A stretch of DNA of 64,000 bases from Candidatus Latescibacterota bacterium (lineage in GTDB: Bacteria > Latescibacterota > UBA2968): positions 3,264,001-3,328,000 of the forward strand of contig OZ241986.1 in assembly GCA_965204375.1 (NCBI GenBank), in the 5' to 3' direction. Made by a program: the position numbers and the translations under genes. Positions 1-64,000 of the stretch are shown one piece after another. Numbering within the stretch: the stretch's first letter is position 1; each line of letters opens with the position of its first letter. Under the pieces are notes generated by a model, which was not told where the DNA came from, made no database searches, and was given only the letters and a program-made list of their open reading frames with translations.

Positions 1-966
1 ATACGCTTCGGCTGCAACATCGCGCTCATCGTCGGGCAAATCCGTCAAAGCCGGTACTTTTTCTGATACAAAAAGTGCCTGCCCTGGCGTGATGCCCCAT
101 GTCACAGTAGGCTCAAGGGCAGAGCCATCGAGGTGATAAACATCGTCGTAATCGGCATCGGCATCGGAAGCCATAGAACGCCACCAGGAAACCGCGCGAT
201 CAAAGGCTTCGCCCGAAGGTGCATAAGTGCGCCCCTGCAGATAGTCATAAGTCGTCTGATCGGGATTCACATACCCTGCACGCGCGCCGCCTTCAATGGA
301 CATATTGCACACCGACATACGCGCTTCCATATCCATAGCTTCAATAGCGGATCCGGCATATTCGTAAGCATAGCCCGTACCGCCTTTTACACCGAGATTG
401 CGAATAATATTGAGAATAACATCTTTGGCATAAACCCCATTGCCCAGCGCACCGGATACTTCAATACGACGCACTTTAAGGGGATCCATCGCCAAACACT
501 GTGTGGCGAGCACATCGCGCACCTGCGAGGTGCCAATACCAAATGCAATAGCACCATAAGCACCGTGCGTTGAAGTGTGACTATCGCCACAAGCAATGGT
601 CATCCCCGGCTGTGTCAGACCCAGTTCGGGACCAATAACGTGGACAATCCCTTGACGCTCGTCGTCCAGACCAAAAAAAGAAAGGCCGAACTGTTGGGCA
701 TTTTCTTCGATGGCGATCATCATGTCCTCGGCCATCTCATCGGCAAATGGGCGTGCCACATCGCTTGTGGGCACAATGTGATCAACCGTAGCAAATGTGC
801 GTTCTGGATACGCAATGGCGAGACCGCGCTCTCTGAGCATATCAAAAGCCTGCGGACTGGTAACCTCGTGAACGAGATGCAAGCCGATAAACAACTGCGT
901 CTGTCCCGAAGGCAGCGTTCGCACCGCATGCGCATCCCAAACTTTGTGAAATAAACTTTGACCCAT
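1..966 (-). CDS. leuC: 3-isopropylmalate dehydratase large subunit (3' end outside window)
   Basis: Not in the ORF track because it runs off the edge. Minus-strand ATG at 966 reads [13 protein letters not shown]...[13 protein letters not shown]...[11 protein letters not shown]...[10 protein letters not shown], which are aconitase-family LeuC motifs. GAGG SD upstream; follows leuA. Confidence 0.95.
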
Positions 967-1035
967 CTATAACCTCTATTCTTAAAACCCTTTGGAACCA
1001 CAGACGTGCAGACACGAGGCACTGCTCTTGCATTT

Positions 1036-1066
1036 CATCTGTGCCCATCTGCGTCCATCTGCGGAT
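1036..1066. repeat. 10-bp-period CATCTG repeat (3 units)
   Basis: catctgtgcc catctgcgtc catctgcgga. The 20-mer atctgcgtccatctgcggat recurs exactly at 18847-18866. Confidence 0.8.
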
Positions 1067-1067
1067 A

Positions 1068-2624
1068 CTAAACGGTTGGTTCTCGCTCCTTGTGATTATC
1101 CTGCTGAATCGCCAGGCGATTGAGAGCATCGAGAAAAGCTTTGGCACTGGCTTCGATAATATCGGTTGAAACGCCGCGTCCCCTGGTCAGGCGTCCATTG
1201 CACGACACATTGACCGTGACTTCTCCCATCGCTTCGGCACCTCCGGTAACGCCGCGGATAGTATATTCTTCCACTTTTGTATTTGTATTATCTGTGGCTT
1301 TTTTGATCGCCCGATACGTTGCATCTACCGGTCCGTCGCCCCAGGCAGATTCCTGGACGTGGTTTTTACCGTCAATACCAATGCGAACCGTCGCAGAGGG
1401 AACCGTGCCAGTACCACTCACAGTATGCAAATAGTCCAGCGCGAAACGCATGGGAAAGTCTCGAATTTCATCTTCCACAATAGCCATGAGATCTTCGTCA
1501 TAAACTTCCTTCTTCTTATCGGCAACTTTGACAAAACGCTCATAAGCGATGTTTAATTCATCCTGATTGAGATGATAACCGAGCTCTTCCAGACGATGGC
1601 GCAATGCGTGGCGACCAGAACGCGCCGTAAGCACAATGCTCGATTCTTCCCAGCCCACAGACCTGGGATCGATAATTTCGAAATTTTCGCGGTCTTTGAG
1701 CACCCCGTCCTGATGGATACCAGAACTATGAGCAAAGGCATTGGCTCCCACAATAGGTTTATTGGGCGGAACGACAATACCCATAAGGCGGCTGACCAGA
1801 CGGCTCGTATTTACGATCTCGCGCGTCTTGATATCCGTATAGAGATCGAAATAATCCCCGCGCGTCTTGACGGCCATAACCACTTCTTCAAGCGAAGTAT
1901 TGCCCGCGCGTTCACCCAATCCATTAACCGTGCATTCGACCTGACGGGCGCCATTTCTGAGTGCTTCGAGAGCATTGATAGTCGCCATGCCCAAATCGTC
2001 GTGGCAGTGGACACTGATAATGGCACGATCGACATTGGGCACTTTCTCGCAAATATTGCGGATAATACGGCCAAACTGATCGGGAACTGCGTAGCCCACA
2101 GTATCGGGAATATTGATAGTTGTCGCACCCGCTTCAATGGTAGCTTCGATCACGTCGAGGAGGTATTGCGGATCTGTACGCGCAGCATCCATCGGCGAAA
2201 ATTCCACATCGTCGCAATGCGACTTAGCTCTTGCAACCGCATCAACAGCCATTTGCAGGACTTGAGCGGGCGTTTTGCCAACCATGGAAATATGGAGCGG
2301 CGATGTACCAATAAACGTGTGTATGCGCGGTCTTGGCGCGTCTTTCAGGGCTTCACCTGCGCGGTCAATATCTTCGAAAATTGCGCGAGACAGACCGCAA
2401 ATAACAGGCCCTTCGACCTCGTGTGCAATGCGCTGCACCGCATTAAAATCCTGATCGGACGATACGGGAAATCCGGCTTCGATAACATCGACATTGAGAC
2501 GCGCGAGTTGATGGGCAATCTCAACCTTTTCGCGCAACGCGAGCGAAGCCCCCGGCGTCTGTTCCGCGTCTCTCAAAGTAGTATCAAAAATAATGACGCG
2601 GTCTTTATTTTTTGCGTTTGACAT
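1068..2624 (-). CDS. leuA: 2-isopropylmalate synthase
   Basis: IFDTTLRDAEQTPG, HCHDDLG, GLGERAGN, HSSGIHQDG motifs and a C-terminal regulatory domain (GDGPVDA). Confidence 0.97.
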   Translation of the reverse strand: MSNAKNKDRVIIFDTTLRDAEQTPGASLALREKVEIAHQLARLNVDVIEAGFPVSSDQDFNAVQRIAHEVEGPVICGLSRAIFEDIDRAGEALKDAPRPRIHTFIGTSPLHISMVGKTPAQVLQMAVDAVARAKSHCDDVEFSPMDAARTDPQYLLDVIEATIEAGATTINIPDTVGYAVPDQFGRIIRNICEKVPNVDRAIISVHCHDDLGMATINALEALRNGARQVECTVNGLGERAGNTSLEEVVMAVKTRGDYFDLYTDIKTREIVNTSRLVSRLMGIVVPPNKPIVGANAFAHSSGIHQDGVLKDRENFEIIDPRSVGWEESSIVLTARSGRHALRHRLEELGYHLNQDELNIAYERFVKVADKKKEVYDEDLMAIVEDEIRDFPMRFALDYLHTVSGTGTVPSATVRIGIDGKNHVQESAWGDGPVDATYRAIKKATDNTNTKVEEYTIRGVTGGAEAMGEVTVNVSCNGRLTRGRGVSTDIIEASAKAFLDALNRLAIQQDNHKEREPTV

Positions 2625-2633
2625 TGTTATCCC

Positions 2634-2747
2634 TTAAAACATGCCAGAATCGGAGTGGAAATGGGCAGATGGAACGCTCTGGCGGTCTTTCCCCATCTGC
2701 CAAACGAGAGCGAGTTCTTCGGTAAGATCACCGAGATCGGGATCCAT
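2634..2747 (-). CDS. putative 37-aa leader ORF between ilvN and leuA
   Basis: GGAGGTG SD 6 nt before ATG 2747. Reads MDPDLGDLTEELALVWQMGKDRQSVPSAHFHSDSGMF and contains alternative GCAGATGG/CCATCTGC pairings. Confidence 0.4.
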   Translation of the reverse strand: MDPDLGDLTEELALVWQMGKDRQSVPSAHFHSDSGMF

Positions 2748-2760
2748 CTGCATCACCTCC

Positions 2761-3252
2761 TTATTGCGTAGCAGAATCTCGCAACAGGGCAACCGTGCCT
2801 GTGCGCGCGATTTCTTCGATGCCAAAAGAACTGAGCATGCCAATGATAGCCTGGATTTTATCATTTTTGCCTGTAACCTCTATGGTCATCGATCTGGGAC
2901 ATACATCGACGATATTTGAGCGAAACACTTCGGCAATTTGGATAATTTCTGCACGCGTTGTTGTATCGGCTTTGACCTTGATCAACATAAGTTCGCGCTC
3001 GACAAATGCGCCCTGCGTAATATCGATTACGCGAATGACATCAATGAGGCGATCCAATTGCTTGACCACTTGCTCGAGTACGCTATCGTCGCCACCGACA
3101 ACAATGGTCATGCGAGAAATACTCGGGTCTTCTGTCTCGCCAACGGACAGACTATCAATATTGAATCCGCGACTGGAAAAAAGGCCCGCAACGCGACACA
3201 GAACGCCAAAATGATTTTCGACCAGGGCACTTATCGTGTGTTTTTGAGTCAT
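2761..3252 (-). CDS. ilvN: acetolactate synthase small (regulatory) subunit
   Basis: ACT domain [31 protein letters not shown], plus ERELMLIKV and EIARTG. Confidence 0.96.
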
Positions 3253-3300
3253 TAAACATTTCCCGAATACATGAAGTGAAAACGACCTATGAGTAAATCA

Positions 3301-3351
3301 CAGGCTCTGTCCTTTTATGGGTGTTGTCGCAAGAGTTGGGGAAAGAGCCTG
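3301..3351 (-). promoter_or_regulatory. attenuator-like hairpin upstream of ilvN
   Basis: 8-bp inverted repeat caggctct (3301-3308) / agagcctg (3344-3351) directly after the leader stop codon. Confidence 0.55.
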
Positions 3352-3353
3352 AA

Positions 3354-3473
3354 CTAATGAGTGAGAATAGATAGAAAAAGGCTCACGAGCAGGAGAAGGT
3401 GCAGAACGAGCAGAACTCGCCCTGCAATAGAAAGGCGCAAAGAACGGATACGCAGTTGTACACCGTCTCGCAT
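3354..3473 (-). CDS. branched-chain amino acid leader peptide (ilvL-like)
   Basis: MRDGVQLRIRSLRLSIAGRVLLVLHLLLLVSLFLSILTH; 14 of the last 20 codons are Leu/Val/Ile. Lies upstream of ilvN-leuA-leuC. The start could alternatively be 3506. Confidence 0.65.
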   Translation of the reverse strand: MRDGVQLRIRSLRLSIAGRVLLVLHLLLLVSLFLSILTH

Positions 3474-3552
3474 TGTGGAAATCGCCAATATAGAAATTGA
3501 GCGCATAATAGAAGACTTGGAAAAAGAAGTAATAATGTATCTTAGATTGAAT

Positions 3553-3582
3553 AACTTACGCAATCTCAGTGGAATATGTCAA
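3553..3582 (-). promoter_or_regulatory. sigma70-like promoter for the ilv-leu leader
   Basis: TTGACA (3582-3577), 18-nt spacer, TAAGTT (3558-3553). Confidence 0.45.
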
Positions 3583-3597
3583 GAAAAAATATTATTT

Positions 3598-3698
3598 AGT
3601 TGTCGGTTGTCAGTTGTCAGTTGTCAGTCCACCCAGCCCCTGAGTAGCCAGTTATCAGTCCGCCCTACTCCCAATTCTTAATTTTTAATTTTTAATTC
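3598..3698. repeat. heptamer short tandem repeats
   Basis: (CAGTTGT)n at 3598-3628 and (AATTTTT)n at 3673-3698. Confidence 0.75.
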
Positions 3699-3700
3699 AC

Positions 3701-4450
3701 CTATATCACAAAGTCCCGCCGCACCCCGCGCATATCCATCTCAAATTCAATATCGACCACTGGCGGCCGGGTAAAGTGCCAGCGGAAACCGAGCCGTCGG
3801 GCTGGCCCAATGCGATTGAACAAAATATCCTCTACCAGCCCGTCCAGAGAATGCACCGTGTACACATCCACAGCATTGATCAACTCCCATGATCCACCCA
3901 GGCCGAACAGACGCTCGACCATTACATCCACCACATAACTAACCTTCTCCCGCATGGCTTCTGCACTGGTATCCCCACTGCGGACAATACCCTGCTCCAC
4001 AAGTACCCCCTCGCGCAATTCCCCTGCCCCAGCGATCACCAGAGTCCGCGGTGCATCAGTCGCTGCTGGTACCGTATAGGAAAATGCGTGCAACACCGGC
4101 TCCCCGGGCGGATCGAACAGCGGTGCCACATTGGTACGCGCCACTGGATTCAATTCCCCCACGTACAGGTCCCATGCTTTGAGCACCCGACAATAATCCC
4201 GATTGAAAGCGATAAATCCCGCCATAGTAAAAGGCGCGGGCGAACGCAACTCCATGCCGCACAATGCCTGTCGATCTCGCCCGACCTCCCTCAAATGCGC
4301 CTCAACCCGTTCAAAACCCTGCCGCCAGGGCAGATCCTGTTCCAGTGTCACATGGACAATCTCCCAGCCGGGATCGGCAATAACGCCGCAGGAATAGGGG
4401 TCAATACCCTTGAGAAAGTGGTAGTGTCCTTCGGACTTGGCAATCAACAT
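3701..4450 (-). CDS. CnbZ-like (aminomuconate deaminase-like) protein
   Basis: Likely start MLIAKSEG at 4450. PYSCGV, CGMELRSPAPF, NPVARTNVAP and RPPVVDIEFEMD segments resemble the CnbZ family. Confidence 0.65.
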   Translation of the reverse strand: MLIAKSEGHYHFLKGIDPYSCGVIADPGWEIVHVTLEQDLPWRQGFERVEAHLREVGRDRQALCGMELRSPAPFTMAGFIAFNRDYCRVLKAWDLYVGELNPVARTNVAPLFDPPGEPVLHAFSYTVPAATDAPRTLVIAGAGELREGVLVEQGIVRSGDTSAEAMREKVSYVVDVMVERLFGLGGSWELINAVDVYTVHSLDGLVEDILFNRIGPARRLGFRWHFTRPPVVDIEFEMDMRGVRRDFVI

Positions 4451-4496
4451 AATAACTCTCTGTACAATTACAACTAATCGCAAACTATCTACCCCC

Positions 4497-5042
4497 TCAC
4501 CCCAACCCGATAAATTTGAGAAACGTCTTTTTTCCACCCGTCTCTTTTCGCGCATTCCACGCTTCAAGTCTGGCATAATAGGGTTCTTCTTCCCACGTCT
4601 CCCACTTTGCAATAGCCTTAATTTCACCCAATGGCGTGTACCCGTCGAGTTCATACGGGCAATCGGTAGATTGGCTAATGCTGAGCAACTCGATATCGCC
4701 CTCTTCGTCAAACTCGAGATCAAATGGATATCTTCGGCAAGTCACCGGGCGATAATCGTAGATAGTACACAAATCATCTTCACCCAGATATTGGCATCCG
4801 CTCTCGGTTCTACGCAATCCCATAATGCGCTGACCAGACCTCAAACGTATCCAGCCGGGCTGATCCTCGCCCCATTCAATCTCACTCGGCTTATAAAAAT
4901 CGACAACATCACAAGCCGCCTGATCTGTGCCCTCAATAATGCGGCGCACATCTTCGTCGGTAACCAGAACAATGGGATCTCGGCAGCAATTTCCACAGCG
5001 AGTGCAGCGAAACTTGAGCAAGTGTTTCCACTCTTGCGCCAT
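4497..5042 (-). CDS. YkgJ-family cysteine-cluster protein
   Basis: FRCTRCGNCC ... CQYL ... CTIYDYRPVTCRRYPF signature. Confidence 0.88.
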   Translation of the reverse strand: MAQEWKHLLKFRCTRCGNCCRDPIVLVTDEDVRRIIEGTDQAACDVVDFYKPSEIEWGEDQPGWIRLRSGQRIMGLRRTESGCQYLGEDDLCTIYDYRPVTCRRYPFDLEFDEEGDIELLSISQSTDCPYELDGYTPLGEIKAIAKWETWEEEPYYARLEAWNARKETGGKKTFLKFIGLG

Positions 5043-5057
5043 ATCGTCTCCAAATAG

Positions 5058-6236
5058 TTATACGGCCTTTTGTTCCAACCAGTCCTTCGTAATTTCAAGA
5101 CCAAAACCGGGAGCATTGCTCGGAATGAGATAACCGTCTTTGATCACAGGGGTTCCCGGCAGCGCGACGCGTTCTTCGAGCGGAACGCCCGGAGGCGATA
5201 CCCCTTCGGAACGCTCGCCCCACTGTATCGCCGGCATAGCATAAGAAAGGTGCTGACCGTAGGGGTAATTCATGCCCGCGTGGCTGATAACCGTTAGCCC
5301 ATGCGCCTCGGCAATATGGCATATTCGCATCAAGGCCGTCACACCACCTGCCCACTGAATATCGGGCTGCAAAATATCGACAAGCCCCTGGCTCGCGGCT
5401 GTGGCAAAGGGATGGATGGTGTACCAGTGTTCGCCCGTTGCGAGAATTTGCCCGGGGACGCGCTGACGCACTTTCGCATAGCTTTCCATATCTTCGGGCA
5501 GCACGTAATCTTCAAGCCACTTGAGACGATATGGTTTTAATGCTTCGACAAGGCGAACCGTGTACTCGACATTGAGCGACATCCACGCATCGAGCATGAG
5601 TTCCACATCATCGCCAATCTGCTCGCGCGTTTTTGCAACGAGTTCTGCAGTCTTATTTATGCCCTCAATACCGGACTCCGGTCCATATCGCGCAAAGAGC
5701 TTGACCGCCTTGAAACCCAGTTCGAGAAACCATTCAATGCTATTTTCCGTACCATAAGATATATCTGTATTGCTGGCATAACAGAAAATTTTGTCTTTTT
5801 GAGGACCGCCCAAAAGCTCGTAAACAGGACGCTGCAAAATTTTTCCCTTTAAGTCCCACAGGGCATTATCCACAGCACTGATGGCATAGCTGGACAAACC
5901 CGCCGTATGATAAGGCGAAGAAGCGCGGCGCATCATGTCCCATAACTTTTCAGTCGCCATGCAATTTTGCCCTTCGAGCAAAGGAGCAAAATGATCGTTG
6001 ATAATACTGAGCACTGGACCGCTATTGATAGTGAAACCAATCCCCCATGTGCCGTCTTGCGCGGTCACGACACAGGCTGCGCGGGTCCAATTTGAACCCC
6101 ACCCTGATCTTTTAAATTCGGGATATCGCGCCATAGGACTGATAAAACCATCTGTGGGCAACTTCGGGACGCGAGGTTCTGTTTTTTGAGCGGGAGAAAT
6201 ATCGACGGCAACTGCGCGAATATCTTTGATTTTCAT
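5058..6236 (-). CDS. mandelate racemase/enolase superfamily acid-sugar dehydratase (L-rhamnonate dehydratase-like)
   Basis: Start MKIKDIRAV at 6236. AISAVDNALWDL, LMLDAWM, KWLED, TGEH and LQPD motifs. Confidence 0.88.
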   Translation of the reverse strand: MKIKDIRAVAVDISPAQKTEPRVPKLPTDGFISPMARYPEFKRSGWGSNWTRAACVVTAQDGTWGIGFTINSGPVLSIINDHFAPLLEGQNCMATEKLWDMMRRASSPYHTAGLSSYAISAVDNALWDLKGKILQRPVYELLGGPQKDKIFCYASNTDISYGTENSIEWFLELGFKAVKLFARYGPESGIEGINKTAELVAKTREQIGDDVELMLDAWMSLNVEYTVRLVEALKPYRLKWLEDYVLPEDMESYAKVRQRVPGQILATGEHWYTIHPFATAASQGLVDILQPDIQWAGGVTALMRICHIAEAHGLTVISHAGMNYPYGQHLSYAMPAIQWGERSEGVSPPGVPLEERVALPGTPVIKDGYLIPSNAPGFGLEITKDWLEQKAV

Positions 6237-6247
6237 AATTATTCCTC

Positions 6248-7885
6248 TTAAAAAGCAATGGCGTATCCGTCTCGTCTGGGATCTGAACCGCCCATCAGAG
6301 TACCGGTCTCGGGATTGATCTGAATGGCCTGTGCATTTCCCGGCCCACCCCAATTTGAGAGATAGCGAAGGTCGTGACCTTTCCGAGCCAGAGCTTCGCA
6401 CTCAATTGTAGGAAAACGGCTTTCGAGTTGAAGCACATCTTCGCAGGTATGGGGAACCGTGGATTCCATAGGATTTTGCAGAGAACGCCAGCGGGGGGCT
6501 TCAACAGCCTCTTGAGGTGTCATGCCAAAATCCAGAATATGTGTCACCAGTTGCAAATTGGTCTGCACCTGTGTATCTGCGCCCGGCGTGCCGCATATCA
6601 GAACGGGTTTACCGTCTTTCGCGACAATAACGGGATTCATAGTGTGGCGAACCCGCTTACCTGGCATCAGACAATTGGGATGATCTTTTTCCAGATGCCA
6701 GTACGTCATGCGATTGTTGAGAAGAATACCCGTATCCCCCGCAATAAGACTTGACCCCCAGCCAGATTGAATACTCTGCAATTGACAAACCGCGTTGCCC
6801 TCGCCGTCAGCTACGCAGAAACAGGTGGTATCCTCGACCGATTCCGGGATACCGGGCGAAACATGAATAGCAGCGCGTTCGAGATCGATGCACGAGGCGC
6901 GCTCTTTTGCATAATCTTTTGAGAGAAGTCCATCAATTGGCACATCGACCCAATCTGGATCGGCCACGTATTTTTCTCGGTCTGCAAAAGCGAGTTTTTT
7001 GGCTTCAACCATAAGGTGGATACTCTCGGCAGTATTGCAGCCCAGTGCCCGAAGATCGAAATTTTCGACAATATTGAGTTCTTGAAGTAAAATATGCCCG
7101 CTCGAATTGGGCGGCGCTTCATATACGGTATAACCTTTGTAGGTCACGGCAATGGGATCGCCAATGCGGGCGCAATGGTTTTTCAAATCGGCTTCGGTGA
7201 GCAACCCACCTCGCGACTGGCTAAATGCAACAAGTGCCCGGGCTATTTCACCCGTGCGATAGGCGTCGCGTCCCTCTGCGGCGATTTTCCGCAAGGTCTT
7301 ACCCAGGTCTTTCTGATAGACGATATCTCCGGGACCGAATGGCTGACCATCATTTGTGAAGACCGCCCGCGTATATGGATCAGATGCAAAGCGTTTTGTT
7401 TCCCCCCGCAAGCTACCCGCCAATTTGTGACTGAGCGGAAAGCCGTCTTCGCAAAAGGCGATTGCCGGCGCAAAAATATCTTCGAGCGGGCGCGTGCCAA
7501 AGTGCTCGTGAGCAACAAGCCAGCCGTCAACAAGACCGGGAATGGAAACGCTCAGAATACCTTTCATCGGGATACCACCGCGTTTGAGATAAAATTCCCG
7601 GGTCGCACCCGTTGGGGCTGCGCCAGTGGCATTGATGGCAGATACTGTGCCCGTCTTAGCTGAATAGACCAGGATAAAACCATCGCCACCTGCGCCTGAA
7701 GATTGCGGTTCAACCACGCCGAGCGCAGCGGCCGTGGCAATAGCCGCATCAATGGCATTACCACCCGCCATCATAACCTGAATACCTGCTTGAGAAGCGA
7801 GATGGTGTCCCGATGTGACCACGCCATTTCTGCCCATAATGGACGGCCTAAAGGCGGGATAGGCAATTGCATGAGGAGAAGACAT
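6248..7885 (-). CDS. ggt: gamma-glutamyltransferase family protein
   Basis: GGNAIDAAIA, SSGAGGDGF, nucleophile DTT, LLNNRM and GGSDPRRDG. Confidence 0.93.
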   Translation of the reverse strand: MSSPHAIAYPAFRPSIMGRNGVVTSGHHLASQAGIQVMMAGGNAIDAAIATAAALGVVEPQSSGAGGDGFILVYSAKTGTVSAINATGAAPTGATREFYLKRGGIPMKGILSVSIPGLVDGWLVAHEHFGTRPLEDIFAPAIAFCEDGFPLSHKLAGSLRGETKRFASDPYTRAVFTNDGQPFGPGDIVYQKDLGKTLRKIAAEGRDAYRTGEIARALVAFSQSRGGLLTEADLKNHCARIGDPIAVTYKGYTVYEAPPNSSGHILLQELNIVENFDLRALGCNTAESIHLMVEAKKLAFADREKYVADPDWVDVPIDGLLSKDYAKERASCIDLERAAIHVSPGIPESVEDTTCFCVADGEGNAVCQLQSIQSGWGSSLIAGDTGILLNNRMTYWHLEKDHPNCLMPGKRVRHTMNPVIVAKDGKPVLICGTPGADTQVQTNLQLVTHILDFGMTPQEAVEAPRWRSLQNPMESTVPHTCEDVLQLESRFPTIECEALARKGHDLRYLSNWGGPGNAQAIQINPETGTLMGGSDPRRDGYAIAF

Positions 7886-7977
7886 TATATGCTCCTGAGA
7901 CGGTTTTTTGATAAAAAGTGATAAAAGTGTTTTGTTAATTTCTCTCTAACGCCCGCGCCCGTATTCTTAGATACACC

Positions 7978-8006
7978 TTGACAAAATGCCCTGAGGCCAC
8001 TAATTT
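7978..8006 (+). promoter_or_regulatory. sigma70-like promoter
   Basis: TTGACA-17 nt-TAATTT upstream of the regulator gene. Confidence 0.55.
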
Positions 8007-8025
8007 TCGGCTTTCTGTTTTCAGT

Positions 8026-8067
8026 ACTGATATTACACACGGGCGCATTAAAATGCGTAATATCAGT
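8026..8067. promoter_or_regulatory. 11-bp perfect inverted repeat in the regulator leader
   Basis: actgatattac (8026-8036) / gtaatatcagt (8057-8067). Confidence 0.6.
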
Positions 8068-8095
8068 TCCTCCCTTATTCCCAATTTCGTCTCCA

Positions 8096-8767
8096 ATGGC
8101 AACTATTCTTCTTCTCGCAGACGAAGCCTACGGCGCGCGTCTCAAATCAGACCTCGAATATATCGGGCATCAAGTTGAACACGTGATCCTGAGGGGACGG
8201 AGCAATTTGCCTCCCATACCCGCCAACAGCATTGACTTGACCATCATTGACCCCGAATCCTCCCTCGACCGCCTCTCACAGGCCATTGCGCACCTTCAAC
8301 AACAGCACCCTGCCAACGACTGTTCCCTGCTCGTCATCACCGATGAAATGACCGCACTCAACCTCGATTTTTCACTCGGCATTTCAGATTTTATCATCAA
8401 GCCCTATAGCCTGCGCGAGTTCGAAGCGCGCCTGCGTCTGGCCCTTTGGAACGACGACCATACCCCCGACGACCACACCCTTAAAATAGACGACCTCGTC
8501 ATCAATATGGCGCGCTACGAAGTGCGCGTCAAGGGCAGCGTTGTCGAACTCACACTCAAAGAATACGAACTACTCAAACATCTGGTCACCCACGAGGCTC
8601 GCGTATTTACCCGGTCGGACCTGCTCGACAGCATCTGGGGCTATGACTATTACGGCGGCATGCGCACCGTTGACGTCCACATTCGCCGCCTGCGCTCCAA
8701 ACTCGGCGAATCGGGCAAAGCCATTACCACAGTGCGCGGTGTCGGCTACAAATTTGATCCACCCTGA
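8096..8767 (+). CDS. orphan OmpR/PhoB-family response regulator (GlnR-like, divergent receiver)
   Basis: Winged-helix LTLKEYELL...WGYDYYGGMRTVDVHIRRLRSKL...TVRGVGY and DFIIKPY. No kinase adjacent. Confidence 0.92.
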   Translation: MATILLLADEAYGARLKSDLEYIGHQVEHVILRGRSNLPPIPANSIDLTIIDPESSLDRLSQAIAHLQQQHPANDCSLLVITDEMTALNLDFSLGISDFIIKPYSLREFEARLRLALWNDDHTPDDHTLKIDDLVINMARYEVRVKGSVVELTLKEYELLKHLVTHEARVFTRSDLLDSIWGYDYYGGMRTVDVHIRRLRSKLGESGKAITTVRGVGYKFDPP

Positions 8768-8795
8768 TAATCAAAAATAGCACCTGACACACCAC

Positions 8796-8824
8796 AAACC
8801 CCAGAAGCACGCTCCTGGGGTTTT
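8796..8824 (+). terminator. intrinsic terminator
   Basis: aaaccccag-loop-ctggggtttt after the regulator stop. Confidence 0.7.
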
Positions 8825-8885
8825 CTGGTTCATATCAAATCTGCATACATAATAGAAATATCTGCTGTGCGGTAAATCTCATTTT

Positions 8886-10124
8886 TTATACGGATAACGC
8901 GCCCTGCTGCGTAGTGATCCACTGATAACGAACCGGTTTGTACAATTTCTCCAATTTCTGATCAGCGGTGGCCCGCTTGAGCCAGATATTGAGTTGGGTC
9001 TTGTGAACTTGCAATGCTTCAGCTAATTCATCAGGAGTCTTTGAGACATCTTTACACAGGATCTGAGCTTTTGAGAGAAATAGATCATAGAATCCAATAT
9101 CCTCGACTGAAGAGTATGTCTTAGCATCCTCCTTAACAACTTGGACGAACTGATCTGATTTCGTCAGCGTCATTTGTTGTGGGGATTTTTCTTTACGACC
9201 TGTCGTAAACAGTGCTTTGAGATCAACGTTCCCGATATTCTTCGGTACCCATGTTGCACCAGTCCTGACGATAGCTGCATTTCCGATTCTTTTTTCGTTA
9301 GTCCTTTTTACCCAAAGCGGTACCCATTGCTTCTTGAGATTTTCCATCGCGCCGCTCCAAGTACCGCCCCTTGTACCGGAGTGAACCACCAGAGCTGCAT
9401 CAGAAAGGCAATAAATGTACTTGTTACGCTGCATGGCATGGCCCACGTTGAACCCAGCTTCGGGATAAAAAGTCGAAATAAGTACAAGATTATTTGCCAT
9501 CAAGTGTTTGCGATACTTGACACCTGAGCAGGCTTTCATAAGGCTATCCGCAAGCACACCAATCACAGTGCCTTCTTCTTCAAGTGCTCCAAGCATAGAT
9601 GCCTCATCAACCCCTCTCGCACCTCCCGAAACAACCGAATAACCAGTGTCCGCAGCCAGGGCACCCAGATCACGACTATATGCCAAATCCTCTTCCGTTG
9701 CATTGCGAGAGCCTATGACTGCCAAGCCACCGCTATCGAGTAAGGCTCTGTTACCGCAACCAAACACGACGGCAGGTGAGTCAATCCCCAGACGTTGCTT
9801 GAATCGCATCGGGTAATCTGGATCCGATCTTGTCATAACCCATAGACCCGCACGGAACCATTTCTCCAAGGCCAGCGCAAGTGCTGAACCGCGATGCATC
9901 AGGCCCTCGATACGCTCCATGGTAATCGTCTTGTCTGACCACCCATTTAAGAGTTCATCAAGTCGCCCGGTCATCAGGTCCTCTGGGGTCAGTGACTGCT
10001 TCCTAAGCCACCATGTAAAACGCCCCCATTCTTTCATCGTCAACGGTTTAACCGCCTCATTTTTCGCTTTGGAAAAATGCGCCGTCAACAATAAAATCGC
10101 CTGTGTATTATGTGATACCGACAT
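8886..10124 (-). CDS. DprA/Smf-domain protein, RqlI-like
   Basis: LAVIGSR, VVSGGARGVD, AMQRNKYIY and GGTWSGA DprA Rossmann motifs with a C-terminal HTH-like segment. Starts immediately after the helicase stop. Confidence 0.9.
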   Translation of the reverse strand: MSVSHNTQAILLLTAHFSKAKNEAVKPLTMKEWGRFTWWLRKQSLTPEDLMTGRLDELLNGWSDKTITMERIEGLMHRGSALALALEKWFRAGLWVMTRSDPDYPMRFKQRLGIDSPAVVFGCGNRALLDSGGLAVIGSRNATEEDLAYSRDLGALAADTGYSVVSGGARGVDEASMLGALEEEGTVIGVLADSLMKACSGVKYRKHLMANNLVLISTFYPEAGFNVGHAMQRNKYIYCLSDAALVVHSGTRGGTWSGAMENLKKQWVPLWVKRTNEKRIGNAAIVRTGATWVPKNIGNVDLKALFTTGRKEKSPQQMTLTKSDQFVQVVKEDAKTYSSVEDIGFYDLFLSKAQILCKDVSKTPDELAEALQVHKTQLNIWLKRATADQKLEKLYKPVRYQWITTQQGALSV

Positions 10125-12221
10125 TTAATCCCCCGCACTCGTCGAGGCTAATGCCACCGGAAAGACCGGCCCACTTCCCGCCTGCCGCAACAAGGCAGCA
10201 AGTACGGTGACCGTCCATCCAGAATCTATTATATCATCCACCAGTAGCACAGGTGTTTCAGGAATATTTCCCGAAATTTCGAACACGCCATCCAGATTTT
10301 GGCATTGATGGAAACGGTTCTGCTGGTTCTTTTGCGGTTCGTTATTCTTTATTTTATGAATGGCGTCCACAAAAGGCAATTGCAATTGGATTGCGAGTCG
10401 CTGTGCAAAGTCCGGCACCAGCGTACGATGGCTGATAGAAGGAACACAGGTCACCCATTTCGGGGCGGGATCTGGTTGCCATCGTTGCTTGATCATCTCA
10501 GCCATAGCTTCCACCAACGCATCCCGAAAGCGACCTGCATGCTTATCAGTGGACACCAGTTGACCCCAACCAGCATCACCCCATCGCGATAATATCCGTC
10601 CTTCCAATGCCTGAAGTTCAGGCCGTAGATTGCCTCGAAAGCCATATATGGGAAACGCACCAGTAGCGACCTGTCTATTCGGTTTGAAGGGCATTTCCGC
10701 CTGCCTCAAAAACCGAGTTGCATCAATGATAAGGGAGTGTTCCGTATCTATATCCACAACTGGTCCACCCAGACAAACAGCACACCGACCACACGCATCG
10801 CTTTCTGGATCATCAAGGGCATTTCTCAAATAGGCCATGAGACAAACATCCGTGTCGATATAATCTTGAACCTCTTGCCACTCGATTTCTCTTTGCTGTG
10901 TCAAACGTTCAATTCGCGCGTGGTCCATACGGTATAGAACAGGTGTCCGACGCCACCTGCTACCCTGATTGATTACAGGAGATGGGTTCTCAACACTGAG
11001 AATTTTTAAGACTTTTTCAATTTGTCCATGCCTCAAATTGAGATACTGTTGAAGTTGAAATATAGATAATTCATCGTGGTCGGCCAGCACATCCAGGATT
11101 CTGTTCACGTCTTGCTCATCAGGGAACGCGCTACTGCGGAAGTACTCGTGGATATCTTCGTCCTCCCGGCCCGCCAGCAACACACCATAAGCATTGTCGA
11201 TTGCTCTTCCGGCTCGACCGACCTGTTGGTAATAGGCCACCACTGAACCGGGAGCCTGGTAATGAATGACAAAGCTAAGGTCAGGCTTGTCGTAACCCAT
11301 GCCTAATGCAGTAGTCGCTACCAGCACCTTTATCTTATTTCTCAACAGCAGGTCTTCGAGATGTTGTCGGTACTCGTTGCTGTCCTCGAAGTCTTCATGC
11401 TGGACATAGCTATAGTAGGCGTACGCCTCTATCCCCTGCTGCTTTAGCCAGTCTGCCACCTGTTCAGCGTCCCGAATCGTCAGCACATAGACGATCCCGG
11501 TACCCGGTAATTCTGGAATATGTTGTGCCAGCCAAGCCAGCCGAGACGCCTGATCGGGTAATCGAAGTGTTTGCAGCGCCAGACTATCCCGAACCAGTGT
11601 ACCGCGCTGAATCTCGATATCGCTGAGTTGTGTCTTTACGTCCTCAATCACCCGGTCATTGGCGGTGGCAGTTGTGCCCAGTACCGGCATATTCGGCGGC
11701 ATTTGTTGTAACACATTGATCAGTCGTTGATAATCCGGGCGAAAGTCGTGGCCCCAGTCAGAAATGCAATGTACTTCATCAACTACGAACAAACCAACGC
11801 GATCAGCTACCGGTATCAAAACTTCTTCGACAAATGTCTCGTTCGCGAGACGTTCAGGCGAAATCAGAATGGCATCAACCTGATCGGCTAACATGGCATG
11901 GCTGATCTCTGGCCAGTTATCCTGGTTTGTGGAATTGATCGTCTCTGCACGAATACCAAGTCGATTGGCCGCTTCAATTTGATTGCGCATCAGCGCAAGA
12001 AGTGGGGACACAATCACTGTTACTCCGCTCCCTTGATCACGTAATATGCGCGTGCCAATGAAGTAAACCGAGCTTTTGCCCCAGCCAGTGCGCTGTACCA
12101 CCATCAACTTGCGGCGGTAGTTGACCAGCGCGTCAATAGCTTCCCATTGACCCGTTCGAAAACGGGCGTTGGGATCACCGACAGCACGTCTCAATAAGAC
12201 TTCGGCTTGATATTTTTGCAT
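10125..12221 (-). CDS. RecQ-like helicase with C-terminal phosphoribosyltransferase domain, RqlH-like
   Basis: TGWGKS, DEVHCISDWGHDFRPDY, QQVGRAGR, CGRCAVC Zn site and PRPP-binding VLLVDDIIDSGWT. Start MQKYQ at 12221. Confidence 0.93.
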   Translation of the reverse strand: MQKYQAEVLLRRAVGDPNARFRTGQWEAIDALVNYRRKLMVVQRTGWGKSSVYFIGTRILRDQGSGVTVIVSPLLALMRNQIEAANRLGIRAETINSTNQDNWPEISHAMLADQVDAILISPERLANETFVEEVLIPVADRVGLFVVDEVHCISDWGHDFRPDYQRLINVLQQMPPNMPVLGTTATANDRVIEDVKTQLSDIEIQRGTLVRDSLALQTLRLPDQASRLAWLAQHIPELPGTGIVYVLTIRDAEQVADWLKQQGIEAYAYYSYVQHEDFEDSNEYRQHLEDLLLRNKIKVLVATTALGMGYDKPDLSFVIHYQAPGSVVAYYQQVGRAGRAIDNAYGVLLAGREDEDIHEYFRSSAFPDEQDVNRILDVLADHDELSIFQLQQYLNLRHGQIEKVLKILSVENPSPVINQGSRWRRTPVLYRMDHARIERLTQQREIEWQEVQDYIDTDVCLMAYLRNALDDPESDACGRCAVCLGGPVVDIDTEHSLIIDATRFLRQAEMPFKPNRQVATGAFPIYGFRGNLRPELQALEGRILSRWGDAGWGQLVSTDKHAGRFRDALVEAMAEMIKQRWQPDPAPKWVTCVPSISHRTLVPDFAQRLAIQLQLPFVDAIHKIKNNEPQKNQQNRFHQCQNLDGVFEISGNIPETPVLLVDDIIDSGWTVTVLAALLRQAGSGPVFPVALASTSAGD

Positions 12222-12237
12222 TCTAATCCTATCTCTT

Positions 12238-12264
12238 GGGACATGCACAGGAGTACATCCCTAC
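12238..12264. repeat. degenerate GTAG-type REP-like palindrome
   Basis: gggacatgcacaggagtacatccctac; shares the gcacaggag core with the 23423 element. Confidence 0.5.
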
Positions 12265-12282
12265 ACTCACACCTCTTGCCTC

Positions 12283-13248
12283 TTACTTTACAACCGGTGT
12301 GCGACTACGATAGCCGTTCACATGTGGTTGCTTTTGGCTCGTCTCTTGTTCCTGTGCCCAGGCTCGCAACGGAACATCATCCCAATTCTTTGTCAGCCAG
12401 TATTGCGACGAAGGGTGAAAATCCGGTTCTGGTCCCAGCGGGTCTTTTCCCGATGCCAGCGCGCCCAACAACTGACGCCTAATTGGCGAACTCCGTTCAA
12501 TGAGCGCGGCATCCTGCTCAATATAATCAGTTGGACGAAGCCACCGATAATTATACCCCACATGCATAATCTTCCGCGTTTTTCTCGACAAATTGGGCCC
12601 CACGCAGTGCCAAACAGCGGTTCGCCACAACACCGCAGAACCAGCCCGCAACTTAAGCTCGACCGCCTCTTCTGGATTGACCTCGCGTCCCATTTCCCGC
12701 AACTCTTCGGGCTTGCGCTTGTGACTACCCGGCACCAACCACAGATTGCCACAATTGGATTCGGTCATATCGTAAAGCACATAAAAAACCTTAATCTCCA
12801 TAAACGGGAGACGTCCATCCAGCGAAGGACCCAGAAACAGCATATCGCTCGCCAAATCGGGATGCCATGCCACATTGCGGTACCCAACCTCCTGATCTTC
12901 GCCCTTGCCAATGCCAACATCGCCTGCTTTCAAACCCTCGGGATACGGTGGTCGATAGTCCAGATGCGTGGTTCGGATCTGAATATTCCAGCCAATCGCA
13001 TCCACCACCAGAGGCAACATGCGCGGATGATCAACCAAATCGAGAAAAGCCTCGTGCTGCGACAGGACATTGCGCACGGCAAAAGGATCATCAGGTCCCA
13101 GACCCTCGGCCTCTCGAACCCGCTCTGCCACCTCATCAATAGCCAGCAAAAGCCGATTCACTTCGTCCTGAGTAAAGAAATCCTCAAGAATAACAAATCC
13201 CTTCTCATCAAAATCTCTCTCTTGCTGCTCTGTCATCGCAAGAGCCAT
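12283..13248 (-). CDS. phytanoyl-CoA dioxygenase (PhyH) family 2OG-Fe(II) oxygenase
   Basis: FDEKGFVIL, WHPD, GNLWLVPGSH and distal WH. Confidence 0.9.
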   Translation of the reverse strand: MALAMTEQQERDFDEKGFVILEDFFTQDEVNRLLLAIDEVAERVREAEGLGPDDPFAVRNVLSQHEAFLDLVDHPRMLPLVVDAIGWNIQIRTTHLDYRPPYPEGLKAGDVGIGKGEDQEVGYRNVAWHPDLASDMLFLGPSLDGRLPFMEIKVFYVLYDMTESNCGNLWLVPGSHKRKPEELREMGREVNPEEAVELKLRAGSAVLWRTAVWHCVGPNLSRKTRKIMHVGYNYRWLRPTDYIEQDAALIERSSPIRRQLLGALASGKDPLGPEPDFHPSSQYWLTKNWDDVPLRAWAQEQETSQKQPHVNGYRSRTPVVK

Positions 13249-13424
13249 AAATACCTCCTTTAGCCTGCAAGTATCAGCTATGCCAATTATTGAAGCTCTG
13301 GATCTGCATTCGCACTTCGTTCTATCAAATACTCACTTGAGGGTGATTTTATCAAAACTGCGCTATCCCGCCATTGCAAATATAAATCAGGTGGGATATT
13401 TTGATGAATACCTTCAATCGATTC

Positions 13425-13620
13425 TATAGGTGGTCTGATGGGAATTATATACTAAACGGCCGGTGAGGCCATTAGTATATTTCCTGCTTCGTCGTGTTTA
13501 GCCACTATATTAGCTGGTCTTACATTCACTCCACAGGCGTTCACTTGTCTTACAGATGAAGACAAGTCAATTTCGGTCACTCCAACCGTATTGTGCTGAA
13601 CATTTATTGCTGCGTTCACG
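13425..13620 (-). ncRNA. putative omega-RNA (reRNA) overlapping the tnpB 3' end; limits approximate
   Basis: Established TnpB architecture plus a strong hairpin at 13441-13484 (ggaaatatactaa-tggcc-tcacc-ggccgt-ttagtatataattcc on the minus strand). Confidence 0.45.
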
Positions 13621-14744
13621 TCTCGGTCATGGTATGCACCACACTCCGGGCACTCCCAATTACGGATATGCAATGGAAGACCACCAAGGACATGCCCACA
13701 TACATGACACGTTTTACTACTCGGATAGTATGCATTGAGTTTCTTTACTCTTCGTCCATACCACTTGCCTTTGTATTCCAACATGCGTACAAACTCCGAC
13801 CAGGACACATCACCGATCAGTCGGGCAAGTCGTCGGTTTTTCATCATATTTCTTACACGTAATGTCTCTACACCGATAGCTTGGCTCTCACGTATCAGGC
13901 GTGTTGATAACTTGTGTAAAAAATATCTCCGACTATCCGTAATCTTTGCATATATGCGAGCAACATTACGTCTTGCTTTTTCCCTATTTTTCGATCCCTT
14001 TTTTCGCCGGGACAACGTACGTTGCGCTCTACGTAGCTGCTTAAAGTGTTTATCAAAAAAGCGCGGATTATCTACCTTCTCACCACTGCTCAATATCGTA
14101 TGGTAGGTTAATCCCAAGTCTATACCTATTTTGGTATCAATGGGATCCAGTTGCTTAATAGGCTCTATGACGCCGATACTCACAAAATACCTTCCCAAGC
14201 GGTCTTTCGTTACTGTCATATTACGTAATTCACAGGCTTCTGATAGTTTCTTATGAAATCGTACCTTTATATCCCCATCTATCTTTTGTAACTTTACACC
14301 GCGTTCTGTCACCTTACACCGTGTCCGGTCATAACGGATACTCTGCTTATTACTCTTACTCTTAAAACGAGGCTTTCTGCTCTGCTTATTAAAAAACCGC
14401 TCATAACTATCCTTCAAAATACGTAACGACTCTTGTAACGCCCCCGCAGATACCTCATTCAACCATCCCTTATCCGGCTCTTTTTTTATCGCTGTCAATT
14501 CTTTTATCAATTCTTCATGACTCACACTACGTCCCAACTCTTTATATGATTTTTCTTTCCGCTCCAAACCGTGATTATACACATACCGGACGCACCCAAA
14601 TGTCTTACTTAACATCTGTACCTGATACTTATTCGGATACAAACGATACTTATAGCCGCGCTGCACTCTCACTACACTCATCTTCTATGACCTCAAAAAT
14701 TAACAACAAAAATACACACTAAACCCCAGCCCTTTTGTATATAA
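13445..14744 (-). mobile_element. 1300-bp tnpB-only element bounded by imperfect inverted repeats
   Basis: 13445-13465 ttatatactaaacggccggtg matches the reverse complement of 14724-14744 (ttatatacaaaagggctgggg) at 17/21. No transposase inside. Confidence 0.7.
13452..14681 (-). CDS. tnpB: RNA-guided endonuclease TnpB
   Basis: N-terminal YKYRLYP...FGCVRYVYN, RuvC-I GIDLG, RuvC-II VETL, CHVC/CPEC zinc finger and RuvC-III DRDVNAA. D-E-D triad intact. Confidence 0.97.
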   Translation of the reverse strand: MSVVRVQRGYKYRLYPNKYQVQMLSKTFGCVRYVYNHGLERKEKSYKELGRSVSHEELIKELTAIKKEPDKGWLNEVSAGALQESLRILKDSYERFFNKQSRKPRFKSKSNKQSIRYDRTRCKVTERGVKLQKIDGDIKVRFHKKLSEACELRNMTVTKDRLGRYFVSIGVIEPIKQLDPIDTKIGIDLGLTYHTILSSGEKVDNPRFFDKHFKQLRRAQRTLSRRKKGSKNREKARRNVARIYAKITDSRRYFLHKLSTRLIRESQAIGVETLRVRNMMKNRRLARLIGDVSWSEFVRMLEYKGKWYGRRVKKLNAYYPSSKTCHVCGHVLGGLPLHIRNWECPECGAYHDRDVNAAINVQHNTVGVTEIDLSSSVRQVNACGVNVRPANIVAKHDEAGNILMASPAV

Positions 14745-16005
14745 GTCTCTTTGTTTTGTACAATCTCTGAAGCATATTATCCGTTTTTGTGAGAGCTGGA
14801 CTCATAGCAGTTGCTTTTGTTAAAGTATGTGCAAATAATCTACCCGGTGAAGTGCGCTTCGTTTCTCCAAAACCATAATTAACCAGTAAATGCACTGCAA
14901 AAATCTCTGCTAATAAAGGGGGAATCGCATTTCCTATCTGCTTGATCCTCTCTGAAGTATTTCCTTGAAATCTGAACCAATCGGGAAATGTTTGTATTCG
15001 AGCGCATTCACGCAAAGTTAATGGGCGATTGTCTTCTGGATGTATAAATTCTCTTATAGCAGCACCTGTGATAGTTAAACTCGGTTCGTCAAAAATCAAT
15101 CGCTTAATTCCCGATGGCGCACCTCCTCGTCTTTCCGTGGGTGTTCCATCCATAACACGTCGATTGGCTCTTCTTCTAAATGATTCATGATGAAGCGATT
15201 CTGGCAGATCCTTCATCGATTGCCCCGGTTTTAAATTTTTAATTCTCTCAAGTTGGACACCCTCAATTTTGGGTGTAAAGTGATCATATAATTTTTTATT
15301 TCCATCACGCAGTTGTTCTTCCCACTCATTTTTGGGCTTGTTGCTGTAACAGATAGGACTGCTCTTATCCAGTGTCGGATTGGGAAGCTCTCCAATCGTA
15401 TGTCTAAGTGTAACATCGGCATTCTTAAAAATGCGACCATACACAGGCACAATTGGTTCTGGCAAATTAAATTCCATACCCCGGCTATTTCCAATAACGA
15501 AAGTTCTCTTTCGTCTTTGTGGTATCCCGTATTCCTGTGCATAAATTTTATCAATTCTTATCGAATATCCCAATTTGATAAAGGCTCTTGCTGCTTCATA
15601 GACATATATACCACCTTTAGCCGTAAGCAGACCCTCAACATTTTCCATAATAAACCATTTGGGACGTAAGATGGCTAAGGCGTTGACGTAATGCTTCAAT
15701 AATCCATTTCTTGGATCGTCCCAAAACCGCATACCCGCTGTGCTAAAGCCCTGACATGGAGGTCCACCAATAAGAATATCCAACTCACCCGTTTTTAACT
15801 TCAAATTTTTAAGAAGTTTTTCAAAATCACAAGATATAATGTCCCCCATTTCACATTGGGTATCAGGAAAGTTATGTCTGTAAGTTTCCACAGCATTTTC
15901 GTTTATATCTATTGCGTAGAGAATATTATAACCAGCGCGTTTGAATCCCAAAGAGCAACCGCCTGCGCCTGCAAAGAGACTAATAGCTAAAGGCTTGGCA
16001 TCCAT
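14719..16005 (-). CDS. DNA (cytosine-5) methyltransferase, orphan
   Basis: SLFAGAGG, GPPCQGFS, ENV, QRRKR, RECARIQTFP and QIGNAIPP. The last 8-9 codons fall inside the tnpB element end. Confidence 0.95.
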   Translation of the reverse strand: MDAKPLAISLFAGAGGCSLGFKRAGYNILYAIDINENAVETYRHNFPDTQCEMGDIISCDFEKLLKNLKLKTGELDILIGGPPCQGFSTAGMRFWDDPRNGLLKHYVNALAILRPKWFIMENVEGLLTAKGGIYVYEAARAFIKLGYSIRIDKIYAQEYGIPQRRKRTFVIGNSRGMEFNLPEPIVPVYGRIFKNADVTLRHTIGELPNPTLDKSSPICYSNKPKNEWEEQLRDGNKKLYDHFTPKIEGVQLERIKNLKPGQSMKDLPESLHHESFRRRANRRVMDGTPTERRGGAPSGIKRLIFDEPSLTITGAAIREFIHPEDNRPLTLRECARIQTFPDWFRFQGNTSERIKQIGNAIPPLLAEIFAVHLLVNYGFGETKRTSPGRLFAHTLTKATAMSPALTKTDNMLQRLYKTKRLIYKRAGV

Positions 16006-16230
16006 ATTCTATTTCTCTGACTTAAAATTGAGAATAATACAGAAGAATATTTCAAATCGAATATACTCATCACCTGCGAATAATTCAAGACACAACTGAT
16101 TCAAAAATCTCTCAAACCCAAATAACCCTAAACCACTTTATTTTTTAACATTGAGAATTATATTGTCACACCGGCGAACACCTCGTATTTCTCAACCCAT
16201 CGCGTCGGATGTCCTTCAAGGGAGAATGCT

Positions 16231-17190
16231 ATGCCAGATACAATTGTGGGTCGCGTTTCCGATATCATTGGTGGAACGCCGATGGTTCGGTTAGAAAACT
16301 TGTCGCCTGCGGGGGGCGCTACCATTCTGGCCAAAATGGAATATCTCAATCCGGGTGGCAGCGTAAAAGACCGCATTGCGCTGAGTATGATCCGAGATGC
16401 AGAAAAAGTCGGAACACTCAACCCCGGCATGACCATTGTAGAGGCGACCAGTGGAAATACCGGAATCGGCTTGGCAATGTTGTGTGCCAAACTCAAATAT
16501 CGGCTGGTATTGACAATGCCTGAAACAATGAGTTTTGAACGACGGGCACTGGTAACCAGGTACGGAGCCGAAGTGGTCATCACACCCGGCGCAGGCGATA
16601 TGGATGGCGCAAAACAGCGGGCGCAGGAGATCGTAAAAAAGAATGCAAATTGTATCGAATTAAAGCAGTTCGACAATCCGGCCAATCCGGAGGCACATCG
16701 ACAGACCACGGGACCAGAAATTGTGAAAGCAACAGGGGGAAAGGTAACGGCTTTTGTGTCGGGAGTAGGGACAGGGGGGACAATTACGGGAGTGGGCGAG
16801 GTCCTCAAAGCAGAAGTGCCAGATGCAAAAGTGATAGCTGTTGAGCCTGCGGGGTCGGCTGTATTGAGTGATAAAAGCCGGGGACCTCACGCGATCGAGG
16901 GAATTGGCGCGGGATTTATTCCATCGATTTTAAATTGCAATATACTGGATGAAGTAATCACAATAGAGGATCGCGAGGCATTTGACATGACGGAAACTCT
17001 GGCGCGAGAAGAGGCACTATTGGTCGGAATATCTTCGGGGGCAAATGTATTGGCAGCCCGGCGCGTGGCGCAGAGACTTTCGAGCGATGACGTAGTCGTC
17101 ACAGTACTGTGTGATACGGGAACCCGATATTTCAGTATTGAAGAATATTTTCGGCGCGACGAAGTGCAAAATGTAAATGCGCTTCTATAG
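16231..17190 (+). CDS. cysK: cysteine synthase A
   Basis: NPGGSVKDR PLP lysine, ATSGNTG, GVGTGGT and HAIEGIG. Confidence 0.95.
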   Translation: MPDTIVGRVSDIIGGTPMVRLENLSPAGGATILAKMEYLNPGGSVKDRIALSMIRDAEKVGTLNPGMTIVEATSGNTGIGLAMLCAKLKYRLVLTMPETMSFERRALVTRYGAEVVITPGAGDMDGAKQRAQEIVKKNANCIELKQFDNPANPEAHRQTTGPEIVKATGGKVTAFVSGVGTGGTITGVGEVLKAEVPDAKVIAVEPAGSAVLSDKSRGPHAIEGIGAGFIPSILNCNILDEVITIEDREAFDMTETLAREEALLVGISSGANVLAARRVAQRLSSDDVVVTVLCDTGTRYFSIEEYFRRDEVQNVNALL

Positions 17191-17202
17191 GAAAATAAAG
17201 GT

Positions 17203-18342
17203 ATGAATCTGAGCGGGAAAGAGCGATCATTTGAAGCGCAATTTCGCAAAAAACTCTCTATCTGGCCCAAAGAAAGTCCCTGGCCAGGCATTGGGATATG
17301 TGTAATCTTGTCGTGGGCAGCAATATATTTAAACACATTGCCTTTTCCGCCGTTTACACTGTCTTCGGGCCAGCATCCTTTGAGCGCAGTATTACTGGCA
17401 TTGTTGTTGGGCATGCTGTTGTGCAATGTGATGCCGTCAACAGCAAAATTAAAGCCCGGCATAGATACAGTGGTGCAAAAGTGGCTACCCGTTGGAATTG
17501 TGCTCCTGGGTGCGCGGTTGGATTTTTACGACTTGATTCGCGTCGCAGTGCAGGTCCTGATTGGGGCGGCCGTGTTGATTGCAATAATTGTTGTATTGAC
17601 CCATCTCATGTCGCGCTGGTTTAACATCGAAAAAAAAATGGGACTGTTGATTGGTGTGGGCACAGGGGTTTGCGGAAGTTCTGCCATTGTAGCCCTTGCG
17701 CCCGCAATCAGAGCCAACAACGAAGAAATAACGTATTCGGTCGGGGTAATTAATCTGCTGGGCGTAGTTGCGATGCTGCTATTTCCTGTGGTTGGATCTC
17801 TGGCGATGATAGATGCAGAAGTATATGGCATCTGGTGTGGATTGGGCATTCACGCAACACCACAGGTCATTGCCGCGGGATTCGCGCATGCAGGAGATGG
17901 ACAGACAGCGGGGGAAATGGCGACCATTGTCAAACTGGTACGCATTTCACTTTTGGGACCTGTCGTATTTGTGCTGGGAGCATGGTTTGCTTATACGCAA
18001 CGACAGACGATTTATATCGATGAACCAGTGCGTTATTCCAGGCTGGTACCGGGGTTTGTCGTGTTGTTTCTGGCAATGGCGCTACTGCGAACCCTGGGCT
18101 TTTTGCCGGAAGTAACACTACATTTATCTGAACAATTTGTGTTTGGTGCAGGCGATCGGCATATTGATCTATCTGGATTATTGAGCCAGAGCGGCAAGTG
18201 GATTATTACGTGCGCGATGGCCGGAGTTGGATTATCTACGGCATTTGCTACAATGAAAGCAGGCGGTATAAAACCGGTGATATTGGGCGTCTTATCAGCT
18301 ATCACTCTGGCATTGCTGGGTCTGGGTGTTGCACAATTATAA
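17203..18342 (+). CDS. YeiH-family putative sulfate exporter
   Basis: Polytopic membrane protein with GIVLLG, GTGVCGSSAI, QVIAAG, KLVR and AMAGVGL; adjacent to cysK. Confidence 0.88.
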   Translation: MNLSGKERSFEAQFRKKLSIWPKESPWPGIGICVILSWAAIYLNTLPFPPFTLSSGQHPLSAVLLALLLGMLLCNVMPSTAKLKPGIDTVVQKWLPVGIVLLGARLDFYDLIRVAVQVLIGAAVLIAIIVVLTHLMSRWFNIEKKMGLLIGVGTGVCGSSAIVALAPAIRANNEEITYSVGVINLLGVVAMLLFPVVGSLAMIDAEVYGIWCGLGIHATPQVIAAGFAHAGDGQTAGEMATIVKLVRISLLGPVVFVLGAWFAYTQRQTIYIDEPVRYSRLVPGFVVLFLAMALLRTLGFLPEVTLHLSEQFVFGAGDRHIDLSGLLSQSGKWIITCAMAGVGLSTAFATMKAGGIKPVILGVLSAITLALLGLGVAQL

Positions 18343-18346
18343 AAAC

Positions 18347-18379
18347 AAGCCCCGAATGCATCAAAACATCCGGGGCTTT
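18347..18379. terminator. terminator between convergent genes
   Basis: aagccccg...cggggcttt stem. Confidence 0.6.
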
Positions 18380-18397
18380 GATCCAACAATCGGCAGA

Positions 18398-18754
18398 TTA
18401 ATTCTCAGGTACCTGGCAGCAACTGGGCAACTTTGCATACGCCTCGGCATCGGCCTTTTTGTCATTAGCCGCATAACCCGTCTTAGTAACGGCCTGCTCC
18501 AGAGCGGGAACATTGGTCACCTTGTCATCAAACGTCACCTTCGCTGTTTTCTCCTCCAAATTAACTTCCACGCTCTGAACACCATCAACCTCTTTCAGTG
18601 CTTCCTCTATGGTATTCGAGCACATAGCGCACTGCATCGTTGACAACTTCACCTCGACAGTTGTCGCCTCCGACTCTGACGAACAGCCAACCCATCCCGC
18701 CAGGCCTATCGCTGTCGCGCCAATGACCAGTAATGCAAAAATACGAGACTTCAT
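18398..18754 (-). CDS. exported heavy-metal-associated (HMA, MerP/CopZ-like) protein
   Basis: Signal/lipobox WVGC, MQCAMC metal motif and C-terminal LPSCC. Confidence 0.88.
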   Translation of the reverse strand: MKSRIFALLVIGATAIGLAGWVGCSSESEATTVEVKLSTMQCAMCSNTIEEALKEVDGVQSVEVNLEEKTAKVTFDDKVTNVPALEQAVTKTGYAANDKKADAEAYAKLPSCCQVPEN

Positions 18755-18799
18755 AACACACCTCCTGATAAGTGAATGATTCGGGTTTTACCTCTCGGT

Positions 18800-18824
18800 G
18801 GGCGGGTTAAAAACCCGCCCCTAC
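18800..18824. repeat. GTAG-type REP-like palindrome
   Basis: gggcgggtt-aaa-aacccgccc-ctac. Confidence 0.75.
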
Positions 18825-18835
18825 ATTTCGCCTTT

Positions 18836-18866
18836 CATCTGCCTCTATCTGCGTCCATCTGCGGAT
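18836..18866. repeat. 10-bp-period ATCTG repeat
   Basis: catctgcctc tatctgcgtc catctgcgga; matches 1036-1066 and supplies the last codons of cusA. Confidence 0.8.
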
Positions 18867-21800
18867 CTCCTCCTCTCTTTCCACAACGCATAAATCGCCG
18901 GAATCACCAGCAGCGTCAAAATCGTCGATGACACCATCCCCCCCACCATAGGCGCTGCAATGCGCTTCATCGCCTCGGATCCCGTACCCGTTGACCACAT
19001 AATCGGCAACAGACCCATCATCGTCGAAAACACCGTCATCAACTTGGGCCGCACCCGCTCCACAGCACCGGCCATCACCGCCTGATTTAAGTCCGCCAGC
19101 GTCAAAACATCGCCTTTCTCACGTCTAATACTATCATAAGCCTGATCCAGATAAATCAGCATCACCACCCCCGTCTCGGCAGCCAATCCCGCCAGCGCAA
19201 TAAACCCAACACCCACGGCAATACTCATATCGTAATCCAAAATATACATCAACCATATCCCACCGACCAGAGCAAAGGGCAGTGAAAGCATCACAATCGC
19301 GGTCTCAGCCACATTTCTAAAATTCAGATACAACAGAACAAAAATGATCGCCAGCGTCACGGGCACCACAACCTTCAGCTTTCTCTCTGCCCGCAACATA
19401 TATTCATACTGACCGCTCCAGATCGCGGTGTACCCGGGTGGCATCTGCACCTGCTCCAACACCGCCTGTTGCGCCCGCGCCACATAAGTCCCCACATCCA
19501 CGCCTTCAATATCGACATAGACCCACGCATTTAACCGCGCATTCTCGCTCTTAATACCCGGTGGTCCCTTCCGAATGCGAAGATCGGCCAATTGCCCAAT
19601 GGGAATCTGCGCCCCCATCGGCGTGGGCACCAGCACGCGCCGAAGCGCGGGCAAATTGTCGCGCAACTCCCGCCCATAACGCAAATTCACCGGATAGCGT
19701 TCCAAACCCTCCACAGTATGCGTGATATTCATCCCACCCAATGCCGACATAATAACATCCTGTACATCTCCAACCGTCAGCCCATAACGCGCAGCAGCCT
19801 GTCTATCGATCTCAAAATCCAGATAATTGCCACCTGCTGCGCGCTCGGCAAACACACTCAGCGTACCCGGCAAATCGCGCACCACCGTCTCGATCTTCTC
19901 GCCCAACATCTGCAATGTCTCCAGATCATCTCCCACGACCTTGATACCCACAGGCGTCTTAATACCCGTTGAAAGCATATCGATGCGCGTCTTAATCGGC
20001 ATAGTCCACGCATTGGTCAACCCCGGAAATTTCACCGCCTGATTCAATTCTCGAATTAATTTTTGAGGCGTCATGCCTTCTCGCCACTCGGACTCGGGCT
20101 TGAGCATAATCGTCGTCTCAATCATCGACAGCGGAGCCGGGTCTGTCGCAGTCTCCGCCCGACCAATTTTGCCAAATACATGTTCAACTTCGGGAAAAGT
20201 ACGGATGATTTTATCCGTCTGTTGCAACAACGCCCGCGCCCTCGTAATCGATACCCCCGGCAATGTCGTGGGCATATACAACAGATCGCCCTCGTACAAA
20301 GGCGGCATAAATTCCGATCCAATTTTTTCCATAGGAAACAGCGCGTCCAACTTCACCAATGCCTTATAAGTCAAACTCTGCGGTCGGTCTGAAAAACGCG
20401 ACACCACAATATCCCGAAAAGGAAACACCGTCACAAATAGCACCAGCCCGCCCAGCACCACAGTCAGCACCCGATGTCGCAACACCCAATCAATCACGGG
20501 CCGGTACAGATAAATCAACACGCGACTGATGGGATTCTGCGCCTCAGAACGAATTTTACCCCGCACAAAAAAAGTCATCAGCACCGGCACAACCGTAATC
20601 GCCAAAAATGCCGCCGCCGCCATAGCATAAGTTTTGGTATATGCCAGCGGCTTAAACAACCGCCCCTCCTGCGCCTCCAGCGCAAAAACAGGCAAAAACG
20701 ACAGTGTAATAATCAACAGCGAAAAAAACAGCGCAGGTCCCACCTCTTTCGAAGCGGCAATGATCATCTCACTATGCGACTTTGCCCCGCCATCGCGTTC
20801 GATATGCTTGTGCGCATTTTCAATCATCACAATAGCGGCATCCACCATCGCCCCAATGGCAATCGCAATACCGCCAAGAGACATAATATTCGAATTGACA
20901 CCCTGGTGATACATCGCGGCAAACGCAATTAAAATCCCCATCGGCAATGTGAAAACAGCCACAAAAGCACTGCGAAAATGGAGCAAAAAAACAATACACA
21001 CCACAGCCACTATCGCGATCTCTTCAATCAGCTTTTTTTGCAAATGATCAACCGCGCGCAGAATAAGTGCCGAGCGATCGTAATTGGCGACCACCACCAC
21101 GCCTTCGGGAAGACCCGGTTTGAGCGATTCCATCTTCTCTTTCACCCGATCGATAACTTTGAGCGCATTCTCCCCATACCGCATCACCACAATACCCCCC
21201 ACCACTTCCCCCTCGCCATTCCACTCGGCCAAACCCCTTCTGAGTTCTGGCCCCACCTGCACAGTCGCAACATCCTTTACGCGAATCGGTGTACCGTGTT
21301 CATCCACACCCAGTGCAATCTGCTCGATATCCGCTACAGACTGGATATACCCCAACCCACGCACCATAAACTCCGTCTCTGCCAACTCGACCAACCGCCC
21401 CCCCACATCGTTATTGCTTCGCTGAATCGCCGTCCGAATCTTCTGCAAAGGAATATTGTATGCCAGCAAGCGATTGGGATCCACAACCACCTGGTACTGC
21501 TTCACAAATCCCCCCACAGACGCCACTTCCGACACACCCTGCACACTGCTCAACTCATACCGCAAATACCAATCCTGAATCGAGCGCAATTCCGAAAGAT
21601 CATATCTCCCGGTCGTGTCCAGCACCGTATATTGATATACCCAGCCCACACCTGTCGCATCTGGTCCCAGCTTTGGCGTTACCCCCTGCGGCAATCTATC
21701 AGACGCGGAATTGAGATACTCCAACACCCGACTGCGCGCCCAGTACATATCCGTACCATCCTCAAAAATTACATACACATAAGAAATGCCAAAAAACGAA

Positions 21801-22054
21801 TACCCCCGCACCGTCTTTGCATAAGGAACGGACAACATCGCCGTCGTCAGCGGATACGTCACCTGATCTTCCACCACCTGCGGTGCCTGCCCTGGATATT
21901 CGCTAAACACGATCACCTGCACATCCGACAAATCGGGAATCGCATCCAGTGGCGTATTCAACATCGCGTACACCCCCCATCCAATCACCATCAAAGTGGC
22001 AATCACCACCAAGAACCGATTCTCGACACTCGCTTCAATAATTCGATTTAACAT
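18845..22054 (-). CDS. cusA: CusA/CzcA heavy-metal RND efflux permease
   Basis: LDAIPDLSDVQVI, GPDATGVGW, NIMSLGGIAIAIGAMVDAAI, WTMPIKTRIDML and RVRPKLMT. Confidence 0.96.
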   Translation of the reverse strand: MLNRIIEASVENRFLVVIATLMVIGWGVYAMLNTPLDAIPDLSDVQVIVFSEYPGQAPQVVEDQVTYPLTTAMLSVPYAKTVRGYSFFGISYVYVIFEDGTDMYWARSRVLEYLNSASDRLPQGVTPKLGPDATGVGWVYQYTVLDTTGRYDLSELRSIQDWYLRYELSSVQGVSEVASVGGFVKQYQVVVDPNRLLAYNIPLQKIRTAIQRSNNDVGGRLVELAETEFMVRGLGYIQSVADIEQIALGVDEHGTPIRVKDVATVQVGPELRRGLAEWNGEGEVVGGIVVMRYGENALKVIDRVKEKMESLKPGLPEGVVVVANYDRSALILRAVDHLQKKLIEEIAIVAVVCIVFLLHFRSAFVAVFTLPMGILIAFAAMYHQGVNSNIMSLGGIAIAIGAMVDAAIVMIENAHKHIERDGGAKSHSEMIIAASKEVGPALFFSLLIITLSFLPVFALEAQEGRLFKPLAYTKTYAMAAAAFLAITVVPVLMTFFVRGKIRSEAQNPISRVLIYLYRPVIDWVLRHRVLTVVLGGLVLFVTVFPFRDIVVSRFSDRPQSLTYKALVKLDALFPMEKIGSEFMPPLYEGDLLYMPTTLPGVSITRARALLQQTDKIIRTFPEVEHVFGKIGRAETATDPAPLSMIETTIMLKPESEWREGMTPQKLIRELNQAVKFPGLTNAWTMPIKTRIDMLSTGIKTPVGIKVVGDDLETLQMLGEKIETVVRDLPGTLSVFAERAAGGNYLDFEIDRQAAARYGLTVGDVQDVIMSALGGMNITHTVEGLERYPVNLRYGRELRDNLPALRRVLVPTPMGAQIPIGQLADLRIRKGPPGIKSENARLNAWVYVDIEGVDVGTYVARAQQAVLEQVQMPPGYTAIWSGQYEYMLRAERKLKVVVPVTLAIIFVLLYLNFRNVAETAIVMLSLPFALVGGIWLMYILDYDMSIAVGVGFIALAGLAAETGVVMLIYLDQAYDSIRREKGDVLTLADLNQAVMAGAVERVRPKLMTVFSTMMGLLPIMWSTGTGSEAMKRIAAPMVGGMVSSTILTLLVIPAIYALWKERRRSADGRR

Positions 22055-22083
22055 CGCGTTCCAACCCCCTCAAAATACGCGCA

Positions 22084-23403
22084 TCAATGTCCACCATGTC
22101 CACCATGTCCGCCATGTCCACCAACATCCCCGCGCATCCCCGCCAGTGCAGCCTTCAAATTGCTCTCTGAATCGATCAAAAATTGCGCCGAAGTCACAAT
22201 CCGCTCCCCCGAATTTAATCCCTGCATTACCTCATAGCCATCCTCGGTCTCCACCCCGGTGTGAATCTCGCGCGGTTCAAACTTGCCATCTCCCTGGGCC
22301 ATCACAACAACCCTGCGCGTCCCCGAATGAATCACCGCCTGCACGGGAATCACAATCCCCTCACGCGCCACCTCGGAGCGAATCACCACATCGGCATACA
22401 TATCCGGTTTAAGCGCACCATCTGCATTATCGAAAATCATCCGTACCTGCACCGTACGCGTCTTTTCATTCATAAAGGGAAAAATATAATCCACTTTTCC
22501 CCCAAATTGCTCGCCCGGCAAATAAGACAGCGACACCTCTGCGCGCTGCCCTTTGGAAACCCACGGCATCTCGTATTCGTACACATCTGCATAAATCCAC
22601 ACCACCGACAGATCCGCAATGCGATACAGATGTTGACCCGACCCAATATACGCTCCCTCCAGCACATCTTTGTGCGTCACAATCCCCGAACGAGGAGCCA
22701 GAATGGGCATTGTCCGCCCAGCCTGTCGCGTCTTCTCCAACTCGGCAATCTGACCCTCCGAAATATCCCAGTACAGCAACCTCTGTCGCGCAGCAGCAAG
22801 CAGATCGTCGGCACTTTGCGCCACATTTCGATCCACGCCACCGCGCATTCTCTCCGCATAATCCAGAGCCGTCAAATACTCCTCCTGCGCCGCAACGAGT
22901 TCAGGGCTATAAAGCGCCAGCAAAGGCTGCCCCTTTTTCACCCACTGACCGGTATAATCCACATATAACTCTTCAACCCATCCGGCGACCTTACTATTCA
23001 CATCCATAATCCGCGTCTCGTCATAATCCACCCTGCCCACCGCACGCACCGTACGCTTCAAAGGCTGTTTCTTCACCACCATCGTCTTCACACCAATATT
23101 CTGAATCGTCGCGGGATCGATCTGCACAGTCGCCGATTGCACATCTCCCTCAGACGATCCAGTGACCTCTTTCTCGACCAAATCCATATTGCAAATTGGA
23201 CAAGTACCGCGCTTATCCGACACTACCGTCGGATGCATCGGACAGATATAGGTCGCGTGCTCCATCTGCGCGTCATGATGATGCCCGCCATTCATCTCCT
23301 TTTGCACCTGATCTGTATGCGTATCTCCCGAAATCCAGACCCCACCAACAAATCCCGCGACCAATACCGCGATCAATACTAAAATTGGAAGGAGATATTT
23401 CAT
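22084..23403 (-). CDS. cusB: CusB-type membrane fusion protein
   Basis: YICPMHP...CPICNMDL metal domain, LYSPEL, AQFLIDSES and a (GGH)4 tail. Confidence 0.93.
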   Translation of the reverse strand: MKYLLPILVLIAVLVAGFVGGVWISGDTHTDQVQKEMNGGHHHDAQMEHATYICPMHPTVVSDKRGTCPICNMDLVEKEVTGSSEGDVQSATVQIDPATIQNIGVKTMVVKKQPLKRTVRAVGRVDYDETRIMDVNSKVAGWVEELYVDYTGQWVKKGQPLLALYSPELVAAQEEYLTALDYAERMRGGVDRNVAQSADDLLAAARQRLLYWDISEGQIAELEKTRQAGRTMPILAPRSGIVTHKDVLEGAYIGSGQHLYRIADLSVVWIYADVYEYEMPWVSKGQRAEVSLSYLPGEQFGGKVDYIFPFMNEKTRTVQVRMIFDNADGALKPDMYADVVIRSEVAREGIVIPVQAVIHSGTRRVVVMAQGDGKFEPREIHTGVETEDGYEVMQGLNSGERIVTSAQFLIDSESNLKAALAGMRGDVGGHGGHGGHGGH

Positions 23404-23422
23404 ATCTCAACTCCTTGTTAGA

Positions 23423-23448
23423 GGGCAGGCACAGGAGCCTGCCCCGAC
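23423..23448. repeat. REP-like palindrome
   Basis: gggcaggc-acagga-gcctgccc-cgac between cusC and cusB. Confidence 0.65.
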
Positions 23449-23455
23449 CTTACAC

Positions 23456-24715
23456 CTAACGTCCTACCGCCACCGCCAGATCTGCCACTCGTTTTTCATG
23501 CTCAATCACATGTCGATAATGTGCGACCTCAAAATTCAACAGCGTCATCTGATTATTCAACAGCGTCAAAAAATCTACCTTATCCACCCGATACCCCGAC
23601 AATGCCGACGCCAGCGACTGCTCTGCCTGAGGCAACATCGCAGAGCGAAACAACTCGGCACTTTCCCGGTGTTGCCCGACCTCAATAATCAGACGCTGAA
23701 TCTCGTAGTGAATCTTCTGGCGTTCAGCGGCCTTTTGCGCCTCAACCTCTCGCATATTGGCCCGCGCTTCTGCAATCTGCTGGCGTTGCTTGCGCCCGCC
23801 AAACACGGGCAATGGAATACCAATACCAACAGATATAAAATCGCTTCCTTTCACCGGATCATTTGCCGCAAACACGCGCTGGCGATATCCCAAACTCACC
23901 GTCATATCCGGCCAAACATTTCTTCGTGCAACCTCAACCTCTGCTTGCCACATCAAAACCGATTGATCCATCGCCTTCAGGGATGGATGTACCTCGTCGG
24001 CCTGCGCCTGCAAGGCATCAACTGTCAGCGGCACGCCCGAAAGGCCAATAGTATCTGGCGGTGCGCCCAGAGGACTTTGCGGAGACCGATTCAACACCAG
24101 ATTCAAACGCGCCTCTGCCAATTGTTTTTTAGCCCGAAGAGCAATCAACTCTGTATCCAGTGCCGAAAGCGAAACCTGAGCTTTCAACACATCCTGTTGC
24201 AACCCCTTTCCAACGGCGTATTTCGTGCGGGCAATGCGAATCAGGTCTTGCAACAACACCCGATTCTTTTTCATAATCGCAATGGCACGGATCACATAAG
24301 CCAGATCAAAAAAAGGCTGCTTGACCGCATTGGCAATAGCCAGTTCTCGATCGCGTAACAGCCAGGCAACAGACTCTGAGGCAAACTGGGCTGAACGCTC
24401 GCGCGCCCGCTGTTTTCCCGGTAAAGAAAACTTCTGGTTGAGCACAAATTGATTCCCACTCATCGGCGTACTGCTCAAATTGAAGTCGCTCAACGGCACA
24501 TTGCTCACCTCAAAGCGAAAAGACGGATCTTCCAGCGTGCCCGCCTGGGGAATTTTTGCTTCAAAAGCAGCCAACCGCGCCCGCAAAACCGACAAATTGG
24601 GATTATTTTTCAAAGCCTCCTGAATCAGCGCATCCAGATCCAGTTCATCTGCCTGCAAAGGCAAAATAGATATACCCATGAGGCATAGTCCGATCATGGC
24701 TCGGATAGCATACAC
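23456..24715 (-). CDS. TolC-family outer membrane efflux protein (CusC/CzcC-like)
   Basis: Signal peptide, ALKNNP, two OEP repeats and YRVDKVDFLTLL; first structural gene of the cus operon. Confidence 0.9.
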   Translation of the reverse strand: MYAIRAMIGLCLMGISILPLQADELDLDALIQEALKNNPNLSVLRARLAAFEAKIPQAGTLEDPSFRFEVSNVPLSDFNLSSTPMSGNQFVLNQKFSLPGKQRARERSAQFASESVAWLLRDRELAIANAVKQPFFDLAYVIRAIAIMKKNRVLLQDLIRIARTKYAVGKGLQQDVLKAQVSLSALDTELIALRAKKQLAEARLNLVLNRSPQSPLGAPPDTIGLSGVPLTVDALQAQADEVHPSLKAMDQSVLMWQAEVEVARRNVWPDMTVSLGYRQRVFAANDPVKGSDFISVGIGIPLPVFGGRKQRQQIAEARANMREVEAQKAAERQKIHYEIQRLIIEVGQHRESAELFRSAMLPQAEQSLASALSGYRVDKVDFLTLLNNQMTLLNFEVAHYRHVIEHEKRVADLAVAVGR

Positions 24716-24856
24716 AAGCCACCTCCAGAAAATTTGTATTTATTTTTTTATTCAAAAAGGAAAAATGCTGCAAAACATGCGGCAGGAAAAACGACCATTT
24801 GGGAACGATTTGTACACACCTATCCCCAAACGCCGTTCAAGCGCAGGCAGGAAAAA

Positions 24857-25210
24857 TCAGATGAGAAATGCAGCGTGGAGAAGGTACAGATCGGGCGGTG
24901 ATCGCAAAGCTTTCTGCCGATCATATACCTTAAAAGGAAGGAAATCATTCTGAGAAAGAACAACAGAGGAATACAACGTCACACAAGGCAAATCCAACTT
25001 TGGATTTTGCCATTCACCCGGCAAAACAGCCAGATCGCGCGCAGGCATCTGCTGATCAACTGTTGCCTCTTTGCTACAACAACAATCTTTCATCTCTACC
25101 GCAGCATGACACTCTGGCATCGAAGCCTGATGCGCCCAGCACAGACAGGGCGCAACCATTCCCATGAGCGTCAGCGCGACAATACAAATATGAGCAAAAC
25201 GACGAAACAC
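24857..25210 (-). CDS. exported Cys/His-rich small protein with C-terminal RSPP motif (DUF2946/CruR/CutF-like)
   Basis: GTG start with GGAG SD. Signal peptide, CLC, ECH, DCCC and a C-terminus LRSPPDLYLLHAAFLI. Confidence 0.75.
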   Translation of the reverse strand: MFRRFAHICIVALTLMGMVAPCLCWAHQASMPECHAAVEMKDCCCSKEATVDQQMPARDLAVLPGEWQNPKLDLPCVTLYSSVVLSQNDFLPFKVYDRQKALRSPPDLYLLHAAFLI

Positions 25211-25285
25211 GGCTCAATCTCCAGAAGTTGGAAAACTTTGTAAAAAATAACCAAAAGCACTTATTTCGTCAAGACGCGCATTTTT

Positions 25286-25981
25286 TTACCACCACCCGCG
25301 CCGCCGACCTCGCCGACCCCGATCATTTTCCCGATCTTCGGGTATCTCGCCAATTACAATATCAAAATTTGCCGTCAATTCGCCAATCTCAGACCCGGGC
25401 AATGGCTTAAACGGCACGGACAACAAATCGTGAGAAGCGCGACCAGTATTCCTGAAAATAGAATCCCACGCATTGTCCGGATTATCTTTCACGTACATCT
25501 GCGACGTCAAAAGCCGGTGCCCATTTTTATTAATCGCAAAATGAATATGAGCGGTTCGCGACCCCCCGTACCGCACGGGCTTAATCGTCCGAAAGCGGTA
25601 CTCCCCTGTAGATCCCGTCTCAAAACGCCCAAAACCCTGAAAATTCGTGTCCCGCCTGTTGCGCCGCGGAGCCTCAGAATGAATATAAACCCCATTGCTA
25701 TCGACCTGCCAGATCTCCACGATGGCATTCTTTACGGGATTGGCATTCACATCCAAAACGCGTCCGGTCAAATGCGTAATCTCTCCCACGGCTGGCGTAA
25801 TCGCATCGTTGATTATCACGAGATCATTATCGACATCCAGCGGCATCTTATCCGGATAAAATGGGCCCTCGGTCTGTCGAGGCGTAAGCGTCAATTGCTC
25901 GGCAAAAACCCCTGGCGTCACAAAAACCGCAGCACCCAATGCAGCGGATTGATACAGAAAATGTCGGCGATTAACAGACAT
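25286..25981 (-). CDS. Tat-exported intradiol ring-cleavage dioxygenase-like protein
   Basis: NRRHFL twin-arginine motif, TEGPFY, EIWQVDSNGVY, TIKPVRY and RTAHIH iron ligands. Confidence 0.9.
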   Translation of the reverse strand: MSVNRRHFLYQSAALGAAVFVTPGVFAEQLTLTPRQTEGPFYPDKMPLDVDNDLVIINDAITPAVGEITHLTGRVLDVNANPVKNAIVEIWQVDSNGVYIHSEAPRRNRRDTNFQGFGRFETGSTGEYRFRTIKPVRYGGSRTAHIHFAINKNGHRLLTSQMYVKDNPDNAWDSIFRNTGRASHDLLSVPFKPLPGSEIGELTANFDIVIGEIPEDRENDRGRRGRRRGWW

Positions 25982-26025
25982 CACGGCCTCCCTCGCATAA
26001 AATTTTCTAGCTGTATAAAAAACGA

Positions 26026-26718
26026 CTATCTAATCTCCACGTACCGCTCCAAACGCGCGACCTCGCCGTCATCGACGTACTTGCCAATCTCACGCCGAAA
26101 CTGCTCCATGCTCGAATACGGACGGTACTCCTCAAACTCGTGCGCCATCCGCTTTCCCACGCCGGGAATGGCGAGGATCTCATCCTCGGTAGCTGTGTTC
26201 AAGTCAATAGGCACAAAAACATACTGCTCCATTCGCGCAACCTCGGTATCATCTACGTATTTGCCCATCTCACGGCGCCATTGGGCAATAGCCGTATAAG
26301 GACGGTACTCCTCAAACTCGTGCGCCATCTTTTTGCCTACACCAGGCACCAGAAGAATCTCCTCCTCGCTGGCGGTATTCAGATTAATCGGAATGAACAT
26401 CTGAACGTAGAGCTTCGCGGTCTCCTCCTCGCCAAGATGTTGCGAGATGACCGAGTGCAATGCGTCCATACCGAGGAACGGGCGCTGCGCCATAATCGAG
26501 TCACCGAGTGCTTTGCTCACCCCGGGAAGTGCGCCGAGTTCATCGGCTCCTGCGAGATTTGGATTGACAACCACCGCGCTACTCGCGGCTTCTTCTGCGG
26601 GAGCATCAGAAGCAGGTTTCTCATCTACATTCGCACCACCACAACCCCAGAGCATCGCAAAACACACGAGTAACACCGCCATATTGGTAAACTTCTCTCT
26701 TCTACCGCAAATATTCAT
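26026..26718 (-). CDS. lipoprotein with three ComEA-like helix-hairpin-helix repeats
   Basis: LWGC lipobox; repeats NLNTASEEEILLVPGVGKKMA and DLNTATEDEILAIPGVGKRMA. The true start may be the second Met. Confidence 0.85.
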   Translation of the reverse strand: MNICGRREKFTNMAVLLVCFAMLWGCGGANVDEKPASDAPAEEAASSAVVVNPNLAGADELGALPGVSKALGDSIMAQRPFLGMDALHSVISQHLGEEETAKLYVQMFIPINLNTASEEEILLVPGVGKKMAHEFEEYRPYTAIAQWRREMGKYVDDTEVARMEQYVFVPIDLNTATEDEILAIPGVGKRMAHEFEEYRPYSSMEQFRREIGKYVDDGEVARLERYVEIR

Positions 26719-27194
26719 GTTCCCTCCTGAGAATTTTTCACTTTACCAGCCCGCAAACCGGGATGGCGAAAACAAACCGCTAAACCGAGCAATCCGAGAA
26801 GTGTCATCGTACCTGGTGCCAGCGACGGGGTGGCACCGCCCAAAGCTTCCCAAACAAGCTCAAGCCCACTGCGGGATGGATACATCTCCAACTCGAACTC
26901 GACGTTTCCCTTGTAGTGAAGCCACTGTCCGACAAAACCCGAAACAACGAACAATACCATAACAATCTGAAAAACGCGGACACTCACCACGCCAGGCGCG
27001 ATAAAGAGCCAGCCGGCGCACGGAAGTGCCGCCATAAAGAGCACGAGAGGAACCCACTGCCAAAAATCCTCCATATGCTCGAGGAGAACAAGCTCGGCTC
27101 CCGTGCCGACAATTCCCATTATCAAAATAGCGAGAACAAAACGCCGAAGCAGGTCGGCGTCTTCTCTCCAAGACCGTTGGGTTGAAATATCCAA
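26715..27194 (-). CDS. hypothetical 4-TM membrane protein
   Basis: Four hydrophobic segments with ELVLLEH, HYKGN and PSLAPG. 4-bp overlap with the next gene. Confidence 0.8.
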   Translation of the reverse strand: MDISTQRSWREDADLLRRFVLAILIMGIVGTGAELVLLEHMEDFWQWVPLVLFMAALPCAGWLFIAPGVVSVRVFQIVMVLFVVSGFVGQWLHYKGNVEFELEMYPSRSGLELVWEALGGATPSLAPGTMTLLGLLGLAVCFRHPGLRAGKVKNSQEGT

Positions 27195-27344
27195 AACGCA
27201 TTCCTATTTTTTATCACTAATCCTTAGACCACCCAACACGCCAGAACGTTCCCACCTATCATCTCCCATCCTATATACCTTTTATTTTTTCTCTTAGAGA
27301 ATTATATTACGCATCCTCAATACTCATTTCACAAGGAGACCACA

Positions 27345-27722
27345 ATGAAAAAACAACCCTTCACCAGCAAACGCGGCAACATCCCCAAATTCCCCTACTC
27401 GCAAGCCATAATCTACGGCAACCTCATCTTCATCTCTGCCCAACCCCCGGTCGATCCGGAAACCGATGAAATTGTCGGAGACGATATCAAAGCGCAAACC
27501 CGGTGCATACTCACCAATATCTCGGGCATTCTCGAAGACGCGGGAACATCGCTCGACAACGTCCTGAAAGTAACCGTCATCCTCCAGGACCGCTCTCTTT
27601 TTTCGGACTTCAACGACGCCTACGCCGAATTTTTCCCCGAAAACGCGCCCACGCGCACCCCCATCTTCGGCGATACCGGCGCACATCTGGTACTCCTCGA
27701 CGTCATCGCGGGGATGAAGTGA
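27345..27722 (+). CDS. RidA/YjgF family protein
   Basis: PYSQAI, FISAQ, NVLKVTV, FNDAYAEFF and PTR; AGGAG SD. Confidence 0.9.
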   Translation: MKKQPFTSKRGNIPKFPYSQAIIYGNLIFISAQPPVDPETDEIVGDDIKAQTRCILTNISGILEDAGTSLDNVLKVTVILQDRSLFSDFNDAYAEFFPENAPTRTPIFGDTGAHLVLLDVIAGMK

Positions 27723-27813
27723 GAAGGAAGAAGAGAGAAGTGAGCACAGGCGGAGCCTACAACGCAGCGCAGCAAGTAACGCCCACCCAACACCACCCCA
27801 AGACGGATGCTTC

Positions 27814-27843
27814 TTCACACTTCAAACTTCACACTTCAAACTT
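27814..27843. repeat. heptamer tandem repeat (CAMACTT)n
   Basis: ttcacacttcaaacttcacacttcaaactt overlapping the pdxA stop. Confidence 0.7.
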
Positions 27844-28853
27844 CTCCAAATCGCCAACTTACTCCCCACACGGATCGCCTGCAACATATTTACAGCTTTG
27901 GCAACACCTTTACCCGCGATATCATAAGCCGTACCATGATCCACAGACGTCCGCACAATCGGCAGACCCAGCGTCACATTGACGGCCTCATCAAACGCCA
28001 CCAGCTTTGCGGGCACATGGCCTTGATCGTGATACATCGCCACCACCCCGTCGTACAGCCCATTATAAACCTTTAAAAAAGTCGTATCCGCAGGCAGCGG
28101 ACCGTCAACGCGCCAGCCTTCGCTCAAAGTCTTTTCAACAGCCGGACGGACGACCTCTGCGTCCTCGCTACCAAACAAGCCATTTTCACCCGCGTGTGGA
28201 TTTAACCCGCATACTGCTATTCTGGGATCTAACTTCCCCATGCCGATAAGCACATCTCGGGTAAGCCGAACCGTATCGTAAATCAGATCGACCGTAAGCC
28301 TATCGGGAACCTCGTGCAACGCAATATGCCCCGTCACATGCGACACATTCATGCGATCAGATACCAGCATGAGATGTGCGCGACCTGCACCTGATTTTTC
28401 AGCCAACAACTCCGTATGACCCGCAAAGGGATAACCCGCCAGATTCATCGCCTCCTTATTCAAAGGCGCCGTCACAATCCCGTCAATTCGATCCGCCATC
28501 GCCAGATCAACCGCGCGAATCACCCACTCAGCCGCTGCTCTACCCGCCTCGCGACACACCTCGCCCATAGCAATCTGACCCACATCCACATCTACCGGGC
28601 ACCAGATATCAACGCCCCCAAATTCAAACGCACCATCTTCGGGTCGCTCCACAACCCGCACATCCAGTCGCACACCGGCCATAGCCATATCGCGCTTCAA
28701 TATTTCCGGATGCCCAATAACCAGAGGTCTGCACACGCGATAGCTTTCCTCACGCGCCAGAGCCTTCAAAATCACTTCCGATCCTATACCACACGGATCG
28801 CCCATCGTAATACCCATCAGCGGGCGTTTGTCCAAACCGTCTTTCTCAATCAT
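27822..28853 (-). CDS. pdxA: 4-hydroxythreonine-4-phosphate dehydrogenase family protein
   Basis: TMGDPCGIG, TAPLNK, GHTE, LNPHAGE, MYHDQG and RTSVDHGTA. Confidence 0.92.
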   Translation of the reverse strand: MIEKDGLDKRPLMGITMGDPCGIGSEVILKALAREESYRVCRPLVIGHPEILKRDMAMAGVRLDVRVVERPEDGAFEFGGVDIWCPVDVDVGQIAMGEVCREAGRAAAEWVIRAVDLAMADRIDGIVTAPLNKEAMNLAGYPFAGHTELLAEKSGAGRAHLMLVSDRMNVSHVTGHIALHEVPDRLTVDLIYDTVRLTRDVLIGMGKLDPRIAVCGLNPHAGENGLFGSEDAEVVRPAVEKTLSEGWRVDGPLPADTTFLKVYNGLYDGVVAMYHDQGHVPAKLVAFDEAVNVTLGLPIVRTSVDHGTAYDIAGKGVAKAVNMLQAIRVGSKLAIWRSLKCEV

Positions 28854-28865
28854 AATAAATCCAAC

Positions 28866-28893
28866 AAAAAAGTGGCGGCCTCAAAACCGCCAC
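28866..28893 (-). terminator. intrinsic terminator
   Basis: Minus strand gtggcgg-ttttgagg-ccgccac-tttttt. Confidence 0.8.
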
Positions 28894-28988
28894 AATCGTT
28901 CTTTCTTCTTTTTTGCTTGCCACCTTACCAGCAAGGCGGTAAGCCCACACAGGCCCGTTACTACGATCATACCAATGACTGTTTCCAT
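28881..28988 (-). CDS. 35-aa single-pass membrane protein
   Basis: GAGAGGA SD; METVIGMIVVTGLCGLTALLVRWQAKKKKERLWRF, a TM helix plus basic tail. Below the ORF-track cutoff. Confidence 0.7.
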   Translation of the reverse strand: METVIGMIVVTGLCGLTALLVRWQAKKKKERLWRF

Positions 28989-29006
28989 TACGCATCCTCT
29001 CAACCA

Positions 29007-32000
29007 TCAATCATCGTCAGCAGTATCATAAGCCTCATCCCTCGCGCGAGAGGCAAACACACTCGCGCTCAAACGCCGAATAGCCAGACGCAAATCGTCG
29101 AGCAAGGTATAAAACAAAGGCACGACCAGCAACGTCAGGAATGTCGAGGCCAACAACCCGCCCATCATCGTGCGCCCCAAAGGCGCATAAGACGTACCCA
29201 TTGCATTGCTATCGCCCACTGCCATGGGCAGCAAGCCAAAGACCGTTGTAAACGTCGTCATCAAAATGGGGCGAAAGCGATTGTGACCCGCTTCCATAAT
29301 CGCATCAAAGCGATTCATGCCATCGGCACGCAAGCGATTGACCATATCCACCAGCACAATCGCGTTATTCACCACCACACCAATCAACACAATTATCCCC
29401 ACAGACGCCATCCTATCCATGGCCGTATCTGTCAAATACAGCGTCCAGTAAACACCGAAAAAAGAAAATGGAATTGAAAAAAGCACTGAAAACGGCAAAA
29501 TAAACGACTCGAACAAAACACCCATCAACAAAAACACACTCGTCACCGCCATCACAATTCCCAGTCGCTCAGAGGCTTCGTCCTCTTTAAGTTGCCTGAA
29601 ACTCTCTCCTTTGTCCCACGAATACCCGCGGGGCAACTCGAGACCATCCATCACCTTGTCAATCTCCTCAGCCAGACCCCTGATATCTGCCCGCGTCGTA
29701 TAAGCCCTGATACGCAACTTGACCTTGCCATCGTATCGCGCAATGCGCCCCATCCCCCGCGAGACCTGGAAGAAGGCGACTTCGCTCAAAGCCACTTCTG
29801 TACCATCGTCGGTCTCAAACGGAAAATTGCGCAACTGATTCAAATTTTGTCGGTCTGTCCTATCCAGAAAAAGCCGCACCCGCACCTCGCCGTCATCGGA
29901 CTTAAAACGAGGCAACGACACCCCTTGCAGGCCATAAGAGATATAGCGCGCAACATCCCGTACAGAAATCCCAAGTCGTTTCGCCCGCTCCCGATCAATC
30001 ACGACCCGCACCTCGTCATCAGCCAGTTCCAAATCTGTATCAACACCGACGAGAGAAGGGATCTGCCGCAAACGCCGCTCCACCTCATCGACGAGACTGA
30101 CCAGAACCTCGGTATCATCGCCTTCCAGATAAATCGACACGCCCGGATCACTACCACCACCCTCATTTCTAGCCCCTTCCACGGAATGCCGCACCCCCAC
30201 ATATCTGGGCATGTTTTTGCTAATATCTTCCGCGACCTCAGCCCGTTCCATTGGCCCAGCAACGGGTATCCCCAGAGCATTGCGCGTATTTTTGTACGCC
30301 ACATACCACCACGGATCATCGCTCTTGGCCGGCATATACAAGCTCAGATTACCGTAGCCAGGTCGGTAGTAAACACGCAGAGTTTCATAGCCGTATTTTT
30401 CGCGCCGCGCCTCCAGAAATTCCTCAACCTCCCCCACAATCGCTTCGGTTTCTTCCGGCGAAAAGTGACGCGGCAACTTCAACCGCACATCCAAATCGTT
30501 AAATGCGCCACCGCGGTGGCGGTCTGCGCGCTTCAGATTATCCATGGGATACATCGTCGTTGCCGCAAGTGCCAGCGCGATCAACACTGCGTCCCGACGG
30601 TGTCGCAATGTCCAACTCAACATGCGCGCATAAATTCCTCGCGCCTTCACAATAATTTTGGAATTGGGACGCACCCGTCCCTTGCCCAAGCGCACAGATG
30701 CCAGAGGAATAAACAACAGCGCCACAAATAGCGACCCCACCAGAGCCACTCCAACCGGAACGCCCAGACGCGTCATGTAAAAAGTCATAAACATATCACC
30801 GCTAAACAACATCATAGGCAAAAACACCACCACCGTCGTAAACGTCGCCATAGTAATGGCCTGCCCCACCTCACTCGCGCCAAAGATAGCGGCATCTTCG
30901 GGTGCCTCGCCATTGCCTCGCCGGCGATAAATATTCTCCAAAATCACAATGGCATTATCCACAACCAGCCCAATCCCAACCATAAGTCCCATCATAGTCA
31001 CCACATTGAGCGACCAGCCGACAAAATACAACGCGGTCATCGCAATCATCACACACAGCGGAATAGCCAATGTGATAATGGCCGTCATCCGCACGGTACG
31101 CAAAAAGAACAACAACACCAGCGCGGCAAACAGCCCGCCCCAAAGCCCGGTTTCCCGAAGATTGCGAATCGATTCCTTAATAAAAAACCCCTGATTGAAC
31201 ATCACCTGAAACGACACCTGCCCGGCCATGCGCGGATCTTCTTCGATAGCTTTCAATTTTGCCACAACCCGATCGGTCACATCCGCGACATTTGCACCCG
31301 ATTCCTGTTTGATACCAAAACTCATACCTCTTTTGCCATCAATGCGCTGCGTCCACGACTTTTCGGGCACCTCGAAAACCACCGAAGCCACATCGCCAAG
31401 GCGCACCTTGCCAGCCCGCGATCGAATCTGGATATCTTCAATTTCCCGCAACGTGACATACTGCGCCAGCGACCGCACGTAAAATTTCTTTGTGCCTTCG
31501 CGCACATAGCCCCCGGCAAGCGCAAAATTGTCGCTCCTCAAGGTCGAAACAATCTCGCCAATGCGCACACCGCGCGCCCTCATGCGCTCCTGATCTACCT
31601 CCACCATCACTTCCTTGCGATCCGCGCCAAAAATATCCACGCGCCCAACCCCATCCACGCGCTCCAGAGGATATTGCACAAAGGTCTCGATAAACTGAAA
31701 GGGTTCCGTAATAGCCGAGTCAATCGACACAGCCACATACATAACAGACCGCGAATCCTGATCGTATTTGTGAATACGCACCTCGTCTCGCGCCTCTTCC
31801 GGCAACAGGGGCTTGAGGCGCTCGAGCCGATCTGAAACCTGATTGTACGCGGCCACCATATCCGTATATTGGCGAAATTCCATATGCACACGTGCACCCC
31901 GAGAGCTGTAGCTACGCATGGTCTTAATACCCTTTACAGTGCGCAGCGTCTCTTCCAGCGGCAGGGTGATCTCTTGTTCGGTCTCCTGCGGAGAGGCATT

Positions 32001-32174
32001 GCGATACCCAACGGACACAGCCAAAAAGGGCGGCGTCAAACCATCGGGCATCATCTCGACGGGCATGCGCACATACGCCACCGCCCCCAGTACCAACAGC
32101 GCGACAAGGCACATGGTAACGGACACGGGTCGCAACACCGAAATACGCGGTAAAAGAGAAGATTTGGAATTCAT
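29007..32174 (-). CDS. AcrB/AcrD/AcrF-family RND transporter permease (no adjacent MFP/OMF)
   Basis: RPVSV, GLVVDNAIVILENI, GVVVNNAIVLVD and RFRPILMT. Confidence 0.94.
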   Translation of the reverse strand: MNSKSSLLPRISVLRPVSVTMCLVALLVLGAVAYVRMPVEMMPDGLTPPFLAVSVGYRNASPQETEQEITLPLEETLRTVKGIKTMRSYSSRGARVHMEFRQYTDMVAAYNQVSDRLERLKPLLPEEARDEVRIHKYDQDSRSVMYVAVSIDSAITEPFQFIETFVQYPLERVDGVGRVDIFGADRKEVMVEVDQERMRARGVRIGEIVSTLRSDNFALAGGYVREGTKKFYVRSLAQYVTLREIEDIQIRSRAGKVRLGDVASVVFEVPEKSWTQRIDGKRGMSFGIKQESGANVADVTDRVVAKLKAIEEDPRMAGQVSFQVMFNQGFFIKESIRNLRETGLWGGLFAALVLLFFLRTVRMTAIITLAIPLCVMIAMTALYFVGWSLNVVTMMGLMVGIGLVVDNAIVILENIYRRRGNGEAPEDAAIFGASEVGQAITMATFTTVVVFLPMMLFSGDMFMTFYMTRLGVPVGVALVGSLFVALLFIPLASVRLGKGRVRPNSKIIVKARGIYARMLSWTLRHRRDAVLIALALAATTMYPMDNLKRADRHRGGAFNDLDVRLKLPRHFSPEETEAIVGEVEEFLEARREKYGYETLRVYYRPGYGNLSLYMPAKSDDPWWYVAYKNTRNALGIPVAGPMERAEVAEDISKNMPRYVGVRHSVEGARNEGGGSDPGVSIYLEGDDTEVLVSLVDEVERRLRQIPSLVGVDTDLELADDEVRVVIDRERAKRLGISVRDVARYISYGLQGVSLPRFKSDDGEVRVRLFLDRTDRQNLNQLRNFPFETDDGTEVALSEVAFFQVSRGMGRIARYDGKVKLRIRAYTTRADIRGLAEEIDKVMDGLELPRGYSWDKGESFRQLKEDEASERLGIVMAVTSVFLLMGVLFESFILPFSVLFSIPFSFFGVYWTLYLTDTAMDRMASVGIIVLIGVVVNNAIVLVDMVNRLRADGMNRFDAIMEAGHNRFRPILMTTFTTVFGLLPMAVGDSNAMGTSYAPLGRTMMGGLLASTFLTLLVVPLFYTLLDDLRLAIRRLSASVFASRARDEAYDTADDD

Positions 32175-32413
32175 GGTAAATTCAGTAGTTAGTTAGCGTC
32201 ACCAGAGTATTGCTCTTAATTATCGAAGATTTACACAAATTTGGCAAACAAAGTTTGCGATGCTCTATCAGTCAAAATTAAAACTCTCGCTGCTAATTTA
32301 AGTTGCATTCTAATATAAGGTACATAAATTATAAGAGATCTAAAAACCTATCGAGAAGACCATCTCCCCGACGAAAAATCGCCCAAAACTCCTCATTAAC
32401 ACAGGAGCAGGCC

Positions 32414-33436
32414 ATGACTGACCAGATTGCAGAACTTCGCGTATCCAACGATGCGATCGACGATTCGGAAGAGTTGCGGCGGCGCATTCGTGAAGAAGGC
32501 TACCTCTTCTTCCGCAAATTGCAGAACCCGGACAAACTCTGGGAGTTGCGGCGGCAAATGCTCAACAAAATGACACCCTGGCTCATCGAGGGAACCGATC
32601 CCATAGATGGCATTGCCGATATTTCCAGGCAATGTACCGAAGGCGACCCCGAATACACCGACGTATATCACGAAGTGTACAAACTCCAGGCCTTTCACCG
32701 CATTGCCCATGAACCAGAAGTACTCGACCTGCTCGAAAAAGTGATGGATGGCCCTGTTTTTCCGCACCCGCACAAAGTCGCTCGCCTGTGGTTTCCCAAA
32801 TACACGGCGCACACCACACCGATACACCAGGACTTTGTACACTTTCAGGGCAACTTCGACACCTACACCTGCTGGGCGCCTGTTGGCGACTGCCCTATTG
32901 AACTGGGTGGCCTCGCCGTATTGCCCGGCTCTCACAAAATCAATGCCGTCATGGAACACCACTTCTCTCTCGGCGCGGGCAGCCTGTGCATCCACACCGA
33001 CGAATTGGAAGGCCAATGGCACAGCACGGACTACGAAATCGGCGACACCCTCATCTTTCCCGCACTCACAGTACATCAAGCCCTGCCAAACCTCACCGAA
33101 GACCGCCTTCGCGTCTCCCTCGACAACCGCTATCAAAAACTCGGCGACACCCTGTCTGAGCACATGCTCGAACCTCACCTGAACATCTTCAACAATCTCA
33201 CCTGGGATGACGTGTACAAAGACTGGGAAACCGACGACCTCAAATACTACTGGGAAAACCAGCACAACCGCGTCATACCCCGCGACCTCAGCTATTCGGA
33301 AAAAGGGTTTGCAGAAGCCCTCGAACTGGCTAAAGCGGGAGATAAACGCGCACATCTTGCTATGAATCGCGCCATACGACGCGATCCAAACTCACCTCAG
33401 GCCAAAGCTGCCAGAAAAGCTCTGGCACTTGCGTGA
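32414..33436 (+). CDS. PhyH-family 2OG-Fe(II) dioxygenase
   Basis: AGGAG SD before ATG 32414. EEGYLFFR, TPIHQD, GGLAVLPGSH, TVH and RVSLDNRY. Confidence 0.9.
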   Translation: MTDQIAELRVSNDAIDDSEELRRRIREEGYLFFRKLQNPDKLWELRRQMLNKMTPWLIEGTDPIDGIADISRQCTEGDPEYTDVYHEVYKLQAFHRIAHEPEVLDLLEKVMDGPVFPHPHKVARLWFPKYTAHTTPIHQDFVHFQGNFDTYTCWAPVGDCPIELGGLAVLPGSHKINAVMEHHFSLGAGSLCIHTDELEGQWHSTDYEIGDTLIFPALTVHQALPNLTEDRLRVSLDNRYQKLGDTLSEHMLEPHLNIFNNLTWDDVYKDWETDDLKYYWENQHNRVIPRDLSYSEKGFAEALELAKAGDKRAHLAMNRAIRRDPNSPQAKAARKALALA

Positions 33437-33544
33437 TCGACATCATTTTCATACAACGCTTTTTCTCCAAGGAGGTTTCTATTTTTAGGCATGGCTTTTA
33501 TCAAGACAGATGTTAACACAACTCTTTCCCCAAGGGAGGATTCT

Positions 33545-35152
33545 ATGTTGAGACACATTCGCAGTATTGTTATCATAACTCTCGCCGCAGGACTGATGTG
33601 GAACTGTGGCGGCGAGCGCGTCACGCAGTCAGAAACCGGAACAGATGAACAAGTTGGACGTCCCCTGAGCAAATTGGTCGCGCACGGAGATGTCGTACAG
33701 GCTCAGGTAAGGGTCACTCTGCATCGCGATGGCACACCTGTAAGTGGCGCAACTGTAGAATTTTCGCGCTCCATTGCAGGACACGCCCCTGACTATCATT
33801 GGTCGGGCACAACCGATGACCATGGTCATGCGTGGGTAGAAATCAAATCGGGCAATGGGTATTACCAGGCGCGTGCCTTGCAGGACGGGGTCGAGATCGG
33901 TTCATGGTCCAGCATACCAATCAACGCGGGCTACGAAGTCATGCTCGATTTGCCCATTGGTAGAAAAGCACATGTAACCGGTTCATCCATGCGTTCCCTG
34001 GTCGAGATTGACGAAGGCGAAGCCGTGCAAATTCGTTCGTTGCTCACACATACCATCGCGGCATCGCTTGGCGGGCCATCGCGGCACGCTATTGAGTTGG
34101 CCGTGCAAGACTTCGGCATGATCCACGGCCATGAGGTCGAACTCGGCGAACCAATAGATACCGGGTGTGGACCAGAGGGCGGGCACCACGGCGCAGAACA
34201 TATTATAGAGAACCCACAGGTGCTCGGCGTCATCGGCACATCCTGCTCCGGCGCGGCAGTGGCGGCCTCACCGGTGATCAGCGCGGCGGGTCTCGTGATG
34301 ATCTCGCCATCCAATACCTCGCCAGCACTCACCTCCGACCTCGCCGGCAACGCGAGTCCCAACTATCACCCCGGCTATTTCCGCGTTTCGGTCAACGATC
34401 TCTATCAGGCGCAGGCAGTTGCCGACTTCGCATATAACGAACTGGGCCTGAGACGCATGGCGGCCATCGACGATGGCGATCCGTACACCATGGGCCTTAC
34501 CATCGCGTTTGGCAATGCATTTGGCGCTATCGGAGGCGAAGTCGCGGCTACCGCCACAATCGCAAAAGGGCAGACGGATATGGCATCCGTCCTCACGGAA
34601 TTTGCAGCAGCCACACCAGACGGCATCTTCTTCCCCCTCTTCGACGAGGAAGGCATACCTTTCGCCGAGCAGGTGCGGGAACACGACAGCCTGAAAGACG
34701 CGACACTCATCGCGGGTGCGGCTCTCCTCGACTCGAAGTTCCTCGCTATACCGCAGTCAGAAGGTGCTTACGCGGCAGGACCAGAGACAGACCTCGGCAC
34801 AAATGTCAATGCTACAACTGGCAAGAGCGTAGATGAAGTGCTCGCCGCATACTCAGCCGCGTATGGCGGGTTTCCAATCACGCCTTACTGGGCGCACTCT
34901 TACGACGCCACAACGCTGCTGCTCAACGCCATCGAGATTGTTGCAGGTGAAGATGACGGAAAATTGTATGTAGATCGCGCCGCGCTGCGCCGGGAACTCC
35001 ATCATACATCCGGCTTTCAGGGTCTCCTCGGCACACTCAACTGCGACGAATTCGGAGACTGCGGCACCGGGCGCATAAACATCTACCACCACACAGATTT
35101 GAACATCACAGACCCCGCGCAATTGCCTGTGGTCTATCGGTTCTCGCCGTAA
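33545..35152 (+). CDS. lipoprotein: shared N-terminal beta-sandwich module fused to a LivK-type branched-chain amino acid binding domain
   Basis: GGAGG SD, LMWNC lipobox, then VIGTSCSG, ISPSNT, YFRV and SYDAT. Confidence 0.88.
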   Translation: MLRHIRSIVIITLAAGLMWNCGGERVTQSETGTDEQVGRPLSKLVAHGDVVQAQVRVTLHRDGTPVSGATVEFSRSIAGHAPDYHWSGTTDDHGHAWVEIKSGNGYYQARALQDGVEIGSWSSIPINAGYEVMLDLPIGRKAHVTGSSMRSLVEIDEGEAVQIRSLLTHTIAASLGGPSRHAIELAVQDFGMIHGHEVELGEPIDTGCGPEGGHHGAEHIIENPQVLGVIGTSCSGAAVAASPVISAAGLVMISPSNTSPALTSDLAGNASPNYHPGYFRVSVNDLYQAQAVADFAYNELGLRRMAAIDDGDPYTMGLTIAFGNAFGAIGGEVAATATIAKGQTDMASVLTEFAAATPDGIFFPLFDEEGIPFAEQVREHDSLKDATLIAGAALLDSKFLAIPQSEGAYAAGPETDLGTNVNATTGKSVDEVLAAYSAAYGGFPITPYWAHSYDATTLLLNAIEIVAGEDDGKLYVDRAALRRELHHTSGFQGLLGTLNCDEFGDCGTGRINIYHHTDLNITDPAQLPVVYRFSP

Positions 35153-35180
35153 AACCTTAAAATAGCAAGGTCCGCCAGGT

Positions 35181-35215
35181 CACCGATACATTACCGGCTC
35201 AGCAATGTATCGGTG
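35181..35215. other. intergenic 12-bp perfect hairpin
   Basis: caccgatacatt / aatgtatcggtg between the two lipoprotein genes. Confidence 0.65.
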
Positions 35216-35248
35216 GCTTTGGGGCTGGACTACGAGGAGGGAATCATC

Positions 35249-36184
35249 TTGAAGCATATAACAGCAGTAACCCTCTGGGGATTGGTCTGCGTCTTTGCCG
35301 CAGGGCTGATGTGGAACTGCGGCGGAGAGCGCGTGACGCAGTCAAAAGTCGGAACAGAGGAACAGATTGGACATCCCCTGAGCAAATTGGCAGCAGCCCA
35401 TCACAAAGCGCAGGCTGTGGTCATGGTCAATTTGCATCGTGATGGCACACCAGTAAGTGGTGCAACCGTAGAATTTTCGCGCTCTATTGCCGGACAGGCA
35501 CCAGCCTATGAGTGGTCAGGCACAACAGATGAAAAAGGTCAGACACTGGTGGAAATCGCATCGGGCAATGGTTATTACCAGGCGCGTGCCTCGCAGGACG
35601 GGGTCGAGATCGGCTCCTGGTCCAGCATACCAATTAACGCTGGCTATAAGGTCATACTCAATTTGCCCATTGGTGGAAAAGCACAGGTGAAGGGCTCATA
35701 CTCTCTGGAGCCAACAAAGCAGATCACGGCCAGGGATGTAGTAGATAAGAAAACCCTGAAAGCATTTGTAGAAGCCGCAAAAGAATATGCTAAAAACTTC
35801 CCCTTTTCCGAGGACATCGAAGCAGAATTCAGACAAGAGGGAGGCCGGTGGAAACACGAATCCATCTATCTCGCAGTTTTAAACAGCGATGGCGTCATAG
35901 TGTATCACGCAGCCAATTCGGCTCTCGAAGGGCAAAACCTGATCGACTTTGAAGATCCCAATGGCGTCAAATACGTCCAGGAACTCATCGCCGCAGCCGC
36001 TGCAGGTGGTGGTTTTGTCGCGTATTACTTCGATAATCCAGCAGTAGATGAGAATGGGGATGGCGAATTAGTAGGTGATCCTATTGGCTCACCTAAAATA
36101 AGTTATGCCATCCCAATCACTGACTCACAAACCGGCATGCAATTAACCCTGGTCTCTGGCTTTTATCCGCAGGTGAAAGAATGA
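35249..36184 (+). CDS. lipoprotein: same N-terminal module fused to a single Cache domain
   Basis: GAGGAGG SD before TTG 35249, LMWNC lipobox, then TLKAFVEAA, IYLAVL, DPNGVKYVQELI, GGFVAYYF and PKISY. Confidence 0.85.
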   Translation: MKHITAVTLWGLVCVFAAGLMWNCGGERVTQSKVGTEEQIGHPLSKLAAAHHKAQAVVMVNLHRDGTPVSGATVEFSRSIAGQAPAYEWSGTTDEKGQTLVEIASGNGYYQARASQDGVEIGSWSSIPINAGYKVILNLPIGGKAQVKGSYSLEPTKQITARDVVDKKTLKAFVEAAKEYAKNFPFSEDIEAEFRQEGGRWKHESIYLAVLNSDGVIVYHAANSALEGQNLIDFEDPNGVKYVQELIAAAAAGGGFVAYYFDNPAVDENGDGELVGDPIGSPKISYAIPITDSQTGMQLTLVSGFYPQVKE

Positions 36185-37638
36185 GAAGGGGTATGGGAAG
36201 AAAACGAAAACTTTCAGACAGGACGGATAACAGCCTCCAGATGGCTCCCGAACTCATGCTTGAACTCGCGCGCAAAGCCGCGGAGCTTTTGGTAGCGCGA
36301 ACCGAGACCTTGCCCGGGGAAAATGCCTGGGATGGAGAGTTCCGGCATGGACTGGAGAAACAACTCCTGAACGATCCGCCCGAAGCTGGACGGCCCCCAG
36401 TGGAAGTCATTGAGCAGGCCGCACGCGAGATTCTCCCAATTGCGATGCGACTGGACCACCCGCGTTGCTTCGCGTTTATCCCATCGTCACCCACATGGCC
36501 CGGTGTGCTGGCCGATTTCATGGCCGCCGGATACAACGTCAACGCATGCACCTGGTTGGTCGGGAGCGGTCCGAGTCAACTCGAATTGGTCGTCATTGAT
36601 TGGTTGCGACAGTGGGTCGGCTACCCGGAAAGCGCGGGTGGGCTTTTGACGAGCGGAGGCTCCGCAGCCAGCCTCAATGCCCTCGTCGCAGCGCGAGAAG
36701 CAGCGGGCCATCCCGAACGCGCCACAGTGTATATGAGCGACCAGAGCCATAGCGCGCACATACGAGCAGCCAGGATCATCGGCGTCAGACCAGAGTGCAT
36801 ACGCCTGATACCGAGCGACGACCTCTTCCGCCTGGACATGGAAGCACTCGCACAGGCTGTAGCCGATGACCGCACAACGGGATTTAATCCCATTGCAGTA
36901 TGCGCCAACGCCGGAACGAGCAGTACCGGGACAATTGATCCGATCGAAGCCATGGCAGACTACTGTGAATCAGAAGGTATATGGCTACACATTGACGCTG
37001 CTTACGGCGGCTTCGCTGTCGTGACCGAGCAAGGCAAGGAACTCCTGCGCGGAATCGAACAGGCAGATTCCATCGGGCTGGATGCGCACAAATGGTTCTT
37101 CCAGCCTTATGAGGCCGGCTGTCTGCTGGTCAAAAACCTGAGTACACTTGAAAACGCCTTCGGCGTTCACCACGATATTCTCCAGGACACAATATGGGGT
37201 GCGAATCACCCAAACTTCTCGGATCGCGGCCTGCAACTGAGCCGATCAGCACGCGCATTAAAAATCTGGATGTCCGTCCAGACCTTTGGAATGGACGCAT
37301 TTCGGCAGGCTGTAGCAAAAGGAATGGAACTGGCCGCCCGCGCCGAGGCATTCGTCCGTGAAAGCCAAACCCTGGAAATGTTGAACCCCGCATCGCTGGG
37401 GATTGTATGCTTCCGCATCAACCCCGCTGACACAGCTATTGAAGAGGAAGAACTCACAGAAATCAACAAGACAATACTCGCTCGCATCTTTTGGGAAGAC
37501 AAAGCCTTTATATCCTCGACGCTTCTGCATGGAAAGTTTTCACTCCGGCTGTGCATCGCCAACCACACCACGAACTGGGACGATGTGCGCGAGACCCTTG
37601 AGGCTACCGAGAGATTCGGTCGAGAGGCGTTAGCCTAA
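36181..37638 (+). CDS. group II PLP-dependent (aromatic) amino acid decarboxylase
   Basis: HPRCFAFI, TSGGS, SDQSHS, AGTSSTG, WLHIDAAYGG and DAHKW. ATGA overlap with the upstream gene; the start could be later. Confidence 0.92.
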   Translation: MRRGMGRKRKLSDRTDNSLQMAPELMLELARKAAELLVARTETLPGENAWDGEFRHGLEKQLLNDPPEAGRPPVEVIEQAAREILPIAMRLDHPRCFAFIPSSPTWPGVLADFMAAGYNVNACTWLVGSGPSQLELVVIDWLRQWVGYPESAGGLLTSGGSAASLNALVAAREAAGHPERATVYMSDQSHSAHIRAARIIGVRPECIRLIPSDDLFRLDMEALAQAVADDRTTGFNPIAVCANAGTSSTGTIDPIEAMADYCESEGIWLHIDAAYGGFAVVTEQGKELLRGIEQADSIGLDAHKWFFQPYEAGCLLVKNLSTLENAFGVHHDILQDTIWGANHPNFSDRGLQLSRSARALKIWMSVQTFGMDAFRQAVAKGMELAARAEAFVRESQTLEMLNPASLGIVCFRINPADTAIEEEELTEINKTILARIFWEDKAFISSTLLHGKFSLRLCIANHTTNWDDVRETLEATERFGREALA

Positions 37639-37639
37639 T

Positions 37640-37673
37640 AAAAAAAGCCGCGAGCATAACTCGCGGCTTTTTT
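37640..37673. terminator. bidirectional intrinsic terminator
   Basis: aaaaaa-gccgcgag-cataa-ctcgcggc-tttttt between convergent genes. Confidence 0.92.
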
Positions 37674-37685
37674 AAATCCCCTGAC

Positions 37686-40502
37686 TCAATCACCCACGCG
37701 CTGCAACCCAGGACCCTTCTCGTAGTAATAGCTCCCCGGAAAGAACTTTTCATTATCGGACATCGACTCAACCAACCGCACCTCTGCCGCACACACCTTG
37801 TACTCCGCTGTCCCCGTCACCGCATCGCCCACATCATTGGTCAGCACATTGGCGCGCGCCTCGGCAAAATGCAACGGCATCCAGATACACCCCGGGCGCA
37901 CTTGCCGCGACAAAATAGCCCGCAACTGCACACGCCCGCGCCGCGTCGTCACCTCCACCACATCCCCGTGATGAACACCCCGCTTCCGCGCATCGCTCGG
38001 ATGCAACTCCACAAAAGCCTCGGACTGTTTGGCATCAAGCCCGGACTCTCGGCGCGTCTGTGTTGCGGCATTGTAGTGATACAGCGTGCGTCCCGTAGAA
38101 AGAAAAAGACCGTAATCTTCATCCGGCAATTCCACCGGTGGGATATAATGCACGGGCATAAACAATCCCTTACCGCGCAAAATGCCATCTTCGTGTAAAA
38201 ATTTTGTACCCGGATGATCCGCATCGGGGCACGGCCACTGTAAACCCGCTATGCTCTCTTCACCTGCTACGCGATCTATCTTTTCCAATTTCTCGTGACT
38301 GATACCGGCAAATTGGGGAACGTCTTTAACCATCTCGGCATAAACTTCCGCTGGATCTTTATACGACCAATTCGCGCCCATCTTATTCGCCAGCATAACC
38401 AGAATCTCCCAATCTGGAAGCGCTTCCCCAGGGGGGTCAACCGCTTTGCGAACCCTCTGAATGCGGCGCTCTGAATTGGTAAACGTACCCTCCTTCTCGG
38501 CAAACACGGCTGCGGGCAAAATCACATCGGCAAAACGCGCCGTCTCATTCATAAACGCATCCTGCATCACGATAAAATCGACATTATTCAACCCCTTCTC
38601 CAACTCCAAAACATTGGGTTCCGATAACACAATATCTTCACCCATCACAAAAAAACCGCGCATCTGTTTGCCCACCGTCTTCATCATCTCATTGAGATTC
38701 AGACCCGGCACCGGGGACAGTGGAACACCCCAGGACTTTTCGTACTTTGCCCGCACTTCGGGATCATCCACACGCTGATAACCCGGATAAAACATCGGTG
38801 TGGCACCCGCATCATTTGCACCCTGCACATTGTTCTGTCCGCGCAGGGGATTCATCCCCATCGATGGTTTGCCCAGATGCCCTGTCATCAAAACCAGATT
38901 TGCAAGCGCATACACATTATCCGTACCGTGTGCGTGTTCCGTAATGCCCAGCGTATAGTATATACCCGCTTTTTCCGTCGTAGCGTACTGCCGCGCTGTC
39001 CAGCGAATATCATCTGCTGAAATACCCGTTATCTCCTCCGCCTTTTCGGGTGTATAAGACGCGACAGCCTCTTTGACCTGCTCAAAATTTTCAGTCTGAT
39101 TTTCGATAAACTCGCGGTCAATCAAATCCTCTGCCACAATCACATGCGCCATGGCATTGAGCAACCACACATCTGTACCGGGATTGAGTTGTAAATGCTT
39201 TTCCGCAATAGACGTCATCCAGATCGCCCTGGGATCGGCGACAACGAGAGTCGCGCCTTTGCGAATTGCGCGCTTCATTTCCATAGCGATAATCGGATGT
39301 GCCTCGCTCGTATTGCTGCCAATCACAAACAGAAAATCAGCATCGCGTATCTCGCCAATTGAATTTGTCATAGCACCCGCACCAAATGTTTCGACCAGAC
39401 CGGCCACAGTTGGCGCGTGTCACGTGGCCGCGCACTGATGGACGTGATTTGCCCGAAACAGCGCGCGCGCCATTTTCTGAACGAGAAAATTTTCCTCCAT
39501 CGTACACCGCGACGAACTCACAAAACCCAGAGCATCTGCGCCGTATCGCTCTGCAACCCCCAACAACCCCTTTGCTGCTCTTTCGAGCGCATCGTCCCAT
39601 GTAGTTGGATACAACACACCATCCTCACCCCGCACAAGCGGCTGCGTCAACCGGTCTTTGTGGTGAACAAAGTCATAAGCAAAGCGTCCCTTGACACACA
39701 AATTGCCGTCATTGGTCGTCGTGCCCGGCGGTGGACTCGTCACCTTTACAATCTGCCCCTTGCCATCTCGTCCTTCTGAATCCACATTGAGATCGAGTTG
39801 ACAGCCCACCCCACAAAAGTTGCAAGTTGATCGCACCTTTACCAGTTCGCGCTCGGGTTTTTGCCCGCGCATCAGTGGCAATTTTTCATTCATCGCGCCG
39901 GTCGGACACACATCAATACATCCACCGCATAACTCGCACGTCGTATCCAGCAGTGATTTTTCTTCCACCGTAGAAATCGTCGTATGCGACCCTCTACCCG
40001 CAAGGGTAATAGCCGAAACACCTTCTATTTCCTCGCAATAGCGCACGCATCGCGCACACGCAATACAGGTATCGGGATTAAAATCCACATAGGGATTGCG
40101 ATCCTCTCGATCTCCCCGCATCGGCTGCATCCAGCCCCAATCCATCGGCGCGTCGAACTCGGCAGCCATATCCAGCAATAAATCCGGCGACCCCACTTCC
40201 GATACTGCGCGCTCGTGTGGATGATCGGTCATATACAAAGCCATCAGGGTTTGGCGGTGACGATCAATGCGCTCATTCTCGGTCGTCACCACCATATCGT
40301 CTTGTGCCATGCGCGCACAGGCCGGCGTCATCAATCGTTCTCCTGCAACTTCCACGAGACAAGAGCGACACGCACCCGCGGGTTCTAAACGCGGATCGTG
40401 ACACAGAGTCGGAATTTCCAATCCCTGACGAGATGTAATGTCCAGCAGGGTCTCGCCTTCGGCAAAGCATACCGTCTGTCCGTTCAATGTCAGTTCATTC
40501 AT
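37686..40502 (-). CDS. fdhF: selenocysteine-containing formate dehydrogenase alpha subunit (938 aa, Sec at codon 361)
   Basis: Two track ORFs are in the same frame, joined by TGA at 39420-39422 in QCAAT-U-HAPTVAGL (the Mo/W ligand position). Also PLRGQNNVQG, CNFCGVGC and N-terminal 2Fe-2S and 2x4Fe-4S motifs. Confidence 0.93.
39378..39417 (-). promoter_or_regulatory. bacterial SECIS-like hairpin
   Basis: Just 3' of the UGA: CGCGCCAA-CUGU-GGCC-GGUCU-GGUC-GAA-ACAU-UUGGUGCG. The GGUCUG apex sits in the same position as in E. coli fdhF. Confidence 0.8.
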
Positions 40503-42090
40503 CAAATTCCTCGGGGAAAAATTTTTGGGCACTCGTCAGGGGGAGAGCAGCGATTTGCCCAAGACCACATATCGAACCCTCATTCATTTGCCACGCCACA
40601 TCTGCCGCGTGTTGCAAATGAGGTTTGTCGTCCTGTTCCCGATTGCAAATGCGATTTTCAAGTGCCTCGTGTAAATACCGCGTACCAATGCGACAAGGGG
40701 CACATTGCCCGCAGCTTTCATCGTGAAAAAATCTCAACTGTTGACTGACCGACCATTTCATATCCACCGTGTCGTTCAACACCACCACGCCGGCCGAGCC
40801 GAGCAGCGAACCCAACCCATCCATAGTCTTAAAATCCAACGGCTGATCTCTGTATTTAGCCGGCAAAAATCCCGAACTCGCACCCCCGGGACTAAACGCT
40901 TTCGGAGTGCCAATATATCCGCCCGCCTCTTCGACCAATTCATCCAAAGTCACGCCCAATGGCAACTCATAGACACCGGGGCGTTTGACATGCCCGCTAA
41001 TACAATACACTTTTGACCCCGCCTCTGTGCGCCCCAGATCGCGAAACCAATCGCCGCCTTTAGAAATAATCGAAGGCACGCACGCAATAGTCTCCACATT
41101 GTGAATAAGCGTGGGTTTTCCCCACAGGCCGTATTCTGTGGGATAGGGTGGGCGCAAACGCGGCATTCCGCGCTTGCCCTCCAAAGCCTCTAAAAGCGCC
41201 GTCTCCTCACCGCAAATATACGCACCCTGCCCCGAGTGCATGTGAAAACGGATATCGGGAAATATATCATGCGATTCAAACTCCGCAACAGCTTTTGCCA
41301 TCACAGCCTTTGGAAATGCAAACTCGCCCCGCAGGTACAAATAAACATCTCTCGCCCCGATTGTATAAGCCGCAATCGCCAATCCCTCAATGACCAGATC
41401 GGGACGACGCATCAAAATCTCCCTATCCTTAAATGTACCAGGCTCGCTCTCATCGCCATTTAGGACCACATAACGCACAATCTCTTTTTCTAAACACACG
41501 GCATTCCACTTAAAAGAAGCAGAAAAACCCGCACCACCGCGACCTTGCAGCCCCGACGTCTCTATTTCTTCAATAATTTCTTCGGGACGCATCTTCGCGG
41601 CCTTAGCAAACGCTTTGCCCGACCAATCGGCCCGCCCCAACAAATTGATCGCCATAGTATCAGCATCATCCCCCTCTGGTCCCACATGCCCCAACCAGCT
41701 TTTGCCACTGGACACTATCTCTGGCAGAAGCCTTGTCCAATCGCCTTCTGCCCGCACCACATCTTCGACCGATACAGCAGGCAACACATCGCGGTCTCGC
41801 AACACCGCAGGTGGACGATCACAAGCTGCCAGACATGAACACCCTATCGCGGGCAGGCCCGCATCTTCCATCGCCTGCAGCACCTGATCTGCACCCGCCA
41901 TGCGACACGACAAACCCGTGCAGACCCGCACTTTTTTGTCCGTATCCGTCAACAAATCAAAAAAGCTACCCACGCCATAGATCTGCGCTTCGGGAACGCC
42001 AGTTTGTTGCGATACCTCCCGCGATACGCCTGAATTTAATCCGCCGCCAATCTGGAGCAAATCGGGCACATCAGCCTGTTTTTTGTTCAT
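40495..42090 (-). CDS. NuoE/NuoF-like fused NAD(H)-binding diaphorase subunit
   Basis: CTGLSC...CLAAC 2Fe-2S, GLQGRGGAGF, DESEPGTFKDR, GAYICGEETAL and ESCGQCAPCR...ICGLG. Confidence 0.92.
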   Translation of the reverse strand: MNKKQADVPDLLQIGGGLNSGVSREVSQQTGVPEAQIYGVGSFFDLLTDTDKKVRVCTGLSCRMAGADQVLQAMEDAGLPAIGCSCLAACDRPPAVLRDRDVLPAVSVEDVVRAEGDWTRLLPEIVSSGKSWLGHVGPEGDDADTMAINLLGRADWSGKAFAKAAKMRPEEIIEEIETSGLQGRGGAGFSASFKWNAVCLEKEIVRYVVLNGDESEPGTFKDREILMRRPDLVIEGLAIAAYTIGARDVYLYLRGEFAFPKAVMAKAVAEFESHDIFPDIRFHMHSGQGAYICGEETALLEALEGKRGMPRLRPPYPTEYGLWGKPTLIHNVETIACVPSIISKGGDWFRDLGRTEAGSKVYCISGHVKRPGVYELPLGVTLDELVEEAGGYIGTPKAFSPGGASSGFLPAKYRDQPLDFKTMDGLGSLLGSAGVVVLNDTVDMKWSVSQQLRFFHDESCGQCAPCRIGTRYLHEALENRICNREQDDKPHLQHAADVAWQMNEGSICGLGQIAALPLTSAQKFFPEEFDE

Positions 42091-42724
42091 CTATAACCCT
42101 TCCATTCGCCCTGCGAATTTGATCCATCAGCTTTTGGGTCGCCTCAGTGGGATCGGGCTGGCAACACACGGCTGAAATCACCGCAATACCGTGCGCCCCT
42201 GCGCGCATCACCTCGCCGGCATTTTCTATCCCAATACCCCCAATGGCAATAATGGGAACACTGACCCCACTGACCATCTCGCTCAAGTCCTCCAGACCTC
42301 TCACCATGCCCGCATCGGCTTTTGAACCAGTTGCATAAATCGGTCCAAAACCGATGTAATCCGCACCTTCGGCAACACACTGCTGCGCCTGTGCAAGCGT
42401 CTTTGCCGTACCGCCAATCACCGCATCTTCACCGAGCAAATCGCGCGCTTTTTTAATGGGAAAATCATCTTGTCCCAAATGCACCCCATCGGCCTCTGCG
42501 ACAATCGCCACATCAACCCGGTCGTTCACAATCAAAGGCACATCACCACACGCATTCTTCACGGCAATAGCCGTCTCAATCAACGCGCGCGTCGAACCCT
42601 CTTTTTGTCGAAACTGAATGGTATCCGCTCCCCCAGCAACAGCCATCTGCGCCAGCGCACTATGTGAAAAGTGATCTTGCAAAACAACATCGGTTATGAC
42701 GTGAAGTCTGCCAATTTTTTTCAT
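42071..42724 (-). CDS. thiE: thiamine-phosphate synthase
   Basis: QFRQK, IVNDRVD, GVHLGQDD and AIGGI. Confidence 0.93.
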   Translation of the reverse strand: MKKIGRLHVITDVVLQDHFSHSALAQMAVAGGADTIQFRQKEGSTRALIETAIAVKNACGDVPLIVNDRVDVAIVAEADGVHLGQDDFPIKKARDLLGEDAVIGGTAKTLAQAQQCVAEGADYIGFGPIYATGSKADAGMVRGLEDLSEMVSGVSVPIIAIGGIGIENAGEVMRAGAHGIAVISAVCCQPDPTEATQKLMDQIRRANGRVIDEQKTG

Positions 42725-42731
42725 GTTAGAA

Positions 42732-43532
42732 TTAGCGTTCAGTACAGTCTAAAAAATAAAAGTGATTCACAGGACCGTTACCTTTGCCAATATCCAAACC
42801 GTGCCGGATAGCTTCGGTAATATAATTTTTTGCCCGATCTATTGCATCGCACAACCCGTATCCCAACGCAAAATTGGCTGCTATCGCCGATGCCAGTGTA
42901 CAACCTGTCCCGTGTGTATTCTCGGTATCGATGCGTTCACTTTCAAAAATCGTTTCACGCACCCCATCCCACAACACATCCACCGCTGCGCCCTCCAAAT
43001 GTCCCCCTTTCACCAGCACGGAACACGCGCTCAAATCGGCAATTTTACGCGCAGCAAAACCGGCATCTTCTCGCGTCTTTATTTTTTTTTCACTCAACAA
43101 GTCTGCTTCATGGCAATTCGGCGTCGCCAATGTAGCGAGCGGCAACAAACGGTCCGTAACACATTGTATGGCATCATCTCTGAGCAATGGAAACCCACTC
43201 GTCGAAATCATCACCGGATCGACCACGAGCGGTTGCCCATTGCGAGTTGTCAACTCATCGGTCACAGCCTCTACAATCTCACGCGAGGACAACATCCCCG
43301 TCTTCACCGCAGCAATCTCAAAATCGTCAAACACGGCACTTATCTGAGCGCGTACAATCTCCTCGGACAAATCACAAGCCGCACGCACCTCTTGTGTATT
43401 TTGAGCAGTTACCGATGTAATCGCAGACAGGCCAAACACGCCATGGGCGTGAAATGTTTTCAAATCCGCCTGAATGCCCGCGCCACCGCCGGAATCTGAA
43501 CCTGCAATTGTCAGGGCTTGTTTCATTCCCAT
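42732..43532 (-). CDS. thiD: hydroxymethylpyrimidine/phosphomethylpyrimidine kinase
   Basis: TIAGSDSGGGAGIQADLKT, VDPVM, KGGH and THGTGCT. Confidence 0.96.
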   Translation of the reverse strand: MGMKQALTIAGSDSGGGAGIQADLKTFHAHGVFGLSAITSVTAQNTQEVRAACDLSEEIVRAQISAVFDDFEIAAVKTGMLSSREIVEAVTDELTTRNGQPLVVDPVMISTSGFPLLRDDAIQCVTDRLLPLATLATPNCHEADLLSEKKIKTREDAGFAARKIADLSACSVLVKGGHLEGAAVDVLWDGVRETIFESERIDTENTHGTGCTLASAIAANFALGYGLCDAIDRAKNYITEAIRHGLDIGKGNGPVNHFYFLDCTER

Positions 43533-44137
43533 GCCTTCAAAAATTCACATACCGCTTTGGTCGGATCTCTCGCAGCCAAAATACCCGACATCACCGCGAC
43601 ACCCGCACATCCCGTTGCGCGGCATTTAGCTGCGCGTTGAGGTGTTATACCACCCAGCGCGTAAACGGGTAAGCGAGAATGCGCCACCGCATTTGCCAAC
43701 CCCACCAACCCTGCTTCCACACCATCATACCCGGGTTTGGACCCCGGTGTGAAAATGGGACTATAAGTCACAAAATCTGCCCCACCAGCGCAATCTAATT
43801 CCGCATAGGTATGTGTGGAATAACCAATTAAAAATGACGGCCCGACCCGATCTCGGACCGCCCGCGGCAATGCACCACCTGGTAAATGCACACCCTGCGC
43901 GCCGATCTTCACGGCAATATCTACTGCTGTATTAATCAACAGCCTCGCATCATAACGCGCCACCAGCGACAACACCTTCTCACCCAAAGCTTTCAATTTA
44001 TCCCTATCCAGAGCTTTTTCCCGCAACTGCACCAGCCGCACCCCGGCATCCAGCGCACGCGCGAGCACATCCAGCATCGGTTGATCACCGCACGTTGCCC
44101 GATCGGCAATCAGATAGAGAGGTGGCAATGAATTCAA
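43523..44137 (-). CDS. ThiE paralogue, TenI-like (thiazole tautomerase)
   Basis: ThiE fold (QLREK, GVHLP, YALGGI) but lacks the ND/QDD motifs; follows thiG. Confidence 0.75.
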
Positions 44138-44910
44138 ATTTCCACCCGTCCTTCCATCGCTGTCGAAGCCGTCGCGTACAGCTTTCTGGGAATCCGCCCA
44201 GCTTCAAAAGCCAACCGCCCGGCTTCAACTCCCTTTTTCATTGCCATCGCCATCTTCACCGGATGCCGCGCTCCGGCCACCGCCGTATTCAACAACACAC
44301 CATCGCACCCCAATTCCATCGCCAGAGCAGCATCCGATGCGGTTCCCACACCCGCATCGACAATGACTGGCACATCGACCGAATCCAGAATAATCTGAAT
44401 ATTGTACGGATTGCGAATCCCCATTCCCGAACCAATGGGCGCACCCAGAGGCATCACAGCGGCGCACCCCAAATCTTCCAGCTTCTTACAGGTAATCGGA
44501 TCGTCATTGCAATAGGGCAACACAGTAAACCCATCATTCACCAGGGTCTCAGCAGCCTGGAGCAACCCCACCACATCCGGAAACAACGTGCGTTCATCCC
44601 CAATCACCTCTAACTTAATCAAATCGGTTTCCAGTGCTTCGCGGGCCAACCGCGCAGTAAGCACCGCGTCTTGAGCCGTAAAACATCCGGCAGTATTTGG
44701 CAAAATGGTGTATCGCGATCGATCGAGCAAATCGAGAACACCCTCGCCAGATTCGTCATTCATATTGAGCCGCCGAATGCCCACCGTTACAATCTCTGCG
44801 CCACTGGCTTCCACGGACTTCAGCATCACCTGCATATTGGGATAATGCGCAGTGCCTATCAACAGCCGTGAACGATATGTTACGCCTGCCATCTTAAAAT
44901 CGCCTGTCAT
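44134..44910 (-). CDS. thiG: thiazole synthase
   Basis: [25 protein letters not shown] and VDAGVG. Confidence 0.97.
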
Positions 44911-44922
44911 AATATCCTCAGT

Positions 44923-45129
44923 CTATCCCCCCTGAACCGCGTGAATAATATCCACCCGATCGCCATTGCGCAACCGCATATCTGTCCACATCGCCCGCGC
45001 TATGACCTCGGCATTTACAGCCACGGCAATACCTTTTTGTTCGGCTTTAAAATTCATCTCAATCAGCAAATCAAGCAGCGTTGATGCACCATCCACTGAT
45101 TGCTCTTGACCATTCACTATAAGTTGCAT
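44923..45129 (-). CDS. thiS: sulfur carrier protein
   Basis: MQLIVNG...AVAVN...VQGG C-terminus. Confidence 0.95.
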   Translation of the reverse strand: MQLIVNGQEQSVDGASTLLDLLIEMNFKAEQKGIAVAVNAEVIARAMWTDMRLRNGDRVDIIHAVQGG

Positions 45130-45133
45130 GAGT

Positions 45134-48351
<3,218 letters not shown>

Positions 48352-48361
48352 GGGGAATTGA

Positions 48362-48730
48362 ATGAATACATCGCATTTTGTCACATCTGAAATTATTCAG
48401 CACATCGTTGACACGATTGTGTATGCTGTACATCCCCATAAAATTCTGATATTTGGGTCTTGCGCTAATAAAAAGATGAAATGGGATAGTGACTTAGACC
48501 TATTTATAGAAATGGACACGGATGTGTCATTTGTGGATCGCGCATTAAGTATTCGCAATTTGTTCGATAAGGTCCCCTGCCCGCTGGATATTGTTGTTTA
48601 TACACCTGAGGAAGTTGCCTATTGGCGTGAAGTGCCTTCTTCATTTGTACACAAAATTTTTGCCGAGGGTTACGTCGTTCATGACCGAGCCACAGAAAAA
48701 TCTGGTCAAACAGTGGATGCTCAAAGCTGA
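48362..48730 (+). CDS. minimal nucleotidyltransferase (MNT)
   Basis: FGS-x10-DLD motif and DIVVYTPEE. Confidence 0.9.
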   Translation: MNTSHFVTSEIIQHIVDTIVYAVHPHKILIFGSCANKKMKWDSDLDLFIEMDTDVSFVDRALSIRNLFDKVPCPLDIVVYTPEEVAYWREVPSSFVHKIFAEGYVVHDRATEKSGQTVDAQS

Positions 48731-49106
48731 GAATGATCTGCTGAATGTCGCCAATAATCTACAATCGGATTCTATACCCTGGGATACGGTCTGCTTTCAT
48801 TGTCAGCAGGTCGTAGAAAAATATATCAAGGCAATTCTGGTAATTCACAATCGAGAAATCCCAAGAATTCACGATCTGGAGCAACTTTACAACTTGATTC
48901 AATCGCAGATACCATCCCTGGAAAATCAAAGAGCCGAATTGCGATGGTTGACCACTTATGCTGTTAGTAGTCGATATCCCGTAGAAATTGAAGATGTGTG
49001 CCCAGGTAAAGATGAAGGAAGACGTGCTCATCAACTTGCGAAGACCATCCGAAATACATGCCGAACTTATATGCAGTGCTTCTCCAAAGACCTGATAAGA
49101 GATTGA
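48681..49106 (+). CDS. HEPN-domain protein (MNT-HEPN pair)
   Basis: ATG 48681 with GAGG SD. WMLKAENDL, CFHCQQVVEKYIKA, PRIHDL and SRYP. Confidence 0.92.
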   Translation: MTEPQKNLVKQWMLKAENDLLNVANNLQSDSIPWDTVCFHCQQVVEKYIKAILVIHNREIPRIHDLEQLYNLIQSQIPSLENQRAELRWLTTYAVSSRYPVEIEDVCPGKDEGRRAHQLAKTIRNTCRTYMQCFSKDLIRD

Positions 49107-49191
49107 GGCTGGAGACAGAAGAGTCTGAGATTTGCCAGATTGCGGATTGAACAATGTCTAACTTGTCCTACTTATTTGGAGTATACAACAA

Positions 49192-50130
49192 ATGACCGGA
49201 GCAAAGATTTTTGCCTTTATTAACTACAAAGGTGGTGTCGCAAAAACGACATCAACCTATCATATTGGATGCTGGTTAGCCGGGCTCAAAGAAAAAAAAG
49301 TTTTGTTGATCGATATCGATCCTCAGACGAATCTGACATTTTTATGTGCTTCTATTGAAGACTGGGAAACGCGCAAGTCCAAAGTCGGCACAATCGCCAC
49401 AATGTATAAGAGATATCTAAATAGGAATCCTATAGATGTTAAAAGATATCTATGGGAAACTCCTATTCGTTTAAGGGATGGTCGCCGTCATCCAAGGATT
49501 GATTTGGTGCCATGCGATATAGACTTGATCGGAGAGGATATTGGCAGCGGCCAAATCGCTGGGGCATATCCAAGCATGGAGATGTTGAAGATGAACGCAC
49601 AGCAGTTTATGCGTGACCGGGACTTCCTTGCCAAAGCCATTGATGAAGTCAGGGACAAGTACGATTACATTCTCATAGATTGCCCGCCAAATCTTTATTT
49701 GATGACACAGAATGCGCTAGTGGCGAGTGATTACTATATTGTGACGGCGATACCAGACCATCTTTCTACTATTGGCTTGAATATCCTGATAAACAAAGTT
49801 AAAAAGATCGATGATCTTGTGGAGCATGCAGCAGCTTTGGCTGGCAAAAATGCGGAGCGTCACCGTATTGCTGAGTTTGGCGCAATCCTTTTCGCTCGAG
49901 TACGAATCGGAGGTTCAATGCTCACGACAGCACATGCGGACAAGATGGAGGAAATTCGATCATATTCAGGTCTGGAGTGCTTCGAAACGCATACAACCGA
50001 GTTAATTGGATATACGGAAGCTGCTGAAAACAGCCTGCCAGTCTGGTTGCATGATTCTGATAATGCCCGGCGGGCTACGCAGAAGCAAGAATATCCCAAG
50101 ATTGTCGATGAACTATTGGGGAAATTTTGA
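49192..50130 (+). CDS. ParA/Soj-family ATPase
   Basis: NYKGGVAKTT, IDIDPQTNLT and LIDCPPN. Confidence 0.93.
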   Translation: MTGAKIFAFINYKGGVAKTTSTYHIGCWLAGLKEKKVLLIDIDPQTNLTFLCASIEDWETRKSKVGTIATMYKRYLNRNPIDVKRYLWETPIRLRDGRRHPRIDLVPCDIDLIGEDIGSGQIAGAYPSMEMLKMNAQQFMRDRDFLAKAIDEVRDKYDYILIDCPPNLYLMTQNALVASDYYIVTAIPDHLSTIGLNILINKVKKIDDLVEHAAALAGKNAERHRIAEFGAILFARVRIGGSMLTTAHADKMEEIRSYSGLECFETHTTELIGYTEAAENSLPVWLHDSDNARRATQKQEYPKIVDELLGKF

Positions 50131-50132
50131 TA

Positions 50133-50711
50133 ATGAATAACTCTGGAAAATTGACTGGGAAGAAGCTAGAAAGCTTCTTAAGCAAGATGTCCGAACTGGT
50201 TGACACCTTGCCATCGCAGGAAACGAAAGACCGACTTGATCAAGAACTGGAAGCCTTGATCAAGTTCCTACAAGACTTCCAGAACAGACTAAAGTCGCTT
50301 CCCACAGAAGAAGACGTATATGGCGTCACGTCATCAATAGAAACAATAAAAGACTGTGTGCGTATCGCTGAGTCAGATCCTGTAATGTCGCGTGTTCTGG
50401 GCCTTTCAGCCGACAATGGAGCGTTGAGGAGACGTCCGAACAACTCCCTTACACAACAAGACCGTGAGGAAGCAAAAGCTATAGCAGAAGAATTAAAAGA
50501 ACTGTCGCCTAGAGATGTCGAGCGTAAGTTGGCAAACAACAGAAAGTACACCATTCCAATTCTGAGACAGATAGCAGGGGCTCTGGGAATAAATATCCCA
50601 TCCAAGTCAACTCGGTTATCTATCATTGAAAAAATAGCTAAGAAAATAGCCAATCTTCGAGGGTACAATTACCTTAGACATAGAAGTGACGAAAGTATCA
50701 GTGCATCATAG
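50133..50711 (+). CDS. hypothetical helical protein with C-terminal Rho-N/HeH-like motif
   Basis: Coupled to parA. N-terminal amphipathic helices; C-terminal YTIPILRQIAGALGINIPSKSTRLSIIEKI. Confidence 0.75.
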   Translation: MNNSGKLTGKKLESFLSKMSELVDTLPSQETKDRLDQELEALIKFLQDFQNRLKSLPTEEDVYGVTSSIETIKDCVRIAESDPVMSRVLGLSADNGALRRRPNNSLTQQDREEAKAIAEELKELSPRDVERKLANNRKYTIPILRQIAGALGINIPSKSTRLSIIEKIAKKIANLRGYNYLRHRSDESISAS

Positions 50712-50712
50712 A

Positions 50713-50910
50713 GGCAGGTCGCGTTGATCCAGGCCTTGATCCCATTAGAATTAGACGCCTATCCGGACACAGATACACTCGCAAAGACGCTCAAAACCCC
50801 AATCGCCTGCCTGTGCCGGGCACGGCAGCCAAGTAGGTGGAGCAGTCAAAAAGGGTCTGTGTATTTGGCCGATCAAAAAGTGCCCATATCTGTGCCCAGA
50901 GTACGTAATG
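50713..50910 (+). pseudogene. IS256-family transposase remnant
   Basis: Fragments QVALIQALIPL and RWSSQKGSVYLADQKVPISVPRVRN resemble the N-terminus of IS256 transposases; the rest is absent. Confidence 0.65.
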
Positions 50911-50921
50911 GTGAACAAAAA

Positions 50922-51836
50922 ATGAAAGAGCGGAAATCCATCGCGAAATGGGGTTTTGGCATGGCCCCAATATCATCGCGAATGCAACGGCGCTACGACG
51001 CGGCTGTTCAAACCGCTCTCGATCTATTCGGTGGTAACATTGAGCTACAAAAAGTTCCTTTAGACGATATTAGTGAACTCAAAGGGATGTTTAATCGTTG
51101 CCTACGTAAAGATCAATGGGACTGGTTTAGCGTCTTCACTAAGTTTGGCGAACCAAGTCATAAACACATGCGGGGAATAGCCAATAACCTCCAGACCCTT
51201 CGTCGCTCAATTATCACCGACGATCAAGTGTCAATAGAATCTGCAAAACAGCAACTCATTGACAATAATCTTCTGCTATACCTCCACAACTATCAGGAAG
51301 ATATAAATTCATCCAGTGGCTCTGATGATGATGGATGGGTATATATTCTCTCAACGCGTGAGCAACCAAACATCCTCAAAATCGGTATGACACGCCGTTC
51401 TGTATCTCAGCGAGTAAAGGAAATCAATTCAGCAACAGGAGTGCTGATTCCATTCTCAGCACGGCACGTATTCCGGGTCAAACATGCTACAGATGCCGAA
51501 CGTGAAATTTTCGCTCTCTTGAGCCAATACCGCCTTAGGTCTGACCGGGAGTTTTTTGAAATACCCTTCAATAAAGCAGTAACCCTTATTAATGAGTATC
51601 TTGCTAAAGCCCGGATGCGTCAGCGACAACAGGGAACAATAGTGTGGTTTAATTCAAAAAAGAAATATGGTTTTATCGCAACTGATGAAAATAAGGATAT
51701 ATTTGTACATTCATCTCAAGTGACAAGAAGTGATTTATCTATGCTAAAATCAGGCACAGTTGTCGAGTTTGATCTTGGACGTAATCCACGTGGATTATGT
51801 GCTCTCCGAGTACAGGTGATCAAAGACACCATCTAA
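50922..51836 (+). CDS. T5orf172 (GIY-YIG-like) nuclease fused to a C-terminal cold-shock domain
   Basis: GWVYIL...LKIGMT...RVKEINSATGV...AEREI...REFF, then GTIVWFNSKKKYGFI...DIFVH (RNP1/RNP2). Start 50922 or 50961. Confidence 0.88.
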   Translation: MKERKSIAKWGFGMAPISSRMQRRYDAAVQTALDLFGGNIELQKVPLDDISELKGMFNRCLRKDQWDWFSVFTKFGEPSHKHMRGIANNLQTLRRSIITDDQVSIESAKQQLIDNNLLLYLHNYQEDINSSSGSDDDGWVYILSTREQPNILKIGMTRRSVSQRVKEINSATGVLIPFSARHVFRVKHATDAEREIFALLSQYRLRSDREFFEIPFNKAVTLINEYLAKARMRQRQQGTIVWFNSKKKYGFIATDENKDIFVHSSQVTRSDLSMLKSGTVVEFDLGRNPRGLCALRVQVIKDTI

Positions 51837-51857
51837 TAAGTGAAAAAGCTCATTTAG

Positions 51858-52430
51858 CGGGCTAACGGGCAAGATCCAAGGGGGCTGACAATTGATTACA
51901 ATAGCAGTCTTCCATGCGGGAAGACACTCGTCAAGGTTGGACGAGATACTGTGGAAGTCCCCTGCTTCTACTTCTTTGCCTTGCTGCGCAACGACAGTTC
52001 CTCAATGGTAACTTCCATTCTGATGGATGGTGATTTTCTCAATTACGACTTCGATCTGCACAAGGATGCAAAGTACGCCAATCAAAGCGAGTACGGCCAT
52101 GGTCCGTATGGAGAAGGCTCTGTTCGGCACCGACGAATGTACACATATCCAAATCCACTGAATTACAAACTACATTTCTTTCATCTTCGCCACATACTTG
52201 TGATCAAACAGCATGATCTATCATATCTCTCTACACGCGCAGCAAAATGCACTGACTTCATTATCAGAGATGACAAGTACCAAAATTCCTTCCATTACGT
52301 CGTGATTGACAACCCTGCAAGCCAGCCACTTCCTCTTGACCAATTGCCAGTCCGTCGGGACATTTTTCGAGCGTGCAAGGCCCGCCGCCCAAGAGAACGT
52401 ACGGCAGCCATGCCTCAATTGCCAGAATAA
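51858..52430 (+). pseudogene. 5'-truncated putative restriction endonuclease
   Basis: The frame is open from 51858 with no good start (…DPRGLTIDYNSSLPCG…RHRRMYTYPNP) and ends 5 bp before a methyltransferase. Function is inferred from context. Confidence 0.5.
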
Positions 52431-52435
52431 TCCTC

Positions 52436-54610
52436 ATGCCCAAACTCATAGAGAAAGACTTTCCATTTGCAGAACTCTCGCTTATCGCTGAGCGAGAATC
52501 CTGGCGTAAGGAGGTCCATCGTCCTATCTACTATCTCCACAAGTGGTGGGCACGGCGGCTCGGCTCAGTTTTCCGAGGAATCGTATTAGGCGCGTGTTTA
52601 GAGGATTCTGAGGATTTCTGGGACCGTTTCTACAACATGAATAACTTTGATAGTACCGTCGTCTTCGATCCCTTCATGGGAAGTGGTGTTGCGGTTGGTG
52701 AGGCCGTCAAACTCGGCTGCAAAGCCGCAGGCCGAGATATAAATCCGGTCTCATACATCGCCTGTCGCGCTGCATTTTCCCAATATGCAGCCGCAGAAGT
52801 TCTCTCTACTTATCGACATTTAGAGCAGTCGCTCTCCTCAAAACTCCTCAGCTACTTCCAAACAAAAACAAATACGGGACAGGACGCGACCGTTTTATAC
52901 TATTTTCTTGTGAAAGTGGTCTCTTGTCCGAAATGTCAAAAAAAAATTGACCTTTTCAAAACACGGATTTTCTCCAAGAACGCCACTCCCCGCAAAGATC
53001 CTTCTGCACGCACGCTCTGTCCGGCATGTGATACTATCAACTTTACAGTTTACGACGCTGATTGTGTCCGCTGTTCAACATGTTCGCTTGAATATAATCC
53101 TCAAAGAGGAAATATCAAAGGCGCAGTAGTCCATTGTGATGGCTGCCAGCACACTTTCCGTCTGATTGACAAAATGAAAACTGTTGAAGGTCCTTTACCC
53201 TTTCGTCGCTATGCAAAGATGCTTCTGACAAAAGATGGAGAGAAACTCTATGAGCCGATGAACGAATTCGATAGAGAGCTTGAACGCCAGATATCAGAAG
53301 AGTGTGCTGCAATCTCGAACAATTTTCCGGTCGTAGCTATTGAGCCAGGCTACAACACAGACCAGATGTTAAATCACAACTATCGTCACTGGCACGAACT
53401 TTTCTCTGATAGGCAACTCGTCTGTATCGACCATCTTCTCAAGGCAATCAAAGGTATTGAAAATCCAGACTTGAAACGCCTGTTTGCCTGCCTCTTCTCT
53501 GGGACTTTAGAATTCAACAATTTGTTTACGTCTTTTAAGGGAGAAGGCACAGGAGCCGTACGACACATGTTTTCTCACCACGTCTTGAGGCCAGAAGTAA
53601 TGCCCCTTGAAGCAAATATTTGGGGAACCAGCAAATCTTCAGGAGCATTTTCGGGACTGTTTCGTTCGCGCATTGAGAAGGCACTCGCCTATAAATCCGA
53701 TCCGTCTGAATTACAGGTTAATTCATCAAAGAGCACAAAGGTTAGCGGTATCAATCATCCCGTCTCTGTACAGATAGCAGACACTTTCGCTCAGTTCGCT
53801 GCACAGCCAAACATGGTCTATCTCACCTCTGGCGATTCCAGTTCCCTGGATATTCCTGACAAAAGTGTTGATCTTGTCGTGACAGACCCTCCTTTTTTTG
53901 ACAATATTCACTATTCACAACTCGCCGACTTCTTCTATTATTGGCTCAATCAAGCACTAGAATTTTCCTCTAAAAAGACTACAAGGTGTGCAAGTGAGGT
54001 GCAGGACACTCATCCCGAACGTTTCACAAGCAAACTCACTTCGGTTTTTGCTGAGTGTAATCGCATCCTCCGCGACAAAGGCCTATTTGTTTTTACTTAT
54101 CACCATTCACGACACGAGGGTTGGACTTCTATTCATCGCGCAATCAGACAGGCTGGACTTATTTGTACACAAGTCTATCCGATAAAGGCCGAGATGTCGG
54201 TGTCAATGCCTTTACAACAGGCCGCATCACCGATTCACTTAGACCTCATTCTCGTATGTCGCAAAGCTCAAAACAAGACCGTAAACGGCCGGACAAATTA
54301 TTCACATCATCCTGCGATTGACAAAGCTAAGGAACAAGCATTGAATCTGAAATCAGCCGGTATTAAGATGTCCCTCGGTGATGCGAAAGTCATCCTTATG
54401 GGATGCTTTCTGTGCGAAGCCCATAAAATGGGGAATATCGAACAAGAGGAGAAGCTTTTTACGGAACTGGAACAACGTCTTGATGATTACGTCAATCAAG
54501 TGATGTCTGCAAAAGGTAAAGTACGTTATAAAGTCAAAGAGCAGGAACAACTCCTGCTCTTTGAGGAAATAGAGAAATACCTGACTAACAAAGAGGGGAG
54601 TCAGGTTTAG
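52436..54610 (+). CDS. amino (N6A/N4C) DNA methyltransferase with Zn-ribbon insertion (DUF1156-like)
   Basis: HKWWARRLGSVFR, DPFMGSG, four CxxC pairs and TDPPFFDN. Confidence 0.9.
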   Translation: MPKLIEKDFPFAELSLIAERESWRKEVHRPIYYLHKWWARRLGSVFRGIVLGACLEDSEDFWDRFYNMNNFDSTVVFDPFMGSGVAVGEAVKLGCKAAGRDINPVSYIACRAAFSQYAAAEVLSTYRHLEQSLSSKLLSYFQTKTNTGQDATVLYYFLVKVVSCPKCQKKIDLFKTRIFSKNATPRKDPSARTLCPACDTINFTVYDADCVRCSTCSLEYNPQRGNIKGAVVHCDGCQHTFRLIDKMKTVEGPLPFRRYAKMLLTKDGEKLYEPMNEFDRELERQISEECAAISNNFPVVAIEPGYNTDQMLNHNYRHWHELFSDRQLVCIDHLLKAIKGIENPDLKRLFACLFSGTLEFNNLFTSFKGEGTGAVRHMFSHHVLRPEVMPLEANIWGTSKSSGAFSGLFRSRIEKALAYKSDPSELQVNSSKSTKVSGINHPVSVQIADTFAQFAAQPNMVYLTSGDSSSLDIPDKSVDLVVTDPPFFDNIHYSQLADFFYYWLNQALEFSSKKTTRCASEVQDTHPERFTSKLTSVFAECNRILRDKGLFVFTYHHSRHEGWTSIHRAIRQAGLICTQVYPIKAEMSVSMPLQQAASPIHLDLILVCRKAQNKTVNGRTNYSHHPAIDKAKEQALNLKSAGIKMSLGDAKVILMGCFLCEAHKMGNIEQEEKLFTELEQRLDDYVNQVMSAKGKVRYKVKEQEQLLLFEEIEKYLTNKEGSQV

Positions 54611-54709
54611 ACTGCCCCCTCTGGATTGCGGCTCAAAACCATGCCGCAATGACGATTGCAATCCTATATGGTCGCTCAATAACAGATAATCTAACCATTG
54701 TTTATTAAC

Positions 54710-56833
54710 TCAACGACGATCTTCTGCAGCCAGCGGAGGCCCAACAATGCCTGAGCTAAGCGGCTCTGTCACCTTCACAGGTATCGCCGTATTCAGTATT
54801 TCGACATAAGCATCGTAGAAATTCTGAATATTTTTCACATAGTGTACGGGCTGACCGCCTCGGCAGAAACCGTATCGCGCCCGCTCGTAATAATCCGGTT
54901 GGGACAGCAAGCGCATCGCCTTTTCCACATTGCCAAACCAGCGGTCGGGATCCCATCCCATTTCCCGCGCCAGGCGGCGGGCGTCGAGCACATGGCCGTA
55001 TCCCGCATTATAAGAAGCCAGCGCGAAGCGAATCCGCACTTCCATCGGCAGATTGTGATCGAACCTGTTGATAAGCTGATGCATGTACTTGACCCCTGCG
55101 TGAATGCTCTCCTGGGGGTCATGAAGATCGGTAAATCCCAACTGCTCTCCCGTGCTCGGCATCACCTGCATCAGCCCCTGCGCGCCGACCCAGCTAACGG
55201 CCTCTGGATCGAATCTGGATTCCTGGTACATCTGTGCGGTAATCAGACGCCAGTCCTGCCCGTATTGAGAGGCGTATTTTTTTGCCAGATCATCATAAGG
55301 CGACAACTGACCGCTCAAACCGACACGCATTGAATCTTTGGCTCTGGCGACAGCGCGCGTACTCTTAAAATACCTCTTTTTCATCATATTAAAAAACAAG
55401 CCGCCTTTTTCTTCTTTTATATATTCGTTCAATGCCGCCAGCAACTCTGAATTGCCCTTGCGAACCGCCCAGCCCAGTGCCGTGGGCTTGATACTCAAAG
55501 CGGCTTTGAGACGGCGACCATACGCGCGTTCTATATCGAGCAAATGGGAATCGCACATCGTGAGGTCATAAATACCCTCTTCAACTCCGGCTAAGATATC
55601 TTCGGTTTCTACATTGTCGGGCACTATCGCAATCTCAAGACCTTTGATGGAATCCTGCAACGCCATCAGCGTCGTATAAAACGAAGAACTGGCACGCACG
55701 TGTATCGTCCGCCCAGCCAGATCCTGAAAGCTGGCAATCGAATCGTCATCCGCATGCACCACCACCAGTTCACTCACTTCATTATAGGGTAGCGTAAATG
55801 CCGTCTGCTCTTGCCGTTCATCAGTGATCGTCATTGCCGAAGCCACGACATCGCCCTTGCCTTCATTTAAATACGGCAACAGTTCGGCGTGACTATTCGG
55901 AATGACAATCTCGAGATTCAGGTCGTGCTGCGAGGCAAATCGCTTCATAAGCTCGTATTCGAATCCTATCTGCTGTCCCCGATAGATAAAATAAGTCATC
56001 GCATTATTGCGCGTAATCATGCGCAACCGGCGGCGTTCTTTCAGACCGGGTAGATCATCGGTAAACGTTTGCTGGCGATGGCGCGTAAATTGATGCGCCA
56101 GCAAATACTCATCCACCACGACCTTGAGCTTTGTATCGTTTGGTCGCATCATCAGGGCGAGCGGACGCTTTTCGGCCACAACGAGCGGTGCGACGAGATT
56201 ATCGTGATAATTGGCAATGGCATGCCATAAATGCGCGTCGCACAAGGTCGCTTTGAATCTGCCCTGAGCAATGCCTTTAATCAGACCCTCAGTACCGATC
56301 GTATCTGACACAGTGTGGATGCGTAAAGACGGCACCTCCTTCTGAACATTGATCAAGGTCTGATAATACGAACTGGACTGTCGCACGCTGACCTCCATAC
56401 CAGCAAGATCAGCTACTGTCTCGGGCAGGCTATCTGCCCGCGCTGTAATCAAATATTCATCAACGTATAAATACGGAACTGAAAACGCTGCTATCTTTTC
56501 TCGATCCGGTGTAATCGTCAAGCTGGAAGCGATAATATCGCCCTCGCCTTCGAGTAGTTTCTCCAACATCTGAACATAATTATCGGACTTTACAAGCTCC
56601 AACTTCAGATTGAGTGCATCCGCCAGACTATGGGCGATATCGTAGTCCAGGGTCACCGGCTCCGCCTGCCGGGGAATATAGGTAATCGGCTCTTCACTAA
56701 CGATCACCCGCAATACGCCGCGATCCTGCAATTGCGGAAGATCGCCGGTGTATTTTGGTAAGGGTTGTTTCTCGCTGCACTGTACAAAAGCACATAAGAA
56801 CATCAGTGCTGGGGGAATCATACGATGCAACAT
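54710..56833 (-). CDS. mltF: MltF-like lytic transglycosylase with two substrate-binding domains
   Basis: Tandem SBP_bac_3-like repeats (DLPQLQDRGVLRV / DLPGLKERRRLRM), YQESRF, GAQGLMQV, ASYNAGYGHV and YGFCRG. Confidence 0.88.
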   Translation of the reverse strand: MLHRMIPPALMFLCAFVQCSEKQPLPKYTGDLPQLQDRGVLRVIVSEEPITYIPRQAEPVTLDYDIAHSLADALNLKLELVKSDNYVQMLEKLLEGEGDIIASSLTITPDREKIAAFSVPYLYVDEYLITARADSLPETVADLAGMEVSVRQSSSYYQTLINVQKEVPSLRIHTVSDTIGTEGLIKGIAQGRFKATLCDAHLWHAIANYHDNLVAPLVVAEKRPLALMMRPNDTKLKVVVDEYLLAHQFTRHRQQTFTDDLPGLKERRRLRMITRNNAMTYFIYRGQQIGFEYELMKRFASQHDLNLEIVIPNSHAELLPYLNEGKGDVVASAMTITDERQEQTAFTLPYNEVSELVVVHADDDSIASFQDLAGRTIHVRASSSFYTTLMALQDSIKGLEIAIVPDNVETEDILAGVEEGIYDLTMCDSHLLDIERAYGRRLKAALSIKPTALGWAVRKGNSELLAALNEYIKEEKGGLFFNMMKKRYFKSTRAVARAKDSMRVGLSGQLSPYDDLAKKYASQYGQDWRLITAQMYQESRFDPEAVSWVGAQGLMQVMPSTGEQLGFTDLHDPQESIHAGVKYMHQLINRFDHNLPMEVRIRFALASYNAGYGHVLDARRLAREMGWDPDRWFGNVEKAMRLLSQPDYYERARYGFCRGGQPVHYVKNIQNFYDAYVEILNTAIPVKVTEPLSSGIVGPPLAAEDRR

Positions 56834-56978
56834 AAGGTGTATCTCCTTTCAATATATAGCCTCATCGCCGGGTCAATGGGCTAAATACTTCGCGGTATTT
56901 CCTCCCAAAGAAGAAGGGATTGCGATATAATCGCACCCCTTTTTTATGAACGAAATACAGATGATAGTTTGAGGCGAT

Positions 56979-57344
56979 TTATGTTTCCCGTCTCCCCGGC
57001 GGGTCGGACACAAAACTTTCAATCGCCGCGTCAACCGATTCCAACGTGCGAAAATGTGACGACAACTTTCCGACCATCATCAAACTCTCCATCCGGTTTG
57101 CAATGCCAGCCAACCTGAGATCGCCTCCTGCATTTCTCAACATCTCCAGGCTGACCGCCAATACGCCCAACATCGTGCTACCAAACCACTTCACTCTGGA
57201 AAAATCAACCACGACATTGGTAATGCCATCGGCCATGACCTCTTCGACATAGTGCTGAAAAGGAACGACCGTAGGACCACTCATAAGGGTACCCGATACA
57301 GTTATAATCGCAACCTGGTCGCGAATGTCAACTTTGACTCTCAT
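56979..57344 (-). CDS. STAS-domain anti-sigma factor antagonist
   Basis: VVVDFSRVKWFGSTMLG...GGDLRL. Confidence 0.88.
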   Translation of the reverse strand: MRVKVDIRDQVAIITVSGTLMSGPTVVPFQHYVEEVMADGITNVVVDFSRVKWFGSTMLGVLAVSLEMLRNAGGDLRLAGIANRMESLMMVGKLSSHFRTLESVDAAIESFVSDPPGRRET

Positions 57345-57356
57345 GTAAAAAAATCG

Positions 57357-57707
57357 CTATGCATCCTGATCCGCAAAACTCTCCACAGCCCGATCTACTG
57401 TATCCAGGGTCGTAAAAATATTTGCCAACTGCGTAACCATCAAAATACTTTCAATCTTCCTGGTAACACCCGTCAATCTCAAATCACCGCCTTCACCGCG
57501 CAGCGTCGTCAAACTCGCCGTTAGCACGCCTAACATAGCACTGCCAAACCATCTCACCCTGGAAAAATCAACCACTACCTTTTTTACCCCCTCATTTGCA
57601 AGTTTTTTAATATGATCTTGGAAAGGGGCAACCTCGGGGCCGCTCATCAATTCACCCGACAGGGTTAAGACAGCGACATCGCCTCGAATCTTTTCCGAAA
57701 TTCTCAT
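57357..57707 (-). CDS. STAS-domain anti-sigma factor antagonist (paralogue)
   Basis: GGAGG SD before ATG 57707; VVVDFSRVRWFGSAMLG...GGDLRL. Confidence 0.9.
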   Translation of the reverse strand: MRISEKIRGDVAVLTLSGELMSGPEVAPFQDHIKKLANEGVKKVVVDFSRVRWFGSAMLGVLTASLTTLRGEGGDLRLTGVTRKIESILMVTQLANIFTTLDTVDRAVESFADQDA

Positions 57708-57889
57708 ACCAACCTCCAAAACCAGAACTTATTGAATATCAGGCAGGGCACTGAAAATAAGACTGAACGAGAAAAAAATCAAGCTTATCAGTTGATATTA
57801 TGCAGCGACTCTATATCTTGTGATTTATTTAAAATGAGATATACAAGATATGGTGGTAAAATGAAGCTTTTTTCATAAACTGCGTAACA

Positions 57890-57910
57890 TCAGTTATCAG
57901 TTATCAACTG
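57890..57910. repeat. heptamer repeat (CAGTTAT)n
   Basis: tcagttatcagttatcaactg at the cinA stop. Confidence 0.55.
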
Positions 57911-58383
57911 TTTTCTCCCGCCTCAATCACCATTTGCAGGGCAGCATCTGCTATCGCATTGCGAATCGCATCGCGATCCCCATCAAACTGAAAGATCTCA
58001 CACACCACGCCTTCTGCACCGGCAACTGCGATATACGCCGTACCGATGGGCTTGGGCGACCGCCCGCGAATGGGACCAGCGATCCCGGTCTCGGCCAGGC
58101 CCAAATCTGCACCACTCACTTTTCGCACGCCCTTGGCCATCTCGCACGCTGCTTCCGCGCTCACTGCACCATACGTATCCATCACCTTTTCATCTATCCC
58201 CAGCATCTCGCATTTAGACAACGCGCTATACGCAATAACCCCGCGCTCATAATAAGCCGAACTACCCGGAACCGAAACAATGCGAGCGCTGATCAGTCCC
58301 CCTGTTGTGGTTTCTGCAACTGCAATAGTCCAGTCTCGTTCTCGAAGCAATTTGCCGAGCTTTACTTCCAACTGTTCAGACAT
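57904..58383 (-). CDS. CinA C-terminal domain protein (PncC NMN deamidase-like)
   Basis: AVAETTTGG (canonically AESCTGG), PGSS, YGAVS and TGIAGP. Confidence 0.88.
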   Translation of the reverse strand: MSEQLEVKLGKLLRERDWTIAVAETTTGGLISARIVSVPGSSAYYERGVIAYSALSKCEMLGIDEKVMDTYGAVSAEAACEMAKGVRKVSGADLGLAETGIAGPIRGRSPKPIGTAYIAVAGAEGVVCEIFQFDGDRDAIRNAIADAALQMVIEAGENS

Positions 58384-58386
58384 GTT

Positions 58387-59385
58387 TCACCGCTGATCAA
58401 TAACCACAGGGGAACCCGATTTTGAAGACGCATAAGCTGCGCAAAAGAGCTCAACAGATTTTCGTCCCTCTTCACCCGACACCACAGGAGCCGTGCCTTT
58501 GGTGATAGCAGAAACCATATCCTCTGCAATATTGGCAGGCGCATCGGGCACTTCAAAACGGCTCAAATCTACCAATTCCTCATCCTTTGTCATCACTTCT
58601 ATACCGCCGCGTTGATCCCACCGCACAGTGCCTTCCGTGCCGCTGATCTCCACTTGTGTCCCCAAATTTGGATAACTCGATGTCGTGGTCGTAATAAGCC
58701 CCCACGCACCGCTTTGAAATGTCAACTGTGCAATTGTAATATCTTCCGTTTCAATATCGTGTGTCATGGTTGCACTGCGCCCATAAACTTCCTTTACTGG
58801 GCCGAGCAACCAGCAGATGAGATCGACAAAATGCACACCCTGATTGGCTATCGAGCCGCCCTCTGTCTCTTTGCGGCTGCGCCACCCCATGGGAAAGCCC
58901 CCATTGTAATAGCTCTGCTCGCGCCACCACTTCATCTTCACATCACCCAAAAAAACCTGTCCAATGATCCCCTGATCAATAGCGGCCTTCAATTGCTGGT
59001 TTGCCTTAGAATAGCGATTCCCAAAATCCACTGCCAGAACCTTCCCCGCATCTTTTGCCGCCTGAATCGCCGCATCGCACTTTTCCACGAGAATATCCAT
59101 TGGCTTGGTGACAAATGCGTGTTTGCCTGCTTCTATCGCTTCAATGGCGTAATCGCAATGCGTACCACTGGACGTATAGATACCGATCGCATCGATATCA
59201 TCGCGCGCAAACATCGCCTTGTAATTCGTCGTCCAGTCGCATCCGTACTCTTCGGCCTCTTCCACAGCCTTGTCTTCCTGTAAATCGCACACGCAAACCA
59301 ATGCACTGCCCTCTGCTGCTGCCACCTGTTTCGCTGCTCCGCGACCGCGTCCCAATCCCATAATACCAAATCTAACGCTCGACAT
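58387..59385 (-). CDS. Gfo/Idh/MocA-family oxidoreductase
   Basis: Start MSSVRFGIMGLG at 59385; AGKHAFVTKP and GGSIANQGVHFVD. Confidence 0.9.
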   Translation of the reverse strand: MSSVRFGIMGLGRGRGAAKQVAAAEGSALVCVCDLQEDKAVEEAEEYGCDWTTNYKAMFARDDIDAIGIYTSSGTHCDYAIEAIEAGKHAFVTKPMDILVEKCDAAIQAAKDAGKVLAVDFGNRYSKANQQLKAAIDQGIIGQVFLGDVKMKWWREQSYYNGGFPMGWRSRKETEGGSIANQGVHFVDLICWLLGPVKEVYGRSATMTHDIETEDITIAQLTFQSGAWGLITTTTSSYPNLGTQVEISGTEGTVRWDQRGGIEVMTKDEELVDLSRFEVPDAPANIAEDMVSAITKGTAPVVSGEEGRKSVELFCAAYASSKSGSPVVIDQR

Positions 59386-62092
59386 TTGAATCTCCCTCTG
59401 AAAGTACCGCGAGATTTTCTCGCAACTTCGACAGTGTATCCCGATACTCGCGCTCGCGCTCGCGCTCTTTTGCCACGACCTCTGTGGGGGCATTATTCAA
59501 AAAACCCGCATTGCTCAACTTCTTCTCCAATCCCCCCAGCGCCTTTTCCAATCCCCCAATCTCCTTCTCCAATCTCTGACGTTCCACAGTGAGATCAATC
59601 ACGCCGGCCAGAGGCACAAAAATTTCCACATCGCCAACCACAGCACTCGCAGACGCTGCCGGGCGTTCCACAGCCTCACCCAGGGTCAAATTTTCAATGC
59701 GCCCCAACGCCTTCATATAGCCCTGAACAGACGTCAAAATCGCACGTGCCTCCTCTGAACTCGTCTTACACACCACATCCACGCGCTTGCCCGGCGGAAT
59801 ACGCATTGTACCTCGAATATGGCGCACAGCACCCACCACATCCCGCATCAAAACCATTTCTCGCTCGGCCGCTTTATCAAATTGCGTTTTGTCGCATTTG
59901 GGCCAGGGCGCAGCAATAAGTGCCTCGCCTTCGCGTGGAAATGTTTGCCACAACGCCTCTGAAATAAAAGGCGCAACGGGATGCAACAGGCGCAGCGTGC
60001 CTTCAAACACGACACACAAAACCGACTGCGCGGTTTGACGGGCGCTTTGATCATCGCCATACAGGCGCACTTTCGCCATCTCCACATACCAATCGCAATA
60101 CGCGCTCCACACAAAATCGTACAACGCGCGCGCCGCTTCGTCAAAGCGATACGCCTCCAAAGCCTCTGTAACCTGCAACACCGTGCGATTGTACAAACTC
60201 AAAATCCACCGATCAGAAAGATCCGTAACCGGCTCGGGGACCGTTTGCAACGCCACATCGCGTATGTCGCGATCGTCCAGATTCATTTGTACAAACCGCG
60301 CGGCATTCCAGATCTTGTTGCAAAAATTACGACACATTTCTGCAATAGGCGAATCTTGCAACTTATTATCCTTCACATCGGCATCGAACCGAATATCCTG
60401 TGAACTGCCGCATTGATACAAAAGCGACAGGCGCGTGGCATCTGCGCCATAGCGGTCAATCAATTCGCGCGGATCAATTCCCGTACCCAGCGACTTGCTC
60501 ATGCGCTTGCCATCGCGCGTTTGCACCGTGGGATGAACCAGCACCGTCCGAAACGGAATCTCGCCCACAAATTCAACAGCCGTCATAATCATCCGAATCA
60601 CCCACAGATACAAAATATCCCGTCCCGTAATCATCAAATCCGTCGGATGAAATAGCTTCAAATCCTCCGTATCTTCGGGCCAACCCAGCGTTGCAAAAGG
60701 CCACAGCGCCGAGGAAAACCACGTATCGAGCACATCTGGGTCTTGCGTCAACTGCTGACTGCCACACGCTGTACACACCTCGGGTGGCTCTGCATTCACA
60801 ATCACCTCACCGCAATTTTCACACGTCCACACCGGAATGCGGTGCCCCCACCACAGTTGCCTCGAAATACACCAGTCGCGGATATTCTCCAGCCATTCAA
60901 TCGAATATTCTCGAAACCGATCCGGCACATAATCGATCTTTTTTTCTCGCATCAGGGGCAAAATTAAATCGGCCAAATCGCGCATCGCCACAAACCACTG
61001 CTCCATAGGCATCGGTTCAATCACCGTGCCACAACGGTCGTGATGGGGCACCGCGTGGGTATAATCCTCAATTTTTTCCATCAACCCTATCTTGTCGAGT
61101 GCCTCAACCACCGCCTTGCGACACGCATACCGGTCCTGCCCAACATAAGCACCCGCATCCTCTGTCATTTCGCCATTCAGACCAATAACCGCGATTTCGG
61201 GCAAATCGTGACGCTGCCCTATCTCGTAATCATTGGGATCGTGTCCCGGCGTCACCTTCACCGCACCACTCCCCATTTCCGGATCGGCATAGTCATCTGC
61301 CACAATGGGAATGGGGCGGTCCATAAGCGGCAACATCACCATTTTACCCACGGCATCGCGCCATCGCGCATCAGATGGATGTACCGCCACCCCGGTATCA
61401 CCCAGCATGGTTTCCGGGCGCGTTGTCGCCACAACCACATCGGGCGCGTCATCTATCCCTTTGTACCGAATATGCCACAGGTGGCTATGGACCTCTCTTT
61501 CTTCCACCTCGAGATCGGAAATCACAGTGCCGCACTGCGGACACCAGTTCACCATGCGTTTGCCCCGATAAATCCAGCCCTTCTCGTAAAAACGCACAAA
61601 TGTTTCCAACACCGCCCGCACGTACTCATCATCCATTGTAAATCGCTCGCGCGACCAGTCATAACTACAGCCCAACTCGCGCAATTGTCGCAAAATTGTG
61701 CTGCCGTATTTTTCCCGCCAGGCCCATATCCGTTTCAACAAATCTCTGCGCCCAATTTCGCGGCGCGTCTTTTTTTCGTTCTCCCAGATCTCTTGCTCCA
61801 CCTTCATCTGCGTGCCAATACCCGCGTGATCTGTACCGGGCAAACACAGCGTGCGAAATCCCCGCATCCGCTTATACCGAATCATCGCGTCGTGAATCGC
61901 GTGCTGTAGCGCGTGTCCCATGTGCAACTCCCCCGTCACATTGGGCGGAGGAATCGTCACCGTATAGGCAGGACCTGTCGCGCGAAACTCCGGGCGAAAA
62001 TATCCCTTCCTGTGCCAAAAATCATACCACGTCTTTTCGATATCTTTTGGATCGTAGGCACGCTCCAAAGCTTTATTCTTCATCGTCTCCAT
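59372..62092 (-). CDS. valS: valine--tRNA ligase
   Basis: PPPNVTGELHMGH, TTRPETMLGD, DWCISRQLWWGH, RMSKS and a C-terminal coiled coil. AAGGAG SD before 62092. Confidence 0.98.
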   Translation of the reverse strand: METMKNKALERAYDPKDIEKTWYDFWHRKGYFRPEFRATGPAYTVTIPPPNVTGELHMGHALQHAIHDAMIRYKRMRGFRTLCLPGTDHAGIGTQMKVEQEIWENEKKTRREIGRRDLLKRIWAWREKYGSTILRQLRELGCSYDWSRERFTMDDEYVRAVLETFVRFYEKGWIYRGKRMVNWCPQCGTVISDLEVEEREVHSHLWHIRYKGIDDAPDVVVATTRPETMLGDTGVAVHPSDARWRDAVGKMVMLPLMDRPIPIVADDYADPEMGSGAVKVTPGHDPNDYEIGQRHDLPEIAVIGLNGEMTEDAGAYVGQDRYACRKAVVEALDKIGLMEKIEDYTHAVPHHDRCGTVIEPMPMEQWFVAMRDLADLILPLMREKKIDYVPDRFREYSIEWLENIRDWCISRQLWWGHRIPVWTCENCGEVIVNAEPPEVCTACGSQQLTQDPDVLDTWFSSALWPFATLGWPEDTEDLKLFHPTDLMITGRDILYLWVIRMIMTAVEFVGEIPFRTVLVHPTVQTRDGKRMSKSLGTGIDPRELIDRYGADATRLSLLYQCGSSQDIRFDADVKDNKLQDSPIAEMCRNFCNKIWNAARFVQMNLDDRDIRDVALQTVPEPVTDLSDRWILSLYNRTVLQVTEALEAYRFDEAARALYDFVWSAYCDWYVEMAKVRLYGDDQSARQTAQSVLCVVFEGTLRLLHPVAPFISEALWQTFPREGEALIAAPWPKCDKTQFDKAAEREMVLMRDVVGAVRHIRGTMRIPPGKRVDVVCKTSSEEARAILTSVQGYMKALGRIENLTLGEAVERPAASASAVVGDVEIFVPLAGVIDLTVERQRLEKEIGGLEKALGGLEKKLSNAGFLNNAPTEVVAKEREREREYRDTLSKLRENLAVLSEGDSNVER

Positions 62093-62105
62093 TACTCCTT
62101 CTTTC

Positions 62106-63644
62106 CTAAATCGAATAACTTCGCCACCCCTCATAAATCGTCCGCACAGATACTTTAATCACCGCTGTTGTGGGCACGGCCAATAACATGCCAACTGCGC
62201 CAAACAACTCGCTGCCGACGAACACCGCAAAAATGACGAGCAGAGGATGCAAATTAACACTGCGTCCAACCACCATAGGAGCGACAAAAACATTATCTAC
62301 GAGCTGAACGATCGCAAACACAATAATCACTGGAATAACCACACCAAAACTCAGCGCAGAATATTGCAATACAGCGGCAACAACACCGGCAATAATCCCA
62401 ATCGCAGGTCCCATATAGGGAATTACATTGGCCAAACCAGCGAGAAGACCAATCACCAAAAAATGTTCCAGACCGATGATATAAAGTCCGGTACTTGACA
62501 AAAGCGAAACAATTATTACAGACAACACCATACCGCGCATATAGCTCCCCAATTGCCTGTCAATGCGATGCAACAGATTTAATATCAGTTCAAAATATCG
62601 ATTTGGCACCTGCTCGATAATCGCACGCTTGATCGTTCTGCCCTCTGCCAAAAAAAAGAATAAAGCAAACGGCACAATGATAAACAAGGTAAGTCCCGAT
62701 AGCAATTGCCCGACCAATCCGGGAGTTTCCTTAAGCAAAATTGTCACGACGTTTTGCAGATACTGATTCGCGGCCTGTATCCAATCGCGGCCCTTGAGCA
62801 CAGGCAAAATTTCTTCCTCCCAATCGCGGCCCTTGAGCATTGGCAAAATTTCTTCGAGATAGGTCTGAGCTGATTTCAGCCACGGCAGGAATGAAGTTTC
62901 ATAAACTGACTTGAGTGCCATCAAAGAACTGGGCTTGTATTTGCCAAACGCATGTTTTGTCGCCGAGATTAAAATTTTAGATGTGCCAAATTGAACCGAA
63001 GCCATTGTATCCGAAACCGATGACACATCCTCCATATTCCCTCTAAGCGTCAACACAATAGAATCTTCCCGGCTGCCAGACGAACCGTACAACCTCAAAG
63101 ACGCCTGGCGCGGTTCATCCGCTTGTGGAGAAAATACCACGCGCAGTGTATCTCGCCCACCGACCACTTTTGGGTTGGCCTGTGGGGCAGCGGATTCCGC
63201 GTCTCCCCCACCGGGTGTCAATTCCAGGGGCAAGCCTTCGACCTTAAAATCTTCGAGTTCGCTCTCAAACCGATCAATCATCACCACATCATCGCCCGTA
63301 TTTTCCACCACACAGTACCATGTGCCCTGCTCACCAATAATGCTCTTGACCATATCCTCCGTACCGCGCACAATCATAGGCGCGACCACAATAAGCGGAA
63401 TGACCACAATTGCAAAAACAGCCAGCAAGACAACAACCACGGCGATAAGACGATTTAAGCGGTGCGATTCGAGAAAATCAACCACGGGCATGAGAAAATA
63501 CGACAGCACAAACGCAATAAAAAAAGGGACCAGCGTACTTCGAATAGTATATAGCAACCAGATCATCACAACGATGAGGCTCAAAAAAATCACAATACGC
63601 AAAATCTGAGCAGTGCCCAGGCCGCCAGAAGAGGGTTCATTCAT
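62106..63644 (-). CDS. AI-2E family transporter with a large soluble insertion
   Basis: N-terminal TMs, NVIPYMGP, VQLVDNVFVAP, LHPL and GMLLAVP, with an inserted beta-rich segment of about 150 aa. Confidence 0.9.
   Translation of the reverse strand: MNEPSSGGLGTAQILRIVIFLSLIVVMIWLLYTIRSTLVPFFIAFVLSYFLMPVVDFLESHRLNRLIAVVVVLLAVFAIVVIPLIVVAPMIVRGTEDMVKSIIGEQGTWYCVVENTGDDVVMIDRFESELEDFKVEGLPLELTPGGGDAESAAPQANPKVVGGRDTLRVVFSPQADEPRQASLRLYGSSGSREDSIVLTLRGNMEDVSSVSDTMASVQFGTSKILISATKHAFGKYKPSSLMALKSVYETSFLPWLKSAQTYLEEILPMLKGRDWEEEILPVLKGRDWIQAANQYLQNVVTILLKETPGLVGQLLSGLTLFIIVPFALFFFLAEGRTIKRAIIEQVPNRYFELILNLLHRIDRQLGSYMRGMVLSVIIVSLLSSTGLYIIGLEHFLVIGLLAGLANVIPYMGPAIGIIAGVVAAVLQYSALSFGVVIPVIIVFAIVQLVDNVFVAPMVVGRSVNLHPLLVIFAVFVGSELFGAVGMLLAVPTTAVIKVSVRTIYEGWRSYSI
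62781..62855. repeat. 39-bp in-frame tandem duplication
   Basis: ccaatcgcggcccttgagca..ggcaaaatttcttc at 62781 and 62820; encodes EEILPMLKGRDW / EEILPVLKGRDW. Confidence 0.9.
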
Positions 63645-64000
63645 GACGCGTCTTCTCCGTCCTCTTTTTGTTTTGCCGCCAACTCATCTCGAGCCACCTG
63701 CAAACTGTGATTGGTTTGCCGCAATCGCTCCGCGATAATCCGCGCAAGTTGAATGGCAATTTTTACCCCCAAATGAGGTCGTTGTTCCGCCAACTGATGC
63801 AGTGCGTCTCGCGGGAAAAGTGCCAACCTGGTATCTTCTATCGCCACTGCTGCTGCTGTTCTCGGCACACCTTCCAAAAGTGCTGTTTCACCAAAAAAGG
63901 AACCGGATTCAGATTGGGCAAGCAGCACTTTCTCGCCGTCTTCACCATCCTTTTGAATCACTTCTACACACCCTTTTAACACCACGTAAACGCCGTCTCC
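63641..64000 (-). CDS. cyclic nucleotide-binding domain protein (5' end outside window)
   Basis: GSFFGETALL...PRTAAAVA cNMP cassette; ATGA overlap with the AI-2E gene. Confidence 0.88.
   Translation of the reverse strand, partial: GDGVYVVLKGCVEVIQKDGEDGEKVLLAQSESGSFFGETALLEGVPRTAAAVAIEDTRLALFPRDALHQLAEQRPHLGVKIAIQLARIIAERLRQTNHSLQVARDELAAKQKEDGEDAS

Follow-up and report, generated by a model that had tools for sequence, protein, structure and literature searches.

The usual explanation for TnpB nucleases keeping to Y1 and serine-recombinase elements is that such elements excise without a scar, so that a target for restorative homing remains. Their association with cut-and-paste DDE elements is rare in prokaryotes and common for the eukaryotic Fanzors. 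The IS1595 family of DDE elements is the prokaryotic relative of eukaryotic Merlin; its ISNwi1 subgroup (ISfinder) has ends of the form ggnnatTAT and carries passenger genes.

The features given for IS1595 include an 8-bp target site duplication, a zinc finger and a DDE transposase (PMC8101967). The main text of Altae-Tran et al. (2023, PNAS; PMC10691335) distinguishes six DDE-associated TnpB branches (DDE-1 to DDE-6), all with inverted terminal repeats and with DDE-6 linked to IS630, and describes solo TnpBs whose flanking ends hardly differ from those of elements with a transposase. The name IS1595 occurs 0 times in that main text; its supplements may list the family among DDE-1 to DDE-5. 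A 2026 review names ISL2, IS630 and IS1031 as DDE partners (PMC13565253). The novelty implied for the present locus by a first-pass annotation of the sequence is thus overstated, since inverted repeats enclosing DDE-associated or solo TnpBs have been published before (main text of PMC10691335).

The locus lies in a 64,000-nucleotide stretch of a Candidatus Latescibacterota genome, called here the window. Positions 13440-14749 most likely represent a non-autonomous element from a transposon group of the IS1595 family (DDE, zinc-ribbon) that carries a classical, ISDra2-like tnpB, catalytically intact as judged by its residues. Like the DDE-associated and solo TnpBs of the main text of PMC10691335, it is a prokaryotic TnpB within symmetrical DDE repeats, with the 3' end of tnpB near the transposon end. 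Unlike the DDE-1 to DDE-6 TnpBs described there, its partner is of the IS1595 family and makes 8-bp duplications, and the TnpB is plainly ISDra2-like. The group shares with the IS1595 family ends starting with GG, 8-bp duplications, a transposase made of an N-terminal zinc ribbon and DDE_Tnp_IS1595, and cargo and MITE derivatives. The window element differs from that family in having no transposase, in carrying an RNA-guided nuclease as cargo and in having a predicted RNA scaffold fused to its right repeat. Protein family, size, catalytic residues, a predicted RNA scaffold over the 3' end of the gene and a guide expected from the flank all recall the IS1341-type/ISDra2 TnpB system. However, IS1341-type elements lack inverted repeats and duplications and depend on a Y1 TnpA and on a TAM next to their left end, whereas here we find inverted repeats, some copies with 8-bp duplications, and no Y1 partner. 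The Fanzors captured by TIR transposons of eukaryotes (Bao and Jurka 2013; PMC3627910) are likewise TnpB-type nucleases that travel as cargo in DDE TIR elements, many of them non-autonomous. Unlike them, the host here is prokaryotic, and the superfamilies named in that article do not include Merlin/IS1595 ("Merlin" occurs 0 times).

Results

The element occupies 13440-14749 on the minus strand (1310 bp). Homology of its flanks to the sister genomes G035, G033, G051, G047 and G043 breaks off at 13439 and at 14748-14750, a sponge-metagenome contig (run X4) links 13439 to 14750 with 933 different letters intervening, and runs X4, X6 and X18 show loose ends at 13439/13440. Runs X4-X23 were sampled as small shares, four of them were compared with the window, and the parts uncovered there carry no meaning. 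The right-end terminal inverted repeat (13440-13463; GGGAATTATATACTAAACGGCCGG on the plus strand) starts with GGGAATTATATAC and the left-end one (14726-14749; GAGACTTATATACAAAAGGGCTGG on the minus strand) with GAGACTTATATAC. The two agree at 19 of the 24 outermost bases, and a repeat search returned arms at 13442-13463 and 14726-14747 (22 nt, 82% complementary). The first-pass annotation had set 21-bp repeats, 17/21 identical, around a 1300-bp segment; the repeats are real and the 17/21 holds by eye, but the ends lie 5 nt farther out on each side. It had correctly placed the tnpB stop codon (13452-13454) inside the right repeat and seen this repeat as an arm of a 3' hairpin, which spans 13447-13480 and has the right repeat as its 3' arm.

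The left tip of the window copy reads GAGAC, deviating from the GGGAC of the family, and the sister copies L013-L015 have GGGACTTATATAC. Comparison with empty alleles suggests that the first two G were lost together with a neighbouring deletion. Taken alone, the window repeat is within chance (strict ungapped score 10, equalled in 33 of 300 shuffles), so its reality rests on the comparison with sister elements, five of which, among six scored, reach 14-21 on the same scale, with L017 at 8. Such an inverted repeat is absent from all 62 testable distant tnpB loci, where the top scores were 7-11; 80 loci had been fetched, and 18 with less than 150 nt upstream or less than 120 nt downstream were dropped.

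The element is occupied by tnpB (13452-14681, minus strand), with 68 nt ahead of its ATG and 12 nt past its stop. The gene is open and encodes 409 aa with a RuvC D-E-D triad and a zinc finger. Pfam identified HTH_OrfB_IS605, OrfB_IS605 (RuvC) and Cas12f1-like_TNB (E = 2.7e-18, 9.9e-28 and 6.6e-26, respectively). In NCBIfam, guided_TnpB (NF040570) scored 338 bits against a cut-off of 100, and IS200_TnpB scored 411.7 bits, narrowly under its cut-off of 425. Residues 8-391 align to the ISDra2 TnpB structure 8h1j (E = 4e-81). The D-E-D triad, already called intact at first pass, is conserved throughout a six-sequence family alignment: D188, E272 and D354 are invariant, in the motifs GIDLG, VETL and HDRDVNAA, which align to the ISDra2-like structure. 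The tnpB of this family is present as a single copy in the window's genome (G000).

The outer ends connect this gene to DDE transposons. The 13-mer GGGAHTTATATAC occurs in 19 of the 21 genomes of the Latescibacterota genus, and a reversed-pattern control gave 0-1 matches per genome. In G043 there are 69 matches, mainly plus/minus pairs about 1.24 kb apart. These 13-bp termini bound the IS1595-family DDE transposons of the genus, namely a 38-copy IS, 183-bp MITEs and cargo transposons. The IS of G043 has a 313-aa ORF composed of Zn_ribbon_IS1595 and DDE_Tnp_IS1595 that matches NF033547 (38 matches in G043), and the transposases of the termini-sharing elements match PF12760, PF12762 and NF033547. 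L240 and L242 combine IS1595 transposases with cargo inside the same termini. Compared with L211, L240, L241 and L242, the outer 13 bases of the window element agree at 13/13 positions at the right end and at 11/13 at the left. The inner repeat ...CAAAGTGGCCGG is common to L242, L238 and L216 and close to that of the tnpB elements; within the same repeats, L238 holds an IS607-type tnpA and a tnpB, with some 500 nt to spare on either side. Perfect 8/8 target duplications, 8 bp long and A/T-rich, flank 25 of 32 non-tnpB elements of the group.

The partner family indicated by these repeats is IS1595, as elements encoding its transposase carry the same 13-bp termini. The first-pass annotation had noted TA-containing edges and pointed to IS630/Tc1/mariner, for which TIRs with a TA duplication are typical. 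We dropped this reading: the TA-containing octamer belongs to the repeat itself and is no target duplication, the element ends 5 nt beyond it on each side, and the family has IS1595-type transposases and makes 8-bp duplications. An element with both an IS1595 transposase and a tnpB of the window family was not found, and G043, with its 38 transposase copies, has no tnpB of that family at E <= 1e-80. G000 contains three open IS1595-type transposase genes; a fourth is interrupted by a single stop codon. Their identity to the transposase of L240 is 75-79%. Two identical IS1595-type copies were examined in G000, and their repeats read GGGGATTATGTAG..., with 10 of the 13 outer bases matching.

Seven further tnpB-only elements with the same ends were found in sister genomes (L013-L018 and L019; protein identity 49-90%), and the inner repeat co-varies between both ends across this family. 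Sister copies at 88-90% identity occupy different sites in three other species, and sponge metagenomes hold related copies with other flanks, plus RNA-library contigs. A genome contig search for more close copies returned only the two known ones, and a metagenome scan returned only relatives at 41-47% identity. L015 has an 8/8 target duplication (TTTGTTAA), and a clean empty site for it was not obtained, as G033 and G047 have a different intergenic region there. L019 has a 7/8 duplication, and L018 has AATGTGAT on both sides, present as a single copy in other genomes, with a 5-nt slip. In total, the 8-bp duplication is perfect in one of eight tnpB elements and present in some form in three. 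Separately, internal deletion of a member of this family has left a remnant of about 110 nt that is fixed at a single locus; 11 of the 21 genomes searched in the genus have it, so the family is old.

An ordinary IS1341-type element (IS200/IS605 with tnpB only), mobilised by a Y1 TnpA and with a "TIR" that is a mere likeness of left and right hairpins, would account for several of these observations. The TnpB is close to that of ISDra2, a Y1-associated enzyme, and nearly reaches the IS200_TnpB cut-off; the inner arm of the right-end hairpin matches the left end in direct orientation; and five of the eight tnpB elements have no target duplication. However, Y1_Tnp (PF01797) has 0 matches in G000, G042 and G040, and four Y1 queries (one of them a 67-aa fragment) gave 0 tblastn hits beside the 80 distant tnpB loci, 50 of which have at least 600 nt upstream. 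The termini are common to IS1595 transposase elements, MITEs and cargo transposons with 8-bp duplications, three tnpB elements (L015, L019 and L018) show such duplications themselves, and the 62 testable distant relatives have no repeat of this kind. A hairpin is found at the right end only, with none evident at the left, and the inverted repeats are conserved, which argues against the related left and right Y1 hairpins that the first-pass annotation had offered as its alternative. We give the IS1341-type reading hardly any weight.

One candidate for a Y1 element sharing the end, L167, was discarded: by comparison with the intact IS200-like copy L159, its IS200 homology stops 16 nt short of that end. 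These 16 nt are a remnant of an IS1595-type repeat that L167 merely abuts, and no Y1 TnpA element was thus found to share the ends. The core idea of a non-autonomous TIR element carrying TnpB, not a Y1 element, is supported by the sister elements with the same ends, the IS1595 termini with their duplications and the absence of Y1_Tnp matches in the genome.

Host DNA is missing at the sites of five of the eight tnpB elements (931, 701, ~775, 42 and 25 nt), which goes beyond what simple DDE insertion explains. Perfect duplications flank one of these eight versus 25 of the 32 elements without tnpB (Fisher p = 0.0012). We weighed three possible mechanisms for the missing DNA, namely self-cutting by TnpB, a deletion that the transposase makes next to the element and recombination of one copy with another, and the data here support none of them. 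At the window copy there is no target duplication because about 931 nt of adjacent host DNA is missing. In sister genomes a gene of 350 aa comes next after a methyltransferase gene; it has a weak match to RE_ApaLI (E = 0.025, under the cut-off) and no match in NCBIfam, and we call it a putative restriction enzyme because it adjoins the methyltransferase. Judging from the sister alleles, the window element has replaced about 931 nt of this neighbouring gene, of which the last 50 codons and the stop remain as a putative restriction endonuclease remnant (13287-13439, minus strand; coordinates hand-counted). On the other side, the left end of the element now supplies the last 10 codons and the stop of the C-5 cytosine DNA methyltransferase (14719-16005, minus strand; DNA_methylase, E = 2.7e-70). 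The C-terminus of this protein, natively ...LYKRKNPQLSLFG in G035, is ...LYKTKRLIYKRAGV in the window.

The window copy is probably immobile, given its missing duplication, its damaged left tip and the different repeats of the IS1595-type copies in G000. Together with the single copy of tnpB in G000 and the age of the family, these traits might be taken to mean that the locus is a decaying relic, its repeats and tnpB having no present mobile function and its IS1595 likeness being only historical. Against this, the ORF is open with all catalytic residues, the 88-90% sister copies sit at different sites in three other species, and sponge metagenomes contain relatives in other flanking contexts as well as contigs from RNA libraries. 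We consider this reading highly improbable; for the window copy it is compatible with membership in the IS1595-type group, but not for the family.

An omega-RNA-like scaffold overlaps the 3' end of tnpB (13440-13600, minus strand; MFE -45.7 kcal/mol, z = -3.44, 0 of 200 shuffles equally stable). The consensus fold of nine family members has 14 pairs, three of them with compensatory changes. Rfam gave a sub-threshold match to RAGATH-18 at 13481-13537 (28.1 bits versus a gathering score of 44.9) and no other match. RNA run X18 yielded a separate 131-nt contig over 13465-13594 with a word depth of 402, versus 18-28 for contigs of the tnpB body, a weak hint that comes from a relative in another sample. 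The last hairpin of the scaffold enters the right repeat, and 7 unpaired nt remain before the flank. The covarying fold continues into the right repeat, which would place the first guide base at 13439 (ATCAGACC...) and not at 13444, where the first-pass annotation had begun it; the flank, which it had named as the source, is still the predicted one. The first flank bases past the element end give a predicted guide template at 13420-13439 (minus strand; ATCAGACCACCTATAGAATC). In sister genomes, ...AAATAT precedes the predicted guide-flank sequence. TAT stands ahead of the guide-matching flank, in the element-free or ancestral allele, in 4/4 close copies versus 3/56 sides of TnpB-less control elements.

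The last 13 nt of the element are invariant across all family members, as would also be expected if a classical tnpB element were nested inside an IS1595-type MITE, its omega RNA ending before the outer repeat and its "guide" being fixed repeat sequence or none at all. Capture must have started by insertion, and L238, with its spare sequence on each side, has the look of such an arrangement. However, the element ends only 12 nt past the stop codon, and the scaffold and its last hairpin reach into the repeat, which leaves no space for an IS605 right end of its own. Moreover, an enrichment of TAT is expected only with the flank as guide. Nesting of this kind therefore seems improbable to us.

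Discussion

If the window element belongs to the IS1595-type group, an IS1595-type transposase would move such tnpB elements in trans. The omega RNA would be transcribed through the right repeat and take as its guide the DNA just outside, from 13439 downwards. TnpB could then cut element-free alleles bearing the flank, beside a TAM that is possibly (R)TAT. Going further, it is tempting to propose that an ISDra2-like TnpB was taken over by an IS1595/Merlin-type lineage, with its last omega-RNA hairpin fused to the right repeat, and that TnpB cutting of element-free alleles, not DDE transposition, now decides whether a copy persists. The TAT bias (4/4 versus 3/56) and the replacement of host DNA (25-931 nt) at five of eight elements would agree with homing in which a wild-type allele is converted, together with the deletion, to the allele that has the element. 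This is a tentative proposal, which we ourselves regard as rather unlikely.

Within this one genus, elements with the same ends range from an autonomous IS and MITEs to transposons with defence-gene cargo, an IS607 tnpA-tnpB passenger and several tnpB-only elements. In this compact natural series the role of an RNA-guided nuclease in the life of a DDE element can be studied. Two testable predictions on TAM-dependent spread come from the TAT bias and from the absence of target DNA.

The over-represented 13-mer in G000 was at one point read as a promoter. This was abandoned, as the pattern search gave paired elements flanked by duplications. As a side observation, the G000 sites 654886 and 1668556 have 60 nt upstream in common, including a sigma-54-like box.

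Element boundaries and the replaced gene

The first-pass annotation had proposed that tnpB lies in an inverted-repeat element at 13445-14744, with TA-containing edges, likened to IS630/Tc1/mariner elements, and a guide read from the flank. Its inverted repeats were confirmed as 22-nt arms (13442-13463 and 14726-14747, 82% complementary), as was the tnpB stop codon inside the right arm, which also forms the 3' half of a hairpin (13447-13480). On its own, the window repeat is within chance under a strict ungapped scoring (score 10, reached by 33 of 300 shuffles). Flank homology to five sister genomes ends at 13439 and 14748-14750, and these genomes carry 931-933 nt between the matching positions. 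A sponge-metagenome contig has the same joint (13439 to 14750, 933 letters between). Since sister genomes and contig both break at these points, we place the element at 13440-14749, where it has taken the place of about 931 nt of host sequence.

The replaced DNA is most of a 350-aa gene located, in sister genomes, 5 nt after a C-5 methyltransferase gene. Judged only by where it lies and by a weak hit to RE_ApaLI, it is a putative restriction-endonuclease gene. The left end of the element now encodes the final 10 codons of the methyltransferase ORF. The left tip reads GAGAC where the family reads GGGAC, and set against the empty allele it seems to have lost two bases. In another genome, G046 (locus L051, around 2103-2106), the putative restriction-enzyme gene and 97 nt of flank are gone without a mobile element, so this gene has been lost more than once.

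TnpB and the tnpB-only family

The tnpB gene (13452-14681, minus strand) is an open ORF of 409 aa. A Pfam profile search found the three TnpB domains in its product, which scores 338 bits with NCBIfam guided_TnpB and aligns at residues 8-391 with ISDra2 TnpB structures (8h1j, E 4e-81). D188, E272 and D354 are invariant in an alignment of six family members. The element DNA occurs once in the window's genome (G000), whose ten other TnpB paralogues share 30-37% identity with this protein. In a protein search of the order's 53 genomes, close matches (E <= 1e-80) were found in the window's genus only, in 7 of 20 other genomes.

Seven related tnpB-only elements of 1.29-1.38 kb are found elsewhere in the genus, with TnpB identities to the window of 88-90% (L013, L014, L015), 58% (L016) and 49-52% (L017, L018, L019). 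Both of their ends read GGGA(A/C/T)TTATATAC in inverted orientation. The inner 10 nt of the repeat varies by subfamily, yet agrees between both ends of each element. Over the first 24 bases, compared for L013-L018 and the window element, the two ends share 20-21 in five of these elements, 15 for L017 and 19 for the window element. The window's ungapped scoring gives 14-21 for L013-L016 and L018 and 8 for L017; distant metagenomic relatives (41-47% TnpB identity) score 7-11 in the 62 of 80 with enough flank.

Outside the window, G000:C1:4985677-4985790 is an internal-deletion remnant (about 110 nt) of an L013-type element, composed of the 5' UTR and first few codons followed directly by ...TAATATAATTCCC, with 84-88% identity to L013. 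As a search of 21 genus genomes found it once each in 11 (G000, G033, G034, G035, G037, G038, G039, G040, G041, G046 and G047), the family is older than much of the genus.

IS1595-type transposons with the same termini

The outer 13 bp of the repeats (13-mer) were found by pattern search in 19 of 21 genus genomes; a reversed-pattern control gave 0-1 matches per genome. Genome G043 has 69 matches, mostly +/- pairs about 1.24 kb apart. Twenty of these were retrieved and are copies of one IS with inverted repeats of about 35 bp and a 313-aa ORF (38 matches in G043) containing Zn_ribbon_IS1595 and DDE_Tnp_IS1595 and matching NF033547. This burst (L201-L220, L241-L244) includes many transposase matches with single TGA stops, and two 9.8-kb copies bear restriction-modification-like cargo. 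The same termini bound MITEs of 183 bp in G045, the 1.28-kb L216 with a 345-aa unknown ORF, a 2.7-kb element with an IS607-type serine-recombinase tnpA and tnpB (L238), and transposons of 4.4-9.8 kb (L240, L241, L242) that combine IS1595 transposases with restriction-modification-like cargo. Among 32 elements other than the tnpB-only ones, 25 have perfect 8-bp target duplications and 28 match in at least 7 of 8 bases. Such duplications and transposase features are given as IS1595-family hallmarks in the text of PMC8101967. The inner repeats (...CAAAGTGGCCGG) of L242, L238 and L216 closely resemble those found in the window subfamily.

Of four IS1595-type transposase genes in G000 itself, three are open and one has a single stop codon; they share 75-79% identity with the L240 enzyme. 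Two sit in identical 3395-bp cargo elements (G000:C1:3520770-3524164 and 4398607-4402001), each with a transposase of 321 aa plus two unknown ORFs between repeats GGGGATTATGTAG..., with 8-bp duplications TAAAACCG and CCCAAAAT. At G000:C1:654886 and 1668556 the same 60 nt or so, with a sigma-54-like box (TTGGCATAATTTTTGC), lies upstream of the 13-mer, and the downstream sequences diverge.

A Y1 origin of the termini was also considered. Searching G000, G042 and G040 with PF01797 (Y1) gave no matches. One degenerate IS200-like Y1 element in G048 (L167, G048:C1:3033015-3036242, about 1347-2020) seemed to share the 13-mer end, but homology to an intact copy stops 16 nt earlier and a 16-nt IS1595-type repeat remnant follows. 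Because it ends short of the repeat, this is not a Y1 TnpA element with these ends, which the first-pass annotation had named as a finding that would count against its proposal.

The central idea of an inverted-repeat element carrying TnpB stands, with the family changed to IS1595, the boundaries shifted and the novelty less than implied. Altae-Tran et al. 2023 (PMC10691335) describe DDE-associated TnpB in six branches, each with inverted terminal repeats and with the tnpB 3' end at most 250 bp from the element end, as well as solo TnpBs flanked by ends almost the same as in elements that encode a transposase. The main text of that paper does not contain "IS1595", and its supplements may tabulate such a link; the TnpB partners named in a 2026 review (PMC13565253) are ISL2, IS630 and IS1031. 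A full-text literature search returned no paper on a TnpB-IS1595 association by title or abstract start.

L238 (G045:C1:2874281-2877619) holds a 191-aa MerR-HTH serine recombinase and a 511-aa TnpB between perfect 24-bp IS1595-type repeats, with duplication TTATTTTT, and is a second case, independent of the first, in which this transposon group carries TnpB.

RNA fold, guide and candidate TAM

Folding of the element's final 161 nt gives a z of -3.44, and in the consensus fold from nine family members 3 of the 14 pairs show compensatory changes. A RAGATH-18 match (Rfam) at 13481-13537 is full-length and sub-threshold. In the final hairpin the repeat pairs with an upstream copy, leaving AAUUCCC unpaired before the flank. 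We infer, as earlier proposed, that the guide is read from the flank, with its start moved 5 nt downstream to 13439 (ATCAGACC...). In one sponge metatranscriptome, a relative's separate 131-nt contig on 13465-13594 has a word depth of 402 vs 18-28 on gene-body contigs, at most a hint of such an RNA as the contig depth comes from another sample; two DNA runs have no comparable depth step there.

For 4/4 close-subfamily copies, a small sample in which L013 and L014 share one locus with differing junctions, the allele without the element (or its ancestral form) has TAT directly 5' of the sequence matching the flank. These alleles read AAATAT|ATCAG (window), CCATAT|ATACT (L013) and TCGTAT|AATTA (L014), and L015 has TGATAT ahead of its duplication. 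Among TnpB-less elements, 3 of 56 sides next to the duplications have TAT. TAT would be a candidate TAM for this subfamily.

Target sites of the tnpB elements

The target duplication is perfect at L015 (8 bp, TTTGTTAA) and 7/8 at L019; L018 has AATGTGAT on both sides vs one AATATAAT in other genomes, with five extra bases at the left junction. Host DNA is missing relative to sister genomes in the window (931 nt), L013 (701), L014 (about 775), L016 (42) and L017 (25). Perfect duplications are rarer in tnpB elements than in TnpB-less ones (1/8 vs 25/32, Fisher p 0.0012, a generous test given kinship among copies). No mechanism with support was found for the missing DNA.

The site of L013 and L014 (G000:C1:4708570-4709937 region) is variable, with 701-2225 nt between conserved flanks across genomes, and has an AAA-ATPase-like ORF of 480 aa next to it. 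About 375 nt to the left of the site is an old solo repeat-like sequence (GGAAATTATATACAAAACG), inside which the left junction of L014 falls. The L017 target (L145 in G047 and L146 in G040, around 1440-1515) is the loop of an 11-bp inverted repeat, CCTTGTCGTCA...TGACGACAAGG, whose left arm is among the 25 nt missing.
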